Virus record (IMG/VR): IMGVR_UViG_3300043932_000190
DNA from: a virus
Reading direction: 5' to 3' (one strand)
DNA: 38,310 nucleotides
Below, piece after piece: positions 1 through 38,310 of the stretch. Numbering within the stretch: the first letter of the stretch is position 1; the number at the start of each line of letters is the position of its first letter. The notes under the pieces are model-generated. The model was not told the DNA's origin and made no database searches. It was given only the letters and a program-made list of their open reading frames with translations. The translations under genes were made by a program, and so were the position numbers.

Positions 1-99
1 TGGCTGAACTTGACCGAAAAATACGGGAAAGCATTGACGGACAAGAAGAACAAGACAGCCGAAGAGAAGATTCAAGAAGCAGCGACCAAGGATACCCTG
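1..99. repeat. Terminal direct repeat, copy 1. Identical to 38212..38310, so it marks the circular-assembly overlap or closure point of a complete phage genome.
   Basis: Bases 1-99 (tggctgaacttgaccgaaaaatacggg...aaggataccctg) recur exactly at 38212-38310. The reading frame of the gene starting at 37897 continues through the junction. Confidence 0.9.
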
Positions 100-126
100 G
101 ACGCAATGAAGAAGAGTCTCTCTTAA
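1..126 (+). CDS. 3' end of the tail assembly chaperone (gpG-like). It continues 37897..38310 across the circular junction.
   Basis: Frame 1 is open from base 1 and stops at taa 124-126 (...DAMKKSLS*). It is in phase with the open frame that runs off the window end from ATG 37897. Confidence 0.75.
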   Translation, partial: WLNLTEKYGKALTDKKNKTAEEKIQEAATKDTLDAMKKSLS

Positions 127-161
127 CCGACTTTGCCCGTCACGGAATCTATGATCCTGAT

Positions 162-431
162 ATGCCATTCCGATTATATTTTTGGGAGGCCCGTTCAATG
201 CTTGAAGGGTCTTTTTTGCGTGATGTCGATATGCGGCGCGACCTGATGGAACTTGCTGTCAACATCGCCAATATTCAGAACGCGAAGAACCCTAAACGGT
301 CAGTCAAGGCTGGCTACAAGAACATTGACAAAGCCGAGCAAAAGATACTCAAACGCAACGGCAATCGAGAAAGAAAGCCTGATGTCGAAATGATTAAGAA
401 ACTCAATGCCGCATTTGGAGGTGGTAGCTAA
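162..431 (+). CDS. gpT-like part of the tail assembly chaperone, probably expressed only as a G-T fusion by -1 frameshifting.
   Basis: This frame is open well upstream of ATG 162 (from at least base 3, and from 38183 in the terminal copy). There is no Shine-Dalgarno sequence before ATG 162. It lies between the gpG-like gene and the tape measure gene. Its stop (taa 429-431) overlaps the TMP ATG (TAATG). Confidence 0.7.
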
Positions 432-3346
432 TGGCAAACGTAGTCGCAACATTCACAGCAAACATAGCACCGTTCCAAGCGGCAATGGGGAAGCTTTCGA
501 CAGCCGTAAAAGCTGGCACTGATTCCGCATCAAGTGCCGGTCAGCGTGTTGGGAGTGCCTTAACTAGTATTGGCAAAGCTTCAACTATAGCTGGCCTAGC
601 CGTTGGTGCAATGGCCGCTGGCGCAATCAAAAGTTACGGAACTTTCCAAGAGTCAATCAACAAAGCAGCAGTTATCGCCGGGTCAAGTAACAAATCCTTA
701 AAGGGTGACATGAAGGATCTTGAAGATGAGGCTCTATCACTTGGGAAAACCCTGCCTATCAGCGCCGAAGATGCTGGCAATGCCATGGTTGAAATGGCAC
801 GTAACGGCGCTTCCGTTAGCGATTTGAAAAAAGAATTTCCAGCAATTGCAAAAGCCGCAGCTGTTGCCGGAGCAGATTTGTCAGGAACGGCAACCACTGT
901 TCAGCAAGCAATGAATATTTGGGGAGGCGGTGCTGCAAATGCAGCTAAAGACTCTGCCATTCTTGCCAAAAATGCCAATATGTCTAATGCAGAAGTCGAA
1001 GACATGGGCCAAGCTTTTGCCAACGTTGGATCAACAGCCGCAACATTAGGCATTGGCGTCAAAGACACGTCTACAGCCATCGGACTAATGAGCAATGCCG
1101 GTCTTGGCGCCGCACAAGGGTCACAAGACTTAGCGCACGCCCTGACCTTAATGGCTAAGCCAACAAAGACGGCTAAGTCAGAAATGACCGACTTGGGAAT
1201 CACATACACTGATTCACAAGGGAAATTCAAATCTTTCCCCACAATCCTTAAAGAGGTCGCAAAAGCTACCGAGGGCATGAGCCAATCTCAAAAGATTGCG
1301 GCATTAACCAGCTTATACGGAGCAGCAGGCGCCAAGGCAATGTTACCGTTGCTGGTCCAAACGGAGAAGAAGACATCAAGCGGTAAGTCTGGATGGGATG
1401 CATATTCCGATTCTCTAGGAAAGGTAAGCAGTAGCGCTAAATCTGCTAATAAGTTTTTAACCGACAATTCTAGCAATATGACGAAGAACGTTGGTCAGTC
1501 ACTAGATCAGATGAAAGATGATTTTGATGCTCTTATCAAAACGTCAATTCAAAGCATTGCACCCCAAATTCAAGCTGTTGCGAATGCCCTAGGCAACTTT
1601 GCACAGTGGCTTCAAAATTCAAAGTCTCCATTGGCTTCATTCACGAAGAATCTAATTGCATGGTCTCCTGTTATTGCCGCTGTTCTGGTGGTTGTGGGTC
1701 TCTTGACAAGTGGAATTGGGAAAATGATTACTAGTTTCAAGTCGATTGTTGGAGCTGCAAAAGCAATAGGTGGGGGGATGAAAGCAATTTGGGGAGTAAT
1801 GGCGGCTAATCCTATTGTTGCTCTAATCGTGGTAATTGCCGCATTGGTTGCTGGCCTTGTGTATTTTTTCACCAAAACAAAAACAGGCCAAAAGATCTGG
1901 TCTGAGTTTGTTTCTGGCCTAAAGAGCATGTGGAGTGGGCTTGCATCGTTCTTTAGCGGTCTCTGGAGCGGTATAACTAAAACCTTCAGTAATGCTGCTA
2001 AGGGAGTCCAAAATGGATGGAATGCCGTCACCACATTTTTTAGCAACCTATGGAGTGGGATTGTTAATGGCACCACAAGCGCATGGAATGGGTTAACATC
2101 GTTTCTCTCTGGGACATGGAGTGGAATTGTCAATATTGCGACAAGCGTTTGGGGCGGAATCAGCTCATTCTTCTCGGGACTATGGCAAGGGATTGTGTCC
2201 GTGGCAACTGGTATTTGGAACACTTTTGGCCCGGCCTTGACTTCGATTTGGACGGGTATCGTCAATGTTGCGGAAGGCGTTTGGAATCTTCTCAAGTCTG
2301 TAATTATGGGCCCAGTTTTAATCGTTTTGGACTTTTTGACTGGTAGTTGGACACAGCTGGGGGCGGATCTTCAGCTTATCTGGACGAACATTGTTACGGC
2401 AGCCAGCCAAATTTGGACGGGACTTGTCACATACTTCTCTGGAGTATGGAATTTGATTACAACGTATGCCCAAACAGCATGGAATCTATTCACATCTGTT
2501 ATCGAAGCGGTATGGAATGGTATTGTTTCCGGGGCTTCTGCAATCTGGAATGCCCTTGGATCATTCTTCAGCGGGTTGTGGAACGGCATTGTCTCTACTG
2601 CTGAGTCTATTTGGAACAGCATCGTTTCATTTCTATCCGGTTTGTGGAATGGAACGGTAAGCACAGCTAAAAATATTTGGAATGCTTTACCGGGGTTCTT
2701 TTCGGGCTTATGGAAGGGCATCACCTCGTTTTTCTCGTCAGCATGGAACAACATCAAGTCAACCGTAATAACCGCTGCTACTAACATTGTCAATGGGGCC
2801 AGAAACATTTGGAATGGGTTTACTAATATCGTCTCAAATGTCGTCAATGGTATAAAAAATGGATTTAATGCATTAATGCACTTCAATTTGCTCGATGCTG
2901 GACGTGCTATCATGGACAGCTTCTTCAGTGGGTTAAAGGCTGCATGGAGTAAGGTTCAAGACTTTGTTGGTGGTATTGCTTCTTGGATTCGTCAACACAA
3001 GGGCCCAATTAGCTATGATGCTAAACTTTTGATCCCTGCTGGTAATGCCATCATGGGTGGCTTGAATCAAGGCCTGCAAAAGTCATTCGGAGCTGTTCAA
3101 AAGACGGTTTCCAGCATGGCAAGCGATCTTTCTGACAACATGTCAGCTAATATCAGTAACTTGTCCATGGCTGGCACGCAGTTCAGCTCGGGTGATGTCA
3201 CGCAGTCAATTGATGCAAGTGAACGAATCACGCCAAACATTTATGTTCAAAACAACGTTGATAAGAACGGCATTAACAGCATGGTCAAGGAAGCTGACGC
3301 CAATGACGCAGCCGTGGGCAGCTACTTCCGGCCGATTGGAGGGTAG
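431..3346 (+). CDS. Tail tape measure protein
   Basis: 971-aa ORF directly after the chaperone pair. It has an Ala/Gly-rich helical N-terminus, hydrophobic segments, and a long run of 11-residue-periodic Trp/Phe repeats (FFSGLWSGI.., SGTWSGIVN.., SGLWNGIVS..). Confidence 0.9.
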
Positions 3347-3349
3347 TAT

Positions 3350-4168
3350 ATGGATCTATTAGTTGAAAAACTTGATGGTAGCCGATACTACCTGAGTCAG
3401 TACAAGGTGCTGATAACTGATTTCGAGGAATCAGCACCATCTGTCACTCGAAACAGCACGCAGCTCGATCAGCGTAACGGCAACATCGACTTTGGCGGCT
3501 GGCATACCGATAAAACGATCAATATTACCGGTTACTACCGTGCTAACGACATGGACGAAGAAGAAACGCTTCGTGAAAAGCTGTATGCGCTGCTTTCTGA
3601 TCCTGACGGGTATTACATCACTCAACTTAAAACAACGCCCAACGTGGCCATGGAACGGCCCGGCCAGACGTCTGGAGGTTACTACGACAAGCTGAGCGAC
3701 TATCCGTCACACAAGCGGTTCCTCGTCTATACCGAAGCGCCTGAGATGGAGCTGGTTGGTAACGTTAACGGTACATTACTGTACAAAATGACAGCTGAGT
3801 TCAAAACGATGAAGCTGCCGTATGGTGAAACACCGCCTAATGATATTGATGTTGTCAGCAATGTCCCATACCGAGGGACTGTTCCATGCAATCAACTCGA
3901 GCAAGGATTCACTGTTCAGTTAACTGCAACCGGTTCGGCATCTTCGTTGTCGTTCAAGATCGATGATACTGAACTTACTTCTAGCAACGCTGTTGTCGCT
4001 GGCGATGTAATTTTGCTGAATGGATTTAGTTACACACAGAATGGGCTGAGCATCGTCAGCAAGACGAACAAGGCCTATTTTATTTTGCAACCGGATAAAC
4101 CGAATAAAATCACTTGCAATGTTTCCGGATCCGTCAAGATCCTTGGTTTCCAAAATCTATACGCATAG
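3350..4168 (+). CDS. Distal tail protein (Dit-like)
   Basis: 272 aa, RBS ggaggg 6 nt upstream. It occupies the conserved position immediately after the TMP in siphoviruses. Confidence 0.65.
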   Translation: MDLLVEKLDGSRYYLSQYKVLITDFEESAPSVTRNSTQLDQRNGNIDFGGWHTDKTINITGYYRANDMDEEETLREKLYALLSDPDGYYITQLKTTPNVAMERPGQTSGGYYDKLSDYPSHKRFLVYTEAPEMELVGNVNGTLLYKMTAEFKTMKLPYGETPPNDIDVVSNVPYRGTVPCNQLEQGFTVQLTATGSASSLSFKIDDTELTSSNAVVAGDVILLNGFSYTQNGLSIVSKTNKAYFILQPDKPNKITCNVSGSVKILGFQNLYA

Positions 4169-4180
4169 GAGGCGTGATTA

Positions 4181-6277
4181 TTGATTACATTCATAGATGT
4201 TGAGAATAATGAATATCAAGCCCAGTGCGAGATTGAAAAAACCGATGCGGTGAATGGCGAGAAGTCATTATCTGGGACAATCTATTTTGGCCAAGATGTT
4301 AAGGCAAACATTGCCAAAGGGTGGACACTATCGTTTCTTGATGAAGACTACGTTGTTGTCACATACACGAAGAATGACAAAGAGAACACGGTGGCATTCA
4401 GTGCTGTGCAGGCATTCTTCTACAAGATGAGCAAGACAGGCTTTTACGAAACATGGAATGGATCGCACCCGTTTGCAACTTATCTTGACGCTTTGTTTGC
4501 TGGCACGGGCTATACGTATGACAATACGGCCTCGGTTGCGGCCTTTGAAAAGCAAGACTGGGGCATGAGTGACCGTCTGTCGCTATTCAACGACATCATC
4601 GATCAAGCAAACGTTGAATTCTCTATTGAAGGCACAGTGGTTCATGTTGTCCCAGCAATGGGATCTGATCTATCTACCATCGTTCGCAAAAAGTTCAATC
4701 TTGATACTGCCGAAATACAGACCGATAATACTAGCTTTGCCACTTACGGCCGCGGATATGGCGCCTATAGTAATCCTGATGACACCACAAGCCCGCGCCT
4801 AGAAGTTGAGTACAAATCACCGCTGTATGATTACTATTATCCGAAGTTTGGCGCAATTGAATCAGTTCCGGTTGCTGATGAGCGGTACACGATTGCTGAC
4901 AACTTGCTAACCGCCGTGAAAGAGAAAGTTGACAAGAGTTGGGCTATCTCGCTTACCCTTAATCTTGTTGACTTGCAATCTGTCGGCTACAAATACGCGA
5001 TGGCAAACCCCGGCGACTATATCACGGTGATTGATGAGAACCTTAACTTCAGTGACAAGGTTCGGATCATTAAAGTAACCAGTGATTACGATATCCGCGG
5101 CACACGAACCAAAACGGAGGTCGAATGCGGTAGCCTATCGTTTGCCGAACAGCAGAAGACATCACAGTCAACGCTATCAAATGTGGCCGCTGGCAAGATT
5201 CCAATGCCTAATGAATGGCTAACATCACAGGTGCAGTTAGCCACCAATAGTCTTCTCGCGGCACGAACACAACTGAGCTTCACTGACCAAGGAATCATCG
5301 CTGTTGACAAGACCGACGCTAATAAAGTTGTGATTCTCAACAGTGCTGGCGTTGGTGTATCAACAGATGGAGGCCAAACGTTCAAGAGCGCGATCACCGC
5401 TGATGGTGTGGTTGCTGAGCGAATTATCGGCAACCTCATCTCTGGGGTGGCTTTTAGAACTGCAAGCGGTAACTACACCATTACGCTAACAAACGGTGAT
5501 ATTCTTTTGAGCGATACTTCAGGTGATATCGGAGTGCTTGGAGCGGCATATGATTTGAACACTAAGCAGACAATTGGCACTGCTCTTAACACATATCAGG
5601 GCAGTTCGATTGGCATCGGCATATCCGACCCATCGCAAACCACGTCAGACGGAACGATCCCTTATAAGTCAGTATTTATGATTCCAAAAGAAGCTACTTA
5701 TTCCGATCCACAGTACTATCTGTACGGGCATCTGATGAATACGCTTGCTAGTAACCAGGCCAGTGCATTCTGGATACAGCACCCGTCTCAGGTGATCATC
5801 AGTGGCAACAATGGGGCAGGCAATCAGCTAAACGTATACGGCACTCATGTCGATGTTCTGGGCGACTTCAACGTCTACAATGGTTCCAAAAATGCTGTGC
5901 AGGTTACCCGTGACGGTCTTCGTGCTACGCCTGCCTATGAGCTTGCCGAGAACTATGTTGGTGACATTGGCGAAGCCAAAACTGGAGACGACAAAACGGT
6001 GCGAGTGGACATTGATCCGCTCGTTTTTGATTTGATTAACACGGATAAGCCTTATCAAGTGTTCTTGACAGCATACAGTGATGCGCATTTCTGGGTTTCC
6101 GAGCGGGGCAAGGACTACTTCATTGTTTCGTCAGACAGCCCCAATTCAGCATTTGGCTGGGAACTGAAGGGCAAGCGCCGAGGATTTGAGGATCAGCGCC
6201 TCGTTGATACGAAAGACACTTACGAAGATTTGGAAAAAATGGAGGGAATTATACCCAATGACAATCAGAACGTATAA
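4181..6277 (+). CDS. Tail-associated protein (Tal / prophage tail endopeptidase-like)
   Basis: 698 aa, TTG start with aggagg 8 nt upstream. Position after Dit and the size are typical of Tal. Confidence 0.6.
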   Translation: MITFIDVENNEYQAQCEIEKTDAVNGEKSLSGTIYFGQDVKANIAKGWTLSFLDEDYVVVTYTKNDKENTVAFSAVQAFFYKMSKTGFYETWNGSHPFATYLDALFAGTGYTYDNTASVAAFEKQDWGMSDRLSLFNDIIDQANVEFSIEGTVVHVVPAMGSDLSTIVRKKFNLDTAEIQTDNTSFATYGRGYGAYSNPDDTTSPRLEVEYKSPLYDYYYPKFGAIESVPVADERYTIADNLLTAVKEKVDKSWAISLTLNLVDLQSVGYKYAMANPGDYITVIDENLNFSDKVRIIKVTSDYDIRGTRTKTEVECGSLSFAEQQKTSQSTLSNVAAGKIPMPNEWLTSQVQLATNSLLAARTQLSFTDQGIIAVDKTDANKVVILNSAGVGVSTDGGQTFKSAITADGVVAERIIGNLISGVAFRTASGNYTITLTNGDILLSDTSGDIGVLGAAYDLNTKQTIGTALNTYQGSSIGIGISDPSQTTSDGTIPYKSVFMIPKEATYSDPQYYLYGHLMNTLASNQASAFWIQHPSQVIISGNNGAGNQLNVYGTHVDVLGDFNVYNGSKNAVQVTRDGLRATPAYELAENYVGDIGEAKTGDDKTVRVDIDPLVFDLINTDKPYQVFLTAYSDAHFWVSERGKDYFIVSSDSPNSAFGWELKGKRRGFEDQRLVDTKDTYEDLEKMEGIIPNDNQNV

Positions 6278-7955
6278 AGTAACGCTCGACACAAAAAACT
6301 CTATCGCACCAGAGCCTGTATTTCTGCGTCAGGGAGACAAAACAGGTGCCGTGGTGATTGATGCCACGCTGATGGACAATGGTGCTCCCGTTTCGCTTAG
6401 CGGCCTTACGCCAATGTTCAAAGCCAACACGGCTGATGGCCAAGCAGTCATCGTTGACGGCACCGGGTTCAATATTGTTGATGCTTCTGGTGGTGAATTC
6501 ACCTATCAGGTTCCAAACGCACTGTCTGCCGTCCCGGGAAAAATCAAAGTAGCCTATTTTAGCTTATCTGATTCGTCCGGTAGCGAATCCACGTTCGATG
6601 TTGCTTTTATCATTGAAAAAGCGGTAGACATCACACAGGCACAAGCGAATGATTACATCACCATTATTGATGGCACGATCAACTCGTTACAGGCACAAGT
6701 TGATAATCTCACCACAGACATCCAAACCATCATAGATAATTACAAGGCCGGCAACTTCTACACTCAAGCCGAAACGGATAGCAAAGATGCTGCCACTTTG
6801 GCCGGCGCGAAGTCATATTCGGATGGTAATTTTACTAAGGCCAAAGAATACACAGACGATGCTAATGATTTTGTCCTTGGTGACGGGATGCATTTTGTTG
6901 CTCATCGCGGCAACAACGCCCAGTATCCGGAGAACTCTTTGGCTGCATTCCGCAACGTCACCCGCCATTGGGGGATCGAGACCGATGTCCAAACGACCAG
7001 CGACGGTCGCTGGGTGATTATGCACGACGACACAGTGGACCGCACCACAAACGGCACCGGCAGAGTCGATTCGTTCACGTTTGATAACATTCGGAAGCTA
7101 CGAATGGATACTGGCAATGGTATTGGCCTCGTATCAGACGGTGATAAGGTGATCCCATCCGTAGAAGAATATCTATCTATCTGTAGATCGATTCATAAAA
7201 CTCCGTTTATGGAGATCAAAGTGCCTAGCGGTAAAACATATACTTCTAATGATTATGATGTGCTTGCCCAAGCCATTAAAAATTACGGCATGGAAAAAAA
7301 CATGGTGGTCATTTCGTTTGATTTTTCGGCATTGCAGGCAATCAAATTGCGGTTGCCATTGATTAATGTGAGCTATCTGGTTAATGCCTATTCGGACGAT
7401 TTGGTCGACCAGATTAAGCAATTAGGACCAAATGCGGGCATTGACACGGGCAGTGCTAATACTGTGACACAGGCCAACGTCAGCTATGCTCATCAGCAGG
7501 GCTTGAAGCTGGGTGTATGGACGACTGAGGACGACAGCCTGAGGGATACATTTGTCGCGAACGGTGTGGACTACGTGACAACGAACAGCCTATCTGGCGA
7601 TTTGAGATACGCTAATCTATCTCTTGACAGTGGCACTGGCTGGAAAGATAACAGCACGGATGCCGGCGTCGAGCCGGCCCACGTGGAAGAAATAGCCGGA
7701 GGACGAGTGCGGATATTCGCAAACATAAAAAATGCAACATACGTCGATACCGGAAAAAAGATCGCGCAACTGCCAAATTGGGCAATTCCTTCGCACGATG
7801 TTTGGTTAACAGTTTTGGCACGGACTTCCACTGGTGTCCAGTCTTCCACGGCTAATATTATTGGTATGGGTGGAGGCAGTAGTGCAGGCGCATTAAACAA
7901 TGGTTTGAACATGACCTTGACCTGGAACCAGATCGACACAATTTACTCAATTTAA
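6258..7955 (+). CDS. Baseplate/tail fibre protein with a BppU-like N-terminus, a coiled coil, and an internal glycerophosphodiester phosphodiesterase (GDPD) domain.
   Basis: Start refined to ATG 6258 (MTIRTYKVTLD..). The GDPD signature HFVAHRGNNAQYPENSLAAF...ETDVQTTSDGRWVIMHDDTVDRTTNGTG lies at about 6888-7600. The C-terminal domain is unassigned. Confidence 0.75.
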   Translation: MTIRTYKVTLDTKNSIAPEPVFLRQGDKTGAVVIDATLMDNGAPVSLSGLTPMFKANTADGQAVIVDGTGFNIVDASGGEFTYQVPNALSAVPGKIKVAYFSLSDSSGSESTFDVAFIIEKAVDITQAQANDYITIIDGTINSLQAQVDNLTTDIQTIIDNYKAGNFYTQAETDSKDAATLAGAKSYSDGNFTKAKEYTDDANDFVLGDGMHFVAHRGNNAQYPENSLAAFRNVTRHWGIETDVQTTSDGRWVIMHDDTVDRTTNGTGRVDSFTFDNIRKLRMDTGNGIGLVSDGDKVIPSVEEYLSICRSIHKTPFMEIKVPSGKTYTSNDYDVLAQAIKNYGMEKNMVVISFDFSALQAIKLRLPLINVSYLVNAYSDDLVDQIKQLGPNAGIDTGSANTVTQANVSYAHQQGLKLGVWTTEDDSLRDTFVANGVDYVTTNSLSGDLRYANLSLDSGTGWKDNSTDAGVEPAHVEEIAGGRVRIFANIKNATYVDTGKKIAQLPNWAIPSHDVWLTVLARTSTGVQSSTANIIGMGGGSSAGALNNGLNMTLTWNQIDTIYSI

Positions 7956-7984
7956 AACTCTGATGGTCAAGGAGGTGATGGAGC

Positions 7985-8365
7985 ATGCTAAACAAAATCA
8001 GAGATCATCCGACACACACAGCACTCGCCATTGGCATGGTTGCCATTGGCTTGTTCCTGATTATTAATGACCATTATTTCATCTGGCCCCCACATTACTC
8101 TGACTGGTTAAACGATGACATTGTGGGGTTTTTGTTTGTCATTGATGGTCTCGGGCTTTGGGGGTGGGTGCTATGGGAAATACAGTCAGCGGTAACCAAT
8201 CGTCTGTTGCTTACGACTACCAGCTTTTTAATGTCGTTCTTGACAATACTGCAATTCCTGACCTCGATCTCAACTGGAATCTACTCAAATTGGATCAGCA
8301 ATGCGATCATAACAGCCTTCGTGCTGATTTTAGCGCGAAGGAGCGATACAAGAGATGATCGATAA
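7985..8365 (+). CDS. Membrane protein with about 4 TM segments, in the lysis-cassette region (holin-like or unknown).
   Basis: 126 aa, strong RBS aaggaggtg, four hydrophobic helices. Confidence 0.6.
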   Translation: MLNKIRDHPTHTALAIGMVAIGLFLIINDHYFIWPPHYSDWLNDDIVGFLFVIDGLGLWGWVLWEIQSAVTNRLLLTTTSFLMSFLTILQFLTSISTGIYSNWISNAIITAFVLILARRSDTRDDR

Positions 8366-8588
8366 ATACCTCGTGACATACGCGCCTTATATCGCAGGTA
8401 TTATATCTGCGATGGTTGCCTATCTAAGCCTTCGAGAGAGTCAACGCAAAACCAAGCATGATGAGGCTATGGATTTGCTGGACAGGGTGAATAAAGACAA
8501 CGATAGGCTCCGCGAAGAAAATGAAGAACTGAAAAAGAAAAACTTACAGTTAACAAGAGAACTGGAGGAATTAAGATATGCAAAATGA
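8355..8588 (+). CDS. Small membrane-anchored coiled-coil protein in the lysis cassette
   Basis: 77 aa with one N-terminal TM (YIAGIISAMVAYLSL) followed by a charged coiled coil. It overlaps both neighbouring genes. Confidence 0.55.
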   Translation: MIDKYLVTYAPYIAGIISAMVAYLSLRESQRKTKHDEAMDLLDRVNKDNDRLREENEELKKKNLQLTRELEELRYAK

Positions 8589-8850
8589 ACTACTTCAGGT
8601 ACTAGCAATTGCGGTTGTCATCGCACCGATCTCCACTGGTTTCACCGAAATCTACAAACGATATACACCTGCAGAGGGCAAACTGCTACCTGTTCTATCA
8701 ATTGTAACGGGCATTTTACTGGCCTGCGTTTGGGCGCTGGCTTTTGACCATCTTTCCTTAATCGGTGCTTATGCGCTGGCAGGACTGCTGTCAGGACTTG
8801 CGTCCGTTGGTGTTTATCAAATTGTTAAACCAAACGAGGAGGTAAAATAG
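8578..8850 (+). CDS. Holin
   Basis: 90 aa with 2-3 TM helices and a charged C-terminus, immediately upstream of the endolysin. RBS ggagga. Confidence 0.7.
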   Translation: MQNELLQVLAIAVVIAPISTGFTEIYKRYTPAEGKLLPVLSIVTGILLACVWALAFDHLSLIGAYALAGLLSGLASVGVYQIVKPNEEVK

Positions 8851-8851
8851 T

Positions 8852-9904
8852 ATGAGTTATAGCATCAATAAAGAATTTGCTTTGGGTGCAAATGAAGGCT
8901 CATCGCAAGTAGCTAATCGGCTTTACATTATCCTACATGATGTTGGTGCGGAATCTGGCGCGCGTGCAAATGCCGCTTACTTCAAAAACAATATTGCTGC
9001 TGAAGTTGCTTATACGGCATTTGTTGTTGGTGATGGCGGTCAGGTTTATCAGGTCGGCGAACCTGGTTATGTACAGTGGGGCGCAGGAACAGTGGCAAAT
9101 GCCAATAGCCCAGTCCAAATTGAATTAGCTCACACGAGTGATCCCGAGACCTTCAAGAAAGATTATGCCGTCTATATCGAGCTTGCACGTGATATGGCTG
9201 CTAAATATGGCATTCCGACTAGTTTGGACACTGGCGGTGCTGGAACGCCGGGCATCAAGTCTCATTTGTGGGTAACGCAGCATATTTGGGGTGATCACAC
9301 TGACCCTTATGGTTATCTAGCTCGATGGGGCATTACAAAGGAAAAACTAGCGGCCGACCTTGCTAATGGAACAACAACCGTAGATGCATCTACGAGCGCA
9401 CCAGCAGCACAAACGGCGCGTCCGCAAGCAGCTGTATCTCGTAAGGTCAATGTGACTTACGGCTTGCACTTGCTCGGTGGCGGTTGGCTTGATGAAGTCA
9501 CTAATTTTGGCTCTGGTGACAATGGATTTGCGGGATTGCCTAATCACCAACACGATCTGCTCTACATTCGCGTTGATCATGGTAGCGTTAAGTATCGAGT
9601 TCACACGGTTAAGAGTGGTTGGCTGCCTTGGGTAACCAAAGGTGATCGCAATGACACGGTCAACGGTTGCGCCGGTATTGCTGGTGAAGCGATTGATGGA
9701 GTCCAGATTGTGTTTCTCACCCCCGCCGGTGAGCCATACCAGCAAGCGTATTACCGCAGTCAGACGACACAACGGGCTGGCTGGCTCAACGTTGTGTGTG
9801 ATGATGGCACGAGTTTACCACAGTACACAGACACATACGCCGGCATGTTTGGAGAACCGCTTGATCGTTTGCAAATCGGTATTATTTCGATCAGTCCATT
9901 TTAA
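8852..9904 (+). CDS. Endolysin: N-acetylmuramoyl-L-alanine amidase (Amidase_2/PGRP-like) with three C-terminal GW-containing wall-binding repeats.
   Basis: The N-terminal region (YIILHDVG...ELAHTS...HLWVTQHIWGDHTDP) looks amidase_2-like. The C-terminus holds three repeats of about 45 aa with a conserved GWL core. RBS gaggaggt. Confidence 0.8.
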   Translation: MSYSINKEFALGANEGSSQVANRLYIILHDVGAESGARANAAYFKNNIAAEVAYTAFVVGDGGQVYQVGEPGYVQWGAGTVANANSPVQIELAHTSDPETFKKDYAVYIELARDMAAKYGIPTSLDTGGAGTPGIKSHLWVTQHIWGDHTDPYGYLARWGITKEKLAADLANGTTTVDASTSAPAAQTARPQAAVSRKVNVTYGLHLLGGGWLDEVTNFGSGDNGFAGLPNHQHDLLYIRVDHGSVKYRVHTVKSGWLPWVTKGDRNDTVNGCAGIAGEAIDGVQIVFLTPAGEPYQQAYYRSQTTQRAGWLNVVCDDGTSLPQYTDTYAGMFGEPLDRLQIGIISISPF

Positions 9905-9919
9905 GTACATTACAAAAAA

Positions 9920-9954
9920 GGCCCTGGGGAGTGATCCCTGGGGCCTGTTTTTTT
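9920..9954 (+). terminator. Rho-independent terminator after the lysis module. An upstream A-run may make it bidirectional.
   Basis: 11-bp stem ggccctgggga/tccctggggcc (two G-U pairs), loop gtga, followed by tgttttttt. Confidence 0.85.
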
Positions 9955-9969
9955 GTGACCAGTCGTTTT

Positions 9970-10214
9970 ATCCGGTACAAAGAAAGACAATCCGGTACAA
10001 AATGAAATGTACCGGGTGCGGTACCGGATTTTCAACTGATTCCATCCATCTGTATCAGGGAAAAGCACAAAAAAATACCGCAAGTAAGCGGCTTTTATAT
10101 CGAAGAGATGCGGTAATAACGTTTGAAAAATTGGCTCAACTATTTGGATTCAGTAATCGTTAACTTGCTAGCCATCAGCGTTTGACCGGTGTTGTACCGG
10201 ATTGGTACCGGATT
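9970..10214. repeat. attP region with arm-type repeats built on a GTACCGG core
   Basis: atccggtacaa occurs at 9970-9980 and 9990-10000. The inverted form ((t/g)gtaccgg(at)) occurs at 10008-10016, 10020-10029, 10192-10202 and 10203-10213; the last two lie inside the 3' end of int. Confidence 0.6.
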
Positions 10215-11409
10215 TGGTCGAAGAATCGTTTGAATCATCTAAAAGTCCGCCTTGCATCACTCGAAAAACTTGTTGTGCACCCTCTGCAGTTGGACGAGTG
10301 TATTCATTCGTCATGGTGATATTTTTGTGGCCGAGCCAATGCATTACACTCATATCCGGCAGCCCCTTTTCCAAGGCTTGAGTAGCAAAGTAATGCCGCA
10401 ACATGTGGGGACGCACTTCAACACCGCTGGCTTTTGAGACTTTCTTGAAAATTCGGATGTTGACGCGGCCAGGGTGGGGCGGCATGCCAGTTCGTTCGTC
10501 CAAGTAAACAAACGTGTTTTCGTTGCAGACACGGTGAGTTTTCGCGCAGATATCTTTCGAATGTTGCAGCATATCATCAATGTAAACGACAATGCCCCCG
10601 CGAACATAGATTTCCCGTTCAGATGATTCAGTCTTAAGTTTACCACCGTTGGGCTCAGCTAGGGTGCGGCCAACGTAAAAATGGATCCGATAATAATCCC
10701 CGATGTCATCGTGGCCTTTCCGAAACGACCGAAACTGTAAACCAAGGGCCTCAGAGCGCCGTTCCCCGAGCGTGAGCAGATAGAGCATGGTCATATCGTA
10801 CTTTGAAAGGATTCCCTGAGCCGTATGCATGAATTTGTGGAAACCAGCCTGGGAAAGTGATTGGTCCTTTGGTTTTTTGGCTCCTTCAATACCAATTCCA
10901 CGGAGTCTGTTTTTATCAATGATGTCGTTCATTTCCGCAGTGTTCATTACATTTTGCATCACCTGATCGATTGTCCGAATAGTTAGTTTGGCGTACCCGT
11001 CTTCAACTTTTTGATCAATCAACCGCTGATAACCTGCACGGCTGATTTCAGCCATTGGTGTGTTGCCATAGACCGGCCGGAGATGCTTATTGAAATAATG
11101 ATTGTTCTGGAGAACGGTATTTTTCCGCCAACGACCAAGTGCTGTCTTTCTTTCAACCATCTGGTCAAAATATTGTCCGAGCGTCACGCCACGGTGAGTA
11201 ATCGGGCTAACTTGCCCGGTAGCGAGTGATGCCTCAAAATTTTTCAAAACAACATCAGCGTCTCGCCAAGTTAAAAAGCCAGACTTTGTGAACTCGTCGT
11301 TTTTTCCTACACTATTTTGAAATCCCCGACGAATTCCAAATCGCTTACCGCGACGAGTATCGTACTCGTAAACGTTTGGGTGCCTGGGGACCTGTGTCCA
11401 TTTCCGCAT
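10168..11409 (-). CDS. int: Tyrosine integrase
   Basis: C-terminal catalytic motifs (...RRSEALGL..., HMLRHYFATQALEKG, WLGHKNITMTNEYTR). The start is probably ATG 11409 (MRKWTQVPRHPNVYEY); the longer track ORF starts at 11454. Confidence 0.9.
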   Translation of the reverse strand: MRKWTQVPRHPNVYEYDTRRGKRFGIRRGFQNSVGKNDEFTKSGFLTWRDADVVLKNFEASLATGQVSPITHRGVTLGQYFDQMVERKTALGRWRKNTVLQNNHYFNKHLRPVYGNTPMAEISRAGYQRLIDQKVEDGYAKLTIRTIDQVMQNVMNTAEMNDIIDKNRLRGIGIEGAKKPKDQSLSQAGFHKFMHTAQGILSKYDMTMLYLLTLGERRSEALGLQFRSFRKGHDDIGDYYRIHFYVGRTLAEPNGGKLKTESSEREIYVRGGIVVYIDDMLQHSKDICAKTHRVCNENTFVYLDERTGMPPHPGRVNIRIFKKVSKASGVEVRPHMLRHYFATQALEKGLPDMSVMHWLGHKNITMTNEYTRPTAEGAQQVFRVMQGGLLDDSNDSSTKSGTNPVQHRSNADG

Positions 11410-11473
11410 AATCAGTGATCCTTCCATTTGTGTAATTCCAGTAGGCAAATACACACACCAGTTCGACTTAAGT

Positions 11474-11498
11474 GTGAAAGAAAAGCCCCGGGCGGGGC
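11474..11498 (-). terminator. Rho-independent terminator for the leftward lysogeny operon, upstream of int
   Basis: On the minus strand: gcccc-gccc-ggggc hairpin followed by ttttctttc, 24 nt after the stop of the 11522..12085 gene. Confidence 0.6.
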
Positions 11499-11521
11499 AA
11501 AAAATAATGTTGCACAGAATC

Positions 11522-12085
11522 TTATTTCAGAGTAGGCAAATCGCTGCGCTGCCAGTACCTTGTCGCAATGTCTGGAACGTTCGATGATGATGACTGTTTC
11601 TTACTAAAAGCCTTCAACTTGTCACCGCTGATTTGAACCTTGATGATGGGAATTTGCCCATTGCGTGTGGGGTGTGTCACCATTATTGCAATGTTTTGGA
11701 AGTCAGTGCCTTTTGATTTTTTGAAGGCATTCCATGTCTTCAGAATATCCGTGCCCGCATTTCTCATTGCCATTTTGTCTGATAAATCATTGCCGGATTC
11801 CTTGATGGTGAGACCGACCGTTTTTGTGCCGTTCGCATAGATACCAGTAACGTCTTCATAGGTGATCTCAGAGTTATAGTGCTTCAGCATCGCTTTAACC
11901 GAGACATCGCTGTTCAGCTTATATACCTTGATGGAAGGGGCGGCCGTTTCCTTTTTGAATTCGTTAGCACAGCTTGAAATCCCGGAGACGGACAAGCCGA
12001 TGACAATTACGAAAATCCAAAACTTCCAACTTTTCCAGAATGGTGTTTTGATCGTTCGGTGGGATCTCCGAGTTTCTTCCGTCAT
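11522..12085 (-). CDS. Prophage-encoded lipoprotein between int and the repressor; candidate superinfection-exclusion protein.
   Basis: 187 aa. N-terminal signal/TM (FWIFVIVIGLSVSGISS-C) with a lipobox-like ISSC. Its position matches that of Ltp-type Sie lipoproteins. Confidence 0.6.
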   Translation of the reverse strand: MTEETRRSHRTIKTPFWKSWKFWIFVIVIGLSVSGISSCANEFKKETAAPSIKVYKLNSDVSVKAMLKHYNSEITYEDVTGIYANGTKTVGLTIKESGNDLSDKMAMRNAGTDILKTWNAFKKSKGTDFQNIAIMVTHPTRNGQIPIIKVQISGDKLKAFSKKQSSSSNVPDIATRYWQRSDLPTLK

Positions 12086-12139
12086 TTTTAATTCTCCTTT
12101 GATTTCAGCTTTTAACGTCGTCAGGATTTGGACGGACTG

Positions 12140-12601
12140 TCAATACTCGTCAGGATCAAACGGTGGCCGGTGGATATCCTCGAAGAATACGTGCATCCAT
12201 CCCGGAAAACCTAGGTCATTCAGAATGGACGAGTAGTTCATTGGAGATATTTGTTTTCCGCCAAATATTAACTCAAAGGAAAATGCGTTGGCTTCTGCTT
12301 CAATGCCGGTCACCATCATTGGCGCATTCCGATTGAAGAAATTGGTGTCGCAGTCGGTGTGTTCGGTGCAGTGGCACAGCTCGTGGCCGCACACGACGTT
12401 GTCCTGATCCTCTGTGTTGTTGGAATTCAGTGTAATCATCCGAATACGATTTACATGGGTGCTGTAGCCTAAGATGGTTTCTCCCAGATCGTAATGATGG
12501 ACAGTAATGCCCAGATATCCTGCAAGCCGAAAAGGATCGCGGGTTCCATAGTAGCTGCTCAACTTGTCAGCCGCCGTAACCGCGCCTCGTAAGTTTCCCA
12601 C
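12140..12601 (-). CDS. immA: ImmA/IrrE-family zinc metalloprotease (anti-repressor protease)
   Basis: HELCH (HExxH) motif, 153 aa, GTG start with ggggag RBS, directly downstream of the XRE repressor. Confidence 0.8.
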   Translation of the reverse strand: MGNLRGAVTAADKLSSYYGTRDPFRLAGYLGITVHHYDLGETILGYSTHVNRIRMITLNSNNTEDQDNVVCGHELCHCTEHTDCDTNFFNRNAPMMVTGIEAEANAFSFELIFGGKQISPMNYSSILNDLGFPGWMHVFFEDIHRPPFDPDEY

Positions 12602-12621
12602 ATATCTCGCTCCCCATCACT

Positions 12622-13071
12622 TCACTCCGCATGGTCGTCGGTTTCACTACCGCGGTATTTCTTTGGCGTGAACTTCTTCTTGGCCAGCACCTTCGAGAGG
12701 ATCATGGTTTGGCGCAAAGATGCTTCCAGTAATTCACGATCCGTTTCGGTCAGCTCCGAGCCATTCTTGAAATAGTTCACGCCGGCTTTCCCAGTCACTC
12801 CCGCCATCGCATCCTCGAGCATCTGATCCACGTCTTTGTAATCCTTCTTGGTAAGAGAGTAGTAGTGTCGCTTATTCGTTTTGCCCAACAAGTAATCAGT
12901 AGAAACGTTGAAAAGAGTTGCGAGCTTAACGAGGTCGTCGTTGCCTATTCCTCGCCTATCATTTTCCCAGCTGGTAACAGTGCTCTGGCTGACATTCATT
13001 TTGGATGCAAGCATCGGTTGCGTCATGGATCGTTCTTTCCGGAGTGTCGCAATTCTTTCACCCATTGTCAT
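12622..13071 (-). CDS. cI-like XRE-family repressor (ImmR-like)
   Basis: Start refined to ATG 13071 (MTMGERIATLRKERSMTQ..) with RBS ggaggtg 6 nt upstream. N-terminal HTH_XRE; no S24 peptidase domain; paired with ImmA. Confidence 0.85.
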   Translation of the reverse strand: MTMGERIATLRKERSMTQPMLASKMNVSQSTVTSWENDRRGIGNDDLVKLATLFNVSTDYLLGKTNKRHYYSLTKKDYKDVDQMLEDAMAGVTGKAGVNYFKNGSELTETDRELLEASLRQTMILSKVLAKKKFTPKKYRGSETDDHAE

Positions 13072-13210
13072 AAAAGCACCTCCACGATTTGTATTATAGG
13101 TTGTACGGATAGTAAGTGCCAAATATTTTTGACAAAGTTGTACAAAAACGGTTGACTTGTACGAATTGTAGATGTACGATATGTACATAAATAACAAAGG
13201 AGGTAATCGA
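13072..13210. promoter_or_regulatory. Divergent genetic-switch region with repeated TGTAC operator-like half sites
   Basis: TGTAC occurs at 13102, 13139, 13158, 13173 and 13182, plus TGTAG at 13167. Rightward promoter: ttgact (13152-57), 17 nt, tacgat (13175-80). Leftward promoter: tataat (complement of 13093-98) with ttggca 18 nt upstream. Confidence 0.6.
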
Positions 13211-13435
13211 ATGAAACTTCAACAAGCACGTGAGCGTGCACATATCACGCAAGAAGAGCTTGCTATTCGCTCAAGCTTGTCGCTTTCAATGGTTCAATCA
13301 ATTGAGAATGGACGCCGAGAGGGGTCCACCAAGACCTTAATTGCGCTTGCTAAAGCGCTTGATGTAACGCCTAATGATCTTTTGTATGGATATGAAAACA
13401 CTAATCGTACAACATTCCAGGAGGCCACGAAATGA
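13211..13435 (+). CDS. Cro-like XRE-family HTH protein
   Basis: 74 aa (MKLQQARERAHITQEELAIRSSLS...), RBS aaaggaggt, divergent from the repressor. Confidence 0.8.
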   Translation: MKLQQARERAHITQEELAIRSSLSLSMVQSIENGRREGSTKTLIALAKALDVTPNDLLYGYENTNRTTFQEATK

Positions 13436-13617
13436 ATGAAGAAGACAAACTTTCAGAAGAACGCATCGAGCAAATTGCGGAAGCACTGAGCGGGTTGGAC
13501 ATGAACCAGTGGGGCGAAGTCCAGCGGATCATCGAGCATCTTTACCACCCGGTAAAAAAGACACTGACCTCCGAAGAAATCAGTGCCACGCTCACGAAGT
13601 GCCGGACCTGGCTCTAG
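13432..13617 (+). CDS. Hypothetical small early protein
   Basis: 61 aa, RBS aggagg 8 nt upstream, ATGA overlap with cro. Confidence 0.6.
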   Translation: MNEEDKLSEERIEQIAEALSGLDMNQWGEVQRIIEHLYHPVKKTLTSEEISATLTKCRTWL

Positions 13618-13853
13618 TCGTTGACAACCTGCAGTTGTAACGGACTGACGCGGTAATCGCGGCCCTGGTACTCAATGTGAACGAACGGGAACGTCTCTAG
13701 CTTGCCCGGAATTGTATCGAGCGGGATAGAATCCAAAATGCCGCCTTCCTTGACCCATGTGACTGGGTCAGTTTGATGGATCGAAACAACGGCGTCTTTC
13801 GGGATTTCCGTCCAACCCATCGGAGCTAGATTGGCGTAAAGATGCACTGACAT
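13614..13853 (-). CDS. Hypothetical protein on the minus strand, embedded in the rightward early region
   Basis: 79 aa, very strong RBS (aaggaggtg, 6-nt spacing) on the minus strand. Confidence 0.65.
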   Translation of the reverse strand: MSVHLYANLAPMGWTEIPKDAVVSIHQTDPVTWVKEGGILDSIPLDTIPGKLETFPFVHIEYQGRDYRVSPLQLQVVND

Positions 13854-13905
13854 TTAATCACCTCCTTGAGGTGATTATCCCACGATTCAGAAAGAAGGAA
13901 TCAGA

Positions 13906-14616
13906 ATGAACGAACTAATCAAAACCATCATGCAAGATGATGGCACGGTCGCAGTGAGCGGCCGGGACCTACATGACTTCTTGGAAGTCGATACTCCATA
14001 TACGCAGTGGTTTGACCGCATGATCGACTATGGATTCACCCAAAACGTTGATTTCACGGGTTTATCACAAAAAAGTGAAAAACCTACCGGCGGCCGTCCA
14101 CGTGTCGATCACGCCTTGACCCTGGATATGGCCAAGGAAGTTGCGATGATCCAACGGACGGATAAAGGCAGGCAAGCACGCCAGTATTTCATCGCTGTGG
14201 AGAGCCGGTACAAGCAACTTGCAGCACTGCCTCAGACACCGGAGGAAAAGCTCGCCTTAACCATGGAGGTGGCCAATAGGAGCGCCGAGAAAGTCAGAAA
14301 GCTCGACGGCCGAGTCACTGACTTGGAAAAGAATGCTCCGATTGCTCCCGGCGAATACAGCTATATCAGCCGTCAGGTCCGGAACGTGGTTGAGAGTTAC
14401 GTTAACATGCATCATCTCCGGCTGACCCAGAAGCAGCGTGGGTTGCTCTACAAAGACGTCAGCCGCGGCATGAACGAGTATGTCGGGATTAAGACACGCA
14501 CGCAGTTGCGCAAGCGCGACTTTGACAAAGCCGACGAGTACATCGGCAACTGGCACCCGTCAACGGCCACGATGATGCTGATCCAGGAAGCACAGGAGGT
14601 AGGTGTCGAAAAATGA
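13906..14616 (+). CDS. ant: Phage antirepressor (ORF6N/KilAC-type)
   Basis: N-terminus VSGRDLHDFLEVDTPYTQWFDRMIDYGFTQNVDF is typical of ORF6N/Bro-N antirepressor domains. 236 aa. Confidence 0.75.
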   Translation: MNELIKTIMQDDGTVAVSGRDLHDFLEVDTPYTQWFDRMIDYGFTQNVDFTGLSQKSEKPTGGRPRVDHALTLDMAKEVAMIQRTDKGRQARQYFIAVESRYKQLAALPQTPEEKLALTMEVANRSAEKVRKLDGRVTDLEKNAPIAPGEYSYISRQVRNVVESYVNMHHLRLTQKQRGLLYKDVSRGMNEYVGIKTRTQLRKRDFDKADEYIGNWHPSTATMMLIQEAQEVGVEK

Positions 14617-14825
14617 ACGAAGAAATCAAGCAGCATGCACTGCGTATTGCAGAAATATTGCAGGAACAAGGAAATCCATACCAGCGGATTGAAATTGACG
14701 CTGATGGGATTAAAAAGGTCTCCACCGATTGGTCAGAACCAGCAGAGACCTCACAAGGACGTTCCGTCAAAACTGATGTTTCACTAGACGAAAGCGGAAT
14801 CACTACTGTCTCACATCTGGATTAG
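14613..14825 (+). CDS. Hypothetical protein
   Basis: 70 aa, ATGA overlap with the ant stop. Confidence 0.5.
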   Translation: MNEEIKQHALRIAEILQEQGNPYQRIEIDADGIKKVSTDWSEPAETSQGRSVKTDVSLDESGITTVSHLD

Positions 14826-15024
14826 TAAATCGTCTGATTTGATCACTGATGTCGTCATGAAATGCGATTGAGAACTGTTTCGTTAGTGCATCTGCAATTT
14901 CGTCAGGATTCACGTTTTCGCTTTTTATAGAAGATACGACCTTACTTGTATCAACCTTATCAACTGATCGATAAGCGGCCAGCACCATGATGTCAGAGAA
15001 CGATAAATGTGAGTTGATTTGCAT
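14803..15024 (-). CDS. Hypothetical protein, second gene of a leftward two-gene operon with the XRE at 15071..15421
   Basis: 73 aa, RBS gggaggtg 7 nt upstream on the minus strand. Confidence 0.6.
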   Translation of the reverse strand: MQINSHLSFSDIMVLAAYRSVDKVDTSKVVSSIKSENVNPDEIADALTKQFSIAFHDDISDQIRRFTNPDVRQ

Positions 15025-15070
15025 TTTTCTTCACCTCCCTTCGATGCAATTGTCCAGGTGAGGTCGAGTT

Positions 15071-15421
15071 TCATTTCTCCACCTCGTTGTCCCCACTGAG
15101 TATTCGGCGCACACGTTCCTGCTCCTCAGGGGTGAGCGCGTTGCCCAGTTCCTCCCACTTGCTTCGTTGTTTGGCGGCGGATGAGCCGTCAGGGCGCTGA
15201 TTGTACGGGGGGAAGTCCAGAAGCTCTGTGAGGGACATACCGAGGCCGTGAGCAATCTTTACGACGGTCTCCATTTTGGGACTGGCGGTAACCTGATTCA
15301 TGACTGTGCTGATTGAAGATTGGCGTAGTCCAGATAGAGTTGCTAGCCGGTTAGCTGTCATATCCCGTTCCGTGAGGATCGTGTTGATTCGGTCCGCTAT
15401 GAGCTTTGAGTCTGTTACCAT
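15071..15421 (-). CDS. Second XRE-family HTH regulator
   Basis: Start refined to ATG 15421 (MVTDSKLIADRINTILTERDMTANRLATLSG..), RBS aggag. 116 aa. Confidence 0.75.
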   Translation of the reverse strand: MVTDSKLIADRINTILTERDMTANRLATLSGLRQSSISTVMNQVTASPKMETVVKIAHGLGMSLTELLDFPPYNQRPDGSSAAKQRSKWEELGNALTPEEQERVRRILSGDNEVEK

Positions 15422-15573
15422 TTTGAACACTCCTAACGGAATAACGTTAACTGACGGTACTAAAACTGGCAATTTTTTTGAATATAATATCAATATCACG
15501 TTGACAAAGAACGCGAACATGATATTATATAGATAAAGACAACGGGAACCCGTTGAAAGAGGAGGTGAGAAAG
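15422..15573. promoter_or_regulatory. Second divergent promoter/operator region
   Basis: ttgaca (15501-06), 16-17 nt, tattat. Palindrome aacgggaacccgtt (15541-54). AACGG/CCGTT-type repeats near 15437-15460. Confidence 0.5.
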
Positions 15574-15780
15574 TTGAAAGCAGGAGAGCTAATCAAAGAA
15601 TACCGGCAGAAGCGAAGCATGTCTCAAGTTGCCTTGTCTGATGCGTCGGGAATCCCACAGTCCACAATCAGCACTATTGAGAATGGTTCCACACCATCGT
15701 GGGAAATTATGAAGAAGTTGGCGATCACTCTGAACATCAGCGTGGGTGATCTGCTCGGAACACAGGAGGTGAAGAACTAA
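15574..15780 (+). CDS. Third XRE-family HTH protein (cro-like), divergent from 15071..15421
   Basis: Likely TTG start at 15574 with aggaggtg 6 nt upstream (the track ORF starts at 15553). HTH sequence RQKRSMSQVALSDASGIPQSTISTIENG. Confidence 0.7.
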   Translation: MKAGELIKEYRQKRSMSQVALSDASGIPQSTISTIENGSTPSWEIMKKLAITLNISVGDLLGTQEVKN

Positions 15781-16079
15781 TGGCGCTGACCAAGGAAGAC
15801 GAAGAACGTGTCCGCGAGATTGCTCAGACGGTCTATGAGAATCAGAAGGGAAGCCGCACGACGCCTGAGGTACGTAAGTTCAAGCAAGACATCGAGAACT
15901 GGTTGCGTGACAGCTTTCCAAACGATAGCGACCGTCAAGGACGTAACAGCAACCGTAGCGGCTTATATGCGGTGTTACGTACCAGACTCGATTTGAGCAA
16001 CATTCAGAACTTGCGTGATGGGCAGATCCCAGAGGCCCGGCAGATTTTCGATGAATACAAGCACCTTCTTTCTGACTGA
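15780..16079 (+). CDS. Hypothetical protein
   Basis: 99 aa, RBS aggaggtg, TAATG overlap with the upstream gene. Confidence 0.6.
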   Translation: MALTKEDEERVREIAQTVYENQKGSRTTPEVRKFKQDIENWLRDSFPNDSDRQGRNSNRSGLYAVLRTRLDLSNIQNLRDGQIPEARQIFDEYKHLLSD

Positions 16080-16166
16080 GGAGCAATTGGCTTCATCGTT
16101 TTAATGGTAAGGCATACTGCCGTTAAGCCGCTACACAGCTGTTACACAAATTAAGGAGGTGACAAA

Positions 16167-16649
16167 ATGACGATCAACATTATTGATGAATTTGAACGAT
16201 CCCTCGAGGAGCAGCATCTGACAAAAAAAGAACTTTCAGGTCGGCTGCATGTGACACAGGCTGCTTTGAGCAATTGGGTATCACGTGATGGAACAATTCC
16301 ATCAGACAAACTGATTCCAGCTGCATTAGCAATTGGCAGTGACCGATTTCTTGACGCTGCGGTCGAATATGCCACTGACGGACGTCTCCGAGTGTTTGCG
16401 GATGACGTTGATACAGACGATCCTCTCGTTCTTTTCCTCAAAGAGAAGATGGCTCATGCGCAGTTCGAGCGTTGTGCACAAGACGCAGAATCTGCGCTCG
16501 CCACGGATCCACGAAAGAGGTGCCGATCTGATTTTGAAAAGATTGATCAGTATATCGACGCTGGTGATGATCTAGTGGAACATTTGGAAAGCTTTTTAGG
16601 AACACTGAGACAGCAGAAATTGCAGGAGGTGAGTCAAGCATGGATGTGA
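16167..16649 (+). CDS. Putative HTH DNA-binding protein
   Basis: 160 aa, RBS aaggaggtg. The N-terminus (LTKKELSGRLHVTQAALSNWVSRDG) resembles a Cro/YdaS-type HTH. Confidence 0.6.
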   Translation: MTINIIDEFERSLEEQHLTKKELSGRLHVTQAALSNWVSRDGTIPSDKLIPAALAIGSDRFLDAAVEYATDGRLRVFADDVDTDDPLVLFLKEKMAHAQFERCAQDAESALATDPRKRCRSDFEKIDQYIDAGDDLVEHLESFLGTLRQQKLQEVSQAWM

Positions 16650-16942
16650 ATATCAATATTCCGACAGACGGAGAATTTCAAAAGATGCTGATTCAGGCCA
16701 TTGCCAAAGAAGCAGCTGCCCGGATTCCGGTACCAGAGCAGCCAGAGCCTCTGCTCACAAGGGACGGTTTGGCAAAGGTTATGGGCATTAGCCCGGAATC
16801 TGCCAAGCAGTGGGAGGCAAATCCTGACTATCCTTGGCATCGGTTGGGTAAGAGCAGCCGCGGATACTTCTACAGCGAAGTACACAAATGGCTGATCACT
16901 CACCCAGAGAAAGGTCTTGATATGAATGCCTACCGAAAATGA
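16640..16942 (+). CDS. Putative excisionase-like / MerR-type HTH protein
   Basis: 100 aa. LLTRDGLAKVMGISPESAKQWEANPDYPWHRLGKS resembles excisionase-family HTH domains. Confidence 0.45.
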   Translation: MDVNINIPTDGEFQKMLIQAIAKEAAARIPVPEQPEPLLTRDGLAKVMGISPESAKQWEANPDYPWHRLGKSSRGYFYSEVHKWLITHPEKGLDMNAYRK

Positions 16943-17081
16943 ATTACTAATGGTGATCCTGCTCATGGCCGCAACTGCCTCAGTGATCACGGCGATCATG
17001 ATCCGGCCGGACTGGTTCGGACTGGAAAACGACAACAAAAAGACCGCTAACGGTGGCACCCGTCAACGGCCGGAGAAATAA
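16926..17081 (+). CDS. Possible small single-pass membrane protein (51 aa), not in the ORF track
   Basis: ATG 16926, stop 17079-81. One hydrophobic helix (LLMVILLMAATASVITAIMI). Weak RBS. Confidence 0.3.
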   Translation: MPTENELLMVILLMAATASVITAIMIRPDWFGLENDNKKTANGGTRQRPEK

Positions 17082-17134
17082 ACATTGCAATAGTTATTTC
17101 TCCTCTAGTTTAGCAGAAAACGGAGGTACGAACA

Positions 17135-17620
17135 ATGCAAGCTAACGCAAGCAATTACAGCTTGGCGGCCGCCTACGACCGTCAGAACGACGACAGTGAC
17201 GTAATCACAGACGTGCTGGGCGGCAACATCTATCCCGGTGATAAGGTCTGGACGTTCCGCTACCACGATCGGAGCGGCAGGGAAGTTCCAGCAATCCTGT
17301 CTTATGACGACAAGAGTACGAAAGAATTTATGCATGACGAACTCAAACGGCTCGGGCCAGTGCAGTATCTGCGGCGGGTCATGCATGAGGAACCAGCGGA
17401 CTTCTTGCTGCGAGAATTCGGCAAGGACAACCAGATTATCAACCCGGACATTATCCGCAACATGATCGAGCGGGCATTGGCGGCTGGTGACATCGAGCGG
17501 GTGCTCCAGTTCGATTTTGCGAGCACCATCGAGGACTATCTGAATCACATGCAAGACACTGACCAGGCACCGATGGAGTTGTATTACGACGCCGGTCACT
17601 ACGAATACGGGGAGGTATAA
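17135..17620 (+). CDS. Hypothetical protein
   Basis: 161 aa, RBS acggaggt. Confidence 0.6.
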   Translation: MQANASNYSLAAAYDRQNDDSDVITDVLGGNIYPGDKVWTFRYHDRSGREVPAILSYDDKSTKEFMHDELKRLGPVQYLRRVMHEEPADFLLREFGKDNQIINPDIIRNMIERALAAGDIERVLQFDFASTIEDYLNHMQDTDQAPMELYYDAGHYEYGEV

Positions 17621-17622
17621 AA

Positions 17623-18528
17623 ATGGTAAATGCAGTGAATTTGAAACGAACGCCAGTTAAGACGTTGGTGCAGAGCGATGCAATTCAGAAACGTTTTCGC
17701 GAGGTACTAAAGGACCGAGCGCCACAGTTTCTGAGTTCAGTGGTTAGTGTGGTCAATGAAAATAAGGATTTACAAGGTGTTGACCAGATGAGCGTGCTCA
17801 ATTCGGCATTGGTGGCGGCATCCGTCAACCTGCCGATCAACCAAAATCTCGGGTTCTTCTATCTTGTTCCTTACAAAGGTGTTGCTCAGGCGCAGATGGG
17901 CTATAAGGGCTACATTCAATTGGCTCAGCGGTCGGGCCAGTATCAGAAGCTCAATGCCATTCCAGTTTATGCTGACGAGTTTGGCAGCTGGAATCCACTG
18001 ACCGAAGAGCTGGATTACACGCCACATTTTGAAGACCGCAAGGCGAGTGATAAGCCGGTCGGATACGTCGGTTTCTTCAAACTCTCAAATGGCTTTGAAA
18101 AAACTGTGTATTGGAGTCGGAAACAGATCGAAGCTCACCGTGATCGATTCTCGAAAAGCGCCAGTAGTTCCCAATCACCATGGAAGTCTGACTTTGACGC
18201 GATGGCTTTGAAGACAGTGCTGCGGAATTTGATCACCAAATGGGGACCGATGACCACGGATATTCAAAAAGCGAATGATGCCGATGAAAGCGACTTGAAA
18301 AATAATTTGACTGTCGACTCAAGCGATCCTAAAGACGTAACACCTGGCTCATCCTTGGAACAATTTCTTGGTGCGACTGATCAGCAGCAAGAACCAACCA
18401 CCGAACCGGCAACCAAGAAAAAGTCTGAGGAGGTGAAGCACGATGAACTCAAGCCAGACGTTATCAACGACCCCAACGAGCACACCAAACAAACCAGCCT
18501 CACCGACGACGACCTTCCATTTGACTGA
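17623..18528 (+). CDS. recT: RecT-family single-strand annealing recombinase
   Basis: RecT-like core (..SVLNSALVAASVNLPINQNLGFFYLVPYKG..QMGYKGYIQLAQRSGQY..) with an acidic C-terminal tail. Confidence 0.85.
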   Translation: MVNAVNLKRTPVKTLVQSDAIQKRFREVLKDRAPQFLSSVVSVVNENKDLQGVDQMSVLNSALVAASVNLPINQNLGFFYLVPYKGVAQAQMGYKGYIQLAQRSGQYQKLNAIPVYADEFGSWNPLTEELDYTPHFEDRKASDKPVGYVGFFKLSNGFEKTVYWSRKQIEAHRDRFSKSASSSQSPWKSDFDAMALKTVLRNLITKWGPMTTDIQKANDADESDLKNNLTVDSSDPKDVTPGSSLEQFLGATDQQQEPTTEPATKKKSEEVKHDELKPDVINDPNEHTKQTSLTDDDLPFD

Positions 18529-19312
18529 TGCCAACTACTACAACAAGGAAGCCAACCAGCATTTTCAATCGGCATCAATGTTCAAGGAGTTCTTATCATG
18601 TGAAGCCCGGGCCATGGCTATGCTGGCAGGCTGGGAACCTGCGAACAAAGATCCAACGGCCTTGTTGGCCGGAAATTATGTGCACAGTTATTTCGAGAGT
18701 AAAAGTGCTCATGAACAGTTCATCCAGGACAATCCGGTGATGTTCACGAAGACGGGTAGTCTAAAGGCCGCTTACAAGACGGCTCAAACCATGATTGATG
18801 CGTTAAAGGACGACAAGCACTTCATTGAGGCCTATATGCCTGGGGAAAAAGAGATGATTCTCACTGGTGATATTGGTGGCACTCAATGGATGGGCAAGTT
18901 GGACAGTTATATTCCTGGTCAGTCGTTCTTCATGGACATCAAAACCACTCAGGATATTCATAAACGCTTCTGGGTTCCAGACGGTCGGCATGGTCACTGG
19001 GGTTCATTTGTAGAAGCATACAACTATCCATTACAGATGGCCGTTTATCAAGAGCTGATCTTTCAGGCTTACGGTGTGCGACCTGAACCCATCATTGTTG
19101 CTGTGACCAAGCAAGAGCCGCCCGACAAGGCATTCATCGCAATCCCGCAAGAATATCTGGATACGGCAATGAGTCAACTGCTGGAAGCACAAGACCGAAT
19201 CGAAGCGGTGCGAAGTGGGCAGATCCCACCTAGGCGTTGCGAGCAATGCGACTACTGCCGAGCAACCAAACATCTGGGACAGATCATCAGTATGCACGAA
19301 TTGATTGAGTAG
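18443..19312 (+). CDS. PD-(D/E)XK (Cas4-like) exonuclease with a probable Fe-S cysteine cluster
   Basis: GKLD...FMDIKT motif. Cysteines: C in FLSCEARA plus CEQCDYC near the C-terminus. Strong RBS gaggaggtg before ATG 18443, which lies 86 nt inside recT. Confidence 0.75.
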   Translation: MNSSQTLSTTPTSTPNKPASPTTTFHLTDANYYNKEANQHFQSASMFKEFLSCEARAMAMLAGWEPANKDPTALLAGNYVHSYFESKSAHEQFIQDNPVMFTKTGSLKAAYKTAQTMIDALKDDKHFIEAYMPGEKEMILTGDIGGTQWMGKLDSYIPGQSFFMDIKTTQDIHKRFWVPDGRHGHWGSFVEAYNYPLQMAVYQELIFQAYGVRPEPIIVAVTKQEPPDKAFIAIPQEYLDTAMSQLLEAQDRIEAVRSGQIPPRRCEQCDYCRATKHLGQIISMHELIE

Positions 19313-19323
19313 GGGGTGAGCAT

Positions 19324-20130
19324 TTGGATTATTTCAAGCAGCGACGTGCGTTTCGTACATTACTTACAGATGAAATCAAGTTATCAATGGGCCAAAACGT
19401 TTTGTATCGCGAGTTATTAGACTACGCGAACGACACCGGCAAATTGGACAGCGATTTTGGGTTATGGAATGACGTACTAGCACGCCGGTCGAGCCAATCC
19501 ATAGCCGGCTTGAAGAAGAACCGAAATGCTCTTGTCCAGAAAGGCCTGATCAGGCTGACGCCTGGGGCCAAGGACAAGACAGCTCCCCGGTATCAAATCA
19601 TTCAGCTTTATGTCGATTACAAAACTGAACCAACAAGTGATGGAAATGACGTAAAAAGTAGCCCACGTGGTACCGAAAAAGTAGCCCACGAAGTAGCCAC
19701 TAGGGTAGCCCACGAAGTAGCCCAAAGTACTTTACTAATACCTGACAGTGACTTGACAAAAGAACATAGTCCGGCACCGGCAAAGCCGGCACCGAAAAAA
19801 TCTGCTGCTCCGGATCCGTACCTCGGCGATTACAAGATTGTCATCGATTACCTCAATGAGCGGACGGACAGCCGGTACCAAGCCAATGGGGCTAAGACCA
19901 AGGAGCTGATCCATGCACGGCTCAACAGCGGGTTTGACGTTGACGACTTCAAACGGGTGATCGACAACAAGGCCACCGAATGGATGGGGACTGAGATGCA
20001 GAAGTACTTGCGGCCCTCCACGCTTTTTGGGCCGAAGTTTGAGGAGTATCTCAACCAACGCAACGTCAAGCCTCAGTCCAAGTCATATCAGGAGCGAGAC
20101 AATCCCAACGCGGCTGAATTGCCGTTTTGA
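19324..20130 (+). CDS. Replisome organiser / DnaD-like replication initiation protein
   Basis: 268 aa, TTG start. The C-terminal region (YKIVIDYLNERTDSRYQANGAKTKELIHARLNSGFDVDDFKRVID..WMGTEMQKYLRPSTLFG) is typical of phage replisome-organiser C-terminal domains. It contains iterons. Confidence 0.75.
   Translation: MDYFKQRRAFRTLLTDEIKLSMGQNVLYRELLDYANDTGKLDSDFGLWNDVLARRSSQSIAGLKKNRNALVQKGLIRLTPGAKDKTAPRYQIIQLYVDYKTEPTSDGNDVKSSPRGTEKVAHEVATRVAHEVAQSTLLIPDSDLTKEHSPAPAKPAPKKSAAPDPYLGDYKIVIDYLNERTDSRYQANGAKTKELIHARLNSGFDVDDFKRVIDNKATEWMGTEMQKYLRPSTLFGPKFEEYLNQRNVKPQSKSYQERDNPNAAELPF
19656..19726. repeat. Iteron cluster, five copies of (A)GTAGCC(C)A(C): candidate origin of replication inside the organiser gene
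   Basis: gtagccca at 19658, 19681, 19705 and 19717, plus the variant gtagccac at 19693. Spacing is 23, 12, 12 and 12 nt. Confidence 0.6.
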
Positions 20131-20145
20131 GGGGAGGAATAGACC

Positions 20146-20967
20146 GTGAAAGACGCAAGAAATGTATTTCAACGTCTCTTGGATCACTTTGAGCAGTGCG
20201 GGAAGTGTCCAGTCTGTGGGGAACCGCTGTATCGGCCCAGCTTTGAGATGGCTGGCCGGGTTGTCCCGGGAGCTTGTCCTGCCTGCGGTTACAAGGAGCC
20301 AACGGGGATCGAGGATCAACGCAATCCCAAACGGTGGGAGCGAGACGCAGCCAAAACGGCAGCTAATAACTATCTTGTTGGCAATTCGCTCACGCCTAAC
20401 GGCAAAGCCTTCAGCAACAGCTTTGAGACGTACGTGGCCCGAACCCCAGAGGAGCAGAAAGCATTGGCCTTCGCTCATGCCAAGGTGGAGACCCTTGTCG
20501 AGCAGCCTCCCGCTCATGTGTATTTGGCGGGACCGGCTGGCACTGGTAAGACGCACCTGGCAACGGCTATCCTGCTCGATTACATCGTGCAGAAGAACTA
20601 CAGGGTGAAGGCGCTGTACGTCGATTGGCAAAAATATGTGGACATGACGGCGAATCGCTACGACGCGCAAATCGATATAAAACAATATCTGGCACGGCTC
20701 AATGCAGCCATCCAGGATTGCGATTTGTTGCTACTGGATGATTTCGGAGCCGAAGTATTCGACGGAAAGGCGTCCAAGGGATCCGTTGACTTAGCCAATA
20801 CGATCTTCAGCGGCCGGGTGGACAAGAACGTCATCGTGACGACGAATCTTCCGGGAGAGATGGTCAAGGATGTCTATGGCCAGCGTATTGTCTCTCGTCT
20901 GCGAGCCCACATGGTGGGTAATGCATTATTATTCGCCAACATGAAGGACCACCGCGCCCTGGCATGA
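20146..20967 (+). CDS. DnaC/DnaI-type helicase loader (IstB-like AAA+ ATPase) with an N-terminal zinc ribbon
   Basis: GTG start with ggggagg RBS. CGKCPVCG...CPACG. Walker A GPAGTGKTHL. Walker B LLLLDDFG. Confidence 0.85.
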   Translation: MKDARNVFQRLLDHFEQCGKCPVCGEPLYRPSFEMAGRVVPGACPACGYKEPTGIEDQRNPKRWERDAAKTAANNYLVGNSLTPNGKAFSNSFETYVARTPEEQKALAFAHAKVETLVEQPPAHVYLAGPAGTGKTHLATAILLDYIVQKNYRVKALYVDWQKYVDMTANRYDAQIDIKQYLARLNAAIQDCDLLLLDDFGAEVFDGKASKGSVDLANTIFSGRVDKNVIVTTNLPGEMVKDVYGQRIVSRLRAHMVGNALLFANMKDHRALA

Positions 20968-20981
20968 GAGGAGAGTACGAC

Positions 20982-21389
20982 ATGAAGAAAGTCGAAAGCA
21001 TCGTGATTCCATTACCATTGGCGGCCACAAAAGCCTATAAAGACGTGACGTTAAACAAATACATTTCTGCTGAACGGTCCAATCGCTTCGCCGCTGCGAG
21101 CCTTAAACGACAGGCTACCGACAATTGCGCTTTGTGGGTCAAAAATGCCATGAATGATGGTCTTGACTGGCAGTGGCCGGCGGATCTCTGGTTCCACTGG
21201 CACGTGCCAAACAATCGGATTGATCCGGACAATATTGCGTTCCAGAAAAAGTTCATTCTGGACGGTATGCAAGCAGCCAAGATGCTGCCGAACGACGACA
21301 TGAAGCATATTCGCAGATTCCACGACGCCTTTATGGTTGAGCCTGCGGGTCACGGATACGTTGAAATTAAACAGGAACGGAGCGAGTGA
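20982..21389 (+). CDS. rusA: RusA-like Holliday junction resolvase
   Basis: Start refined to ATG 20982 (MKKVESIVIPLP). The motif IDPDNIAFQKKFILDGMQAAKMLPNDD resembles the RusA DxDN..K...D core. Confidence 0.55.
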   Translation: MKKVESIVIPLPLAATKAYKDVTLNKYISAERSNRFAAASLKRQATDNCALWVKNAMNDGLDWQWPADLWFHWHVPNNRIDPDNIAFQKKFILDGMQAAKMLPNDDMKHIRRFHDAFMVEPAGHGYVEIKQERSE

Positions 21390-21390
21390 T

Positions 21391-21699
21391 ATGAGTTATC
21401 AAATTATTGGCTGTGCAAGCCGACAGGCATACGGGCCGTCGTTTGATACGGTCAAGGAAGCTTATCGCTATATCAACGACGTGTTGGAGGACACAAGTTC
21501 TGATGCGCGGAGGGAGCAGCGCAATCGGTCTACCAGCCGCTTATCTTTTGTCAGCCTACCGGAGCCTTTGTTCGTGGCTGACGATGAAGACCCGATTGAG
21601 GACCAGTTGCCATATCTGGGCAAGGATAAACGGCTCAAGGAGATCAACGACCGCCACGCATGGGAGCGAGCACACAAGGTGCAGGAGGTAGTGGGGTGA
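21391..21699 (+). CDS. Hypothetical protein
   Basis: Start refined to ATG 21391 (MSYQIIGCASRQ). 102 aa. Confidence 0.55.
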   Translation: MSYQIIGCASRQAYGPSFDTVKEAYRYINDVLEDTSSDARREQRNRSTSRLSFVSLPEPLFVADDEDPIEDQLPYLGKDKRLKEINDRHAWERAHKVQEVVG

Positions 21700-21701
21700 T
21701 A

Positions 21702-21923
21702 ATGACTAGCACGCATCAATATGTCTCCGGCGATCGGGTCGATGTGCCTGAACAGGTCTTTCTGGGAAACGTTGTTACCCGCTCTGGAGTTGGTGTCGTA
21801 AAGCAGATCCTGCGGCAGAAGTTTGGGAATGCCACTCAAGAATTGCTCATTGTTGAGGTAGACGGTCAAGGTGAACGAAAGTATTTATCGAAGAATGTGC
21901 GATGGATTGGAGAGCCAGAATGA
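21702..21923 (+). CDS. Hypothetical protein
   Basis: Start refined to ATG 21702 (MTSTHQYVSGDRV). 73 aa. Confidence 0.55.
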   Translation: MTSTHQYVSGDRVDVPEQVFLGNVVTRSGVGVVKQILRQKFGNATQELLIVEVDGQGERKYLSKNVRWIGEPE

Positions 21924-22447
21924 ATAAAGAAGAAGCAAAAGAAGCCTTGCAAGATTGGTTTGATAAGGAAAAGATCCCCGCAGTGGTAGACCAAAAAACT
22001 ATTGCGAAAGCAAAAGACATCATCGATGCCATCGAATTAGAACACAAGCCGGAGGTATTACCACAGTCTGTGGGTGAATGGGTGGACCGTTGTTTTCTTA
22101 GCATGGCCTTACCCCAACTTCTTGATGCGAACTATATGCCTTCGACTGTCAAAAGCTGGGTCTATGAAACAAGATTTTTGAATCAACTGACACTCATGCG
22201 TGCCTGTCTATATGGGTGGACACCAGAGAAACAGTTCGTTCTGCCGATGGAAGAGACTGGCGACGACTTGACAAATTTATATGCAGTTAAAGATACCCAA
22301 GGAGATTGGGATGTGCGGCCGGCAAATGATGATAAGGGTGCAGTGCTTAACCATTACACGGTCGGTCAATCGGATATTGACTCAGCTCCGGCGTGGGTCA
22401 AGGCTATCAAACCGGTGGAGGCACACTATGACAAGACCAATTCTTGA
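21920..22447 (+). CDS. Hypothetical protein (DUF1642-like phage protein)
   Basis: Start refined to ATG 21920 (MNKEEAKEAL), RBS ggagag. 175 aa. Confidence 0.55.
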   Translation: MNKEEAKEALQDWFDKEKIPAVVDQKTIAKAKDIIDAIELEHKPEVLPQSVGEWVDRCFLSMALPQLLDANYMPSTVKSWVYETRFLNQLTLMRACLYGWTPEKQFVLPMEETGDDLTNLYAVKDTQGDWDVRPANDDKGAVLNHYTVGQSDIDSAPAWVKAIKPVEAHYDKTNS

Positions 22448-22916
22448 TATGACTGCAGGTAGCCGCATGTTCTGGTGGGATAAGGAAAACCCACTTGCAA
22501 CATTTGTCGATAATCGCTCTGAGACGATCGCCGTGCCCGATGTCAGTAGCAAGGGCGGTCAGCGGGTGATTGAGATCAAGCCGGACATCATCGGCGACTG
22601 GACCAAGGGGCTGCCGTTCCCAAACGAATCGTTCCACTTGGTTGTATTCGACCCACCGCACATGATTAGAGCCGGTGAAAAGAGCTGGCTGCGTGCCAAG
22701 TACGGCGTGCTGCAGGACACATGGCAAACGGATATTGCCATTGGTTTCCAGGAGGCTATGCGGCTACTAAAGCCGTGGGGCACGCTCGTATTCAAATGGT
22801 CCGATGATCAGATCAAGCTATCGCAAGTGCTCAAATGCATTGACTACAAGCCATTATTCGGTGAGAAGCGAGGGCACACGCATTGGGTGGTCTTCATGAA
22901 GGATGGTGGCGGATAA
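22428..22916 (+). CDS. Small SAM-dependent DNA methyltransferase with a DPPH motif (N6-A or N4-C type)
   Basis: Start refined to ATG 22428 (MTRPILDMTAGS..) with ggtggagg RBS. Catalytic-like VVFDPPH. 162 aa. Confidence 0.65.
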   Translation: MTRPILDMTAGSRMFWWDKENPLATFVDNRSETIAVPDVSSKGGQRVIEIKPDIIGDWTKGLPFPNESFHLVVFDPPHMIRAGEKSWLRAKYGVLQDTWQTDIAIGFQEAMRLLKPWGTLVFKWSDDQIKLSQVLKCIDYKPLFGEKRGHTHWVVFMKDGGG

Positions 22917-23707
22917 TGAATGCATTAGAACTGTTTGCCGGCATTGGCGGCATTGCCTTGGCCGAACAAATGGCCGGCATCAATGTTGTTGGGTTGTGTG
23001 AGTATGCTGATTTTCCAAGAGCCGTGTTGCAAAAACATTGGCCGGCGGTCCCGCTATTTAAGGATGTGAAGACACTTGATCGAGACAAACTCAAAAATGG
23101 GGGGGTGGACCCCGACACAATTGACATTATTTCCGGCGGATTCCCTTGCCAGCCTTACAGTGTCGCCGGGCACCGCAGAGGCACGGAAGATGACCGCGAT
23201 CTCTGGCCGGAAATGTTTAGAATCATCGAATCTATCCGGCCAACTTGGGTCGTTGGAGAGAATGTTGTTAACTTCGCGCAAATGGAACTCGACAGAACGT
23301 TATCTGACTTGGAAAGCATTGGCTACCAAACAAGGGCATTTGTACTTCCAGCTCTCGCCGTCGGCGCCCCGCATCAGCGGTTACGTACGTTCATTGTCGC
23401 CAACGCCGACAGCCAGCGACGGGGCAGCCTGGAAACGAGTCAAGAAGGACGACGTGATCGGCAGTTTGCGGAGGGCACTAGCTCCGAAACAGGGCAAGCG
23501 ACACGCTGGGACGATGCGCGACACGTACTTACTACAGGCGCTCGAATACTCGCCAAAACAAGCCGCCGAATTTCAAGAAATGATGATGGGCTATCCAGTG
23601 GGGTGGACCGACTTAAAGCATTAGGCAATGCGGTTGTACCACAGCAGGTTTTACCGATTTTCCAGGCAATTATGGAGATAGAGGAGGGCAATACCAATGA
23701 AGACTAA
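22916..23707 (+). CDS. dcm: DNA cytosine-5 methyltransferase. The central part may be frame-disrupted (see findings).
   Basis: Motif I ELFAGIGG, motif IV GGFPCQPYS, motif VI GENV, motif VIII QRLRTFIVA, motif X LGNAVVPQQ. The ATG overlaps the stop of the upstream methyltransferase (TAATG). Confidence 0.75.
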   Translation: MNALELFAGIGGIALAEQMAGINVVGLCEYADFPRAVLQKHWPAVPLFKDVKTLDRDKLKNGGVDPDTIDIISGGFPCQPYSVAGHRRGTEDDRDLWPEMFRIIESIRPTWVVGENVVNFAQMELDRTLSDLESIGYQTRAFVLPALAVGAPHQRLRTFIVANADSQRRGSLETSQEGRRDRQFAEGTSSETGQATRWDDARHVLTTGARILAKTSRRISRNDDGLSSGVDRLKALGNAVVPQQVLPIFQAIMEIEEGNTNED

Positions 23708-23969
23708 ATCCGAAATTTGGGCTTTGCGAATAGTCCAAAACTGGAACCAAGTGCAATATGTCATCGGCAGAGCGCCGAGAGCGACGACACAAGGGGAGTG
23801 GATCGGGGACGAACAGAAAAAGGTCACTGAAATCGAGCAAACCTGGGGCGATGACCAATGGAATAGTGGTTTCATCGTGAAATACGATAACGGCACTTCA
23901 ACATTTATTCCGTTGACAACTGAGGGGTTGATCACTGAGCAGCGGCCAGTAGAGGTGCCCAATGAATAA
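23697..23969 (+). CDS. Hypothetical protein
   Basis: 90 aa, RBS gaggaggg. Confidence 0.55.
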   Translation: MKTKSEIWALRIVQNWNQVQYVIGRAPRATTQGEWIGDEQKKVTEIEQTWGDDQWNSGFIVKYDNGTSTFIPLTTEGLITEQRPVEVPNE

Positions 23970-24228
23970 GCGGATCAAGAAGAAGCGTGGCGGTGCCATT
24001 ATCAATTGGCGAAATGCCGCACAGGATCCAGCACGTGCCGCAGAACAGGCGTCAGGACTACTCTGGGCATTATCCCAGACCGATGATTTAATCAGTGTGC
24101 TGACGGCAACGCACGCCATCGAGTTGTTGTACTGGCGGACGTATGGTGGGCTGGATGAGGTACTGGACCCAATCAATAGGGCACGGTACGAACAGTTAGC
24201 AGATTTGGAGGTGCAACATGGAGCTTGA
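23962..24228 (+). CDS. Hypothetical protein
   Basis: 88 aa, RBS agaggtg. Confidence 0.55.
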   Translation: MNKRIKKKRGGAIINWRNAAQDPARAAEQASGLLWALSQTDDLISVLTATHAIELLYWRTYGGLDEVLDPINRARYEQLADLEVQHGA

Positions 24229-24421
24229 TGAAAAGACAGGTATGTGGCGCATGACCGGTTCAGAGCTGTTGGCCCAGTTTCTTGATGATTGGCAGCAGTT
24301 TCACGGGCGTGAGGGCACGTCATTTGAGGACTGGTGCCGCCCCACGAACCTGCGCGACATCAAAATTGACGGCCACTATCTGGTGAGCAACGAACTACAC
24401 GAGGTGTATGAAATTGAGTGA
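24218..24421 (+). CDS. Hypothetical protein
   Basis: 67 aa, RBS ggaggtg. Confidence 0.55.
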   Translation: MELDEKTGMWRMTGSELLAQFLDDWQQFHGREGTSFEDWCRPTNLRDIKIDGHYLVSNELHEVYEIE

Positions 24422-24746
24422 ATCAATACAAGGCGTGTTCATCGGTCTCCTCAATGACTGGGGACGATTGAAGCGAGAGCGACGGCCAAAAGGCATATAC
24501 GTGTACCCAGATGAAGTCTCACATGAAATGTCTGACTATCGTCGGCGGTTCGATGCAGCGCTTGAAAATGAATCAGAGAGCGAGGACCAGCACTATTGTC
24601 CTGACTGTCACATCGACGGCAAGCCGTTGTTCGGCGAATACATTGTTGCAAGGATTCCGGGGACAGACTTGGTCAAGGCAGGCGTCCGTGTCCAGAAAGC
24701 CAATTACTGTGGTCAGTGCGGCAGGAGGTTGAGACACAATGCCTAA
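24408..24746 (+). CDS. Hypothetical zinc-ribbon protein
   Basis: CPDC...CGQCG pairs. The start is uncertain: ATG 24408 sits too close to the SD sequence, and TTG 24414 has better spacing. Confidence 0.5.
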   Translation: MKLSESIQGVFIGLLNDWGRLKRERRPKGIYVYPDEVSHEMSDYRRRFDAALENESESEDQHYCPDCHIDGKPLFGEYIVARIPGTDLVKAGVRVQKANYCGQCGRRLRHNA

Positions 24747-24975
24747 CTACGATCACGGCGATTGGGTGCGATACAGGGGCGTTGCCTGCCGGGTGCTAGG
24801 CCACTGGCACGATAAGCAGTGGACGGATTACCTGATGCTGGGCGTGCCAGAGAGCATTGGGACGTTTCAAGGGGTCAAGCAGGTGGTCCGGTGGAAGTTC
24901 GTTGGGACCGTACTACCAGATGCAGTGGAGTTGATTAAGAGGAGGCCAAAGAATGAAGCAGTTGAAGAAGGGTGA
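24739..24975 (+). CDS. Hypothetical protein
   Basis: 78 aa, RBS aggagg. Confidence 0.5.
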   Translation: MPNYDHGDWVRYRGVACRVLGHWHDKQWTDYLMLGVPESIGTFQGVKQVVRWKFVGTVLPDAVELIKRRPKNEAVEEG

Positions 24976-25180
24976 CAAGGTGCGTTATACGGGCAACAGT
25001 TTTCCTGATTACAAAGGCAGCACTTATCGCGTGGATGACGCCGGCTGGCTGAGCGATAACTTTGTCATGTTGGCAACTGGTGAGACCACCATCCTTGACA
25101 GCGGGACACCAGATCCAACGGGCTGGAGCAAAGTATTTCTCGCCCGAATCGATAACGTGGAGCCGATAAATGAAGAGTAA
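24953..25180 (+). CDS. Hypothetical protein
   Basis: 75 aa, RBS gaggagg 7 nt upstream. Confidence 0.55.
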   Translation: MKQLKKGDKVRYTGNSFPDYKGSTYRVDDAGWLSDNFVMLATGETTILDSGTPDPTGWSKVFLARIDNVEPINEE

Positions 25181-25358
25181 GCCGAAAGTATTGAACGCTC
25201 TTTCTGACAAGCGATCATTGGCAAGCCTGATGATTCTCATAGCTGTTGTTAGTGATCTGCTTCACGGTGGAACTGCAGCGCATACCACCCTTTTGCTTGT
25301 TGGGTATGCAATTTTCTTCGTGCTTGCCGACATTGACGATCAAGTACGCAAGCATTAA
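25170..25358 (+). CDS. Small membrane protein
   Basis: 62 aa with two hydrophobic helices. Confidence 0.5.
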   Translation: MKSKPKVLNALSDKRSLASLMILIAVVSDLLHGGTAAHTTLLLVGYAIFFVLADIDDQVRKH

Positions 25359-25430
25359 AAAAGACCGCTCCTAAGCGGCCCTCTCCAATGATTTCGCAAA
25401 TCAAGTATATCAAAAAGTGGGGAGTGCTGC

Positions 25431-25883
25431 ATGATGCGGATAGTACAGACATACTGGCGAAGATTAGACCATGAGGCAACAGCGACAAATGCCGAAGCGG
25501 TGTTGATGGACTATCGGCATCGGAAGCATAAGGCCAAGCGGAACGAGGTGACCATTCAGTCCCCACAGATGGACGGGATGCCTAGATCACCAAGCACGGA
25601 AAACGCTCAGGAGAATAAGATTCTGCGAGACCTGGAAGACGGAGAGTTTTGTCAGCAATGTGATCGGGTCATTAGTGCTATTGAGAGCAGTGAGGGGCGC
25701 ACCATCCTGCGGCTCTTGTATACGGTGGGCCGGCCACCCAAGGTGGAATCGATCATGGAGCAGCTTGGAATGCAGTCAACGGCTTATTATCATGCCAGGG
25801 AGGATGCATTGGTGGCATTTGCGGAGTTATGGCCGCCATCACCAAGCGAGCTGCTGGTCTATCGTACCGAAAAACGAGCGTAA
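25431..25883 (+). CDS. ArpU-family late transcriptional regulator (sigma region-4-like)
   Basis: 150 aa. Features: YRHRKHKAKRNEV, ...DGMPRSPS.., C-terminal HTH-like LGMQSTAYYHAREDALVAFAE. It holds the typical position of the last early gene before the packaging module. Confidence 0.7.
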   Translation: MMRIVQTYWRRLDHEATATNAEAVLMDYRHRKHKAKRNEVTIQSPQMDGMPRSPSTENAQENKILRDLEDGEFCQQCDRVISAIESSEGRTILRLLYTVGRPPKVESIMEQLGMQSTAYYHAREDALVAFAELWPPSPSELLVYRTEKRA

Positions 25884-26014
25884 CAAACCCATGAAGAAGT
25901 CGTAAGTAAGTCGTGACACGGGCGTAAGTGTTTCCATCGTATTATGGTATTGTGCCAAAGACGTGTGGGGCTTCCTCCCCGGACCGCACGCATAATTTAC
26001 TGATACCAATTGGT

Positions 26015-26059
26015 AGGACGGAGCAGGTCAATATCCGGGTTCGATTCCCGGTCGTCCTA
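26015..26059 (+). ncRNA. tRNA-like minihelix TL1 (acceptor stem plus canonical T arm only)
   Basis: aggacgg - 13 nt - ccggg ttcgatt cccgg - tcgtcct - a. 7-bp acceptor (one G-U), canonical TTCGATT T-loop, no D or anticodon arms. Confidence 0.45.
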
Positions 26060-26217
26060 TTGCCCACGTTTCCATTAGATGATGTGTTCAAACTAAAAAA
26101 TGGATCGCACTGCTCGACATCGGGTGGTGCGGATAGCAAACATATGCGGTGGGCAAAAATAGTCATGCGAGGACCCATACTGCTACTGCGTACATAGCAA
26201 TATGGCGAGCATACGGC

Positions 26218-26289
26218 TCTGCTGAGCATCTCCAACTGGTGGAGAGTCAGGAAACTGATACGTTGTTGGTTCGACTCCAACCGGCGGAA
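26218..26289 (+). ncRNA. tRNA-like module TL2 (72 nt), with the anticodon arm replaced by a GAAA-capped hairpin
   Basis: Acceptor tctgctg/cggcgga (two G-U pairs). D arm ctcc-aactggt-ggag. Hairpin gtcag-gaaa-ctgat. Variable region acgtt. T arm gttgg-ttcgact-ccaac. Discriminator a. Confidence 0.45.
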
Positions 26290-26366
26290 TTATCCAGTTT
26301 AATAGCTGGATTGTAAGGAAGGTTCGACCGTTCGCAGGCGAAACCTTGTGTGTAAGCCTGTTAGAT

Positions 26367-26468
26367 ATCACTGTGGCGGAATAGGTAGACGCTGGGACAC
26401 GGAGATGATGTGATAAAGACGCGCCGGTGAACGCACATCATGTCAGGTGCAAATCCTGACCAGTGATA
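26367..26468 (+). ncRNA. tRNA-like module TL3 with a class-II (Leu-like) D arm and a long insert hairpin
   Basis: Acceptor atcactg/cagtgat (extendable to 9 bp). tg-gcg-gaataggtaga-cgc closely resembles a tRNA-Leu D arm. 8-bp stem atgatgtg/cacatcat (26405-12/26434-41). T-like arm gtcagg-tgcaaat-cctgac. No 7-nt anticodon loop. Confidence 0.4.
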
Positions 26469-26590
26469 TAGGCGCACCGTCTAGCGGCTTTGCTGGGCCG
26501 ATAAGACGCCAAAGAGAGTACCGGCATGGCCGTGCCGGGAAGGATTGCTTTAGATTCCAGGACTCGGCAGCCATCGCCTGGACAGCAGAT

Positions 26591-26662
26591 GCAGTCGAAG
26601 CTTAATTGCTATTGGATCACCAGCCAAAGGCGGTGTTGCGGGTCCGAATCCCGTCGGCTGTA
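26591..26662 (+). ncRNA. tRNA-like module TL4 (72 nt), non-canonical
   Basis: Acceptor gcagtcg/cggctgt (two G-U pairs). Short D-like arm agc-ttaatt-gct. 4-bp stem ttgg/ccaa with an 8-nt loop. T arm gcggg-tccgaat-cccgt (T-loop has C at position 55). Confidence 0.35.
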
Positions 26663-26734
26663 TAATTGCGGGCAACCGTTTCGGCGGTACCGGGGAGAAT
26701 TCCCCCAGAGCAGAGGACCTCTACACAAGCCTCA

Positions 26735-26807
26735 AGGACGATAGCACTGTTGGAAGTGCGCCGGAAAGACGTCACCGGAGAAACGGGTCCGAATCCCGTG
26801 AGTCCTA
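26735..26807 (+). ncRNA. tRNA-like module TL5 (73 nt), non-canonical
   Basis: Acceptor aggacga/gagtcct (5 of 7 bp; a perfect partner aggactc lies at 26559-65). Perfect D arm gcac-tgttggaa-gtgc. ccgg/ccgg stem with a 10-nt loop. T arm acggg-tccgaat-cccgt. Same 3' trailer (a ttgcccac) as TL1. Confidence 0.4.
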
Positions 26808-26830
26808 TTGCCCACACACATCAGAAAGGA
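26807..26830 (+). repeat. Direct repeat copy A (attgcccacacacatcagaaagga)
   Basis: Matches 26978-26999 apart from one extra CA. It supplies the SD sequence (aaaggag) of the 40-aa ORF. Confidence 0.8.
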
Positions 26831-26840
26831 GACAACATTG

Positions 26841-26963
26841 ATGAAGAAGCGGTTTGCAAAGTTTGTTTTTGAAGTTTTAACTGGGAAAATCCATCTTGTT
26901 GAAAGCAGTCGATCAAACTCACTTGATGGAGTTTCAAGCTTTGACTTTAAAGCCACTCACTAA
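26841..26963 (+). CDS. Small ORF (40 aa), not in the ORF track
   Basis: ATG 26841 lies 8-9 nt after the strong SD sequence gaaaggag. Product MKKRFAKFVFEVLTGKIHLVESSRSNSLDGVSSFDFKATH. AT-richer than its flanks and bracketed by 22-24-nt direct repeats. Confidence 0.45.
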   Translation: MKKRFAKFVFEVLTGKIHLVESSRSNSLDGVSSFDFKATH

Positions 26964-26977
26964 AGCTTAATAACATT

Positions 26978-26999
26978 ATTGCCCACACATCAGAAAGGA
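26978..26999 (+). repeat. Direct repeat copy B (attgcccacacatcagaaagga)
   Basis: See copy A. Its ttgcccac can pair with gtgggca at 27024-27030. Confidence 0.8.
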
Positions 27000-27034
27000 T
27001 GCGAAGACCGCCTGAACTCGGTCGTGGGCATTAC

Positions 27035-27106
27035 CGCCGGGCAGAGCGATGGACGCTTGCGTGCCTCATAAGCACGAGACTGCCGGTTCGATTCCGGCCC
27101 TGGCAA
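27035..27106 (+). tRNA. tRNA with anticodon CAU (Met, fMet or Ile2-type); no encoded CCA
   Basis: Hand-folded cloverleaf: cgccggg ca gagc gatggac gctt g cgtgc cTCATAa gcacg agact gccgg ttcgatt ccggc cctggca a. It has a C1xA72 mismatch, a G10-U25 pair, GG in the D loop, and U33/A37. Confidence 0.75.
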
Positions 27107-27153
27107 TTTGCCCGTAAAAAATAAGCTTAGTTCACTTAATTCACACGGGCAAA
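27107..27153 (+). other. 9-bp inverted repeat (tttgcccgt / acgggcaaa) immediately 3' of the tRNA
   Basis: 27107-15 is perfectly complementary to 27145-53, with a 29-nt loop. It repeats the TTGCCC-trailer/complement pattern seen after TL1 and after repeat copy B. Confidence 0.5.
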
Positions 27154-27215
27154 TGAGTCACCTCAGGATAGTATCTCAGCGCGAGTTGGGGTACTATTTC
27201 TGTGAGGTGACAAAA

Positions 27216-28103
27216 ATGGGATTATATTACACGGCAAAGCTGAACATTAGTGGGAATCTTTTTAGCAATAACCTTCAGGAAATCAAGTTAAAGGCTATTC
27301 CTGAAACTTTAATGAAATTTTCGGACCAACAGTTTGGTGAGAAAATGGTCGTTAAAGAGAGCACTCAGAAAACTGCAAATTCCGTTCGATACAATCGCTG
27401 GATTTTGACAGACATGGAAAAGATCGACGAAGGAATTATTGAAGGAAACTTAACAAAGATATTTCCGAGAGAGGAAATAGTGCTGGAAGGTGTACGAACC
27501 AAAACCACTGTTGAGGACCAAATCCGGACTGCACATTTCTTCTATGTCATAAGGGATGAGTTGCTGGCTTTTCAATCCACGACAGATATTAATTATCAAG
27601 TATTCCCTCGAAAGTTTGAAATACTCATGAAAAAAGCTGATACGGACTTACAAATTGGAGATGTGAGGATTGAGCTTCTCACTAGGATAGACGAATTCAA
27701 ACAGAAACTTTTTTCTCAACCTGTTCGAAGAGTACTATTGAAATTTGTAACGCCAAATGATCCAAAAACAACCGATTCAATTGCTGATATTCTCTTAGGG
27801 AGCCGCGCAAAAAAAGCAGACTTTAAAATGGAGAATTTTACTGATGATGAGGGTTTGCAAGCTAAAGATAGTGATGGACAGCCGGTAAAACTTTTTTCTG
27901 ATTTCTTTCTTCTTCTTGAGCGCGGGTACGGATCTTTAAAAGCATGGGTGGGAAACAGGAACCGACCTGAGGTTATAGAATCAGAAAAATTTCCTGTTAA
28001 GGCAAATATTCGTAGGTCTACTAACAAAACGAAAACCATTGCGGATATTGAAAGCGAAGTGAAAAAGATTGAAAAGCTCAAGTCAAGCAAAAAAGACGAG
28101 TAA
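27216..28103 (+). CDS. Unknown soluble protein (295 aa), gene A of the AT-rich two-gene accessory cassette
   Basis: Start refined to ATG 27216 with gaggtga 7 nt upstream; the track start at 27108 would begin directly after the tRNA, inside the hairpin. Visibly lower G+C than the rest of the phage. No catalytic motif recognised. Lys-rich C-terminal tail. Confidence 0.7.
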   Translation: MGLYYTAKLNISGNLFSNNLQEIKLKAIPETLMKFSDQQFGEKMVVKESTQKTANSVRYNRWILTDMEKIDEGIIEGNLTKIFPREEIVLEGVRTKTTVEDQIRTAHFFYVIRDELLAFQSTTDINYQVFPRKFEILMKKADTDLQIGDVRIELLTRIDEFKQKLFSQPVRRVLLKFVTPNDPKTTDSIADILLGSRAKKADFKMENFTDDEGLQAKDSDGQPVKLFSDFFLLLERGYGSLKAWVGNRNRPEVIESEKFPVKANIRRSTNKTKTIADIESEVKKIEKLKSSKKDE

Positions 28104-28620
28104 GAACGTAATCAAGAGATCAAAGTTTATCCATGGGCTTCTTGCAAACCCTCGTTATTCGATATTTAATTGGAGTTTCTGGACGTCTTTGCTTCTTACA
28201 ATCATTACCTTAATATTCGGCGGGAACACCACTGCATACATTGCTTTAAATTATTTAATGAGACATAGTTTTGATCTGGTTTCAATGTCAGTGGGGGCAA
28301 TTGGAGTTATACTTGCCGCAATTGCTATTTTAGTCGTGATATTCAGTCGACAGGGATTGGCAAGAATAGTTGCAGCTGATGAACAAACGTTTGAAGGATT
28401 CATATTTCCGTATAGACTGTCCGCAACCATTTGGGCAATTTTAGCGGTTTGGTCGCTTTTTGTTCCATTGTTGAATAATGGTTTGAATATTAGCGTCAAG
28501 CTTGCAATTGCTTATGTCTGGTTATTTCTGATTTTATACGCAATGTTGTATGTTCTTTACTTAATTGGTGAAATTATTCAGAACATTCTTTTGTCGGCGG
28601 AAATTGAAAGCAAAAAGTAG
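28069..28620 (+). CDS. Four-TM membrane protein (183 aa), gene B of the cassette
   Basis: TTG start overlapping gene A by 35 nt (possible coupling). Basic N-terminus followed by four hydrophobic helices: WTSLLLTIITLIFGG, SVGAIGVILAAIAILVVIF, ATIWAILAVWSLFVPLL, IAYVWLFLILYAMLYVLYLIG. Confidence 0.7.
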   Translation: MKSSSQAKKTSKNVIKRSKFIHGLLANPRYSIFNWSFWTSLLLTIITLIFGGNTTAYIALNYLMRHSFDLVSMSVGAIGVILAAIAILVVIFSRQGLARIVAADEQTFEGFIFPYRLSATIWAILAVWSLFVPLLNNGLNISVKLAIAYVWLFLILYAMLYVLYLIGEIIQNILLSAEIESKK

Positions 28621-28678
28621 ACTAAAAAGCTTTGTTGTTGCTAAAGACGTCCAAAGGTATCTTTATGACTTTGCACAG

Positions 28679-28710
28679 GCACTCCACCAAGCGGTGAAGT
28701 GCTATTTTTA
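28679..28710 (+). terminator. Rho-independent terminator ending the cassette
   Basis: gcact-c-cacc-aagc-ggtg-a-agtgc hairpin followed by tattttta. Confidence 0.65.
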
Positions 28711-28712
28711 TG

Positions 28713-28744
28713 CAAACAAAAACCACCGGCTATTGGGTCGGTGG
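28713..28744 (-). terminator. Minus-strand-oriented intrinsic terminator, back to back with the plus-strand one
   Basis: Hairpin ccaccggct-attg-gggtcggtgg (28723-44) is preceded on the + strand by caaacaaaaa. On the minus strand this reads as hairpin plus tttttgtttg. Confidence 0.5.
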
Positions 28745-28890
28745 CCAAAAGGTAGTATCGGTTGGGGAAATAATGTAGCAGCTTAGCAACCACAGGGGGG
28801 TCGTGCATTGCTTTATTTCCTTACCAGTTATTATGCACCCGGTCAACCGCCGGATGCAATAGATGAGCACAAGATTTTGGAGGTGGTTCC

Positions 28891-29019
28891 ATGCCCAAGA
28901 GGATCCACACGAAGTACGGCTATGAGCCACCTGAATATGTTAAGGCGGACTCCGAACTAGAGAAATGGCTGAAAAAGCAAAAAGAGAAGGACAACGACGA
29001 GGGCACCAGTGGCAAATGA
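28891..29019 (+). CDS. Small ORF (42 aa), not in the ORF track
   Basis: ATG 28891 lies 5-6 nt after the strong SD sequence ggaggtg. Product MPKRIHTKYGYEPPEYVKADSELEKWLKKQKEKDNDEGTSGK. Confidence 0.5.
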   Translation: MPKRIHTKYGYEPPEYVKADSELEKWLKKQKEKDNDEGTSGK

Positions 29020-29058
29020 CTGGGGCCTATTTTTATGCAGGAGGTGTGGTGATATGTA

Positions 29059-29706
29059 ATGGCCAAAGGGAAGTATCAAGAATGGCAGACACCAGAGCGG
29101 TTGGCATTGCTTGAAGGCTGGGCGCGCGATGGGTTAACTGACGAACAAATAGCCCACAACATCGGCGTTCGTAGAGAAACTTTGTATGCGTGGAAAAAGG
29201 CACATCCTAACATTTCTAACGCCCTAAAGAAAGGCAAGGAAATTGTTGACCAAATGGTCGCTGGCTCGCTGATTAGGCGTGCGCTGGGAATGACAGTGAC
29301 CAATACCACGTATAAGATGGTTCCTCTCCGAGAGGACGTGCTGGAAGCAAGACGAACACGCTGGCGTAATGAATATCAGCTGGATCATCCTGAGTTGACT
29401 CGTAAGCAACTAGTTCAGGCCTCAATTGAGAATGTCCCAACTTATGAAAAAATCCCGATCATTGTTAATGAAAACGAGTTGGCGCCGGATACCTCAGCAC
29501 AAATATTCTGGTTGAAGAATCGGAAGCCTGAGTTATTCCGTGATCAAGCGTTCAAAGGCCTTAATGAAGCGCAGGCTCGCAAGGCCAAAGCCGAAGCGGA
29601 GATTGCTGAAGCCAAGGCCAAACGTGAGACCAGCGAAGACACGAGCAACATCACAATCAACATCAAGCCAATTCAGCAAGGAGGAGACGATGACGGTGCA
29701 AATTAA
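29059..29706 (+). CDS. terS: Terminase small subunit
   Basis: 215 aa. N-terminal HTH-like region (LLEGWARDGLTDEQIAHNIGVRRETLYAWKK). Immediately upstream of, and overlapping, terL. Confidence 0.8.
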   Translation: MAKGKYQEWQTPERLALLEGWARDGLTDEQIAHNIGVRRETLYAWKKAHPNISNALKKGKEIVDQMVAGSLIRRALGMTVTNTTYKMVPLREDVLEARRTRWRNEYQLDHPELTRKQLVQASIENVPTYEKIPIIVNENELAPDTSAQIFWLKNRKPELFRDQAFKGLNEAQARKAKAEAEIAEAKAKRETSEDTSNITINIKPIQQGGDDDGAN

Positions 29707-30988
29707 CATTGATCTGAATTCAATCGTCCCCAAAGCTTACGCACCGCTTTACAATGACAGAACACGCTACCTGACGTACAAGGGCAGTCGTGGGTCGCGC
29801 AAGTCGTTCTCCGTTGCCGAAGATGTGATCATGCAAGTCATCTTGCACCCTTACGTCAATTGGATTGTGCTTCGCCAATACGCATATACGAACAAGGATT
29901 CGACGTATTCAACTATCCAACAAGCAGCATTCAGGCTGGGCGTTTACGACCTGTTCAAGTTCACAATATCGCCGCTAGAAATCACCTATAAGCCAACCGG
30001 CCAGAAGGTGTTTTTTCGTGGCATGGACAAACCACTGGCCGTTACTTCATTGCAACCAACAACCGGCGTGCTTGCTCGAGCATGGTGGGAAGAAGCATAT
30101 GAGCTGAAATCGCTAGACGCATTCAAGACCGTCGAAGAAACAATGCGTGGTGAGATCGATGATCCTGATGGCTATTACCAGTCGATTATCACATTCAACC
30201 CGTGGAGCGATCAGCACTGGCTTAAACGTGAGTTCTTCGACGAAGACACAAAGAACCCGCGTTCAAAATCGTTTACGACCACATACAAGGACAACCCATA
30301 TCTTGACGATGATTACATCGCCAGCCTCAAAGACATGGTTAAGCGCAACCCTAATCGTGCCCGTGTTGCCGTATATGGTGACTGGGGCATTGCAGAAGGT
30401 CTTGTGTTTGACGGACTGTTTGAGCAGCGTGATTTCAGTATGGAAGATATCGCAGCATTGCCAAAAGCGGTTGGCCTTGACTTTGGTTTCAAACATGACC
30501 CAACAGCAGGCGAGTTCATGGCAATCGATCAGCAGAACAGAGTCGTATATATCTACGACGAGTTTTATCAGCAGGGAATGCTAACACAGCAGATTGCTGA
30601 GGCTATTGGGCAGCATAAGGGATACGGCTTGCAGATAACGGCTGATAGTGCCGAGCAGAGGCTCATATCCGAATTGTCAGGTGTATATGGTGTGCCAAAC
30701 ATCATTGGTGCTGGCAAAGGCAAAGACAGCGTCTCGCAAGGTATCCAGTACATGCAGTCTTACCATTTTGTGGTTCATCCCCGTGTTAAAGGACTACTGG
30801 AAGAATTCAATACGTACGTTTATTCAAAAGACAAGTTCGACAACTGGACGAACACGCCAGTCGATGCTAATAACCACGCGATCGATGCATTACGGTATGC
30901 GATGGAACCGTTTATGTTCCGGACTGCCGGCCATTACATGAGCAACCAAGAACGCATTCAGACAATCAAAAATTTAGGATTGGGGTGA
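29690..30988 (+). CDS. terL: Terminase large subunit
   Basis: Start refined to ATG 29690 (MTVQINIDL..) with aaggagga RBS. Walker-A-like YKGSRGSRKS. 432 aa, followed by the portal gene. Confidence 0.85.
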   Translation: MTVQINIDLNSIVPKAYAPLYNDRTRYLTYKGSRGSRKSFSVAEDVIMQVILHPYVNWIVLRQYAYTNKDSTYSTIQQAAFRLGVYDLFKFTISPLEITYKPTGQKVFFRGMDKPLAVTSLQPTTGVLARAWWEEAYELKSLDAFKTVEETMRGEIDDPDGYYQSIITFNPWSDQHWLKREFFDEDTKNPRSKSFTTTYKDNPYLDDDYIASLKDMVKRNPNRARVAVYGDWGIAEGLVFDGLFEQRDFSMEDIAALPKAVGLDFGFKHDPTAGEFMAIDQQNRVVYIYDEFYQQGMLTQQIAEAIGQHKGYGLQITADSAEQRLISELSGVYGVPNIIGAGKGKDSVSQGIQYMQSYHFVVHPRVKGLLEEFNTYVYSKDKFDNWTNTPVDANNHAIDALRYAMEPFMFRTAGHYMSNQERIQTIKNLGLG

Positions 30989-30989
30989 C

Positions 30990-32510
30990 ATGATGGATCC
31001 ATTTGAAGAATCAAACTTACTGTATCAAGAAGACATTACGAACCTCACTCCGGATCGGATCATGAAGTTCATTTTCCATCATCACGAGTATCAGCTTCCA
31101 CGGCTAAAAAAACTTGACCGATATTACAAAGGACAGAATGAGGGAATTCTACAGCCGCAGTCACGGCGCATTGAAACCGGCAAGTCAGACCATCGCGCCG
31201 TTCATTCATTCGGCAAGTATATCGCTGACTTCCAGACGGCATATTCTGTTGGTAATCCGGTTAATGTGAAGCTTGATGATGATGACAAGCGACTCGATCA
31301 GATTACACGCGTGAACGACCTGGACGCACTCAACTATGATCTGTTTCTAGACATGACACGCTATGGGCGTGCCTACGAGTATGTTTACTACGGTAGTGAC
31401 TCAATCGAGCATTGCGTTCGTCTTGATCCGCTTGACACGTTCGTCATCTACTCGCTTGATGTTGATCCGCAACCGATCATGGCTGTTCGCTATCATTCGG
31501 TAGAGTTGGTTGACGAGAATAACAAGACAATCATCGAAATTATTCCCGAAACATGGACAGCGAAAGAACATGACATTTACAAGCCGACTACGGTTGGCGG
31601 AGCAATGTATTTGGATCACAGCGAGATAATTCGCGTGTTTCCTGTTGTGGAGTATGACAACAATCGATTCCGAACTGGAGACTTTGAGCATGTTATCTCA
31701 CTGATTGACCTATACGATTCGGCACAGTCCGATACCGCCAACTACATGACTGACCTCAACGATGCGCTGCTAGTAATTAGTGGTGATATTGACGCTCTAT
31801 TTAATGGCAGCACGTTGCTTAGCGGTGTTGACCCCAATGATCCCGAGGCGATGAAAAAGCTCGCAGAAGACAAACTAGATCTGATTAAGGAGCAGAAAGA
31901 CGCCAATATGCTGTTGCTCAAGTCTCGAATGACAGCAACAGGTCAGCAGACGAGCGTTGACGCAAAATACATCAACAAAGAGTATGACGTCAGTGGCACC
32001 GAAGCATACAAGAAGCGTGTTGCCGAAGACATTCACAAGTTCAGCCACACACCGGACTTGACTGACAGCAACTTTGCAGCCAATGTCTCTGGCGTCGCGA
32101 TGAAGTACAAGCTGCTAGGTACTGTTGAATTAGCAGCAATCAAGCGGAGAATGTTTGAGAAGTCATTGTATCAGCGATATTCAATCATCTACGCACTTGA
32201 CAAGAGCGTGTCAGGTGGCATGAAGACGGACCCTAATACGATTCAGTTCACGTTCCGCGACAATCTACCTACGGACGACATCACACAAATTACAGATCTT
32301 GTTGCTGCTGGCGCAGTGTTACCGCAAGAATATCTCTACAGATTTGCACCGGGTGTCACTGACCCACAAGAGATCACTAACATGATTGCCAAACAGCGAG
32401 CAGACAGTGAGTACAGCGAGGATTTGACTAACAATGACGAAAACACCCAAGGAACGGATCAAAGCGTTAGCGGACAAACAGGACAGGAAACACCGCCAGA
32501 TAGCAAGTGA
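30990..32510 (+). CDS. Portal protein (SPP1 gp6-like)
   Basis: 506 aa, positioned after terL, acidic C-terminus. Confidence 0.8.
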   Translation: MMDPFEESNLLYQEDITNLTPDRIMKFIFHHHEYQLPRLKKLDRYYKGQNEGILQPQSRRIETGKSDHRAVHSFGKYIADFQTAYSVGNPVNVKLDDDDKRLDQITRVNDLDALNYDLFLDMTRYGRAYEYVYYGSDSIEHCVRLDPLDTFVIYSLDVDPQPIMAVRYHSVELVDENNKTIIEIIPETWTAKEHDIYKPTTVGGAMYLDHSEIIRVFPVVEYDNNRFRTGDFEHVISLIDLYDSAQSDTANYMTDLNDALLVISGDIDALFNGSTLLSGVDPNDPEAMKKLAEDKLDLIKEQKDANMLLLKSRMTATGQQTSVDAKYINKEYDVSGTEAYKKRVAEDIHKFSHTPDLTDSNFAANVSGVAMKYKLLGTVELAAIKRRMFEKSLYQRYSIIYALDKSVSGGMKTDPNTIQFTFRDNLPTDDITQITDLVAAGAVLPQEYLYRFAPGVTDPQEITNMIAKQRADSEYSEDLTNNDENTQGTDQSVSGQTGQETPPDSK

Positions 32511-33243
32511 TGTTGCCAAATACACAGCGGCATTCATGGCGTTCTGGTATGCATTCAACGAGAAGCACGAAGGCTATACACACGCTGATGATTCACGGTA
32601 TTATGATCCTGCACTGAAAGAACGGCTTGATCGAGATGCACAGTCGGCAGGCGTTCAGCAGAAATCGGTTGCCAACAACGATGAACTGCTGTCATATGCG
32701 GCTTATGTTTACTCAACGGCCATTGCTGTTTCGGTAGCTCGGTACATTGGATCATCGTTAGGCAACCTAGTTGAAGAAACGGCCAAGCTTGGCTCGTCGA
32801 TATACGGCAAGAAGATCAAAGCCGATACATCGATCGTTAATCAATTGCTTGATGGTGCCACATGGAGCGACCGTATCTGGTCGAATCAAGACGCCTTGCG
32901 CAACGATCTCAAAAAGATGATGAAGAATGCGCTGCTGACACACAGCAATCCGATCGCACAAAGCCCAGCGCTTCGCAAGAGATTTGGCGTCATGAAATAT
33001 CAGTCCGATCGCATTATCAGAACAGAAAGTGACCGTGTAATGGCTCATCAAAGCATCGTGAATGCGCGAGAAGCTGGCTACAAGAAAGTTGTATGGGTTA
33101 TCAACTCAGGCGCGTGCGACATCTGCTTGCAACACAGCGGAGAAGTTTACACGTTGAAAGAAGCCGAGGGCATGATACCAGCTCACCCTAACTGTCTTTG
33201 CTCATGGGCTGCTTATGATTCCGGCGATGAAGTTGACGAATAA
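32434..33243 (+). CDS. Minor head protein (SPP1 gp7 / Mu F-like head morphogenesis protein)
   Basis: Positioned after the portal gene. C-terminal CDIC...HPNCLCSW motif is typical of the family. The start is uncertain because it overlaps the portal gene by 77 nt. Confidence 0.7.
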   Translation: MTKTPKERIKALADKQDRKHRQIASDVAKYTAAFMAFWYAFNEKHEGYTHADDSRYYDPALKERLDRDAQSAGVQQKSVANNDELLSYAAYVYSTAIAVSVARYIGSSLGNLVEETAKLGSSIYGKKIKADTSIVNQLLDGATWSDRIWSNQDALRNDLKKMMKNALLTHSNPIAQSPALRKRFGVMKYQSDRIIRTESDRVMAHQSIVNAREAGYKKVVWVINSGACDICLQHSGEVYTLKEAEGMIPAHPNCLCSWAAYDSGDEVDE

Positions 33244-33382
33244 TATGTGACCTGAGCAAGTCCCTAAACTACCCAAAAATAATAGCGTGAAGTGATAGAC
33301 GTGTGACCGTGGCTGGGCCTTATGGCGTGGCTGGGATCGTTAAGCACGTCTATTCGTTTTGGGCTAAACAGGAGGAACCATC

Positions 33383-33934
33383 ATGGCAGAAGAAACACAA
33401 AATCAGGAAAAAACTGAATCAACTCAGACAACTGAAACGACCACTCAGGCACCTATCACATATACGCAGGCTCAACTTGACAGCGAGGCCGATAAGCGTG
33501 CAGCTAAGGCGCTTGAAACGGCCAAGGCAAAATGGCAAGAGGAACAGGCTAAGGCGCTTGAAGACGCAAAGAGCGAAGGTGCCCGTCTTGCTAAGATGAC
33601 CGAAGATGAAAAGGCCAAAGAACTCGAGAAACAGCGACAGGCTGAACTCGATAAACGTGAAGCTGAACTCAATCAGCGTGAATTGTCGACAAGCACGAAG
33701 TCATTGCTCGTTGACAAAGGACTGCCAACTGATTTTGCTGGCTCTCTGGTTGCCTTGGGTGATGCTGACAAGATCAAGACGGCTGTTGAAAATATTCAGA
33801 AGACAATTCAGGAAACGGTCAATAAGCAGGTTGAAGCCAAGTTGCAAACTGACCCGCCTAAGAATGGTGCTTCTGCCCTTGATGGTGCCGACGATCCATT
33901 CAAGAAAATCATGGCACAATACAAGAAAAAATAG
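33383..33934 (+). CDS. Scaffolding protein
   Basis: 183 aa, highly charged and helical (E/K/A/Q-rich), RBS caggagga, directly upstream of the capsid gene. Confidence 0.75.
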   Translation: MAEETQNQEKTESTQTTETTTQAPITYTQAQLDSEADKRAAKALETAKAKWQEEQAKALEDAKSEGARLAKMTEDEKAKELEKQRQAELDKREAELNQRELSTSTKSLLVDKGLPTDFAGSLVALGDADKIKTAVENIQKTIQETVNKQVEAKLQTDPPKNGASALDGADDPFKKIMAQYKKK

Positions 33935-33947
33935 GAGGTAGCTAATC

Positions 33948-34868
33948 ATGGCTACAGAAAACAATCTTTTACCGGTACGGCTTTATCAAAAGGAATTCAT
34001 TGCCCTCATGCAGACGGTGTTTGGGGTTCAGAGCCAGTTCACGCCAACGTTCGGCGACTTGCAGGCAATCGATGGTGTTCAGAACAGCGCTATTGCATTC
34101 AGCGTAAAGGCTAACGATGTGCCGGTTGCCGTTGGGGAGTACAGCACCGACGCCAACACCGCGTTCGGAACGGGTACCAGCAACTCTAACCGGTTTGGCC
34201 AGATGCAGGAAATCGTATATGGCGATGTTGATGTGCCTTACGACTACGGCTGGAGTTTCAACGAAGGCATCGACCAGTTCACCGTCAATAACGACCTGAA
34301 CGCTGCTGTTGCCGACCGCCTTAACTTGCAGGCTCAGGCTAAGACCCGCCTGTTCAACAGCAAGCTCGGCGCATATCTTGCCGCAAGTGCAGCGGCTGAC
34401 CTTGGTGCGGTTGATGACGTCAACAAGGTCTTTGAAGAGGCGTCTGAACGATACACCGACTTGGAAGTTGTTGTTCCGATTCGTGCGTATGTCACGGCCG
34501 AGGTATACAACGCCATCATTGACCATCAGTTGGTAACCAGCTACAAAGGTTCCGCTGTGAACATCGATGAGAACGGCATCGTGCGTTTCCGCGACATCGT
34601 TGTTACCAAGACGCCTACCCGTTACATGGCTGGTAAGGCCATCATCTTCTCACCTGATAACATTGGTCGAGCATTTACCGGTATCAACGTTGTTCGTACC
34701 ATTCAGACCCCAGACTTTGCCGGGTATGCGCTCCAAGGTGCTGGCAAGGCTGGTCAGTGGATCAGCGATGACAACAAGAAGGCCGTCTTCACTGCTGGTA
34801 CGTCGGCAACTACCACGACTTCCACCGTGGCACCATCTACTACCACGACTACGACAGCTCAAGGCTAG
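33948..34868 (+). CDS. Major capsid protein with a C-terminal poly-Thr tail
   Basis: 306 aa, RBS aggaggt, positioned after the scaffold gene. Ends ...FTAGTSATTTTSTVAPSTTTTTTAQG. Confidence 0.8.
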   Translation: MATENNLLPVRLYQKEFIALMQTVFGVQSQFTPTFGDLQAIDGVQNSAIAFSVKANDVPVAVGEYSTDANTAFGTGTSNSNRFGQMQEIVYGDVDVPYDYGWSFNEGIDQFTVNNDLNAAVADRLNLQAQAKTRLFNSKLGAYLAASAAADLGAVDDVNKVFEEASERYTDLEVVVPIRAYVTAEVYNAIIDHQLVTSYKGSAVNIDENGIVRFRDIVVTKTPTRYMAGKAIIFSPDNIGRAFTGINVVRTIQTPDFAGYALQGAGKAGQWISDDNKKAVFTAGTSATTTTSTVAPSTTTTTTAQG

Positions 34869-34935
34869 TTAATTGATCTAAGTCGCCTTCGAAATGGGAC
34901 AGTACGGGAAACCGGGCGGCTGATTGGAGGACAGA

Positions 34936-35814
34936 ATGAAGCTTATTTTGTGTCAACCCGCTATTAAGAGATTCGAGTGGGAACTAGAAGTCTGCCTAAC
35001 CAATCTGCAAAGTGTCGGGTTTGACATGAAAGATGTCGTTTTGCTCTTCACTGTGCATGATTCTAAGGTGCCAGAAACGCTTGCAAACAAATATGGAGTA
35101 GAAGTGCACACGTATACCGACAAGCGCTCAGACAAGCAATATATTCCATCTGTGAAGCCTTGGCTTTGGTGGCAATATCTTGCGGAAGATCCTGAACGTG
35201 AAAACGAGGACTACTTTTACTTTGACAGCGATGTAATCTTCCGAAAACGGCCAGACTTTCGCAAGCTGAAAGCAAGGCCTGATCGTTGGTTGTGCAGCAA
35301 CACATTGAGCTATATCAGCGTTGACTATATTAAGCAGTGTGAACACGGAGAAGAAATCCTGAAACGCATGGCCGATATTGTCGGAGTCACGTTGGCCTCG
35401 CTTGAAACGATCAACCACAATTCTGGCGGTGCTCAATGGATCATCAGTCACCCGTCAGCAGAATACTGGCGCAAGGTGTATGCCGACAGCAACCGACTGT
35501 GGCAGTATTTGCAGACAGTCGATAGCAACATCCAGAAATGGACTGCTGAAATGTGGTCGCAGCTTTGGAACATGATGTACTTCAACATCGGGCCCGTCAT
35601 CAGTGATGAGCTCGATTTTTGTTGGGCTACTGATCCCATCAAGCGATGGAATGAAACTAAGATCATGCACAACGCTGGTGTGACTGTGAATGACAAACGT
35701 TTGTTCTTCAAAGGACAGTATGTCAATCGAACGCCGTTTGATGATGATCTTAGTTTTGTCGACAAGTCGAGGTGCTCATACAAGTATGCTCAAGCAGTAA
35801 AGGCGGTGAAATGA
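34936..35814 (+). CDS. Putative glycosyltransferase-like protein (DxD motif) within the head module
   Basis: Start refined to ATG 34936 (MKLILCQPAI..), RBS ggagga. YFYFDSDVIF is a DxD-type motif after a beta-alpha-beta-like N-terminus. Its stop overlaps the next gene's start (ATGATG). Confidence 0.45.
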   Translation: MKLILCQPAIKRFEWELEVCLTNLQSVGFDMKDVVLLFTVHDSKVPETLANKYGVEVHTYTDKRSDKQYIPSVKPWLWWQYLAEDPERENEDYFYFDSDVIFRKRPDFRKLKARPDRWLCSNTLSYISVDYIKQCEHGEEILKRMADIVGVTLASLETINHNSGGAQWIISHPSAEYWRKVYADSNRLWQYLQTVDSNIQKWTAEMWSQLWNMMYFNIGPVISDELDFCWATDPIKRWNETKIMHNAGVTVNDKRLFFKGQYVNRTPFDDDLSFVDKSRCSYKYAQAVKAVK

Positions 35815-36173
35815 TGGCTGATTCAGACACAAACGCAAAGATTTTGGCAAGTGTGAAGCTTCGCATCGGTTTGACCGATACACTGCAAGACGACTTGCTA
35901 AACGACCTTATTGATGACGTAAACGCTCATGTGCTGGCTTATATCAACCAAGACGGTGTAATCAACCAGACAGTGCCAACTGCTGTTACATGGGTAATCA
36001 AAGACGTTGTGGTTAAGATGTACAACCGCAATGGTGACGAAGGCAAAACTGCCAGCAGTGAGGGTAATGTCTCAAACACATGGGAAACCATTGATTTATC
36101 TCAGTATGCTGACGGCCTTGATGTTTATCGCGAGTCATCACAAAGCCGAAGACCGGGGATGAGGTTTGTGTAA
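35811..36173 (+). CDS. Head-tail connector protein (gp6/gp15-like)
   Basis: 120 aa (MMADSDTNAKILASVKLRIGLTD..LLNDLIDDV..). Position and N-terminal pattern are typical of head-tail connector / DNA-packaging proteins. Confidence 0.65.
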   Translation: MMADSDTNAKILASVKLRIGLTDTLQDDLLNDLIDDVNAHVLAYINQDGVINQTVPTAVTWVIKDVVVKMYNRNGDEGKTASSEGNVSNTWETIDLSQYADGLDVYRESSQSRRPGMRFV

Positions 36174-36469
36174 TGAGATACAACAATCGAATCACCCTCA
36201 TCAGGAAGTCACCGCCGGCTGATCCATTGCATGATAGGCCGACAGATACGCGCGAGACGGTCACTTGCCTGACAATCCCAATCACCAGTGCACAGGAACT
36301 TTCTGTATACGGTCTTGTGAACACGATGGCCTATGAGATTCACGTGAAGAATCCTGTATTGCCTGTGAACGAGATCGAACTTGATGGCGTCAAGTGGACA
36401 ATAAATAAGACATTTGTAAATCGCAAGTCAACCGTGTTCATCGTGTCTGGAGGTGCAAGCAATGGCTGA
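36173..36469 (+). CDS. Head closure / head-tail adaptor protein
   Basis: 98 aa (MRYNNRITLIRKS...), TAATG overlap. Confidence 0.65.
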   Translation: MRYNNRITLIRKSPPADPLHDRPTDTRETVTCLTIPITSAQELSVYGLVNTMAYEIHVKNPVLPVNEIELDGVKWTINKTFVNRKSTVFIVSGGASNG

Positions 36470-36836
36470 TATTAACGTCACGTGGACTGGCCTAAGCAGT
36501 CTCATGGAACAGATTGGTGCTACGGCAGCAGAAACGATTGAAGCTGCCTCATCGGCAATGAAGACAACCACAGGCCAAGTGCAAGCCCAAGCAAAACAAA
36601 TTGCACCGAAACGAACGGGGTTCATGGCAAACAACATCAGTGTTGAGCCAGTCAAGAAGACAGCTACGTCTGTGACGGGAACTGTCAATGCAAAAGCTGA
36701 CTATTCCTCCTTTGTTGAGTTTGGAACTTACAAAATGTCAGCAGAGCCGTTTATTAGGCCGGCCGTATCTGCTGGGCAATCATTGTTCATCAAAACGACA
36801 ATGGACAAGCTGAAGGAGGCAGCCACATTCAAATGA
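36462..36836 (+). CDS. HK97 gp10-like tail-completion / neck protein
   Basis: Start refined to ATG 36462, RBS ggaggtg. The pattern ..IAPKRTGFMANNI...YSSFVEFGT..M.AEPFIRPA is typical of the HK97 gp10 family. Confidence 0.7.
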   Translation: MADINVTWTGLSSLMEQIGATAAETIEAASSAMKTTTGQVQAQAKQIAPKRTGFMANNISVEPVKKTATSVTGTVNAKADYSSFVEFGTYKMSAEPFIRPAVSAGQSLFIKTTMDKLKEAATFK

Positions 36837-37198
36837 CACTCTCGGAATGGTATGAAGATGTTCAAACACAATTGACTGCTGACGGTCTTAACCCTGTATT
36901 CATTCAGCCGGACGCTAAGAGCACACTGCCATTAGTTTTCGTAAACGTTCACGTTGATGCCGATATGTCATCCAAGACAGCGACGCTTGCGAGCGTTGGT
37001 CAGCAGATTGACATATACGACAGTATCGACACTCCGCCGGCTGAATGGGAGGACTTCGTTCGCAATGTTAAATGGTCACTCAGCAAGGTGACACGATGGC
37101 AGTCATTAACGGCATCTAATTCAATCGACACAAGCATGGGCGATAGCAGTCCGCTGCGCCGCTGCATGCTCCTCATTACTCTAGAAGGAGATTATTGA
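36833..37198 (+). CDS. Tail terminator / tail-completion protein
   Basis: 121 aa, ATGA overlap, immediately upstream of the major tail protein. Confidence 0.55.
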   Translation: MTLSEWYEDVQTQLTADGLNPVFIQPDAKSTLPLVFVNVHVDADMSSKTATLASVGQQIDIYDSIDTPPAEWEDFVRNVKWSLSKVTRWQSLTASNSIDTSMGDSSPLRRCMLLITLEGDY

Positions 37199-37200
37199 TT

Positions 37201-37833
37201 ATGGCAGATCCAGTAAACAACGGTATCGAATTTGTAAAAGATACCCCATATCGTGGCAAAGATGTTTGGTATTTCATCCAATCAACTAACCCAGCAGTAG
37301 CACCAATTGGCAGCCCTGCAATCTTGCCGGCTCACCAAGAGTCTGGCGATACAAGCATTGAAGGTGATTCTCTTGATGAACAGACCAAGATGGGCCGTAT
37401 CATTGCCGCATCCACTAACGAAGATAGCATTGAGCTGACAACCTACATGGTTCCGGGTGATAAAGCGCACGACATCATCATTGATGCCAAGCATGAAGGC
37501 CGTCAGGTTAAGGTATGGCGTGTCATTGTTGACTCACGTCTTGCAGTTGTTGAGGGCGACCACAAAGCCTATCCAGCGATGTTTGGTTACGGTGTTGTTG
37601 ATAGTGCCGACATCTCTGATGAAGACAGTTTCTCTGAGATCGACTTCACCCTGAACATCATCGGCAAACTTGCGGATAAGAACGAAGATGGGACGCCGGG
37701 CACGTTCCCGTTATCCGACAATCAAGTTGCAATGCTCGATCAGCTCTATTCATTCGAACGCCCAGGCGAAAAAGAAGGAGAGTTTGCAGATGGCTCTGCA
37801 ACGTCAACCACCACAACCACTTCTCACGCTTAA
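37201..37833 (+). CDS. Major tail (tube) protein with a C-terminal poly-Thr tail
   Basis: Start refined to ATG 37201 (MADPVNNGIEF), RBS gaaggag. 210 aa. Positioned before the chaperone genes. Ends ...FADGSATSTTTTTSHA. Confidence 0.75.
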   Translation: MADPVNNGIEFVKDTPYRGKDVWYFIQSTNPAVAPIGSPAILPAHQESGDTSIEGDSLDEQTKMGRIIAASTNEDSIELTTYMVPGDKAHDIIIDAKHEGRQVKVWRVIVDSRLAVVEGDHKAYPAMFGYGVVDSADISDEDSFSEIDFTLNIIGKLADKNEDGTPGTFPLSDNQVAMLDQLYSFERPGEKEGEFADGSATSTTTTTSHA

Positions 37834-37896
37834 TTAATCGCACACAGAGACGAGTAGGCTACGGCCGATCTGAGACGATAATCTAGGAGGATATTC

Positions 37897-38310
37897 ATGT
37901 TAGAAATTCAAGTAAAAGGTCAACCTGTAGAAGCAAAGTTCAATTTTCGCGCTTTGTTCCGCGCAAACAAGCTATACAGCTCTGCTGAAGGTGCTAACGA
38001 TGGCGCAAGCTCAATCTGGCTGGCATTCGTGACTGATGACGATATGGCATTGTTCAAAGCATTACGCGTGTTGCTTCCAAAGTCATACACAGACGACGAC
38101 ATCATGGACGTGCTCGACCAGGCAGAAGAAGACGGTAAATCTCAAGAGCTGTTTGAAGCGGTTGAGCAGGAGCTTCATAAATCCGGTTTTTTCAAACACG
38201 CCGCGCAACGCTGGCTGAACTTGACCGAAAAATACGGGAAAGCATTGACGGACAAGAAGAACAAGACAGCCGAAGAGAAGATTCAAGAAGCAGCGACCAA
38301 GGATACCCTG
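37897..38310 (+). CDS. Tail assembly chaperone gpG-like. The ORF runs off the window end and finishes at 124-126 after circular closure.
   Basis: ATG 37897 after aggagga. The frame is open to 38310 (MLEIQVKGQPVEAKFNFRALF...). It lies between the major tail protein and TMP genes. Confidence 0.75.
   Translation, partial: MLEIQVKGQPVEAKFNFRALFRANKLYSSAEGANDGASSIWLAFVTDDDMALFKALRVLLPKSYTDDDIMDVLDQAEEDGKSQELFEAVEQELHKSGFFKHAAQRWLNLTEKYGKALTDKKNKTAEEKIQEAATKDTL
38187..38193 (+). promoter_or_regulatory. Candidate -1 programmed ribosomal frameshift site (T TTT TTC) for G-T fusion
   Basis: In the gpG frame, ggT TTT TTC aaa fits the X XXY YYZ pattern. The -1 frame has a stop (taa 38178-80) just upstream, then stays open from there through the junction to 431. 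Confidence 0.65.
38212..38310. repeat. Terminal direct repeat, copy 2 (identical to 1..99)
   Basis: Exact 99-nt identity with the window start. Confidence 0.9.

Follow-up and report, generated by a model that had tools for sequence, protein, structure and literature searches.

A conserved non-coding transcription unit was identified with high confidence in temperate phages of Lacticaseibacillus and Schleiferilactobacillus, between the gene of an ArpU-family activator and the first late genes. It was analyzed in a viral sequence of 38,310 nucleotides (IMG/VR record IMGVR_UViG_3300043932_000190; this whole stretch is called the window), and the same unit was found in 106 related loci, including those of phages A2, CL1, and R3.3. 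Its parts come in the following order: ArpU-family gene, extended −10 promoter motif, 5′ hairpin, first tRNA-like module, trailer hairpin, K-turn-like hairpin, more tRNA-like modules, usually an intrinsic terminator, and then the late genes. Each unit holds one to six tRNA-derived modules plus fixed accessory hairpins (trailers and one K-turn-like hairpin). What the modules retain is the "upper half" of a tRNA: acceptor stem and T arm in one stack, frequently together with the D-arm elbow. Because the anticodon arm has been lost, shortened, or replaced, decoding is impossible. Such a recurring, unannotated arrangement suggests that the modules are phage tRNA mimics of a new class; of the two identities offered in an earlier note made from the sequence of the window, a new class is better supported than the other, GOLLD/ROOL. 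Literature searches returned no earlier description of the locus. Features of the window are listed below.

25431..25883, +, ArpU-family late (packaging/lysis) transcriptional activator gene, directly 5′ of the unit (profile matches)
25899..25930, +, direct repeats GTCGTAAGT / GGCGTAAGT with a spacing of 22 nt, putative activator-binding sites (from sequence)
25940..25958, +, conserved late-promoter-like motif TATTATGGTATTGTGCCAA, putative promoter by sequence conservation
25963..25991, +, 5′-proximal hairpin of the inferred transcript (fold −13.3 kcal/mol; kept in related loci L001, L002, and L258)
26015..26059, +, TL1, 45-nt minihelix with 7-bp acceptor and canonical T arm, neither D nor anticodon arm (fold)
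26060..26156, +, trailer structure closed by UUGCCCAC/GUGGGCAA, beginning at the first base 3′ of the TL1 discriminator
26165..26212, +, K-turn-like hairpin (C-stem AUGC/GCAU, 3-nt bulge GAG, tandem G.A/A.G, CCC/GG stem)
26218..26289, +, TL2, 72 nt, acceptor 7/7, canonical T arm, GAAA tetraloop hairpin replacing the anticodon arm
26367..26468, +, TL3, 102 nt, Leu-like class-II D arm, 7/6 acceptor/T stack, 8-bp insert hairpin
26591..26662, +, TL4, 72 nt, acceptor 7/7, T loop UCCGAAU, degenerate D arm, non-canonical anticodon-arm substitute
26735..26807, +, TL5, 73 nt, acceptor 5/7, good D arm, T loop UCCGAAU, 4-bp stem with 10-nt loop
26808..26830, +, half copy of the three-way-junction trailer module (from sequence, BLAST repeat)
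26979..27030, +, three-way-junction trailer module, GCCCAC/GUGGGC closing stem and two hairpins (−21 kcal/mol, z −3.8)
27035..27106, +, tRNA-Met(cat), sole canonical tRNA of the array (ARAGORN; Rfam tRNA 43.5 bits)
27108..27152, +, trailer hairpin UUGCCCGU/ACGGGCAA, beginning one base 3′ of the tRNA-Met discriminator (z −3.8)
27157..27211, +, very stable hairpin burying the GAGGUG ribosome-binding site of the gene at 27216 (−34.3 kcal/mol, z −8.4)
28678..28712, +, second conserved terminator type, GCACUCCACC..GGUGAAGUGC then UAUUUUUAU (fold −15.3 kcal/mol)

Positions 25884–26840 hold no credible gene, and the + strand there bears five tRNA-shaped modules, each lacking a usable anticodon loop. 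The overlapping ORFs gave zero matches in a Pfam search and no frame is conserved among relatives, in agreement with the earlier claim that this stretch is ORF-free. Large indels and module swaps between relatives exclude a conserved reading frame at the locus, and a hidden protein gene was ruled out on the combined grounds of Pfam-negative ORFs and these rearrangements. Six T-arm motifs lie on the + strand within a stretch of ~1.2 kb, compared with two (+) and six (−) in the rest of the 38-kb window; this clustering is not due to chance. Integration-site remnants were rejected as a source, the locus and the flank of the integrase gene sharing no 11-mer or longer. The 1.2-kb region had no match to annotated phages by direct DNA similarity, and homologues were therefore reached through the ArpU protein and short motifs.

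The product of the gene at 25431..25883 was assigned to the ArpU family by NCBIfam TIGR01637 (50.8 bits, cutoff 43.1); it also matches PHROG 248 "transcriptional activator" at 2e-29 and, weakly, Pfam DUF1492. The direct repeats at 25899..25930 may be activator-binding sites. Additional copies of them are present in L001, and other phages carry different repeats at the same site 5′ of the same −10 motif. The extended −10 (TGgTATTGT, 25945–25953) lies inside the promoter motif, and transcription would start near 25960. This motif anchors ~30 IMG/VR loci, four Lacticaseibacillus/Schleiferilactobacillus genomes, and phage CL1, with a one-base variant in R3.3 (the 19-mer gave 8 matches in the metagenome scan and 11 in the genome scan), and tRNA-like modules are found +84 to +1150 nt 3′ of it. 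The promoter, the K-turn-like hairpin, the terminator, and the wide spread of the unit had all escaped the earlier note.

The five + strand modules proposed in that note were recovered at the same positions using Rfam, ARAGORN, and RNAfold, and RNAfold reproduced all of the lost or replaced anticodon arms described there (the TL1 minihelix, the TL2 GAAA hairpin, the TL3 insert, and the odd loops of TL4 and TL5). A 5-bp anticodon stem with a 7-nt loop and a 3-base anticodon was absent from TL1–TL5, both in folds and in default ARAGORN output. The proposal that all five have an acceptor stem plus a T arm held for TL1, TL2, and TL4, with deviations in TL3 (7/6 stack) and TL5 (acceptor 5/7). Compared with a 7-bp acceptor, 5-bp T stem, and 7-nt UUCRANN loop, TL1 and TL2 conform, TL4 conforms with C55, TL3 is 7/6 with G55, and TL5 combines the 5/7 acceptor with C55. 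As for the D arms, that of TL5 is good and that of TL3 is Leu-like class-II as proposed, whereas the "D arm" of TL2 is an atypical 6-bp hairpin in RNAfold.

Weak Rfam tRNA scores fell exactly on TL2 (26218–26289, 18.2 bits against a gathering score of 29; fold z −2.6) and on TL4 (26591–26662, 22.6 bits; fold z −2.5; short stem, oversized loop), and the local alignment skips the anticodon arm in both. No TL module reached 29 bits with RF00005, and TL1, TL3, and TL5 had no tRNA match even at E ≤ 10. In a permissive Rfam scan, TL1 (26015–26058) matched the mascRNA tRNA-like model at 22 bits. The earlier hand folds also stood up to default ARAGORN, which called no ordinary tRNA at TL1–TL5 and returned only the tRNA-Met(cat) at 27035–27106, outside the stretch in question; Rfam at its gathering score likewise gave just this one tRNA. 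With relaxed settings, TL5 was reported as "tRNA-???" with a 4-base anticodon at exactly 26735–26807, and further calls had ends at 26289 (TL2) and 26662 (TL4). Intron-containing tRNAs were considered and discarded, relaxed ARAGORN with introns allowed giving only implausible calls.

Homologues were found for three of these modules. Positional homologues of TL1 in L005, L018, and L105 have the acceptor GCGGCGA/TCGCCGC, fully complementary, versus AGGACGG/TCGTCCT. Near-identical copies of TL2 occur in L002, L180, and L185. TL3 (T loop UGCAAAU, with G at T-loop position 55) belongs to the widespread F02 family. For TL4 and TL5, a shared T-arm 16-mer matched 70 unrelated viral contigs and zero related ones in the collections searched; since they lack homologues, the case for these two is made by shape and context.

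Among the accessory structures, the trailer at 26060..26156 (−38.1 kcal/mol, z −5.1) is conserved in L001, L002, and L258. It accounts for the long-range complement ttgcccac/gtgggcaa noted earlier, which also occurs in the L001 and L002 trailers. The K-turn pattern GC-GAN-GA-YCC...GG-N-GA-GC, present at the sequence level at 26165–26212, occurs once per array in 80/106 loci and in forward orientation only (reverse 0), and the C-stems of the hairpin co-vary across loci. The three-way-junction trailer module was found in 16 IMG/VR contigs as 14 variants, and its first hairpin changes compensatorily (CAUC/GAUG, UUUC/GGAA, CUxCC/GGAAG). Its half copy at 26808..26830 is a direct repeat of 26979–27000, and the pair flanks a small AT-rich ORF insert (26841–26963). 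Trailer hairpins start at +1 or +2 past the discriminator in families F01 and F03; as a general rule a +1 trailer hairpin was rejected, the overall frequency being 45% versus 33% and F02 being without one.

Intrinsic terminators lie 5–250 nt 3′ of the last module in 57/91 arrays and are internal in only 3/91. Arrays bounded in this way should yield more module RNA than late mRNA. In the window, the hairpin at 27157..27211 holds a homologue of the conserved array-end terminator in which the T run is weakened (full T runs are present in L003 and L006), and it was not called as a terminator in a consensus terminator scan. The second terminator type, at 28678..28712, has been shifted downstream by a 1.4-kb AT-rich gene insert; in many relatives this type of hairpin stands directly 3′ of the last module. 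The two AT-rich ORFs of the insert (27216–28620) had no match in Pfam, PHROGs, NCBIfam, or PADLOC, and the larger (27216–28100) also had none among PDB sequences.

Comparison of relatives indicates that module turnover is rapid and that architectures are mosaic. Contigs encoding an identical ArpU protein carry only TL1, the K-turn, one module, and the terminator, whereas the window has five modules, a tRNA, and two ORFs. The near-universal first module is a bare minihelix 75–115 nt from the promoter. A few canonical tRNAs (Met, Pro, Ile, Arg) are interspersed among the arrays, and in some loci modules lie between late cistrons (L006 at 6519–6576; L001 and L018 at +2535). The 3′ frame of the F02 family is borne by 60 IMG/VR contigs; its 30 variants span 84–162 nt and share an invariant frame, while their interiors of 25–105 nt are hypervariable, and one copy (L150) has an internal deletion.

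The earlier proposal of selection on tRNA shape over decoding was upheld in this larger set: across the 106 loci the upper half is kept and the anticodon arm is lost, shortened, or replaced. T arms are oriented 258 forward to 7 reverse. In relatives, a perfect 7/7 acceptor accompanies 23/50 T arms, compared with 6.2% of random anchors (P ~4e-15). ARAGORN leaves 147/166 unique modules uncalled as tRNA (~76–89% across counts). When one identical pipeline was applied, 8/59 were canonical here versus 387/447 in ordinary phage tRNA islands (14% versus 87% callable; Fisher P 2.6e-30). One relative encodes a 58-nt tRNA, otherwise perfect, from which the anticodon arm is wholly absent (53.7 bits).

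Compensatory changes were seen in acceptor and T helices when homologous loci were compared, a check that the earlier note had proposed. In the "GCAACCG" family (lengths 54–89 nt), 168/168 pair cells are paired and double changes occur in 7/12 pairs, a result matched by 0/500 shuffles. Family F01b is 98% paired with 2 compensatory pairs, and in TL3 the only varying acceptor pair (position 4) is complementary in 46/46 contexts. The MAFFT alignment of the TL1 family (A2) was left out of the pair counts because a gap was misplaced in the acceptor stem. The lower half of the modules is shrunken, missing, or hypervariable. The upper half thus appears to be under selection, although the search itself, which relied on a paired T arm to find modules, accounts for part of its conservation by ascertainment. 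At T-loop position 55, G or C occurs in several families and may change the elbow.

None of 117 unique modules encodes CCA, and T follows the discriminator (+1) in 110/117 (94%), where it is the majority base in 18/23 families. Downstream uracils reportedly activate RNase Z, going by the title of a 2012 study by Pellegrini that appears among the references of PMC8943300. In B. subtilis and a streptococcus, RNase Z cleaves CCA-less precursors directly 3′ of the discriminator, and the trailer of the streptococcal precursor starts with U (PMC8549757). The absence of CCA together with T at +1 is the RNase Z signature and fits processing of the modules. U at the RNase P −1 position was not enriched (22/125). 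As real tRNAs are interspersed in the arrays, tRNA-processing enzymes must in any case act on the transcript.

We put the probability at roughly 0.4 that the modules are excised by RNase P and RNase Z as mimics of the tRNA upper half with a function in trans, which may be that of decoys. The unit would be transcribed strongly and late in infection from an activator-dependent extended −10 promoter. Host RNase P would cleave each module at its 5′ border, RNase Z would cut just past the discriminator, and the CCA-adding enzyme would complete the ends, so that discrete tRNA-shaped RNAs of 43–160 nt accumulate in excess of late mRNA. As a side effect of leader cleavage, the downstream RNA would gain a hairpin-capped 5′ end. 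The excised RNAs would act in trans on proteins whose recognition of a tRNA depends on its body, elbow, or 3′ end and not on its anticodon. The purpose that we favor is that of decoys or competitive inhibitors against host tRNA-directed immunity or toxins, for example enzymes attacking the acceptor end or anticodon nucleases docking on the tRNA body. Such a purpose is consistent with rapid module turnover and hypervariable lower halves, of which it gives no detailed explanation. There are precedents for parts of this scheme: the non-decoding tRNA-like RNA YrlA of Mycobacterium smegmatis is cut by RNase P and receives CCA (PMC4201824), and the immune nuclease Cas12a3 reads a tRNA by its acceptor stem, T arm, and CCA tail, so that tRNAs stripped of their loops remain substrates for cleavage (PMC12851939).

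Several observations run against excised decoys. The RNase P −1 position shows no excess of U, several families carry G or C at position 55, TL4 and TL5 lack homologues, and counter-defense genes are usually early while this unit is late. The terminator wedged at the first late gene equally suggests a regulatory role in cis, and the decoy idea alone does not explain why interiors are replaced wholesale rather than merely deleted. It is unlikely that the arrays form a class of RNA counter-defense in which bulk, host-processed, non-decoding upper-half mimics block immune effectors or toxins reading the tRNA body or CCA end; were it so, the traces of an arms race would be seen in the exchangeable families of modules and in their hypervariable lower halves.

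Other explanations dispense with a function of the small RNAs in trans. The modules could be only cis-acting RNase P/Z cleavage signals for punctuation or stability, in the manner of MALAT1 mascRNA or plant mitochondrial t-elements, by which the leader is detached, the 5′ end of late mRNA is protected by a hairpin, and the small RNAs are by-products. The RNase Z signature, the bare minihelix as near-universal first module, the trailer placement in F01 and F03, and the modules between late cistrons all agree with this; yet one module would suffice, while arrays reach six with several conserved families, and the F02 frame is conserved in sequence across genera far beyond what a cleavage signal needs. 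With +1 trailer hairpins only modestly enriched overall and the conserved K-turn hairpin left unexplained, we regard this as unlikely. A short non-coding unit running from a late promoter to a terminator that must be read through is familiar from lambda (pR′-6S RNA-tR′, with Q) and from the put RNA of HK022. By analogy with these and with Bacillus EAR, the structured RNA or the promoter-bound activator could make polymerase resistant to the terminator at the end of the unit and to others farther downstream, or the unit could be an attenuator setting late-gene dosage. The unit is indeed separated from terS or the first late gene by a strong intrinsic terminator that leaves no space for another promoter (L258 4343–4388; L111, the R3.3 locus, 4697–4727), and the 5′ and K-turn hairpins are conserved at a promoter-proximal site. 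Modules with RNase Z signatures would, however, be excised from the nascent RNA, releasing any element that needs a polymerase tether. Moreover, CL1 has no terminator after its array, and the T run of the nearest one in the window is weak. The set of modules is free to vary, in contrast to the fixed structures of put and EAR, and known antitermination RNAs in Rfam gave no match; the lambda and HK022 units also lack tRNA-like modules. Control of read-through is for these reasons decidedly improbable.

Decay of a phage tRNA island, with defunct tRNA genes persisting thanks to a junk-tolerant leader and to recombination promoted by T-arm sequences, would account for the interspersed canonical tRNAs, the mosaic layout, the internally deleted F02 copy, and the singletons TL4 and TL5 with their degenerate features (the 5/7 acceptor of TL5, C55). 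It is very unlikely nonetheless, as decay should strike all arms alike and here the acceptor and T helices stay paired compensatorily while interiors diverge completely. Some ~100 loci and two host genera share these families, and T at +1, a position beyond the tRNA body, is retained in 94%. The modules also come with fixed partners that are not tRNAs (K-turn hairpin, trailers, terminator), and callable tRNAs are far rarer than in ordinary islands. The invariant F02 frame around unrelated, structured inserts resembles engineered tRNA-scaffold RNAs, and the modules could be natural scaffolds whose frame gives processing and stability to variable hairpin cargo (antisense RNAs, aptamers, protein decoys). 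Many modules are cargo-free minihelices of 43–58 nt, though, and antisense matches between module interiors of the window and the rest of the phage did not exceed shuffled expectation, so that antisense cargo against the phage's own genes was rejected and scaffolding in general is highly improbable. There is next to no chance that the locus belongs to GOLLD or ROOL, as the earlier note had considered. These large ornate RNAs share its niche, being non-coding RNA loci of phages and prophages that often lie near tRNA islands, but they are single large conserved folds forming cages (PMC12286853) and the locus is a variable string of exchangeable small modules. Neither Rfam model matched at the gathering score (whole window) or at E ≤ 10 (25700–27300, a 1.6-kb focused scan), and nine relatives were equally negative. 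No other Rfam family matched as the identity of the locus.

Excised upper-half mimics find partial counterparts elsewhere. mascRNA and MEN-beta (MALAT1, NEAT1; RF01684) and plant mitochondrial t-elements are likewise non-decoding tRNA-shaped modules inside a longer transcript, and tRNA-processing enzymes use them to set RNA ends. Those are eukaryotic or organellar and single copy, whereas the phage locus, as read from sequence, has multi-family arrays with a K-turn hairpin and a terminator; TL1-type minihelices score 22–23 bits with RF01684, far under the gathering score of 42.5, and resemble it in shape only. YrlA-type Y RNAs, some of them phage-encoded, also mimic the acceptor, D, and T arms without decoding (PMC4201824), but YrlA is a single RNA that adjoins rsr and has a Ro60 (Rsr)-binding helix, while the locus is an array behind a late promoter. 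Neither such a helix nor, in the small set of window proteins scanned, a Ro60 (rsr) domain was seen, and Rfam Y-RNA models had no match in any scan (window and relatives). The pseudo-tRNA known as tRNA-Other, which plays a regulatory part in Bacillus cereus (PMC3399842; mentioned in PMC5389517), is similarly a Firmicute tRNA-derived RNA with a cellular effect outside translation. It is, however, a single chromosomal gene with a full cloverleaf, neither phage-borne nor arrayed nor truncated in its lower half. Ordinary phage tRNA islands are clusters of tRNA-type genes as well; their tRNAs decode, which ~76–89% of the modules here cannot by ARAGORN, and many modules lack the whole anticodon arm.

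Phage tRNAs with altered anticodon loops escape anticodon nucleases, according to work cited in PMC12851939, and a link of the arrays to host tRNA-targeting immunity is plausible by analogy. Bacterial antiviral immunity is now known to have tRNAs among its major targets, and a known reply of phages is to supply replacement tRNAs. RNAs that keep the part of a tRNA gripped by proteins and drop the decoding part would be a different and directly testable answer. The frequent strong terminator between late promoter and packaging genes also raises a question about late transcription. Dairy and probiotic phages that have long been under study (A2, CL1, R3.3, and many L. casei group prophages) carry the unit without annotation, and strains and phages for experiments thus already exist. 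Genome annotation pipelines miss or mislabel the modules; in A2, for example, the annotated ORF51 overlaps the first module.

The DNA downstream of the late activator carries a conserved, strand-specific, promoter-proximal non-coding unit of non-decoding tRNA-derived modules, joined by fixed accessory hairpins and, in most cases, a terminator. The window is the genome of a temperate siphophage, and its relevant features are listed here.

10168-11454, minus strand: integrase
25431-25883: ArpU-family late activator (TIGR01637 50.8 bits vs a cutoff of 43.1; PHROG "transcriptional activator")
26015-26059, plus strand: tRNA-shaped module TL1
26165-26212: K-turn-consensus hairpin
26218-26289, plus strand: TL2
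26367-26468, plus strand: TL3
26591-26662, plus strand: TL4
26735-26807, plus strand: TL5
26979-27030: three-way-junction trailer module (half copy at 26808-26830)
27157-27211: very stable hairpin (-34.3 kcal/mol, z -8.4) that sequesters the GAGGUG ribosome-binding site for the gene at 27216
28678-28712: terminator of the second conserved type, pushed downstream by a 1.4-kb AT-rich insert with two orphan genes
29059: small terminase
29540: large terminase

The five tRNA-shaped modules without a usable anticodon loop, which the earlier note had drawn by hand, were confirmed, each fold being recovered by RNAfold: TL1 as a minihelix, TL2 with a GAAA-capped hairpin, TL3 with an 8-bp insert hairpin, and TL4 and TL5 with short stems and oversized loops. 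The overall shapes stood, but some details did not, since the TL5 acceptor pairs at just 5 of 7 positions, the TL3 stack is 7/6, and T-loop position 55 is G or C in TL3, TL4 and TL5. Using a permissive Rfam scan, TL4 and TL2 gave weak tRNA matches at their exact coordinates with the anticodon arm skipped (22.6 and 18.2 bits, respectively), and TL1 matched the mascRNA tRNA-like model; relaxed ARAGORN returned TL5 as "tRNA-???" with a 4-base anticodon. Past the activator, as far as the next credible gene, tRNA-Met(cat) at 27035-27106 was the sole find of default ARAGORN and of Rfam at gathering score. ORFs in the module region matched no family. The suggestion that the locus belongs to GOLLD or ROOL was rejected, as neither matched at E ≤ 10 in the window or nine related loci, where tRNA-type models were the only Rfam families found. 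No homologues of TL4 or TL5 were found, and those of TL2 were near-identical copies only.

The 1.2-kb region had no blastn match among 50,697 phage records; relatives were found via the ArpU protein and share parts of the region as a mosaic. Its most conserved piece, TATTATGGTATTGTGCCAA (25940-25958), has an extended -10 element (TGgTATTGT) with phage-specific direct repeats upstream (GTCGTAAGT in the window, different repeats in other phages), and is probably an activator-dependent late promoter. This motif anchors about 30 IMG/VR contigs and phage CL1, and is also present in the genomes of Lacticaseibacillus suibinensis, L. nasuensis, Schleiferilactobacillus harbinensis and S. perolens. The exact motif is absent in phages A2 and R3.3 (R3.3 has a one-base variant), which were reached through ArpU homologues. 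The closest IMG/VR relatives of the window are L001 and L020, with a module layout common to the S. perolens genome locus (L106).

T arms were counted by scanning for 5-bp stems that close a T[TCG]CRANN loop. Over 52 kb of sequence following the promoter motif, the sense strand gave 50, the reverse complement 2 and the reversed sequence 1; nearly all 50 lay at +84 to +1150 nt from the motif, and 23 had a perfect 7/7 acceptor partner vs 6.2% for random anchors (P about 4e-15). Across 106 loci (241 kb; promoter-motif loci together with those found via the TL3 frame and the three-way-junction module), 258 T arms were sense and 7 antisense. ARAGORN called nothing in 147 of the 166 unique modules from these loci, "tRNA-???" in 7 and a canonical tRNA in only 12, several of which are doubtful decoders because of their A34 anticodons (act, aac), as is the att call in contig L258. 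When the identical pipeline was applied to 70 unrelated viral contigs that carry ordinary tRNA islands, canonical ARAGORN tRNAs made up 387/447 acceptor-plus-T modules, vs 8/59 here (Fisher P 2.6e-30). Modules range from 43 to 163 nt, and their forms among relatives include the following.

L006, 6519-6576: 58-nt perfect tRNA without the whole anticodon arm (Rfam tRNA 53.7 bits)
L040, L055 and L082: modules with perfect D and T arms and "anticodon" loops of 4-6 nt
Other relatives: bare minihelices

The second module of A2 (38396-38466) scores 45.3 bits against Rfam tRNA, above the gathering score, and is tRNA-Leu(taa) to ARAGORN; it is of class-I size, with a weak stem and A in place of U33.

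The acceptor/T upper halves are preserved through compensatory changes. In the TL3 family (F02), whose 3' frame was found in 60 IMG/VR contigs, 30 distinct variants (84-162 nt) share a frame that hardly varies (5' part ATCRCTG TGGCGGAATAGGTAGACGC; 3' part CATG TCRGGTGCAAATCCYGA C CAGYGAT A) around an interior swapped for unrelated hairpins of 25-105 nt, and the variable acceptor pair is complementary in 46/46 sequence contexts (G-C 40, A-T 6). For the "GCAACCG" family, to which the second module of A2, CL1 and R3.3 belongs, only upper halves were aligned (from 54-89-nt modules); 168/168 pair cells were paired, with changes on both sides in 7 of 12 pairs, a result reached by 0/500 shuffles and by no slid control. 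Family F01b was 98% paired with two compensatory acceptor pairs, and positional homologues of TL1 in other phages have a different acceptor that is still fully complementary. T stems had been ascertained as paired, and for alignment A3 the analyst placed four 5' strands by homology. Of the readings considered, a decaying tRNA island, in which the modules would be pseudogenes, is the worst fit to these comparative data.

None of 117 unique modules encodes CCA, and T directly follows the discriminator (the base before CCA) in 110 of them and is the majority base there in 18/23 families. Downstream uracils reportedly activate tRNA maturation in B. subtilis, going by a 2012 title of Pellegrini and colleagues that PMC8943300 cites. 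The 3' context of the modules is of the RNase Z type: in B. subtilis and a streptococcus, CCA-less precursors are cut by RNase Z right after the discriminator, and U opens the trailer of the streptococcal substrate (PMC8549757). A trailer hairpin begins one or two bases past the discriminator (+1 or +2) in families F01 and F03, as well as behind the window tRNA-Met, so that the downstream RNA would begin with a closed helix after RNase Z cleavage; this does not hold in the TL3 family. Bacterial RNase P prefers U at -1, for which no enrichment was seen (22/125 modules).

The K-turn-consensus hairpin (stem, 3-nt bulge, tandem G.A/A.G, CCC/GG stem) is found in 80/106 loci, where each array has one copy, always on the sense strand and placed between modules one and two. 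It may bind an L7Ae-type protein, represented in Firmicutes by YbxF/YlxQ. The three-way-junction trailer module was found in 16 contigs, with compensatory changes in one hairpin. Past the last module, at a distance of 5-250 nt, 57/91 unique arrays have an intrinsic terminator belonging to one of two conserved types; only 3/91 have one inside the array, and CL1 has none. The stable hairpin at 27157-27211 contains a homologue of one of these types with a weakened T run, and L006, with an ArpU of only 46% identity, has a hairpin like it in which the T run is full. In R3.3 (L111, 4697-4727), and in L258 (4343-4388), one of the contigs that encode the same ArpU protein as the window, the terminator runs right up to the ribosome-binding site of the first late gene or terS. 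There is no space for another promoter there, so late transcription must read through the terminator. A read-through or attenuation leader, for which lambda 6S/tR' and HK022 put are the models, is by that analogy a rival account of the unit. L258 shows turnover: with the same ArpU protein and promoter as the window, it has only TL1, the trailer, the K-turn hairpin, one further module and a terminator in about 450 nt. In the window there are five modules and a tRNA, along with a small ORF and the two orphan genes. From locus to locus, the module families are joined in many orders.

We propose that the unit would be transcribed late, its modules excised by RNase P and RNase Z and then given CCA, and that the resulting RNAs would act in trans on proteins reading the tRNA body or 3' end. 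The favoured role is that of decoys against tRNA-directed immunity or toxins, because only the protein-recognised half is kept, because modules should, given the terminator, be more numerous than late mRNA, and because the locus evolves like an arms-race locus. There are two published precedents. YrlA of Mycobacterium smegmatis, a tRNA-like RNA that does not decode, is a substrate of RNase P and is given CCA (PMC4201824), and the immune nuclease Cas12a3 reads the CCA tail together with the T arm and acceptor stem, and cleaves tRNAs even when their loops have been stripped off (PMC12851939). A further rival to decoys is that the modules serve purely in cis, as punctuation and for stabilisation; tRNA-scaffolded cargo RNAs are another, against which the interiors of the window modules have no antisense match to phage beyond chance.

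No description of this unit was found by full-text literature search, and nothing is annotated at it in the GenBank/RefSeq records of A2, CL1 and R3.3 except A2 ORF51. Although tRNA mimics are already known (mascRNA, t-elements, YrlA, tRNA-Other and viral tRNA-like structures), we rate the unit as a new, widespread family of them with its own architecture and genomic logic. In A2 (NC_004112), ORF51 (A2p54, 38251-38430) overlaps the first tRNA-like module and for that reason may be a spurious gene; the record leaves the second module unannotated.

Many ordinary phage tRNAs (L188-L257, the 70 unrelated IMG/VR contigs) have the T arm CGGGTCCGAATCCCGT, in which position 55 is C; ARAGORN calls a tRNA in 65/80 modules with a TCC-type T loop there, so C55 alone is no pseudogene mark. 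AGGACTC at 26559-26565 is a perfect complement of the TL5 3' acceptor strand (26800-26806), with which the local 5' strand pairs 5/7, and a long-range helix around TL4 is possible from this complementarity. The tRNA-Met(cat), the only canonical tRNA of the array in the window, has an orthologue in L002 (52.8 bits). It has the C1xA72 mismatch and A11:U24 pair that mark bacterial initiator tRNAs, lacks the three G:C pairs of the initiator anticodon stem, and has C at position 8.

A 22-24-nt direct repeat (26806-30 and 26977-27000) lies on either side of a 40-aa ORF (26841-26963; AGGAG ribosome-binding site), which looks like an insertion into the three-way-junction trailer module and for which no family match was found. 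The AT-rich insert (27216-28620, 38% GC vs about 50% in its surroundings) lies between the module array and a terminator and is missing from contigs encoding the identical ArpU protein; its orphan ORFs (295 and 183 aa) had no match in Pfam, PHROGs, NCBIfam or PADLOC, nor did the larger in PDB sequences. The first module of L. casei-group phages (L110 3510-3574; L111 4510-4574) gives a weak alignment (26-28 bits) with the tRNA-Sec model, in a 9/4 acceptor/T geometry that makes a 13-bp stack instead of 12, a length shared by TL3.

Follow-up and report, generated by a model that had tools for sequence, protein, structure and literature searches.

A DUF4747 protein and a four-pass membrane partner form a probable RexAB/CarolAnn-type exclusion cassette in a Schleiferilactobacillus prophage

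Rex-type exclusion is among the oldest known phage-defence phenomena. Between the late transcriptional activator gene and terS of the prophage analysed here (the window, 38,310 nucleotides, is the whole stretch of viral DNA), we found a cassette of two genes, A and B, which is probably a horizontally acquired two-component exclusion module of the abortive-infection type, in the class of lambda RexAB, CarolAnn gp44-gp43 and Sbash gp30-gp31. Gene A encodes a soluble DUF4747 protein and gene B a predicted four-pass membrane protein. Because a DUF4747 protein with a four-pass partner is the layout of RexAB, CarolAnn and Sbash, we place the cassette in a known class; the sequence-only reading had suspected an undescribed system, but the same architecture, in the same gene order, has been published for RexAB, CarolAnn gp44-43, Sbash gp30-31 and Butters gp30-31 (PMC6426596, PMC6426606, PMC7542560, PMC13373217). 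The tested relatives, from lambda and actinophages, match DUF4747 weakly, whereas the present cassette is a core representative of this Pfam family, and it comes from the tractable Lactobacillaceae, where phage resistance matters for fermentations.

Composition, borders and leader of the cassette

The phage is temperate, since it carries an integrase, an M78 peptidase, a CI-like HTH protein and an AntA antirepressor, and its host group is Schleiferilactobacillus (Lactobacillaceae, Bacillota). The sequence-only reading had described the cassette as AT-rich, placed at the activator/terS junction behind a tRNA, internally overlapping by 35 nt and closed by back-to-back terminators, and each of these points was borne out (Table 1). 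The GC content of the A-B cassette is 37.6%, versus 48.4 ± 2.1% in all other 1,405-nt windows of the phage (z = -5.0), the lowest of which still reaches 44.4%; GC3 is 0.37 in the cassette versus 0.45 to 0.59 in the adjoining genes. On the 3' side of terS follow TerL (Terminase_3) and then an SPP1-type portal gene. A 1.1-kb gene-free stretch upstream was also considered as a large RNA of the GOLLD/ROOL type, which was ruled out because Rfam shows only tRNA-like matches there.

Table 1. Features of the cassette and its surroundings (window positions)
Feature	Position	Strand	Basis and remarks
Late transcriptional activator (ArpU/RinA-like)	25431-25883	+	phrog_248 "transcriptional activator", E 2e-29; left border of the cargo hot spot
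tRNA-Met (CAT)	27035-27106	+	ARAGORN; Rfam RF00005, 43.5 bits
Inverted repeat, 20-nt arms, 80% complementary	27106-27154		Repeat search; lies between tRNA and cassette block
Conserved cassette block (leader, gene A, gene B, + strand terminator)	27151-28711	+	blastn against L005/L006/L007
Leader hairpin	27157-27211	+	3' arm holds the gene A Shine-Dalgarno sequence GAGGTGA
Gene A	27216-28103	+	ATG start, 295 aa, soluble DUF4747 protein
Gene B	28069-28620	+	TTG start, 183 aa, four TM segments (hydropathy)
Intrinsic terminator closing the A-B operon	28679-28716 (hairpin 28679-28710)	+	-15.3 kcal/mol, then TATTTTTAT
Facing terminator	28713-28744	-	Hairpin -11.4 kcal/mol, then TTTTTGTTTG
terS, small terminase subunit	29059-29706	+	phrog_309, E 7e-55; right border of the cargo hot spot

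By blastn comparison with the closest related phages (L005 to L007), we found that the leader, both genes and the plus-strand terminator form one block with 92% identity over 1,566 nt, and the matches end exactly at the block coordinates, the terminator being the right edge. The flanks of the block are less conserved, and the adjacent activator gene shows 70 to 82% identity in the same comparison. On the left, a 121-nt stretch with the tRNA-Met (27030-27150) is missing from these relatives, and on the right, so is a 162-nt stretch (28712-28873) that contains the minus-strand terminator. The inverted repeat behind the tRNA folds at -18.3 kcal/mol and lacks a following T-run, and a simple consensus terminator scanner picked up neither of the two terminator hairpins. 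Overall, the cassette looks like foreign and self-contained prophage cargo.

The leader hairpin in front of gene A has a folding energy of -34.3 kcal/mol (z = -4.9), and none of 200 shuffled sequences was as stable. It is kept in L005 to L007 despite substitutions, while in L012 and L014 a different anti-Shine-Dalgarno pairing is found in the leader. By occluding the ribosome-binding site of A, this structure would probably hold expression low, and translation of A and B is probably coupled through their overlap. A consensus scan found no promoter for the cassette.

Family, fold and topology of the two proteins

The Shine-Dalgarno sequence of gene A lies 5 to 8 nt upstream of its ATG; the reading frame is open back to a TTG at 27108, but all the homologues begin at M-x-x-Y-Y-x-A-K-L-N. 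We assign gene A to DUF4747 (PF15931) through the precomputed PF15931.11 annotation of its copies and through its relatives. The annotation is present on P0001, which is 100% identical to A and comes from a Schleiferilactobacillus harbinensis MAG, as well as on P0002 (90% identical to A; E <= 1e-5), and 12 of 12 profile matches carry it. With hmmscan, 5 of 30 A relatives matched PF15931.10 (best E 4e-7), and the gene A protein itself gave no match to this model at E <= 10. The statement of the sequence-only reading that neither protein fits a named family was wrong for A. Other searches were silent: when A and B were run with hmmscan against Pfam, PADLOC, PHROGs and NCBIfam, nothing significant came up, the sole matches being a chance HTH_20 (E 0.2) and weak PHROGs of unknown function, and neither phmmer with A nor a 30-sequence A profile matched any PDB sequence.

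The fold search that had been suggested for both proteins was informative for A, whose AF2 model is confident (pLDDT 86.9, pTM 0.85). Foldseek against the PDB placed RdgC (2owl/2owy) at ranks 1 to 3 (E 6.5e-4, prob 0.94), with 8 to 10% sequence identity and a TM-score of 0.27, which is low and indicates that the domain arrangement of A differs from that of RdgC; a chain of the kinetochore CCAN complex appeared at ranks 19 and 41. In the paper on the RexA crystal structure, the structural relatives named are RdgC (2OWL) and the yeast inner-kinetochore proteins IML3/CHL4, and the domain boundaries are 1-139, 143-234 and 248-279. The model of A divides at about 1-141, 149-246 and 251-295, with a central four-stranded sheet plus helices, so its secondary-structure order and boundaries agree with the published description of RexA, while RexA itself (8TWQ), which is in the PDB set searched, lies outside the best 50 Foldseek matches. 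It seems that A adopts a two-domain RdgC/RexA-like fold, predicted by the model to consist of a globular domain that is split by the insertion of a beta-alpha domain.

Gene B has been annotated shorter elsewhere (143 aa at NCBI, 113 aa by other gene callers), but the 183-aa form is right, because the N-terminal 40 residues are conserved at the protein level in homologues of 41 to 51% identity. As already recognised from the letters, B has a basic N-terminus, with 8 K/R and 0 D/E within the first 35 residues, and four hydrophobic segments, which hydropathy places at about 36-52, 75-91, 119-135 and 150-166. The charge distribution is positive-inside, and the loop between TM2 and TM3 is conserved at E109 and F111-R116. 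Judged from these sequence features, B is a four-pass inner-membrane protein with both termini and the TM2-TM3 loop on the cytoplasmic side. For this protein the suggested fold search did not succeed, as the AF2 model from a 4-sequence alignment is all-helical with a pLDDT of only 66, and a search with it did not retrieve RexB. One match of the B model comes from a virome phage in which an A-like protein is also encoded; the search was otherwise uninformative.

Linkage and distribution of the pair

The sequence-only reading had asked whether A and B keep together outside this phage, and they do so wherever an examined locus retains downstream sequence, in prophages as well as in a restriction-modification island. 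Counting only such loci, the window and 10 further distinct A-gene loci all have A followed by a B-type gene on the same strand, at distances from a 35-nt overlap to a 66-nt gap. The partner directly 3' of A is 174 to 193 aa long in every one of them, and hydropathy found four TM segments in 10 of 10 full-length partners (window, L001, L003, L008, L009, L014, L015, L017, L019 and L020; the 193-aa L043 partner stands outside this count). Conversely, B homologues (41 to 51% identity) always adjoin an A gene where upstream sequence exists, and the subfamilies of A co-diverge with those of B. Nonsense or truncated copies of B occur in L012, which carries the W46* allele, and in L044, as would be expected if a membrane effector is costly.

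The pair is mobile. It resides in prophages with four different, unrelated terminase types, and in at least six phage lineages it occupies the gap between the late activator and terS; an activator-type gene also precedes the pair in L008, L014, L017 and L019. In L020, the pair follows the lysis genes at the prophage end beside host genes, and in L001 it sits in the restriction-modification island with 0 phage genes within 6.8 kb. In other loci the activator-terS gap holds toxin-antitoxin cargo, which is often the neighbouring cargo. The notion that the homologues might be core genes of lytic phages found nothing in its favour, as neither megablast with the region nor tblastn with A and B (E <= 0.01) found a match in 50,697 phage records. 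There was also no match by tblastn of A among 72,556 plasmids, and an alignment of A searched against one genome per GTDB species gave 203 pattern matches, 0 of them confirmed.

Relation to known systems and alternative readings

The sequence-only reading had seen a defence or exclusion layout in the combination of a soluble protein and a small four-TM protein, and this shape is indeed known from the RexAB, CarolAnn, Sbash and Butters pairs. DUF4747 has been reported in lambda RexA, Sbash gp30, CarolAnn gp44 and Butters gp30, and each of these pairs has been experimentally shown to defend; a "DUF4747/CarolAnn prophage system" also figures in a published tally of immune operons, with 17 occurrences downstream of capK-capS. 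Following the models for Rex, Sbash and CarolAnn, A would be a cytoplasmic, dimeric, DNA-binding sensor of an early protein of the infecting phage or of a replication/recombination intermediate, and through an interaction of the two proteins it would activate B, which may then undermine the membrane potential, bring down ATP levels and stop the superinfecting phage by abortive infection, thereby protecting the host. It should be considered that the ion-channel mechanism of lambda RexAB is itself a model. In Sbash defence, adsorption and DNA entry are normal and early phage genes are expressed.

Like the present pair, lambda RexAB is prophage-borne with the soluble gene first and the membrane gene second (279 + 144 aa versus 295 + 183 aa), and RexB, too, crosses the membrane four times with its TM2-TM3 loop on the cytoplasmic side. 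RexA and, as predicted by its model, A have a globular domain split by an inserted beta-alpha domain, with almost identical boundaries, and RdgC is the nearest solved fold of both. However, sequence similarity to lambda RexAB is not detectable by hhalign or hmmsearch. In hhalign, comparing the A profile with lambda RexA and CarolAnn gp44, and the B profile with RexB and gp43, gave probabilities below 1%, and hmmsearch --max against the same four proteins gave bit scores of about 0. Neither A nor B matches the models of RexA (PF15969, PDLC02339) or RexB (PF15968, PDLC02340), which score lambda's own proteins at E 1e-97 to 1e-110 and 1e-61 to 1e-92, respectively; the RexA relatives in IMG/VR are only 76 to 100% identical copies and useless for profile comparison. 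Another difference from lambda is that the CI-like gene lies 14 kb off (12625-13197, minus strand), so the cassette is not co-transcribed with the repressor, a feature shared with Sbash gp30/31.

The likeness to CarolAnn (a Gordonia phage), Sbash (a Mycobacterium phage) and Butters lies in a DUF4747-associated soluble protein followed by a four-TM protein of about 165 to 180 aa. The CarolAnn and Sbash/Butters-type pairs are likewise prophage cargo, differently placed in different phages, and the reading frames of gp44 and gp43 overlap by 26 nt, compared with 35 nt here. In contrast, the actinophage soluble proteins are longer (370 to 372 aa) with weak HHpred matches to DUF4747, whereas relatives of A match Pfam DUF4747 directly by HMMER and their host phylum is Bacillota. 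CarolAnn gp44/gp43, to which the sequence test among the actinophage pairs was limited, show no similarity to A or B. RdgC, the best Foldseek match of the A model and of similar length (about 300 aa), differs as a housekeeping protein without a membrane partner, a recombination-associated DNA-binding ring.

The sequence-only reading had also drawn comparisons with Kiwa, CBASS, Pycsar and retrons, and none of these held, as no component matched and PADLOC gave no hit for A or B. CBASS, Pycsar and retrons were rejected because there is no cyclase or reverse transcriptase match in Pfam, PADLOC or NCBIfam and no retron ncRNA in Rfam. Kiwa itself was rejected in the absence of a KwaA or KwaB match in PADLOC and because the soluble gene comes first here. 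Nevertheless, a Kiwa-like, non-abortive mode of action deserves weighing, in which B would be a membrane sensor of attachment or DNA entry and the RdgC-like A would clamp or coat the incoming DNA and so stop it from replicating or recombining, with no cell killing. A four-TM KwaA and a soluble protein of about 300 aa, similar in size to B and A, make up that membrane-linked defence; the best structural relative of A is a toroidal DNA-binding protein, RexA and its homologues bind DNA non-specifically, and for Butters the soluble gp30 has been called the main antagonist, with gp31 in a modulating role. We regard this reading as unlikely, given the opposite gene order, the different Pfam family of KwaB (DUF4868), the lack of any Kiwa structure among the best 50 Foldseek PDB matches of A, and a literature search for a KwaB-RdgC link that gave nothing relevant.

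The recurrence of the pair just before terS in many phages could also point to a function in the phage's own biology, as a RexA-like modulator of lysis-lysogeny, an RdgC-like regulator of RecA or recombination, or an accessory where the late (packaging) operon begins. RexA has a RexB-independent role in the lysis-lysogeny switch and alone biases lambda towards lysis, RdgC-like proteins occur in phages, and the cassette has no promoter of its own in the consensus scan. On the other hand, the pair is found at a prophage end and in a restriction-modification island, combines with four unrelated terminase types, is without match in the 50,697 phage records, and has a foreign GC content and its own terminator; B nonsense alleles are tolerated, and the same gap holds toxin-antitoxin cargo. 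These observations make a role in the phage's own life cycle quite improbable. We hold a further proposal in about equally low regard, namely that the DUF4747 and four-TM pairs of Bacillota are a distinct, non-suicidal branch, in which A would be a membrane-tethered, RdgC-like DNA clamp and B would sense DNA entry and release or position A to trap the genome as in Kiwa, with expression gated by the Shine-Dalgarno-sequestering hairpin on read-through transcripts from the upstream tRNA/tRNA-like array. If true, RexAB, the CarolAnn-type pairs and possibly Kiwa would form one mechanistic superfamily of membrane-coupled DNA sensors. Least probable of all is a superinfection-exclusion system in which B blocks DNA injection at the membrane with A as an accessory, or a selfish, toxin-antitoxin-like addiction pair that plays no part against phages. 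In favour, B is small, polytopic and prophage-borne, and toxin-antitoxin genes are often the neighbouring cargo. Against this, a strictly conserved soluble partner of 290 aa whose fold is of the DNA-binding type would be left unexplained, A and B have no similarity to known toxin or antitoxin families, and the known Sie proteins of phages of lactic acid bacteria act alone.

As for the PADLOC check that had been proposed, the tool finds RexAB in lambda, yet neither the validated CarolAnn pair nor any DUF4747 pair tested here, A-B included. Since standard detectors miss the class, such modules are probably under-counted in prophages. The roughly 11 syntenic loci, with natural B nonsense alleles and both B subfamilies, provide material for asking whether the RdgC-like A or B is the effector.

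Family and predicted fold of the gene A product

The exact gene A protein is recorded as a hypothetical protein in a Schleiferilactobacillus harbinensis MAG, and A itself, run through hmmscan with Pfam, PADLOC, PHROGs and NCBIfam, gave no match. An exhaustive phmmer search of 1.84 billion representatives revealed a small family: 32 proteins pass E <= 1e-3, almost all between 270 and 300 aa long. Because PF15931 (DUF4747) is recorded in the protein database for identical and 90% identical copies of A, is matched by 5 of 30 aligned family members (hmmscan, best E 4e-7) and is carried by all 12 proteins retrieved with the A-family profile, the gene A product is a DUF4747 protein. Three experimental papers single out this domain as the sole recognisable feature common to lambda RexA, Sbash gp30, CarolAnn gp44 and Butters gp30, each of which has a four-TM protein encoded directly downstream (PMC6426596, PMC6426606, PMC7542560, PMC13373217); these pairs protect the lysogen from heterotypic phages, and the mechanism proposed for them has the membrane protein activated to work as an ion channel. 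A 2026 paper also lists a "DUF4747/CarolAnn prophage system" among immune operons downstream of capK-capS regulators (17 cases). The sequence-only reading had regarded both proteins as unassignable and the system as possibly undescribed, a view that gives way to the DUF4747 assignment and the link to RexA/CarolAnn-type pairs.

The AlphaFold2 model of A, built from a 30-sequence alignment, was confident (pLDDT 86.9, pTM 0.85) and contains a beta-rich N-terminal domain (about 1-141), an inserted beta-alpha-beta-alpha-beta-alpha-beta domain (about 149-246) and finally a C-terminal segment that rejoins the first domain and ends in a long helix (271-290). As modelled, A would share an identical domain order and nearly equal boundaries with the RexA crystal structure, in which a split globular domain (1-139 and 248-279) holds an inserted four-stranded dimerisation domain (143-234). 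Foldseek against the PDB placed E. coli RdgC (2owl, 2owy) at ranks 1 to 3 (E 6.5e-4, prob 0.94, TM only 0.27), and ranks 19 and 41 went to a chain of the kinetochore CCAN complex. RdgC is the nearest solved relative of both the A model and RexA, and kinetochore proteins appear in both neighbour lists, the RexA structure paper giving yeast inner-kinetochore IML3/CHL4 as further relatives. RexA itself (8TWQ), contained in the searched PDB set, was not among the best 50 fold matches, and no sequence similarity linked the A family to RexA or gp44, or the B family to RexB or gp43. Among predicted viral structures, the best matches were uncharacterised gut-virome phage proteins of 277-322 aa (E 1e-11 to 1e-7), followed by phage RdgC-like proteins.

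The membrane partner and mobility of the pair

The descriptive statements of the sequence-only reading were all reproduced, from the coordinates, the tRNA and the facing terminators to the 35-nt A/B overlap and the basic N-terminus and four hydrophobic segments of B. The cassette has a GC content of 37.6%, against 48.4 +/- 2.1% elsewhere (z = -5.0), below every other equal-sized window in the genome. The 183-aa long form of B is the real one: residues 1-40 remain conserved even in homologues of only 41-51% identity. B has an N-in, C-in topology, and the cytoplasmic TM2-TM3 loop carries the most conserved residues. Its structure model is weak (pLDDT 66) and the fold search did not retrieve RexB; the best match (E 0.13) was a 172-aa protein of "Siphoviridae sp. 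ctylc9", the virome phage that also encodes the third-best structural match of A, which is a minor independent hint that the two proteins occur together.

In the contigs of eleven A homologues, every locus with downstream sequence encodes A and then directly a 174-193 aa protein lacking a Pfam domain; the contexts of the pair vary. Four TM segments were found by hydropathy in all 10 full-length B partners extracted, and two B subfamilies track the A subfamilies. Phages of four unrelated small/large terminase types have the pair in the gap from a late activator to terS, and at L020 it follows holin and amidase at the prophage end, adjoining host amt/P-II genes. The activator-terS gap often holds ParE, HicAB or MazE genes; in several unrelated phages (L008, L015/L016/L045, L017), such toxin-antitoxin genes (a MazE-like antitoxin, ParE, HicA/HicB) directly adjoin the DUF4747 pair, which points to the gap as a general hot spot for cargo. 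By tblastn, neither A nor B matched any of 50,697 sequenced phages, which argues against core genes of lytic phages, and A matched none of 72,556 plasmids. In the three closest relatives (L005-L007), the shared block is 92% identical and the neighbouring activator gene 70-82% identical. B of L012 carries a W46* nonsense mutation (TGG to TAG; 8827-9372) in a prophage otherwise identical over the B region to the near-identical L013/L014 prophages, and B of L044 is truncated to 110 aa (1215-1547); these natural loss-of-function alleles fit a costly effector.

Comparison with known exclusion pairs and proposed mode of action

The order soluble to membrane, the sizes and the B topology agree with Sbash, RexAB and CarolAnn (from the Sbash gp31 description and the hydropathy of RexB and gp43), and the CarolAnn gp44/gp43 genes overlap by 26 nt, much like A and B. 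The PADLOC RexA/RexB models recognise the lambda proteins but detect neither the validated CarolAnn pair nor any DUF4747 pair tested, so a PADLOC negative is uninformative for this class. The best-supported reading of A-B is a Rex/CarolAnn-type two-component exclusion module, which would make it a new Bacillota candidate of an already known class; the earlier defence interpretation is supported. The analysis demonstrates the anatomy, the DUF4747 family, the fold class, the A-B linkage and the cargo nature of the pair. In this reading A would sit in the cytoplasm as a DNA-binding sensor, probably a dimer, and respond to an infecting phage; B, as a membrane effector, would then collapse the membrane potential. 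The A-B interaction, trigger, depolarisation and protection are carried over from published models, themselves incomplete.

Since the pair repeatedly sits just before terS, and a search for a promoter of the cassette found none, the main functional rival is that it serves the phage's own cycle. The main mechanistic rival to the exclusion module as drawn here is a Kiwa-like mode in which the membrane protein is the sensor and the effector binds DNA.

Surroundings of the cassette

The genome is of a temperate, siphovirus-type phage that also encodes an M78 peptidase, an AntA antirepressor, a tape-measure protein, an amidase, a Terminase_3 TerL and an SPP1-type portal. From activator to terS, a 1.1-kb gap lacking a credible large ORF is followed by tRNA-Met(CAT), A, B and two facing hairpin terminators.

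Features of the cassette and its surroundings
Feature	Coordinates	Strand	Remarks
Tyrosine integrase	10171-11454	-	temperate-phage gene
CI-like HTH protein	12625-13197	-	temperate-phage gene
Late transcriptional activator	25431-25883		phrog_248, E 2e-29
Four tRNA-like elements	25990-26810		in ORF-poor gap; units at about 26008-26089, 26201-26289, 26573-26662, 26735-26807
40-aa ORF	26841-26963		MKKRFAKFVFEVLTGKIHLVESSRSNSLDGVSSFDFKATH
tRNA-Met stretch	27030-27150		specific to this phage vs L005-L007
tRNA-Met(CAT)	27035-27106		5' of gene A
Shared block	27151-28711		exact extent common with L005-L007
Leader hairpin	27157-27211		-34.3 kcal/mol, z = -4.9
Gene A	27216-28103	+	295 aa
Gene B	28069-28620	+	183 aa
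162-nt stretch	28712-28873		minus-strand terminator; missing from L005-L007
42-aa ORF	28891-29016		immediately 5' of terS
terS	29059-29706		phrog_309, E 7e-55

The 65-nt leader in the shared block forms a long hairpin whose 3' arm includes the gene A Shine-Dalgarno sequence. It is kept in L005-L007 (92% identical) despite several substitutions, some of them paired changes, and L012/L014 show a different anti-SD pairing with a flanking terminator-like hairpin. We infer that the hairpin may restrain translation of a potentially toxic system. In the 162-nt stretch, a weak promoter-like TTGCAT-18-CATAAT was read by eye on the minus strand upstream of the terminator; Rfam gave only an insignificant rli22-like match there (22.5 bits vs gathering score 80), and the stretch may represent a gene of about 100-125 nt for a small antisense RNA or sRNA.

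The tRNA-like units retain acceptor stems and canonical T-arms (GGTTCGAnTCC / GGTCCGAATCC) and have aberrant D and anticodon regions, a GAAA tetraloop hairpin replacing the anticodon loop in one; a repeated trailer, TATTGCCCAC(ACACATCAGAAAGGA), comes after every unit. They were not detected by standard ARAGORN or at the Rfam gathering threshold and were picked up by relaxed ARAGORN and sub-threshold Rfam tRNA matches (22.6 and 18.2 bits). The same place holds "tRNA-???" elements with 4-nt or 2-nt anticodon loops in L005/L006, and tRNA-Asn and tRNA-Trp in L012-L014. The units may represent tRNA genes in decay, or else serve as processing signals or decoys. The 40-aa ORF, in an AT-rich patch within this array, has a strong SD (AAAGGAG, spacing 9 nt). 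Only the first 31 residues of the 42-aa ORF match an HNH endonuclease family (phrog_25061, E 1.7e-4), and this ORF is probably the leftover of a terS-associated HNH gene.

Follow-up and report, generated by a model that had tools for sequence, protein, structure and literature searches.

What is a gene that resembles a glycosyltransferase (GT) doing in the middle of a phage head-tail operon, next to a capsid gene whose product ends in a run of threonines? The question is raised by a viral stretch of 38,310 nucleotides (IMG/VR record IMGVR_UViG_3300043932_000190; hereafter the window), for which an initial annotation had proposed O-glycosylation of the virion. The layout of the relevant genes is given in Table 1. 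The ORF following the capsid gene and its YFYFDSDVIF motif were found exactly where the initial annotation had placed them, and the translational coupling to the connector gene that it had read from an ATGATG was seen as an overlap of the TGA stop with the ATG of the adaptor gene (ATGA, within 35811-35816). For the tail-tube protein, the ATG at 37201 is probably the true start. The homologous core of the capsid protein ends at about residue 281, and 147 of 147 homologs from phage records aligned to residues 1-281 only.

Table 1. Features of the head-tail region of the window that bear on the GT-like gene
Feature	Position	Strand	Details
Major capsid protein	33948..34868	+	306 aa; PHROG 840 'major head protein', E 7e-118
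Poly-Thr C-terminal tag of capsid	34797..34865	+	C-terminus ...GTSATTTTSTVAPSTTTTTTAQG; 12 Thr, 3 Ser; putative O-glycosylation acceptor
Intergenic spacer	34869..34935	+	RBS GGAGGA at 34926-34931
GT-A-fold glycosyltransferase-like ORF (predicted)	34936..35814	+	ATG 34936; 292 aa; 34.6 kDa
DxD of GT-like ORF	D97 = 35224-35226, D99 = 35230-35232	+	within YFYFDSDVIF
Invariant H245 of GT-like ORF	35668-35670	+	from alignments of family members
Head-tail adaptor gene	35811..36173	+	Phage_connect_1, E 5e-14; PHROG 132, E 3e-28
Major tail (tube) protein	37195..37833	+	PHROG 238 'major tail protein', E 3e-47
Poly-Thr C-terminal tag of tail-tube protein	37789..37830	+	C-terminus ...DGSATSTTTTTSHA; putative second acceptor

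Thr-rich tails were indeed present on both the capsid and the major tail protein; the count of 15 Thr and 3 Ser previously given for the last 23 capsid residues has to be corrected to 12 Thr and 3 Ser according to the codons, that is 15 hydroxyl residues. The tails far exceed what chance would produce. The window was covered with a greedy set of 69 non-overlapping ORFs holding 11,774 residues, 6.75% of them Thr, and about 0.02 runs of five Thr are expected on this composition. Runs of four or more Thr were confined to the two tails and to one dubious ORF of 70 aa. The Thr codons of the tails are mixed (ACG, ACT, ACC and ACA), which indicates selection on the protein level; an origin as DNA microsatellites was rejected for this reason.

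The AlphaFold (AF2) model of the GT-like ORF was obtained with high confidence (pLDDT 97.1, pTM 0.93). It consists of a single alpha/beta/alpha domain with a Rossmann-like order of strands and helices and a mixed central sheet, the DxD motif following directly after the fourth strand (92-95). In Foldseek, 311 PDB chains matched this model at E ≤ 1e-3, and the best 50 of the 311 were all retaining GT-A enzymes. UGGT, glycogenin, LgtC, alpha-3GalT, GTA/GTB, XXYLT1 and WbbM matched with a probability of 1.0, and viral GT8-like proteins were also among the structural matches. The similarity to the best families, GT24, GT8 and GT6, was moderate (E about 2e-8, TM 0.50-0.54, rmsd 5-8 Å), with GT24, represented by the UGGT catalytic domain, as the best match (E 2e-8, TM 0.50-0.53, 11-14% identity). 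Judging from the model, the ORF has a GT-A fold closest to these three retaining families. The earlier guess of such a fold is strengthened by the confidence of the model and by the uniformity of its top 50 matches.

On the sequence level, the ORF is a member of PHROG 4417, whose profile it matches over the full length (E 2.2e-150; 1-292 of 293 residues). This family of 'unknown function' comprises 876 clusters at 50% identity and occurs in 77 sequenced phages, including VPE25, dairy and probiotic LAB phages and 90-kb staphylococcal phages. D97, D99, H245, G248, F257 and K259 were invariant among homologs of 31-96% identity, and three alignments that reach 28-31% identity at their lowest all kept D97-x-D99. 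The protein is predicted to be soluble (maximum hydropathy 1.09). It had no match in Pfam (E ≤ 1) or NCBIfam, and PDB sequence searches (phmmer and two profiles) gave no genuine match, the 'hits' SKA1, TAL effectors and a designed rhodopsin being judged noise. CAZy GT24 was matched in neither the Pfam nor the PDB sequence searches, and Pfam GT8 (Glyco_transf_8) was not matched at E ≤ 1 by the window protein or by 44 diverse PHROG 4417 members. Membership in GT8 was rejected, the hhalign comparison with WaaO/WaaJ reaching 8.4% probability, which is too weak to claim it; the sole aligned segment places FYFDSDVIF in register with the GT8 sequence LYLDADIIC (8% probability). The invariant His...Gly...Lys of the phage family resembles the HxxGxxKPW of WaaO/WaaJ (IHYIGPTKPW there), with a different spacing (H245, G248, K259), without the PW and in a region outside the hhalign alignment. 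Two weak Pfam matches were observed in addition: HPAT (hydroxyproline O-arabinosyltransferase) in 3 of the 44 members (best E 1.3e-4), unrecovered in a second scan of ten members, and DUF6492 in 2 of the 44 (E 2.8e-4, residues 36-138).

A defence or moron element was considered for the ORF and rejected. Among the PADLOC defence models, 0 families matched at E ≤ 1. The gene lies between the capsid and adaptor genes and has no moron-like context (own promoter and terminator, accessory region); a promoter and terminator scan of the upstream spacer gave no signal above shuffle expectation.

In the close loci that carry the gene, poly-Thr C-tails were found in 87 out of 87 distinct cases, on the capsid and/or the tail tube and on no other protein; this and the following co-occurrence numbers are raw counts of loci, many of them near-duplicates, with kinship ignored. 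Gene and tails were also found together in phiFL1A, phiCTP1, bIL285, E. faecium 4995_1 and VPE25, as well as in prophages of Listeria grayi, a Bacillaceae and Anaerorhabdus, the host groups beyond the close loci being Enterococcus, Listeria, Clostridium, Lactococcus, Bacillaceae and Erysipelotrichia. R3.3 and PLE3 are further carriers of the gene, and natural frameshifted copies of it occur in phiFL1C and phiFL2A. The VPE25 tail protein SCO93497.1 ends in ...VYGATTTDTTTTTTTTTTAGK. Tagging does not extend to every major protein: bIL285, phiCTP1 and VPE25 have untailed capsids, and E. faecium 4995_1 has a degenerate tag on its tail tube. All in all, the tags were spread over 18 protein families without BLAST-detectable mutual similarity. 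The slot of the gene varied, being 3' of either the capsid or the tail-tube gene, and the association with tags persisted. Capsid and tail-tube tail endings agreed within a genome in 22 of 52 cases, compared with 11.9 in shuffles, an excess that is confounded by clade structure and counts as a hint only.

The loci without the gene gave the opposite picture: Thr-rich tails were present in 89/90 loci with the gene versus 0/34 loci without it. None of the 460 ORFs of these 34 loci, which have the same capsid and tail families, bore a poly-Thr tail; equally common tails there would have spoken against the initial annotation. Near-isogenic phages differed in exactly the gene and the tails: the capsids of iLp84/R9.1 and iLp1308/CL1 are ~96-98% identical, the former ending in VLVPTTTTTTTSK and the latter in VLIPKP. 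In relatives of the same genus lacking the GT gene, the capsid ends in ...FTASPKA with no tag. The tail-tube proteins of GT-lacking relatives end in ...GEFSDAVGSEDTPDSGTA or bear a Big_2 domain at this place. Such Ig-like Big_2 domains were found at the same C-termini or in the same gene slot in 27/34 GT-lacking loci, as opposed to 0/90 GT-bearing loci.

A distant branch of the family was gathered with a profile headed by a divergent member, single-sequence searches with long fusion relatives having led to 3 loci. In this branch, 68 of 82 loci encode proteins with a tract of five or more Thr. All 105 of these proteins share the strand of the GT gene, whose immediate upstream neighbour usually encodes them; most of the upstream proteins are without annotation and 1 of 10 is a major tail protein. 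Strictly C-terminal tails were restricted to 14/82 loci. Distant members of PHROG 4417 have the domain fused to GT2, GT7C-like, methyltransferase or radical-SAM domains.

Glycosylation of the virion is thus supported computationally, the comparative evidence being its strongest part. We consider it likely that the GT-like ORF encodes a soluble cytoplasmic glycosyltransferase which puts sugars on the poly-Thr tags of capsid and tail tube. Such a GT-A-fold enzyme would be expressed from the late structural operon and use a host nucleotide-sugar as donor, the metal and the diphosphate being held by the invariant D97-x-D99 and probably by H245. The sugar, which would be a hexose or HexNAc and alpha-linked if the resemblance to retaining families holds, would be joined to the hydroxyls of the disordered C-terminal tags; here, we infer both catalysis and Thr as the acceptor. 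Since a virion contains hundreds of capsid and tail-tube subunits, its head and tail would come to be covered by a dense, mucin-like brush of glycans. It may serve as a shield against proteases, antibodies and non-productive sticking, and may hydrate the surface. Gene and tags would form one portable module that is gained and lost jointly and alternates with Big_2 domains at the same display positions. We lean slightly towards a wider hypothesis, in which PHROG 4417 would be an unrecognised, widespread GT-A family that together with the poly-Thr 'glyco-tag' makes up a self-contained, horizontally portable virion-glycosylation module of Firmicutes phages. The tag alone would then suffice to mark a capsid, tail tube, decoration protein or portal for glycosylation, and in evolution the module would take the place of Ig-like decoration domains.

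The tails might instead be unmodified hydrophilic spacers or brushes. The GT-like protein would then, for example, bind them as a chaperone or assembly factor without catalytic activity, or be linked to them through mere hitch-hiking of a module. We regard this as unlikely. Low-complexity Thr linkers exist without glycosylation, glycosylation is so far a prediction and the fold match has a TM of just ~0.5, but the strict invariance of the DxD, His, Gly and Lys across the range of homologs is typical of an active enzyme, and some family members combine the domain with other sugar-modifying enzymes. That the association with tags outlasts changes of gene position argues against hitch-hiking.

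A role on the host side, in which the enzyme would glycosylate an envelope polymer (wall or lipoteichoic acid, cell-wall polysaccharide) for superinfection exclusion or progeny release, appears quite improbable. Prophage-encoded teichoic-acid glycosyltransferases provide a precedent, and the GT-A fold with its DxD, the temperate type of the window phage and the many homologs in prophages are in line with it. However, the gene sits inside a late head-tail operon with a stop/start overlap and no promoter of its own found, no transmembrane segment was found in its product by hydropathy, and it is also carried by strictly lytic 86-kb phages such as VPE25. Moreover, the co-variation of tags on 18 structural protein families and the loss of tags in near-isogenic GT-lacking phages would be left unexplained. 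Phage-encoded glycosyltransferases acting on DNA are well known, and glucosylation of the phage's own DNA bases as an anti-restriction measure was weighed as well. This function is extremely unlikely in view of a gene that belongs to a structural operon and co-varies with protein tags. The fold matches are protein- or glycan-directed GT-A enzymes and comprise no DNA glucosyltransferases, and in VPE25 a second gene, distinct from the GT-like one, lies in the DNA-metabolism region and bears the annotation beta-glucosyl transferase. Glycosylation of the virion's own Thr-rich tags is the reading that we prefer.

The initial annotation was not aware of such a description for Lactobacillaceae phages, and our literature search likewise found no report of virion glycosylation for Firmicutes phages. 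Papers on an Oenococcus phage, S. aureus phages and VPE25 proteomics and a review on adsorption held nothing on virion glycosylation, and ten unrelated phages gave no glycoprotein staining (PMC12894461). If confirmed, virion glycosylation would be common beyond actinophages, in phages of lactic acid bacteria, enterococci, staphylococci, listeriae and clostridia, host groups relevant to dairy fermentation, probiotics and phage therapy; VPE25, one of the carriers, is a model therapeutic phage. A glycan coat could alter antibody neutralisation, protease resistance, interactions with mucus or matrix and virion stability. It would account for a conserved 'hypothetical' gene in the middle of many head-tail operons. 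For the engineering of glycan display on phage particles or other proteins, one soluble enzyme and a short poly-Thr tag would be appealing as a minimal set.

Among the closest known systems is the virion glycosylation of actinophages. Freeman et al. 2023 (Cell Host Microbe 31:1216) reportedly located the sites of actinobacteriophage virion glycosylation in C-terminal Ser/Thr-rich extensions. A phage-encoded GT-like gene and Ser/Thr-rich extensions on capsid and tail tube are likewise found here, in sequence and model. Papers citing that study (PMC11600133, PMC13313380) deal with this glycosylation, and three tandem GTs and an O-methyltransferase are described for actinophage/mycobacteriophage systems (PMC11600133). 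Compared with these several GTs and a methyltransferase, the present system has one GT gene inside the head-tail operon, Firmicutes hosts and a short, nearly pure poly-Thr tag as putative acceptor. The mycobacteriophage analogy drawn in the initial annotation holds for the architecture but not for homology of the enzymes: in 50,697 phage records, tblastn with the GT-like protein yielded 77 matches, none of them in Mycobacterium, Gordonia or Rhodococcus phages.

The predicted enzyme itself is nearest to GT24, GT8 (with glycogenin, LgtC, WaaO/WaaJ and GlyE) and GT6 in structure, with the DxD after the fourth strand, but differs from GT8 and GT24 by having no sequence-level match and a TM of ~0.5. 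Glycogenin, UGGT and GlyE have proteins or glycoproteins as their substrates. Big_2 decoration domains share the attachment points of the tags (capsid or tail-tube C-terminus or, as a small ORF, the slot that separates capsid and adaptor gene) and are similarly accessory and swapped between close relatives; unlike the tags, they are folded, enzyme-independent and, in the examined loci, mutually exclusive with the GT/poly-Thr module. Chloroviruses and mimiviruses also glycosylate their own surface (capsid or fibril) with virus-supplied cytoplasmic GTs, but in eukaryotic hosts, through multi-enzyme pathways, with other acceptor chemistry and no poly-Thr terminal tag. Serine-rich repeat adhesins of streptococci and lactobacilli are O-glycosylated in the cytoplasm by GtfA/B and then by GT8-type enzymes such as GlyE (PDB 5gvv), which is related in sequence to the GT8 set of our comparison. 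This system, too, belongs to Firmicutes and relies on soluble cytoplasmic GTs, some with a GT8 fold, acting on low-complexity Ser/Thr-rich tracts. Its substrates, however, are adhesins that carry Ser-rich repeats by the hundreds and are secreted, a dedicated accessory Sec system being involved, whereas in the phages they would be virion subunits with Thr runs of 5-12 residues, served by a single predicted enzyme.

A siphovirus head-tail module, encoded on the + strand, takes up the 3' third of the window and is closest among sequenced phages to Lacticaseibacillus phage R3.3 (genus Coetzeevirus), with 84% nucleotide identity along the head-tail stretch. A good ribosome-binding site precedes the ORF that separates the capsid and adaptor genes (the GT gene), and the ORF's stop codon overlaps the adaptor start codon (ATGATG), a coupling already described in the initial annotation and confirmed here in the sequence. 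No promoter- or terminator-like sites around it exceeded shuffle expectation. Because of these features we assign the ORF to the late operon and do not regard it as a stand-alone moron.

Genes of the head-tail module and the basis of their assignment
Feature	Position	Strand	Basis
Terminase	29540-30988	+	gene position and size only
Portal	30990-32510	+	gene position and size only
Scaffold	33383-33934	+	DUF4355
Major capsid protein	33948-34868	+	PHROG 840, E 7e-118
GT-like ORF	34936-35814	+	PHROG 4417 'unknown function', E 2e-150
Head-tail adaptor	35811-36173	+	Phage_connect_1
Three small putative head-tail ORFs	36173-36469, 36453-36836, 36833-37198	+	
Major tail protein	37195-37833	+	PHROG 238

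Pfam, NCBIfam, PADLOC and PDB sequences gave no match to the ORF; PHROG 4417 alone was found. A word-indexed search recovered 589 homologs, from Firmicutes and prophages of these bacteria, and a profile search with the family returned 876 clusters (50% identity), of which 518 fell below 1e-30. The 90% cluster of the ORF has 744 members, most from L. paracasei, and one UniRef record bears the automatic name 'Glycosyl transferase family 8'. The identical protein is on deposit as a 'hypothetical protein' (MCI1912955.1) from a Schleiferilactobacillus harbinensis MAG (41,965-bp contig), yet the closest phages, like most members of the cluster, come from the Lacticaseibacillus casei/paracasei group; either a wider host range or a mis-binned contig would account for this.

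The GT-A fold proposed earlier for the ORF was upheld by structure prediction. The AlphaFold model, built with 44 homologs, was highly confident (pLDDT 97.1, pTM 0.93), with alternating strands and helices in its N-terminal half. Foldseek returned 311 PDB matches at E<=1e-3, and the top 50 were all retaining GT-A glycosyltransferases. The best was the UGGT catalytic domain (GT24; E 2e-8, TM 0.50-0.53), and others included WbbM, the GT8 enzymes glycogenin, LgtC and XXYLT1, and the GT6 enzymes alpha-1,3-GalT and GTA/GTB. In a viral structure library, two uncharacterised phage proteins came first, followed by viral GT8-type enzymes. D97-x-D99 immediately follows strand 92-95 of the model, the canonical GT-A site, and D97, D99, H245, G248, F257 and K259 remain unchanged in family members with as little as about 30% identity. 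No transmembrane segment is present, and the protein is soluble. Longer relatives join the domain to GT2, GT7C-like, GT25-like (weak), methyltransferase or radical-SAM/SPASM domains, partners expected for a glycan-building enzyme. When the family was aligned by hhalign to the genuine GT8 enzymes WaaO and WaaJ of E. coli, both of which match LgtC, the probability was only 8%, and the sole aligned segment placed FYFDSDVIF in register with LYLDADIIC. A few divergent members weakly match Pfam DUF6492 and HPAT, a protein O-arabinosyltransferase. Membership in any named CAZy family is not supported; we read the ORF as belonging to a GT-A family of its own, whose fold is GT8/GT24-like.

The capsid protein ends in GTSATTTTSTVAPSTTTTTTAQG, a tail of 12 Thr and 3 Ser, and the tail-tube protein in DGSATSTTTTTSHA. 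The initial annotation had counted 15 Thr in the former, a miscount among otherwise correct sequence statements. Given a Thr content of 6.75% (11,774 residues), chance would yield about 0.02 runs of five Thr across the window. Apart from these two C-termini, a run of at least four is seen only in a doubtful 70-aa ORF (18528-18740, +; TTTT at residues 3-6), which probably either carries its run by chance or is not a real gene. The Thr codons of the tags are mixed, which indicates selection at the protein level and rules out a slippery DNA repeat.

Of the 82 loci with a close homolog, all those covering the relevant genes are tagged on capsid and/or tail tube, and no other ORF in them was flagged for a poly-Thr C-tail. 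In L. casei-group phages the GT gene adjoins two unrelated structural modules. The iLp84/PLE3/R9.1 type has a different, 346-aa capsid ending in ...VLVPTTTTTTTSK and a tail tube ending in ...GETTTTTTTSK; some of these phages additionally encode a 125-aa protein in which poly-Thr spans about 60 residues. Further afield, tags are found on both capsid and tail tube in Enterococcus phiFL1A, where the GT gene follows the tail-tube gene, on the head-decoration protein, tail tube and even portal of Clostridium phiCTP1, on the tail tube only in Lactococcus bIL285, and on the capsid in E. faecium 4995_1. In VPE25, an 86-kb lytic Enterococcus phage, only three ORFs genome-wide carry runs of at least five Thr, one being the tail tube (...DTTTTTTTTTTAGK). 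Only capsid and tail tube are tagged in prophages of Listeria grayi, a halophilic Bacillaceae and Anaerorhabdus. With tags trimmed, the proteins that carry them form 18 families without mutual BLAST-detectable similarity.

Several further observations concern the tags. The 125-aa protein (L002:4620-4997 in iLp84; also loci L062-L068 and L077), immediately 5' of the GT gene and labelled 'major tail protein' in GenBank, has an N-terminal part of about 65 residues followed by almost pure poly-Thr (TTTTTTVKPTTTTTTTVKPTTTTTTTTTTTT...). It occupies the slot of a 59-aa ORF with the Ig-like domain Big_2 in gene-lacking relatives and may be a dedicated glyco-decoration protein. The tag is not confined to capsid and tail-tube subunits, since tracts occur near the C-terminus of the phiCTP1 portal (L089:1434-3023) and in VPE25 on a functionally uncharacterised 73-aa ORF and a 392-aa head-module protein (L126:8525-8746, 34228-35406). 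Within a genome, capsid and tail tube often share the same ending, such as ...TTTTTTTTSA, ...TTTTTTTQA or ...TTTTTTTSK (L213:5708-6886 and 8372-8998; L078-L082; L002); agreement was seen in 22/52 unique combinations against 11.9 in shuffles, a figure confounded by clade structure. Such matching hints that the two tags share a recognition element or undergo gene conversion. The GT gene is seemingly split or frameshifted in Enterococcus phages phiFL2A and phiFL1C (two BLAST pieces, matches H21-H23) and fragmented in E. faecalis EnGen0061 (122+195 aa and 248 aa); such natural knock-outs could reveal tag decay after gene loss.

Relatives without the gene provided the control. All 147 capsid homologs in phage records align only to residues 1-281 of the window capsid, just short of the tag, and R3.3 alone among these records also has the GT gene. 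Capsids of the gene-lacking Silenus, ATCC8014, cIP1 and phiJL-1 (same genus), Weissella WCP_01 and 26 metagenomic relatives end in ...FTASPKA or similar, and their tail tubes contain no runs of four Thr. In a second contrast, this one near-isogenic, the phages iLp1308 and CL1, whose capsids are ~96-98% identical to that of iLp84, lack the gene; their capsids end in ...VLIPKP and their tail tubes in ...GTAPAKGGSGTGA. The survey of relatives suggested initially thus found tails in 89/90 gene-bearing loci (three of them re-fetches of loci already counted) and in 0/34 gene-lacking loci (0/460 ORFs); the sole tail-less gene-bearing locus, L077, is an ORF-calling artefact. Fisher's test gave p 1e-29, a value that ignores the relatedness of the loci, and the weight of the case rests on the repeated independent contrasts. 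One record, 'Aeromonas phage AS1' (H73, PV831789.1; 38.2 kb, a similar genome size), has a capsid that shares 72% identity with the capsids of Coetzeevirus phages from Lactobacillus plantarum; its label as infecting Aeromonas salmonicida looks doubtful.

Gene-lacking relatives carry Big_2 domains (Pfam E 1e-8 to 7e-15) on the same C-termini or in a 59-76-aa ORF at the capsid-adaptor slot. An HMM built from these segments detected the domain in 27/34 gene-lacking versus 0/90 gene-bearing loci, and tags and Big_2 domains look like alternative decorations. At such positions Ig-like domains are exposed on the exterior of capsids and tails, which places the tags at exposed display points. Silenus (L083) has no annotated Ig-domain ORF between capsid and adaptor genes, and its Big_2 match lies in a frame of the locus read from stop to stop. 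The match might stem from a frameshift that extends a protein, a known way in which phage structural proteins acquire Ig-like domains.

Strictly C-terminal tails occur in only 14/82 loci of a distant branch that is mostly environmental (33-51% identity to a divergent family member). Proteins with at least five consecutive Thr were found in 68/82 loci (105/970 ORFs), all 105 in the same orientation as the GT gene, typically encoded directly upstream of it and with long TTTTSTTTT linkers. One of ten such upstream proteins examined is a major tail protein, the rest being unannotated. Since the control set is unmatched to these environments, this evidence is only suggestive.

Could the enzyme act on something other than the virion? 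Glycosylation of a host envelope polymer, which we consider very unlikely, poorly suits the operon context, as does DNA modification, to which we give next to no credence. VPE25 moreover has, in its DNA-metabolism region (L125:32328-34941) and apart from its head-tail PHROG 4417 gene, a gene annotated 'b-gt beta glucosyl transferase' (a DNA beta-glucosyltransferase) alongside one for a 'nucleotide sugar synthetase-like protein'; the pair is probably a DNA-modification system. Both readings, and equally a non-catalytic role of the GT-like protein, fail to explain why tags co-vary with the gene across unrelated proteins and near-isogenic pairs.

Gene order, predicted fold, invariant motif residues, co-variation of tags with the gene and mutual exclusivity with Big_2 are what we observed; the mechanism we propose is as follows. 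The enzyme would be produced late in infection, alongside its substrates, and would bind a host nucleotide-sugar via the DxD motif and a metal, H245 and K259 probably contributing. It would recognise the disordered poly-Thr tags and O-glycosylate several Thr in each, and hundreds of capsid and tail-tube copies would then form a mucin-like virion coat. As the nearest folds are all retaining enzymes using UDP-Glc or UDP-Gal, an alpha-linked hexose is our best guess for the transferred sugar, held with low confidence. Speculatively, the coat might shield against proteases or antibodies, provide hydration and prevent aggregation, or avoid non-productive binding.

Putative virion glycosylation by this enzyme is, at the level of sequence and model, well supported computationally. 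In line with the earlier remark that no description in Lactobacillaceae phages was known, our literature search, whose coverage left out most subscription journals, found no report on Firmicutes phages, PHROG 4417 or its sole legacy name, 'prophage pi2 protein 34'. The only precedent found in tailed phages was the actinobacteriophage work (Freeman et al. 2023), in which, as citing papers describe it, three tandem GTs and an O-methyltransferase modify capsid and tail-tube proteins (PMC11600133, PMC13313380). Unlike that system, the window has a single gene inside the head-tail operon; its enzyme has no homolog in those phages and is paired with a short poly-Thr tag. The proposed modification is thus of a known kind, actinobacteriophage virion glycosylation, and what would be new is a single enzyme, unrelated in sequence, with a poly-Thr tag in Firmicutes phages.
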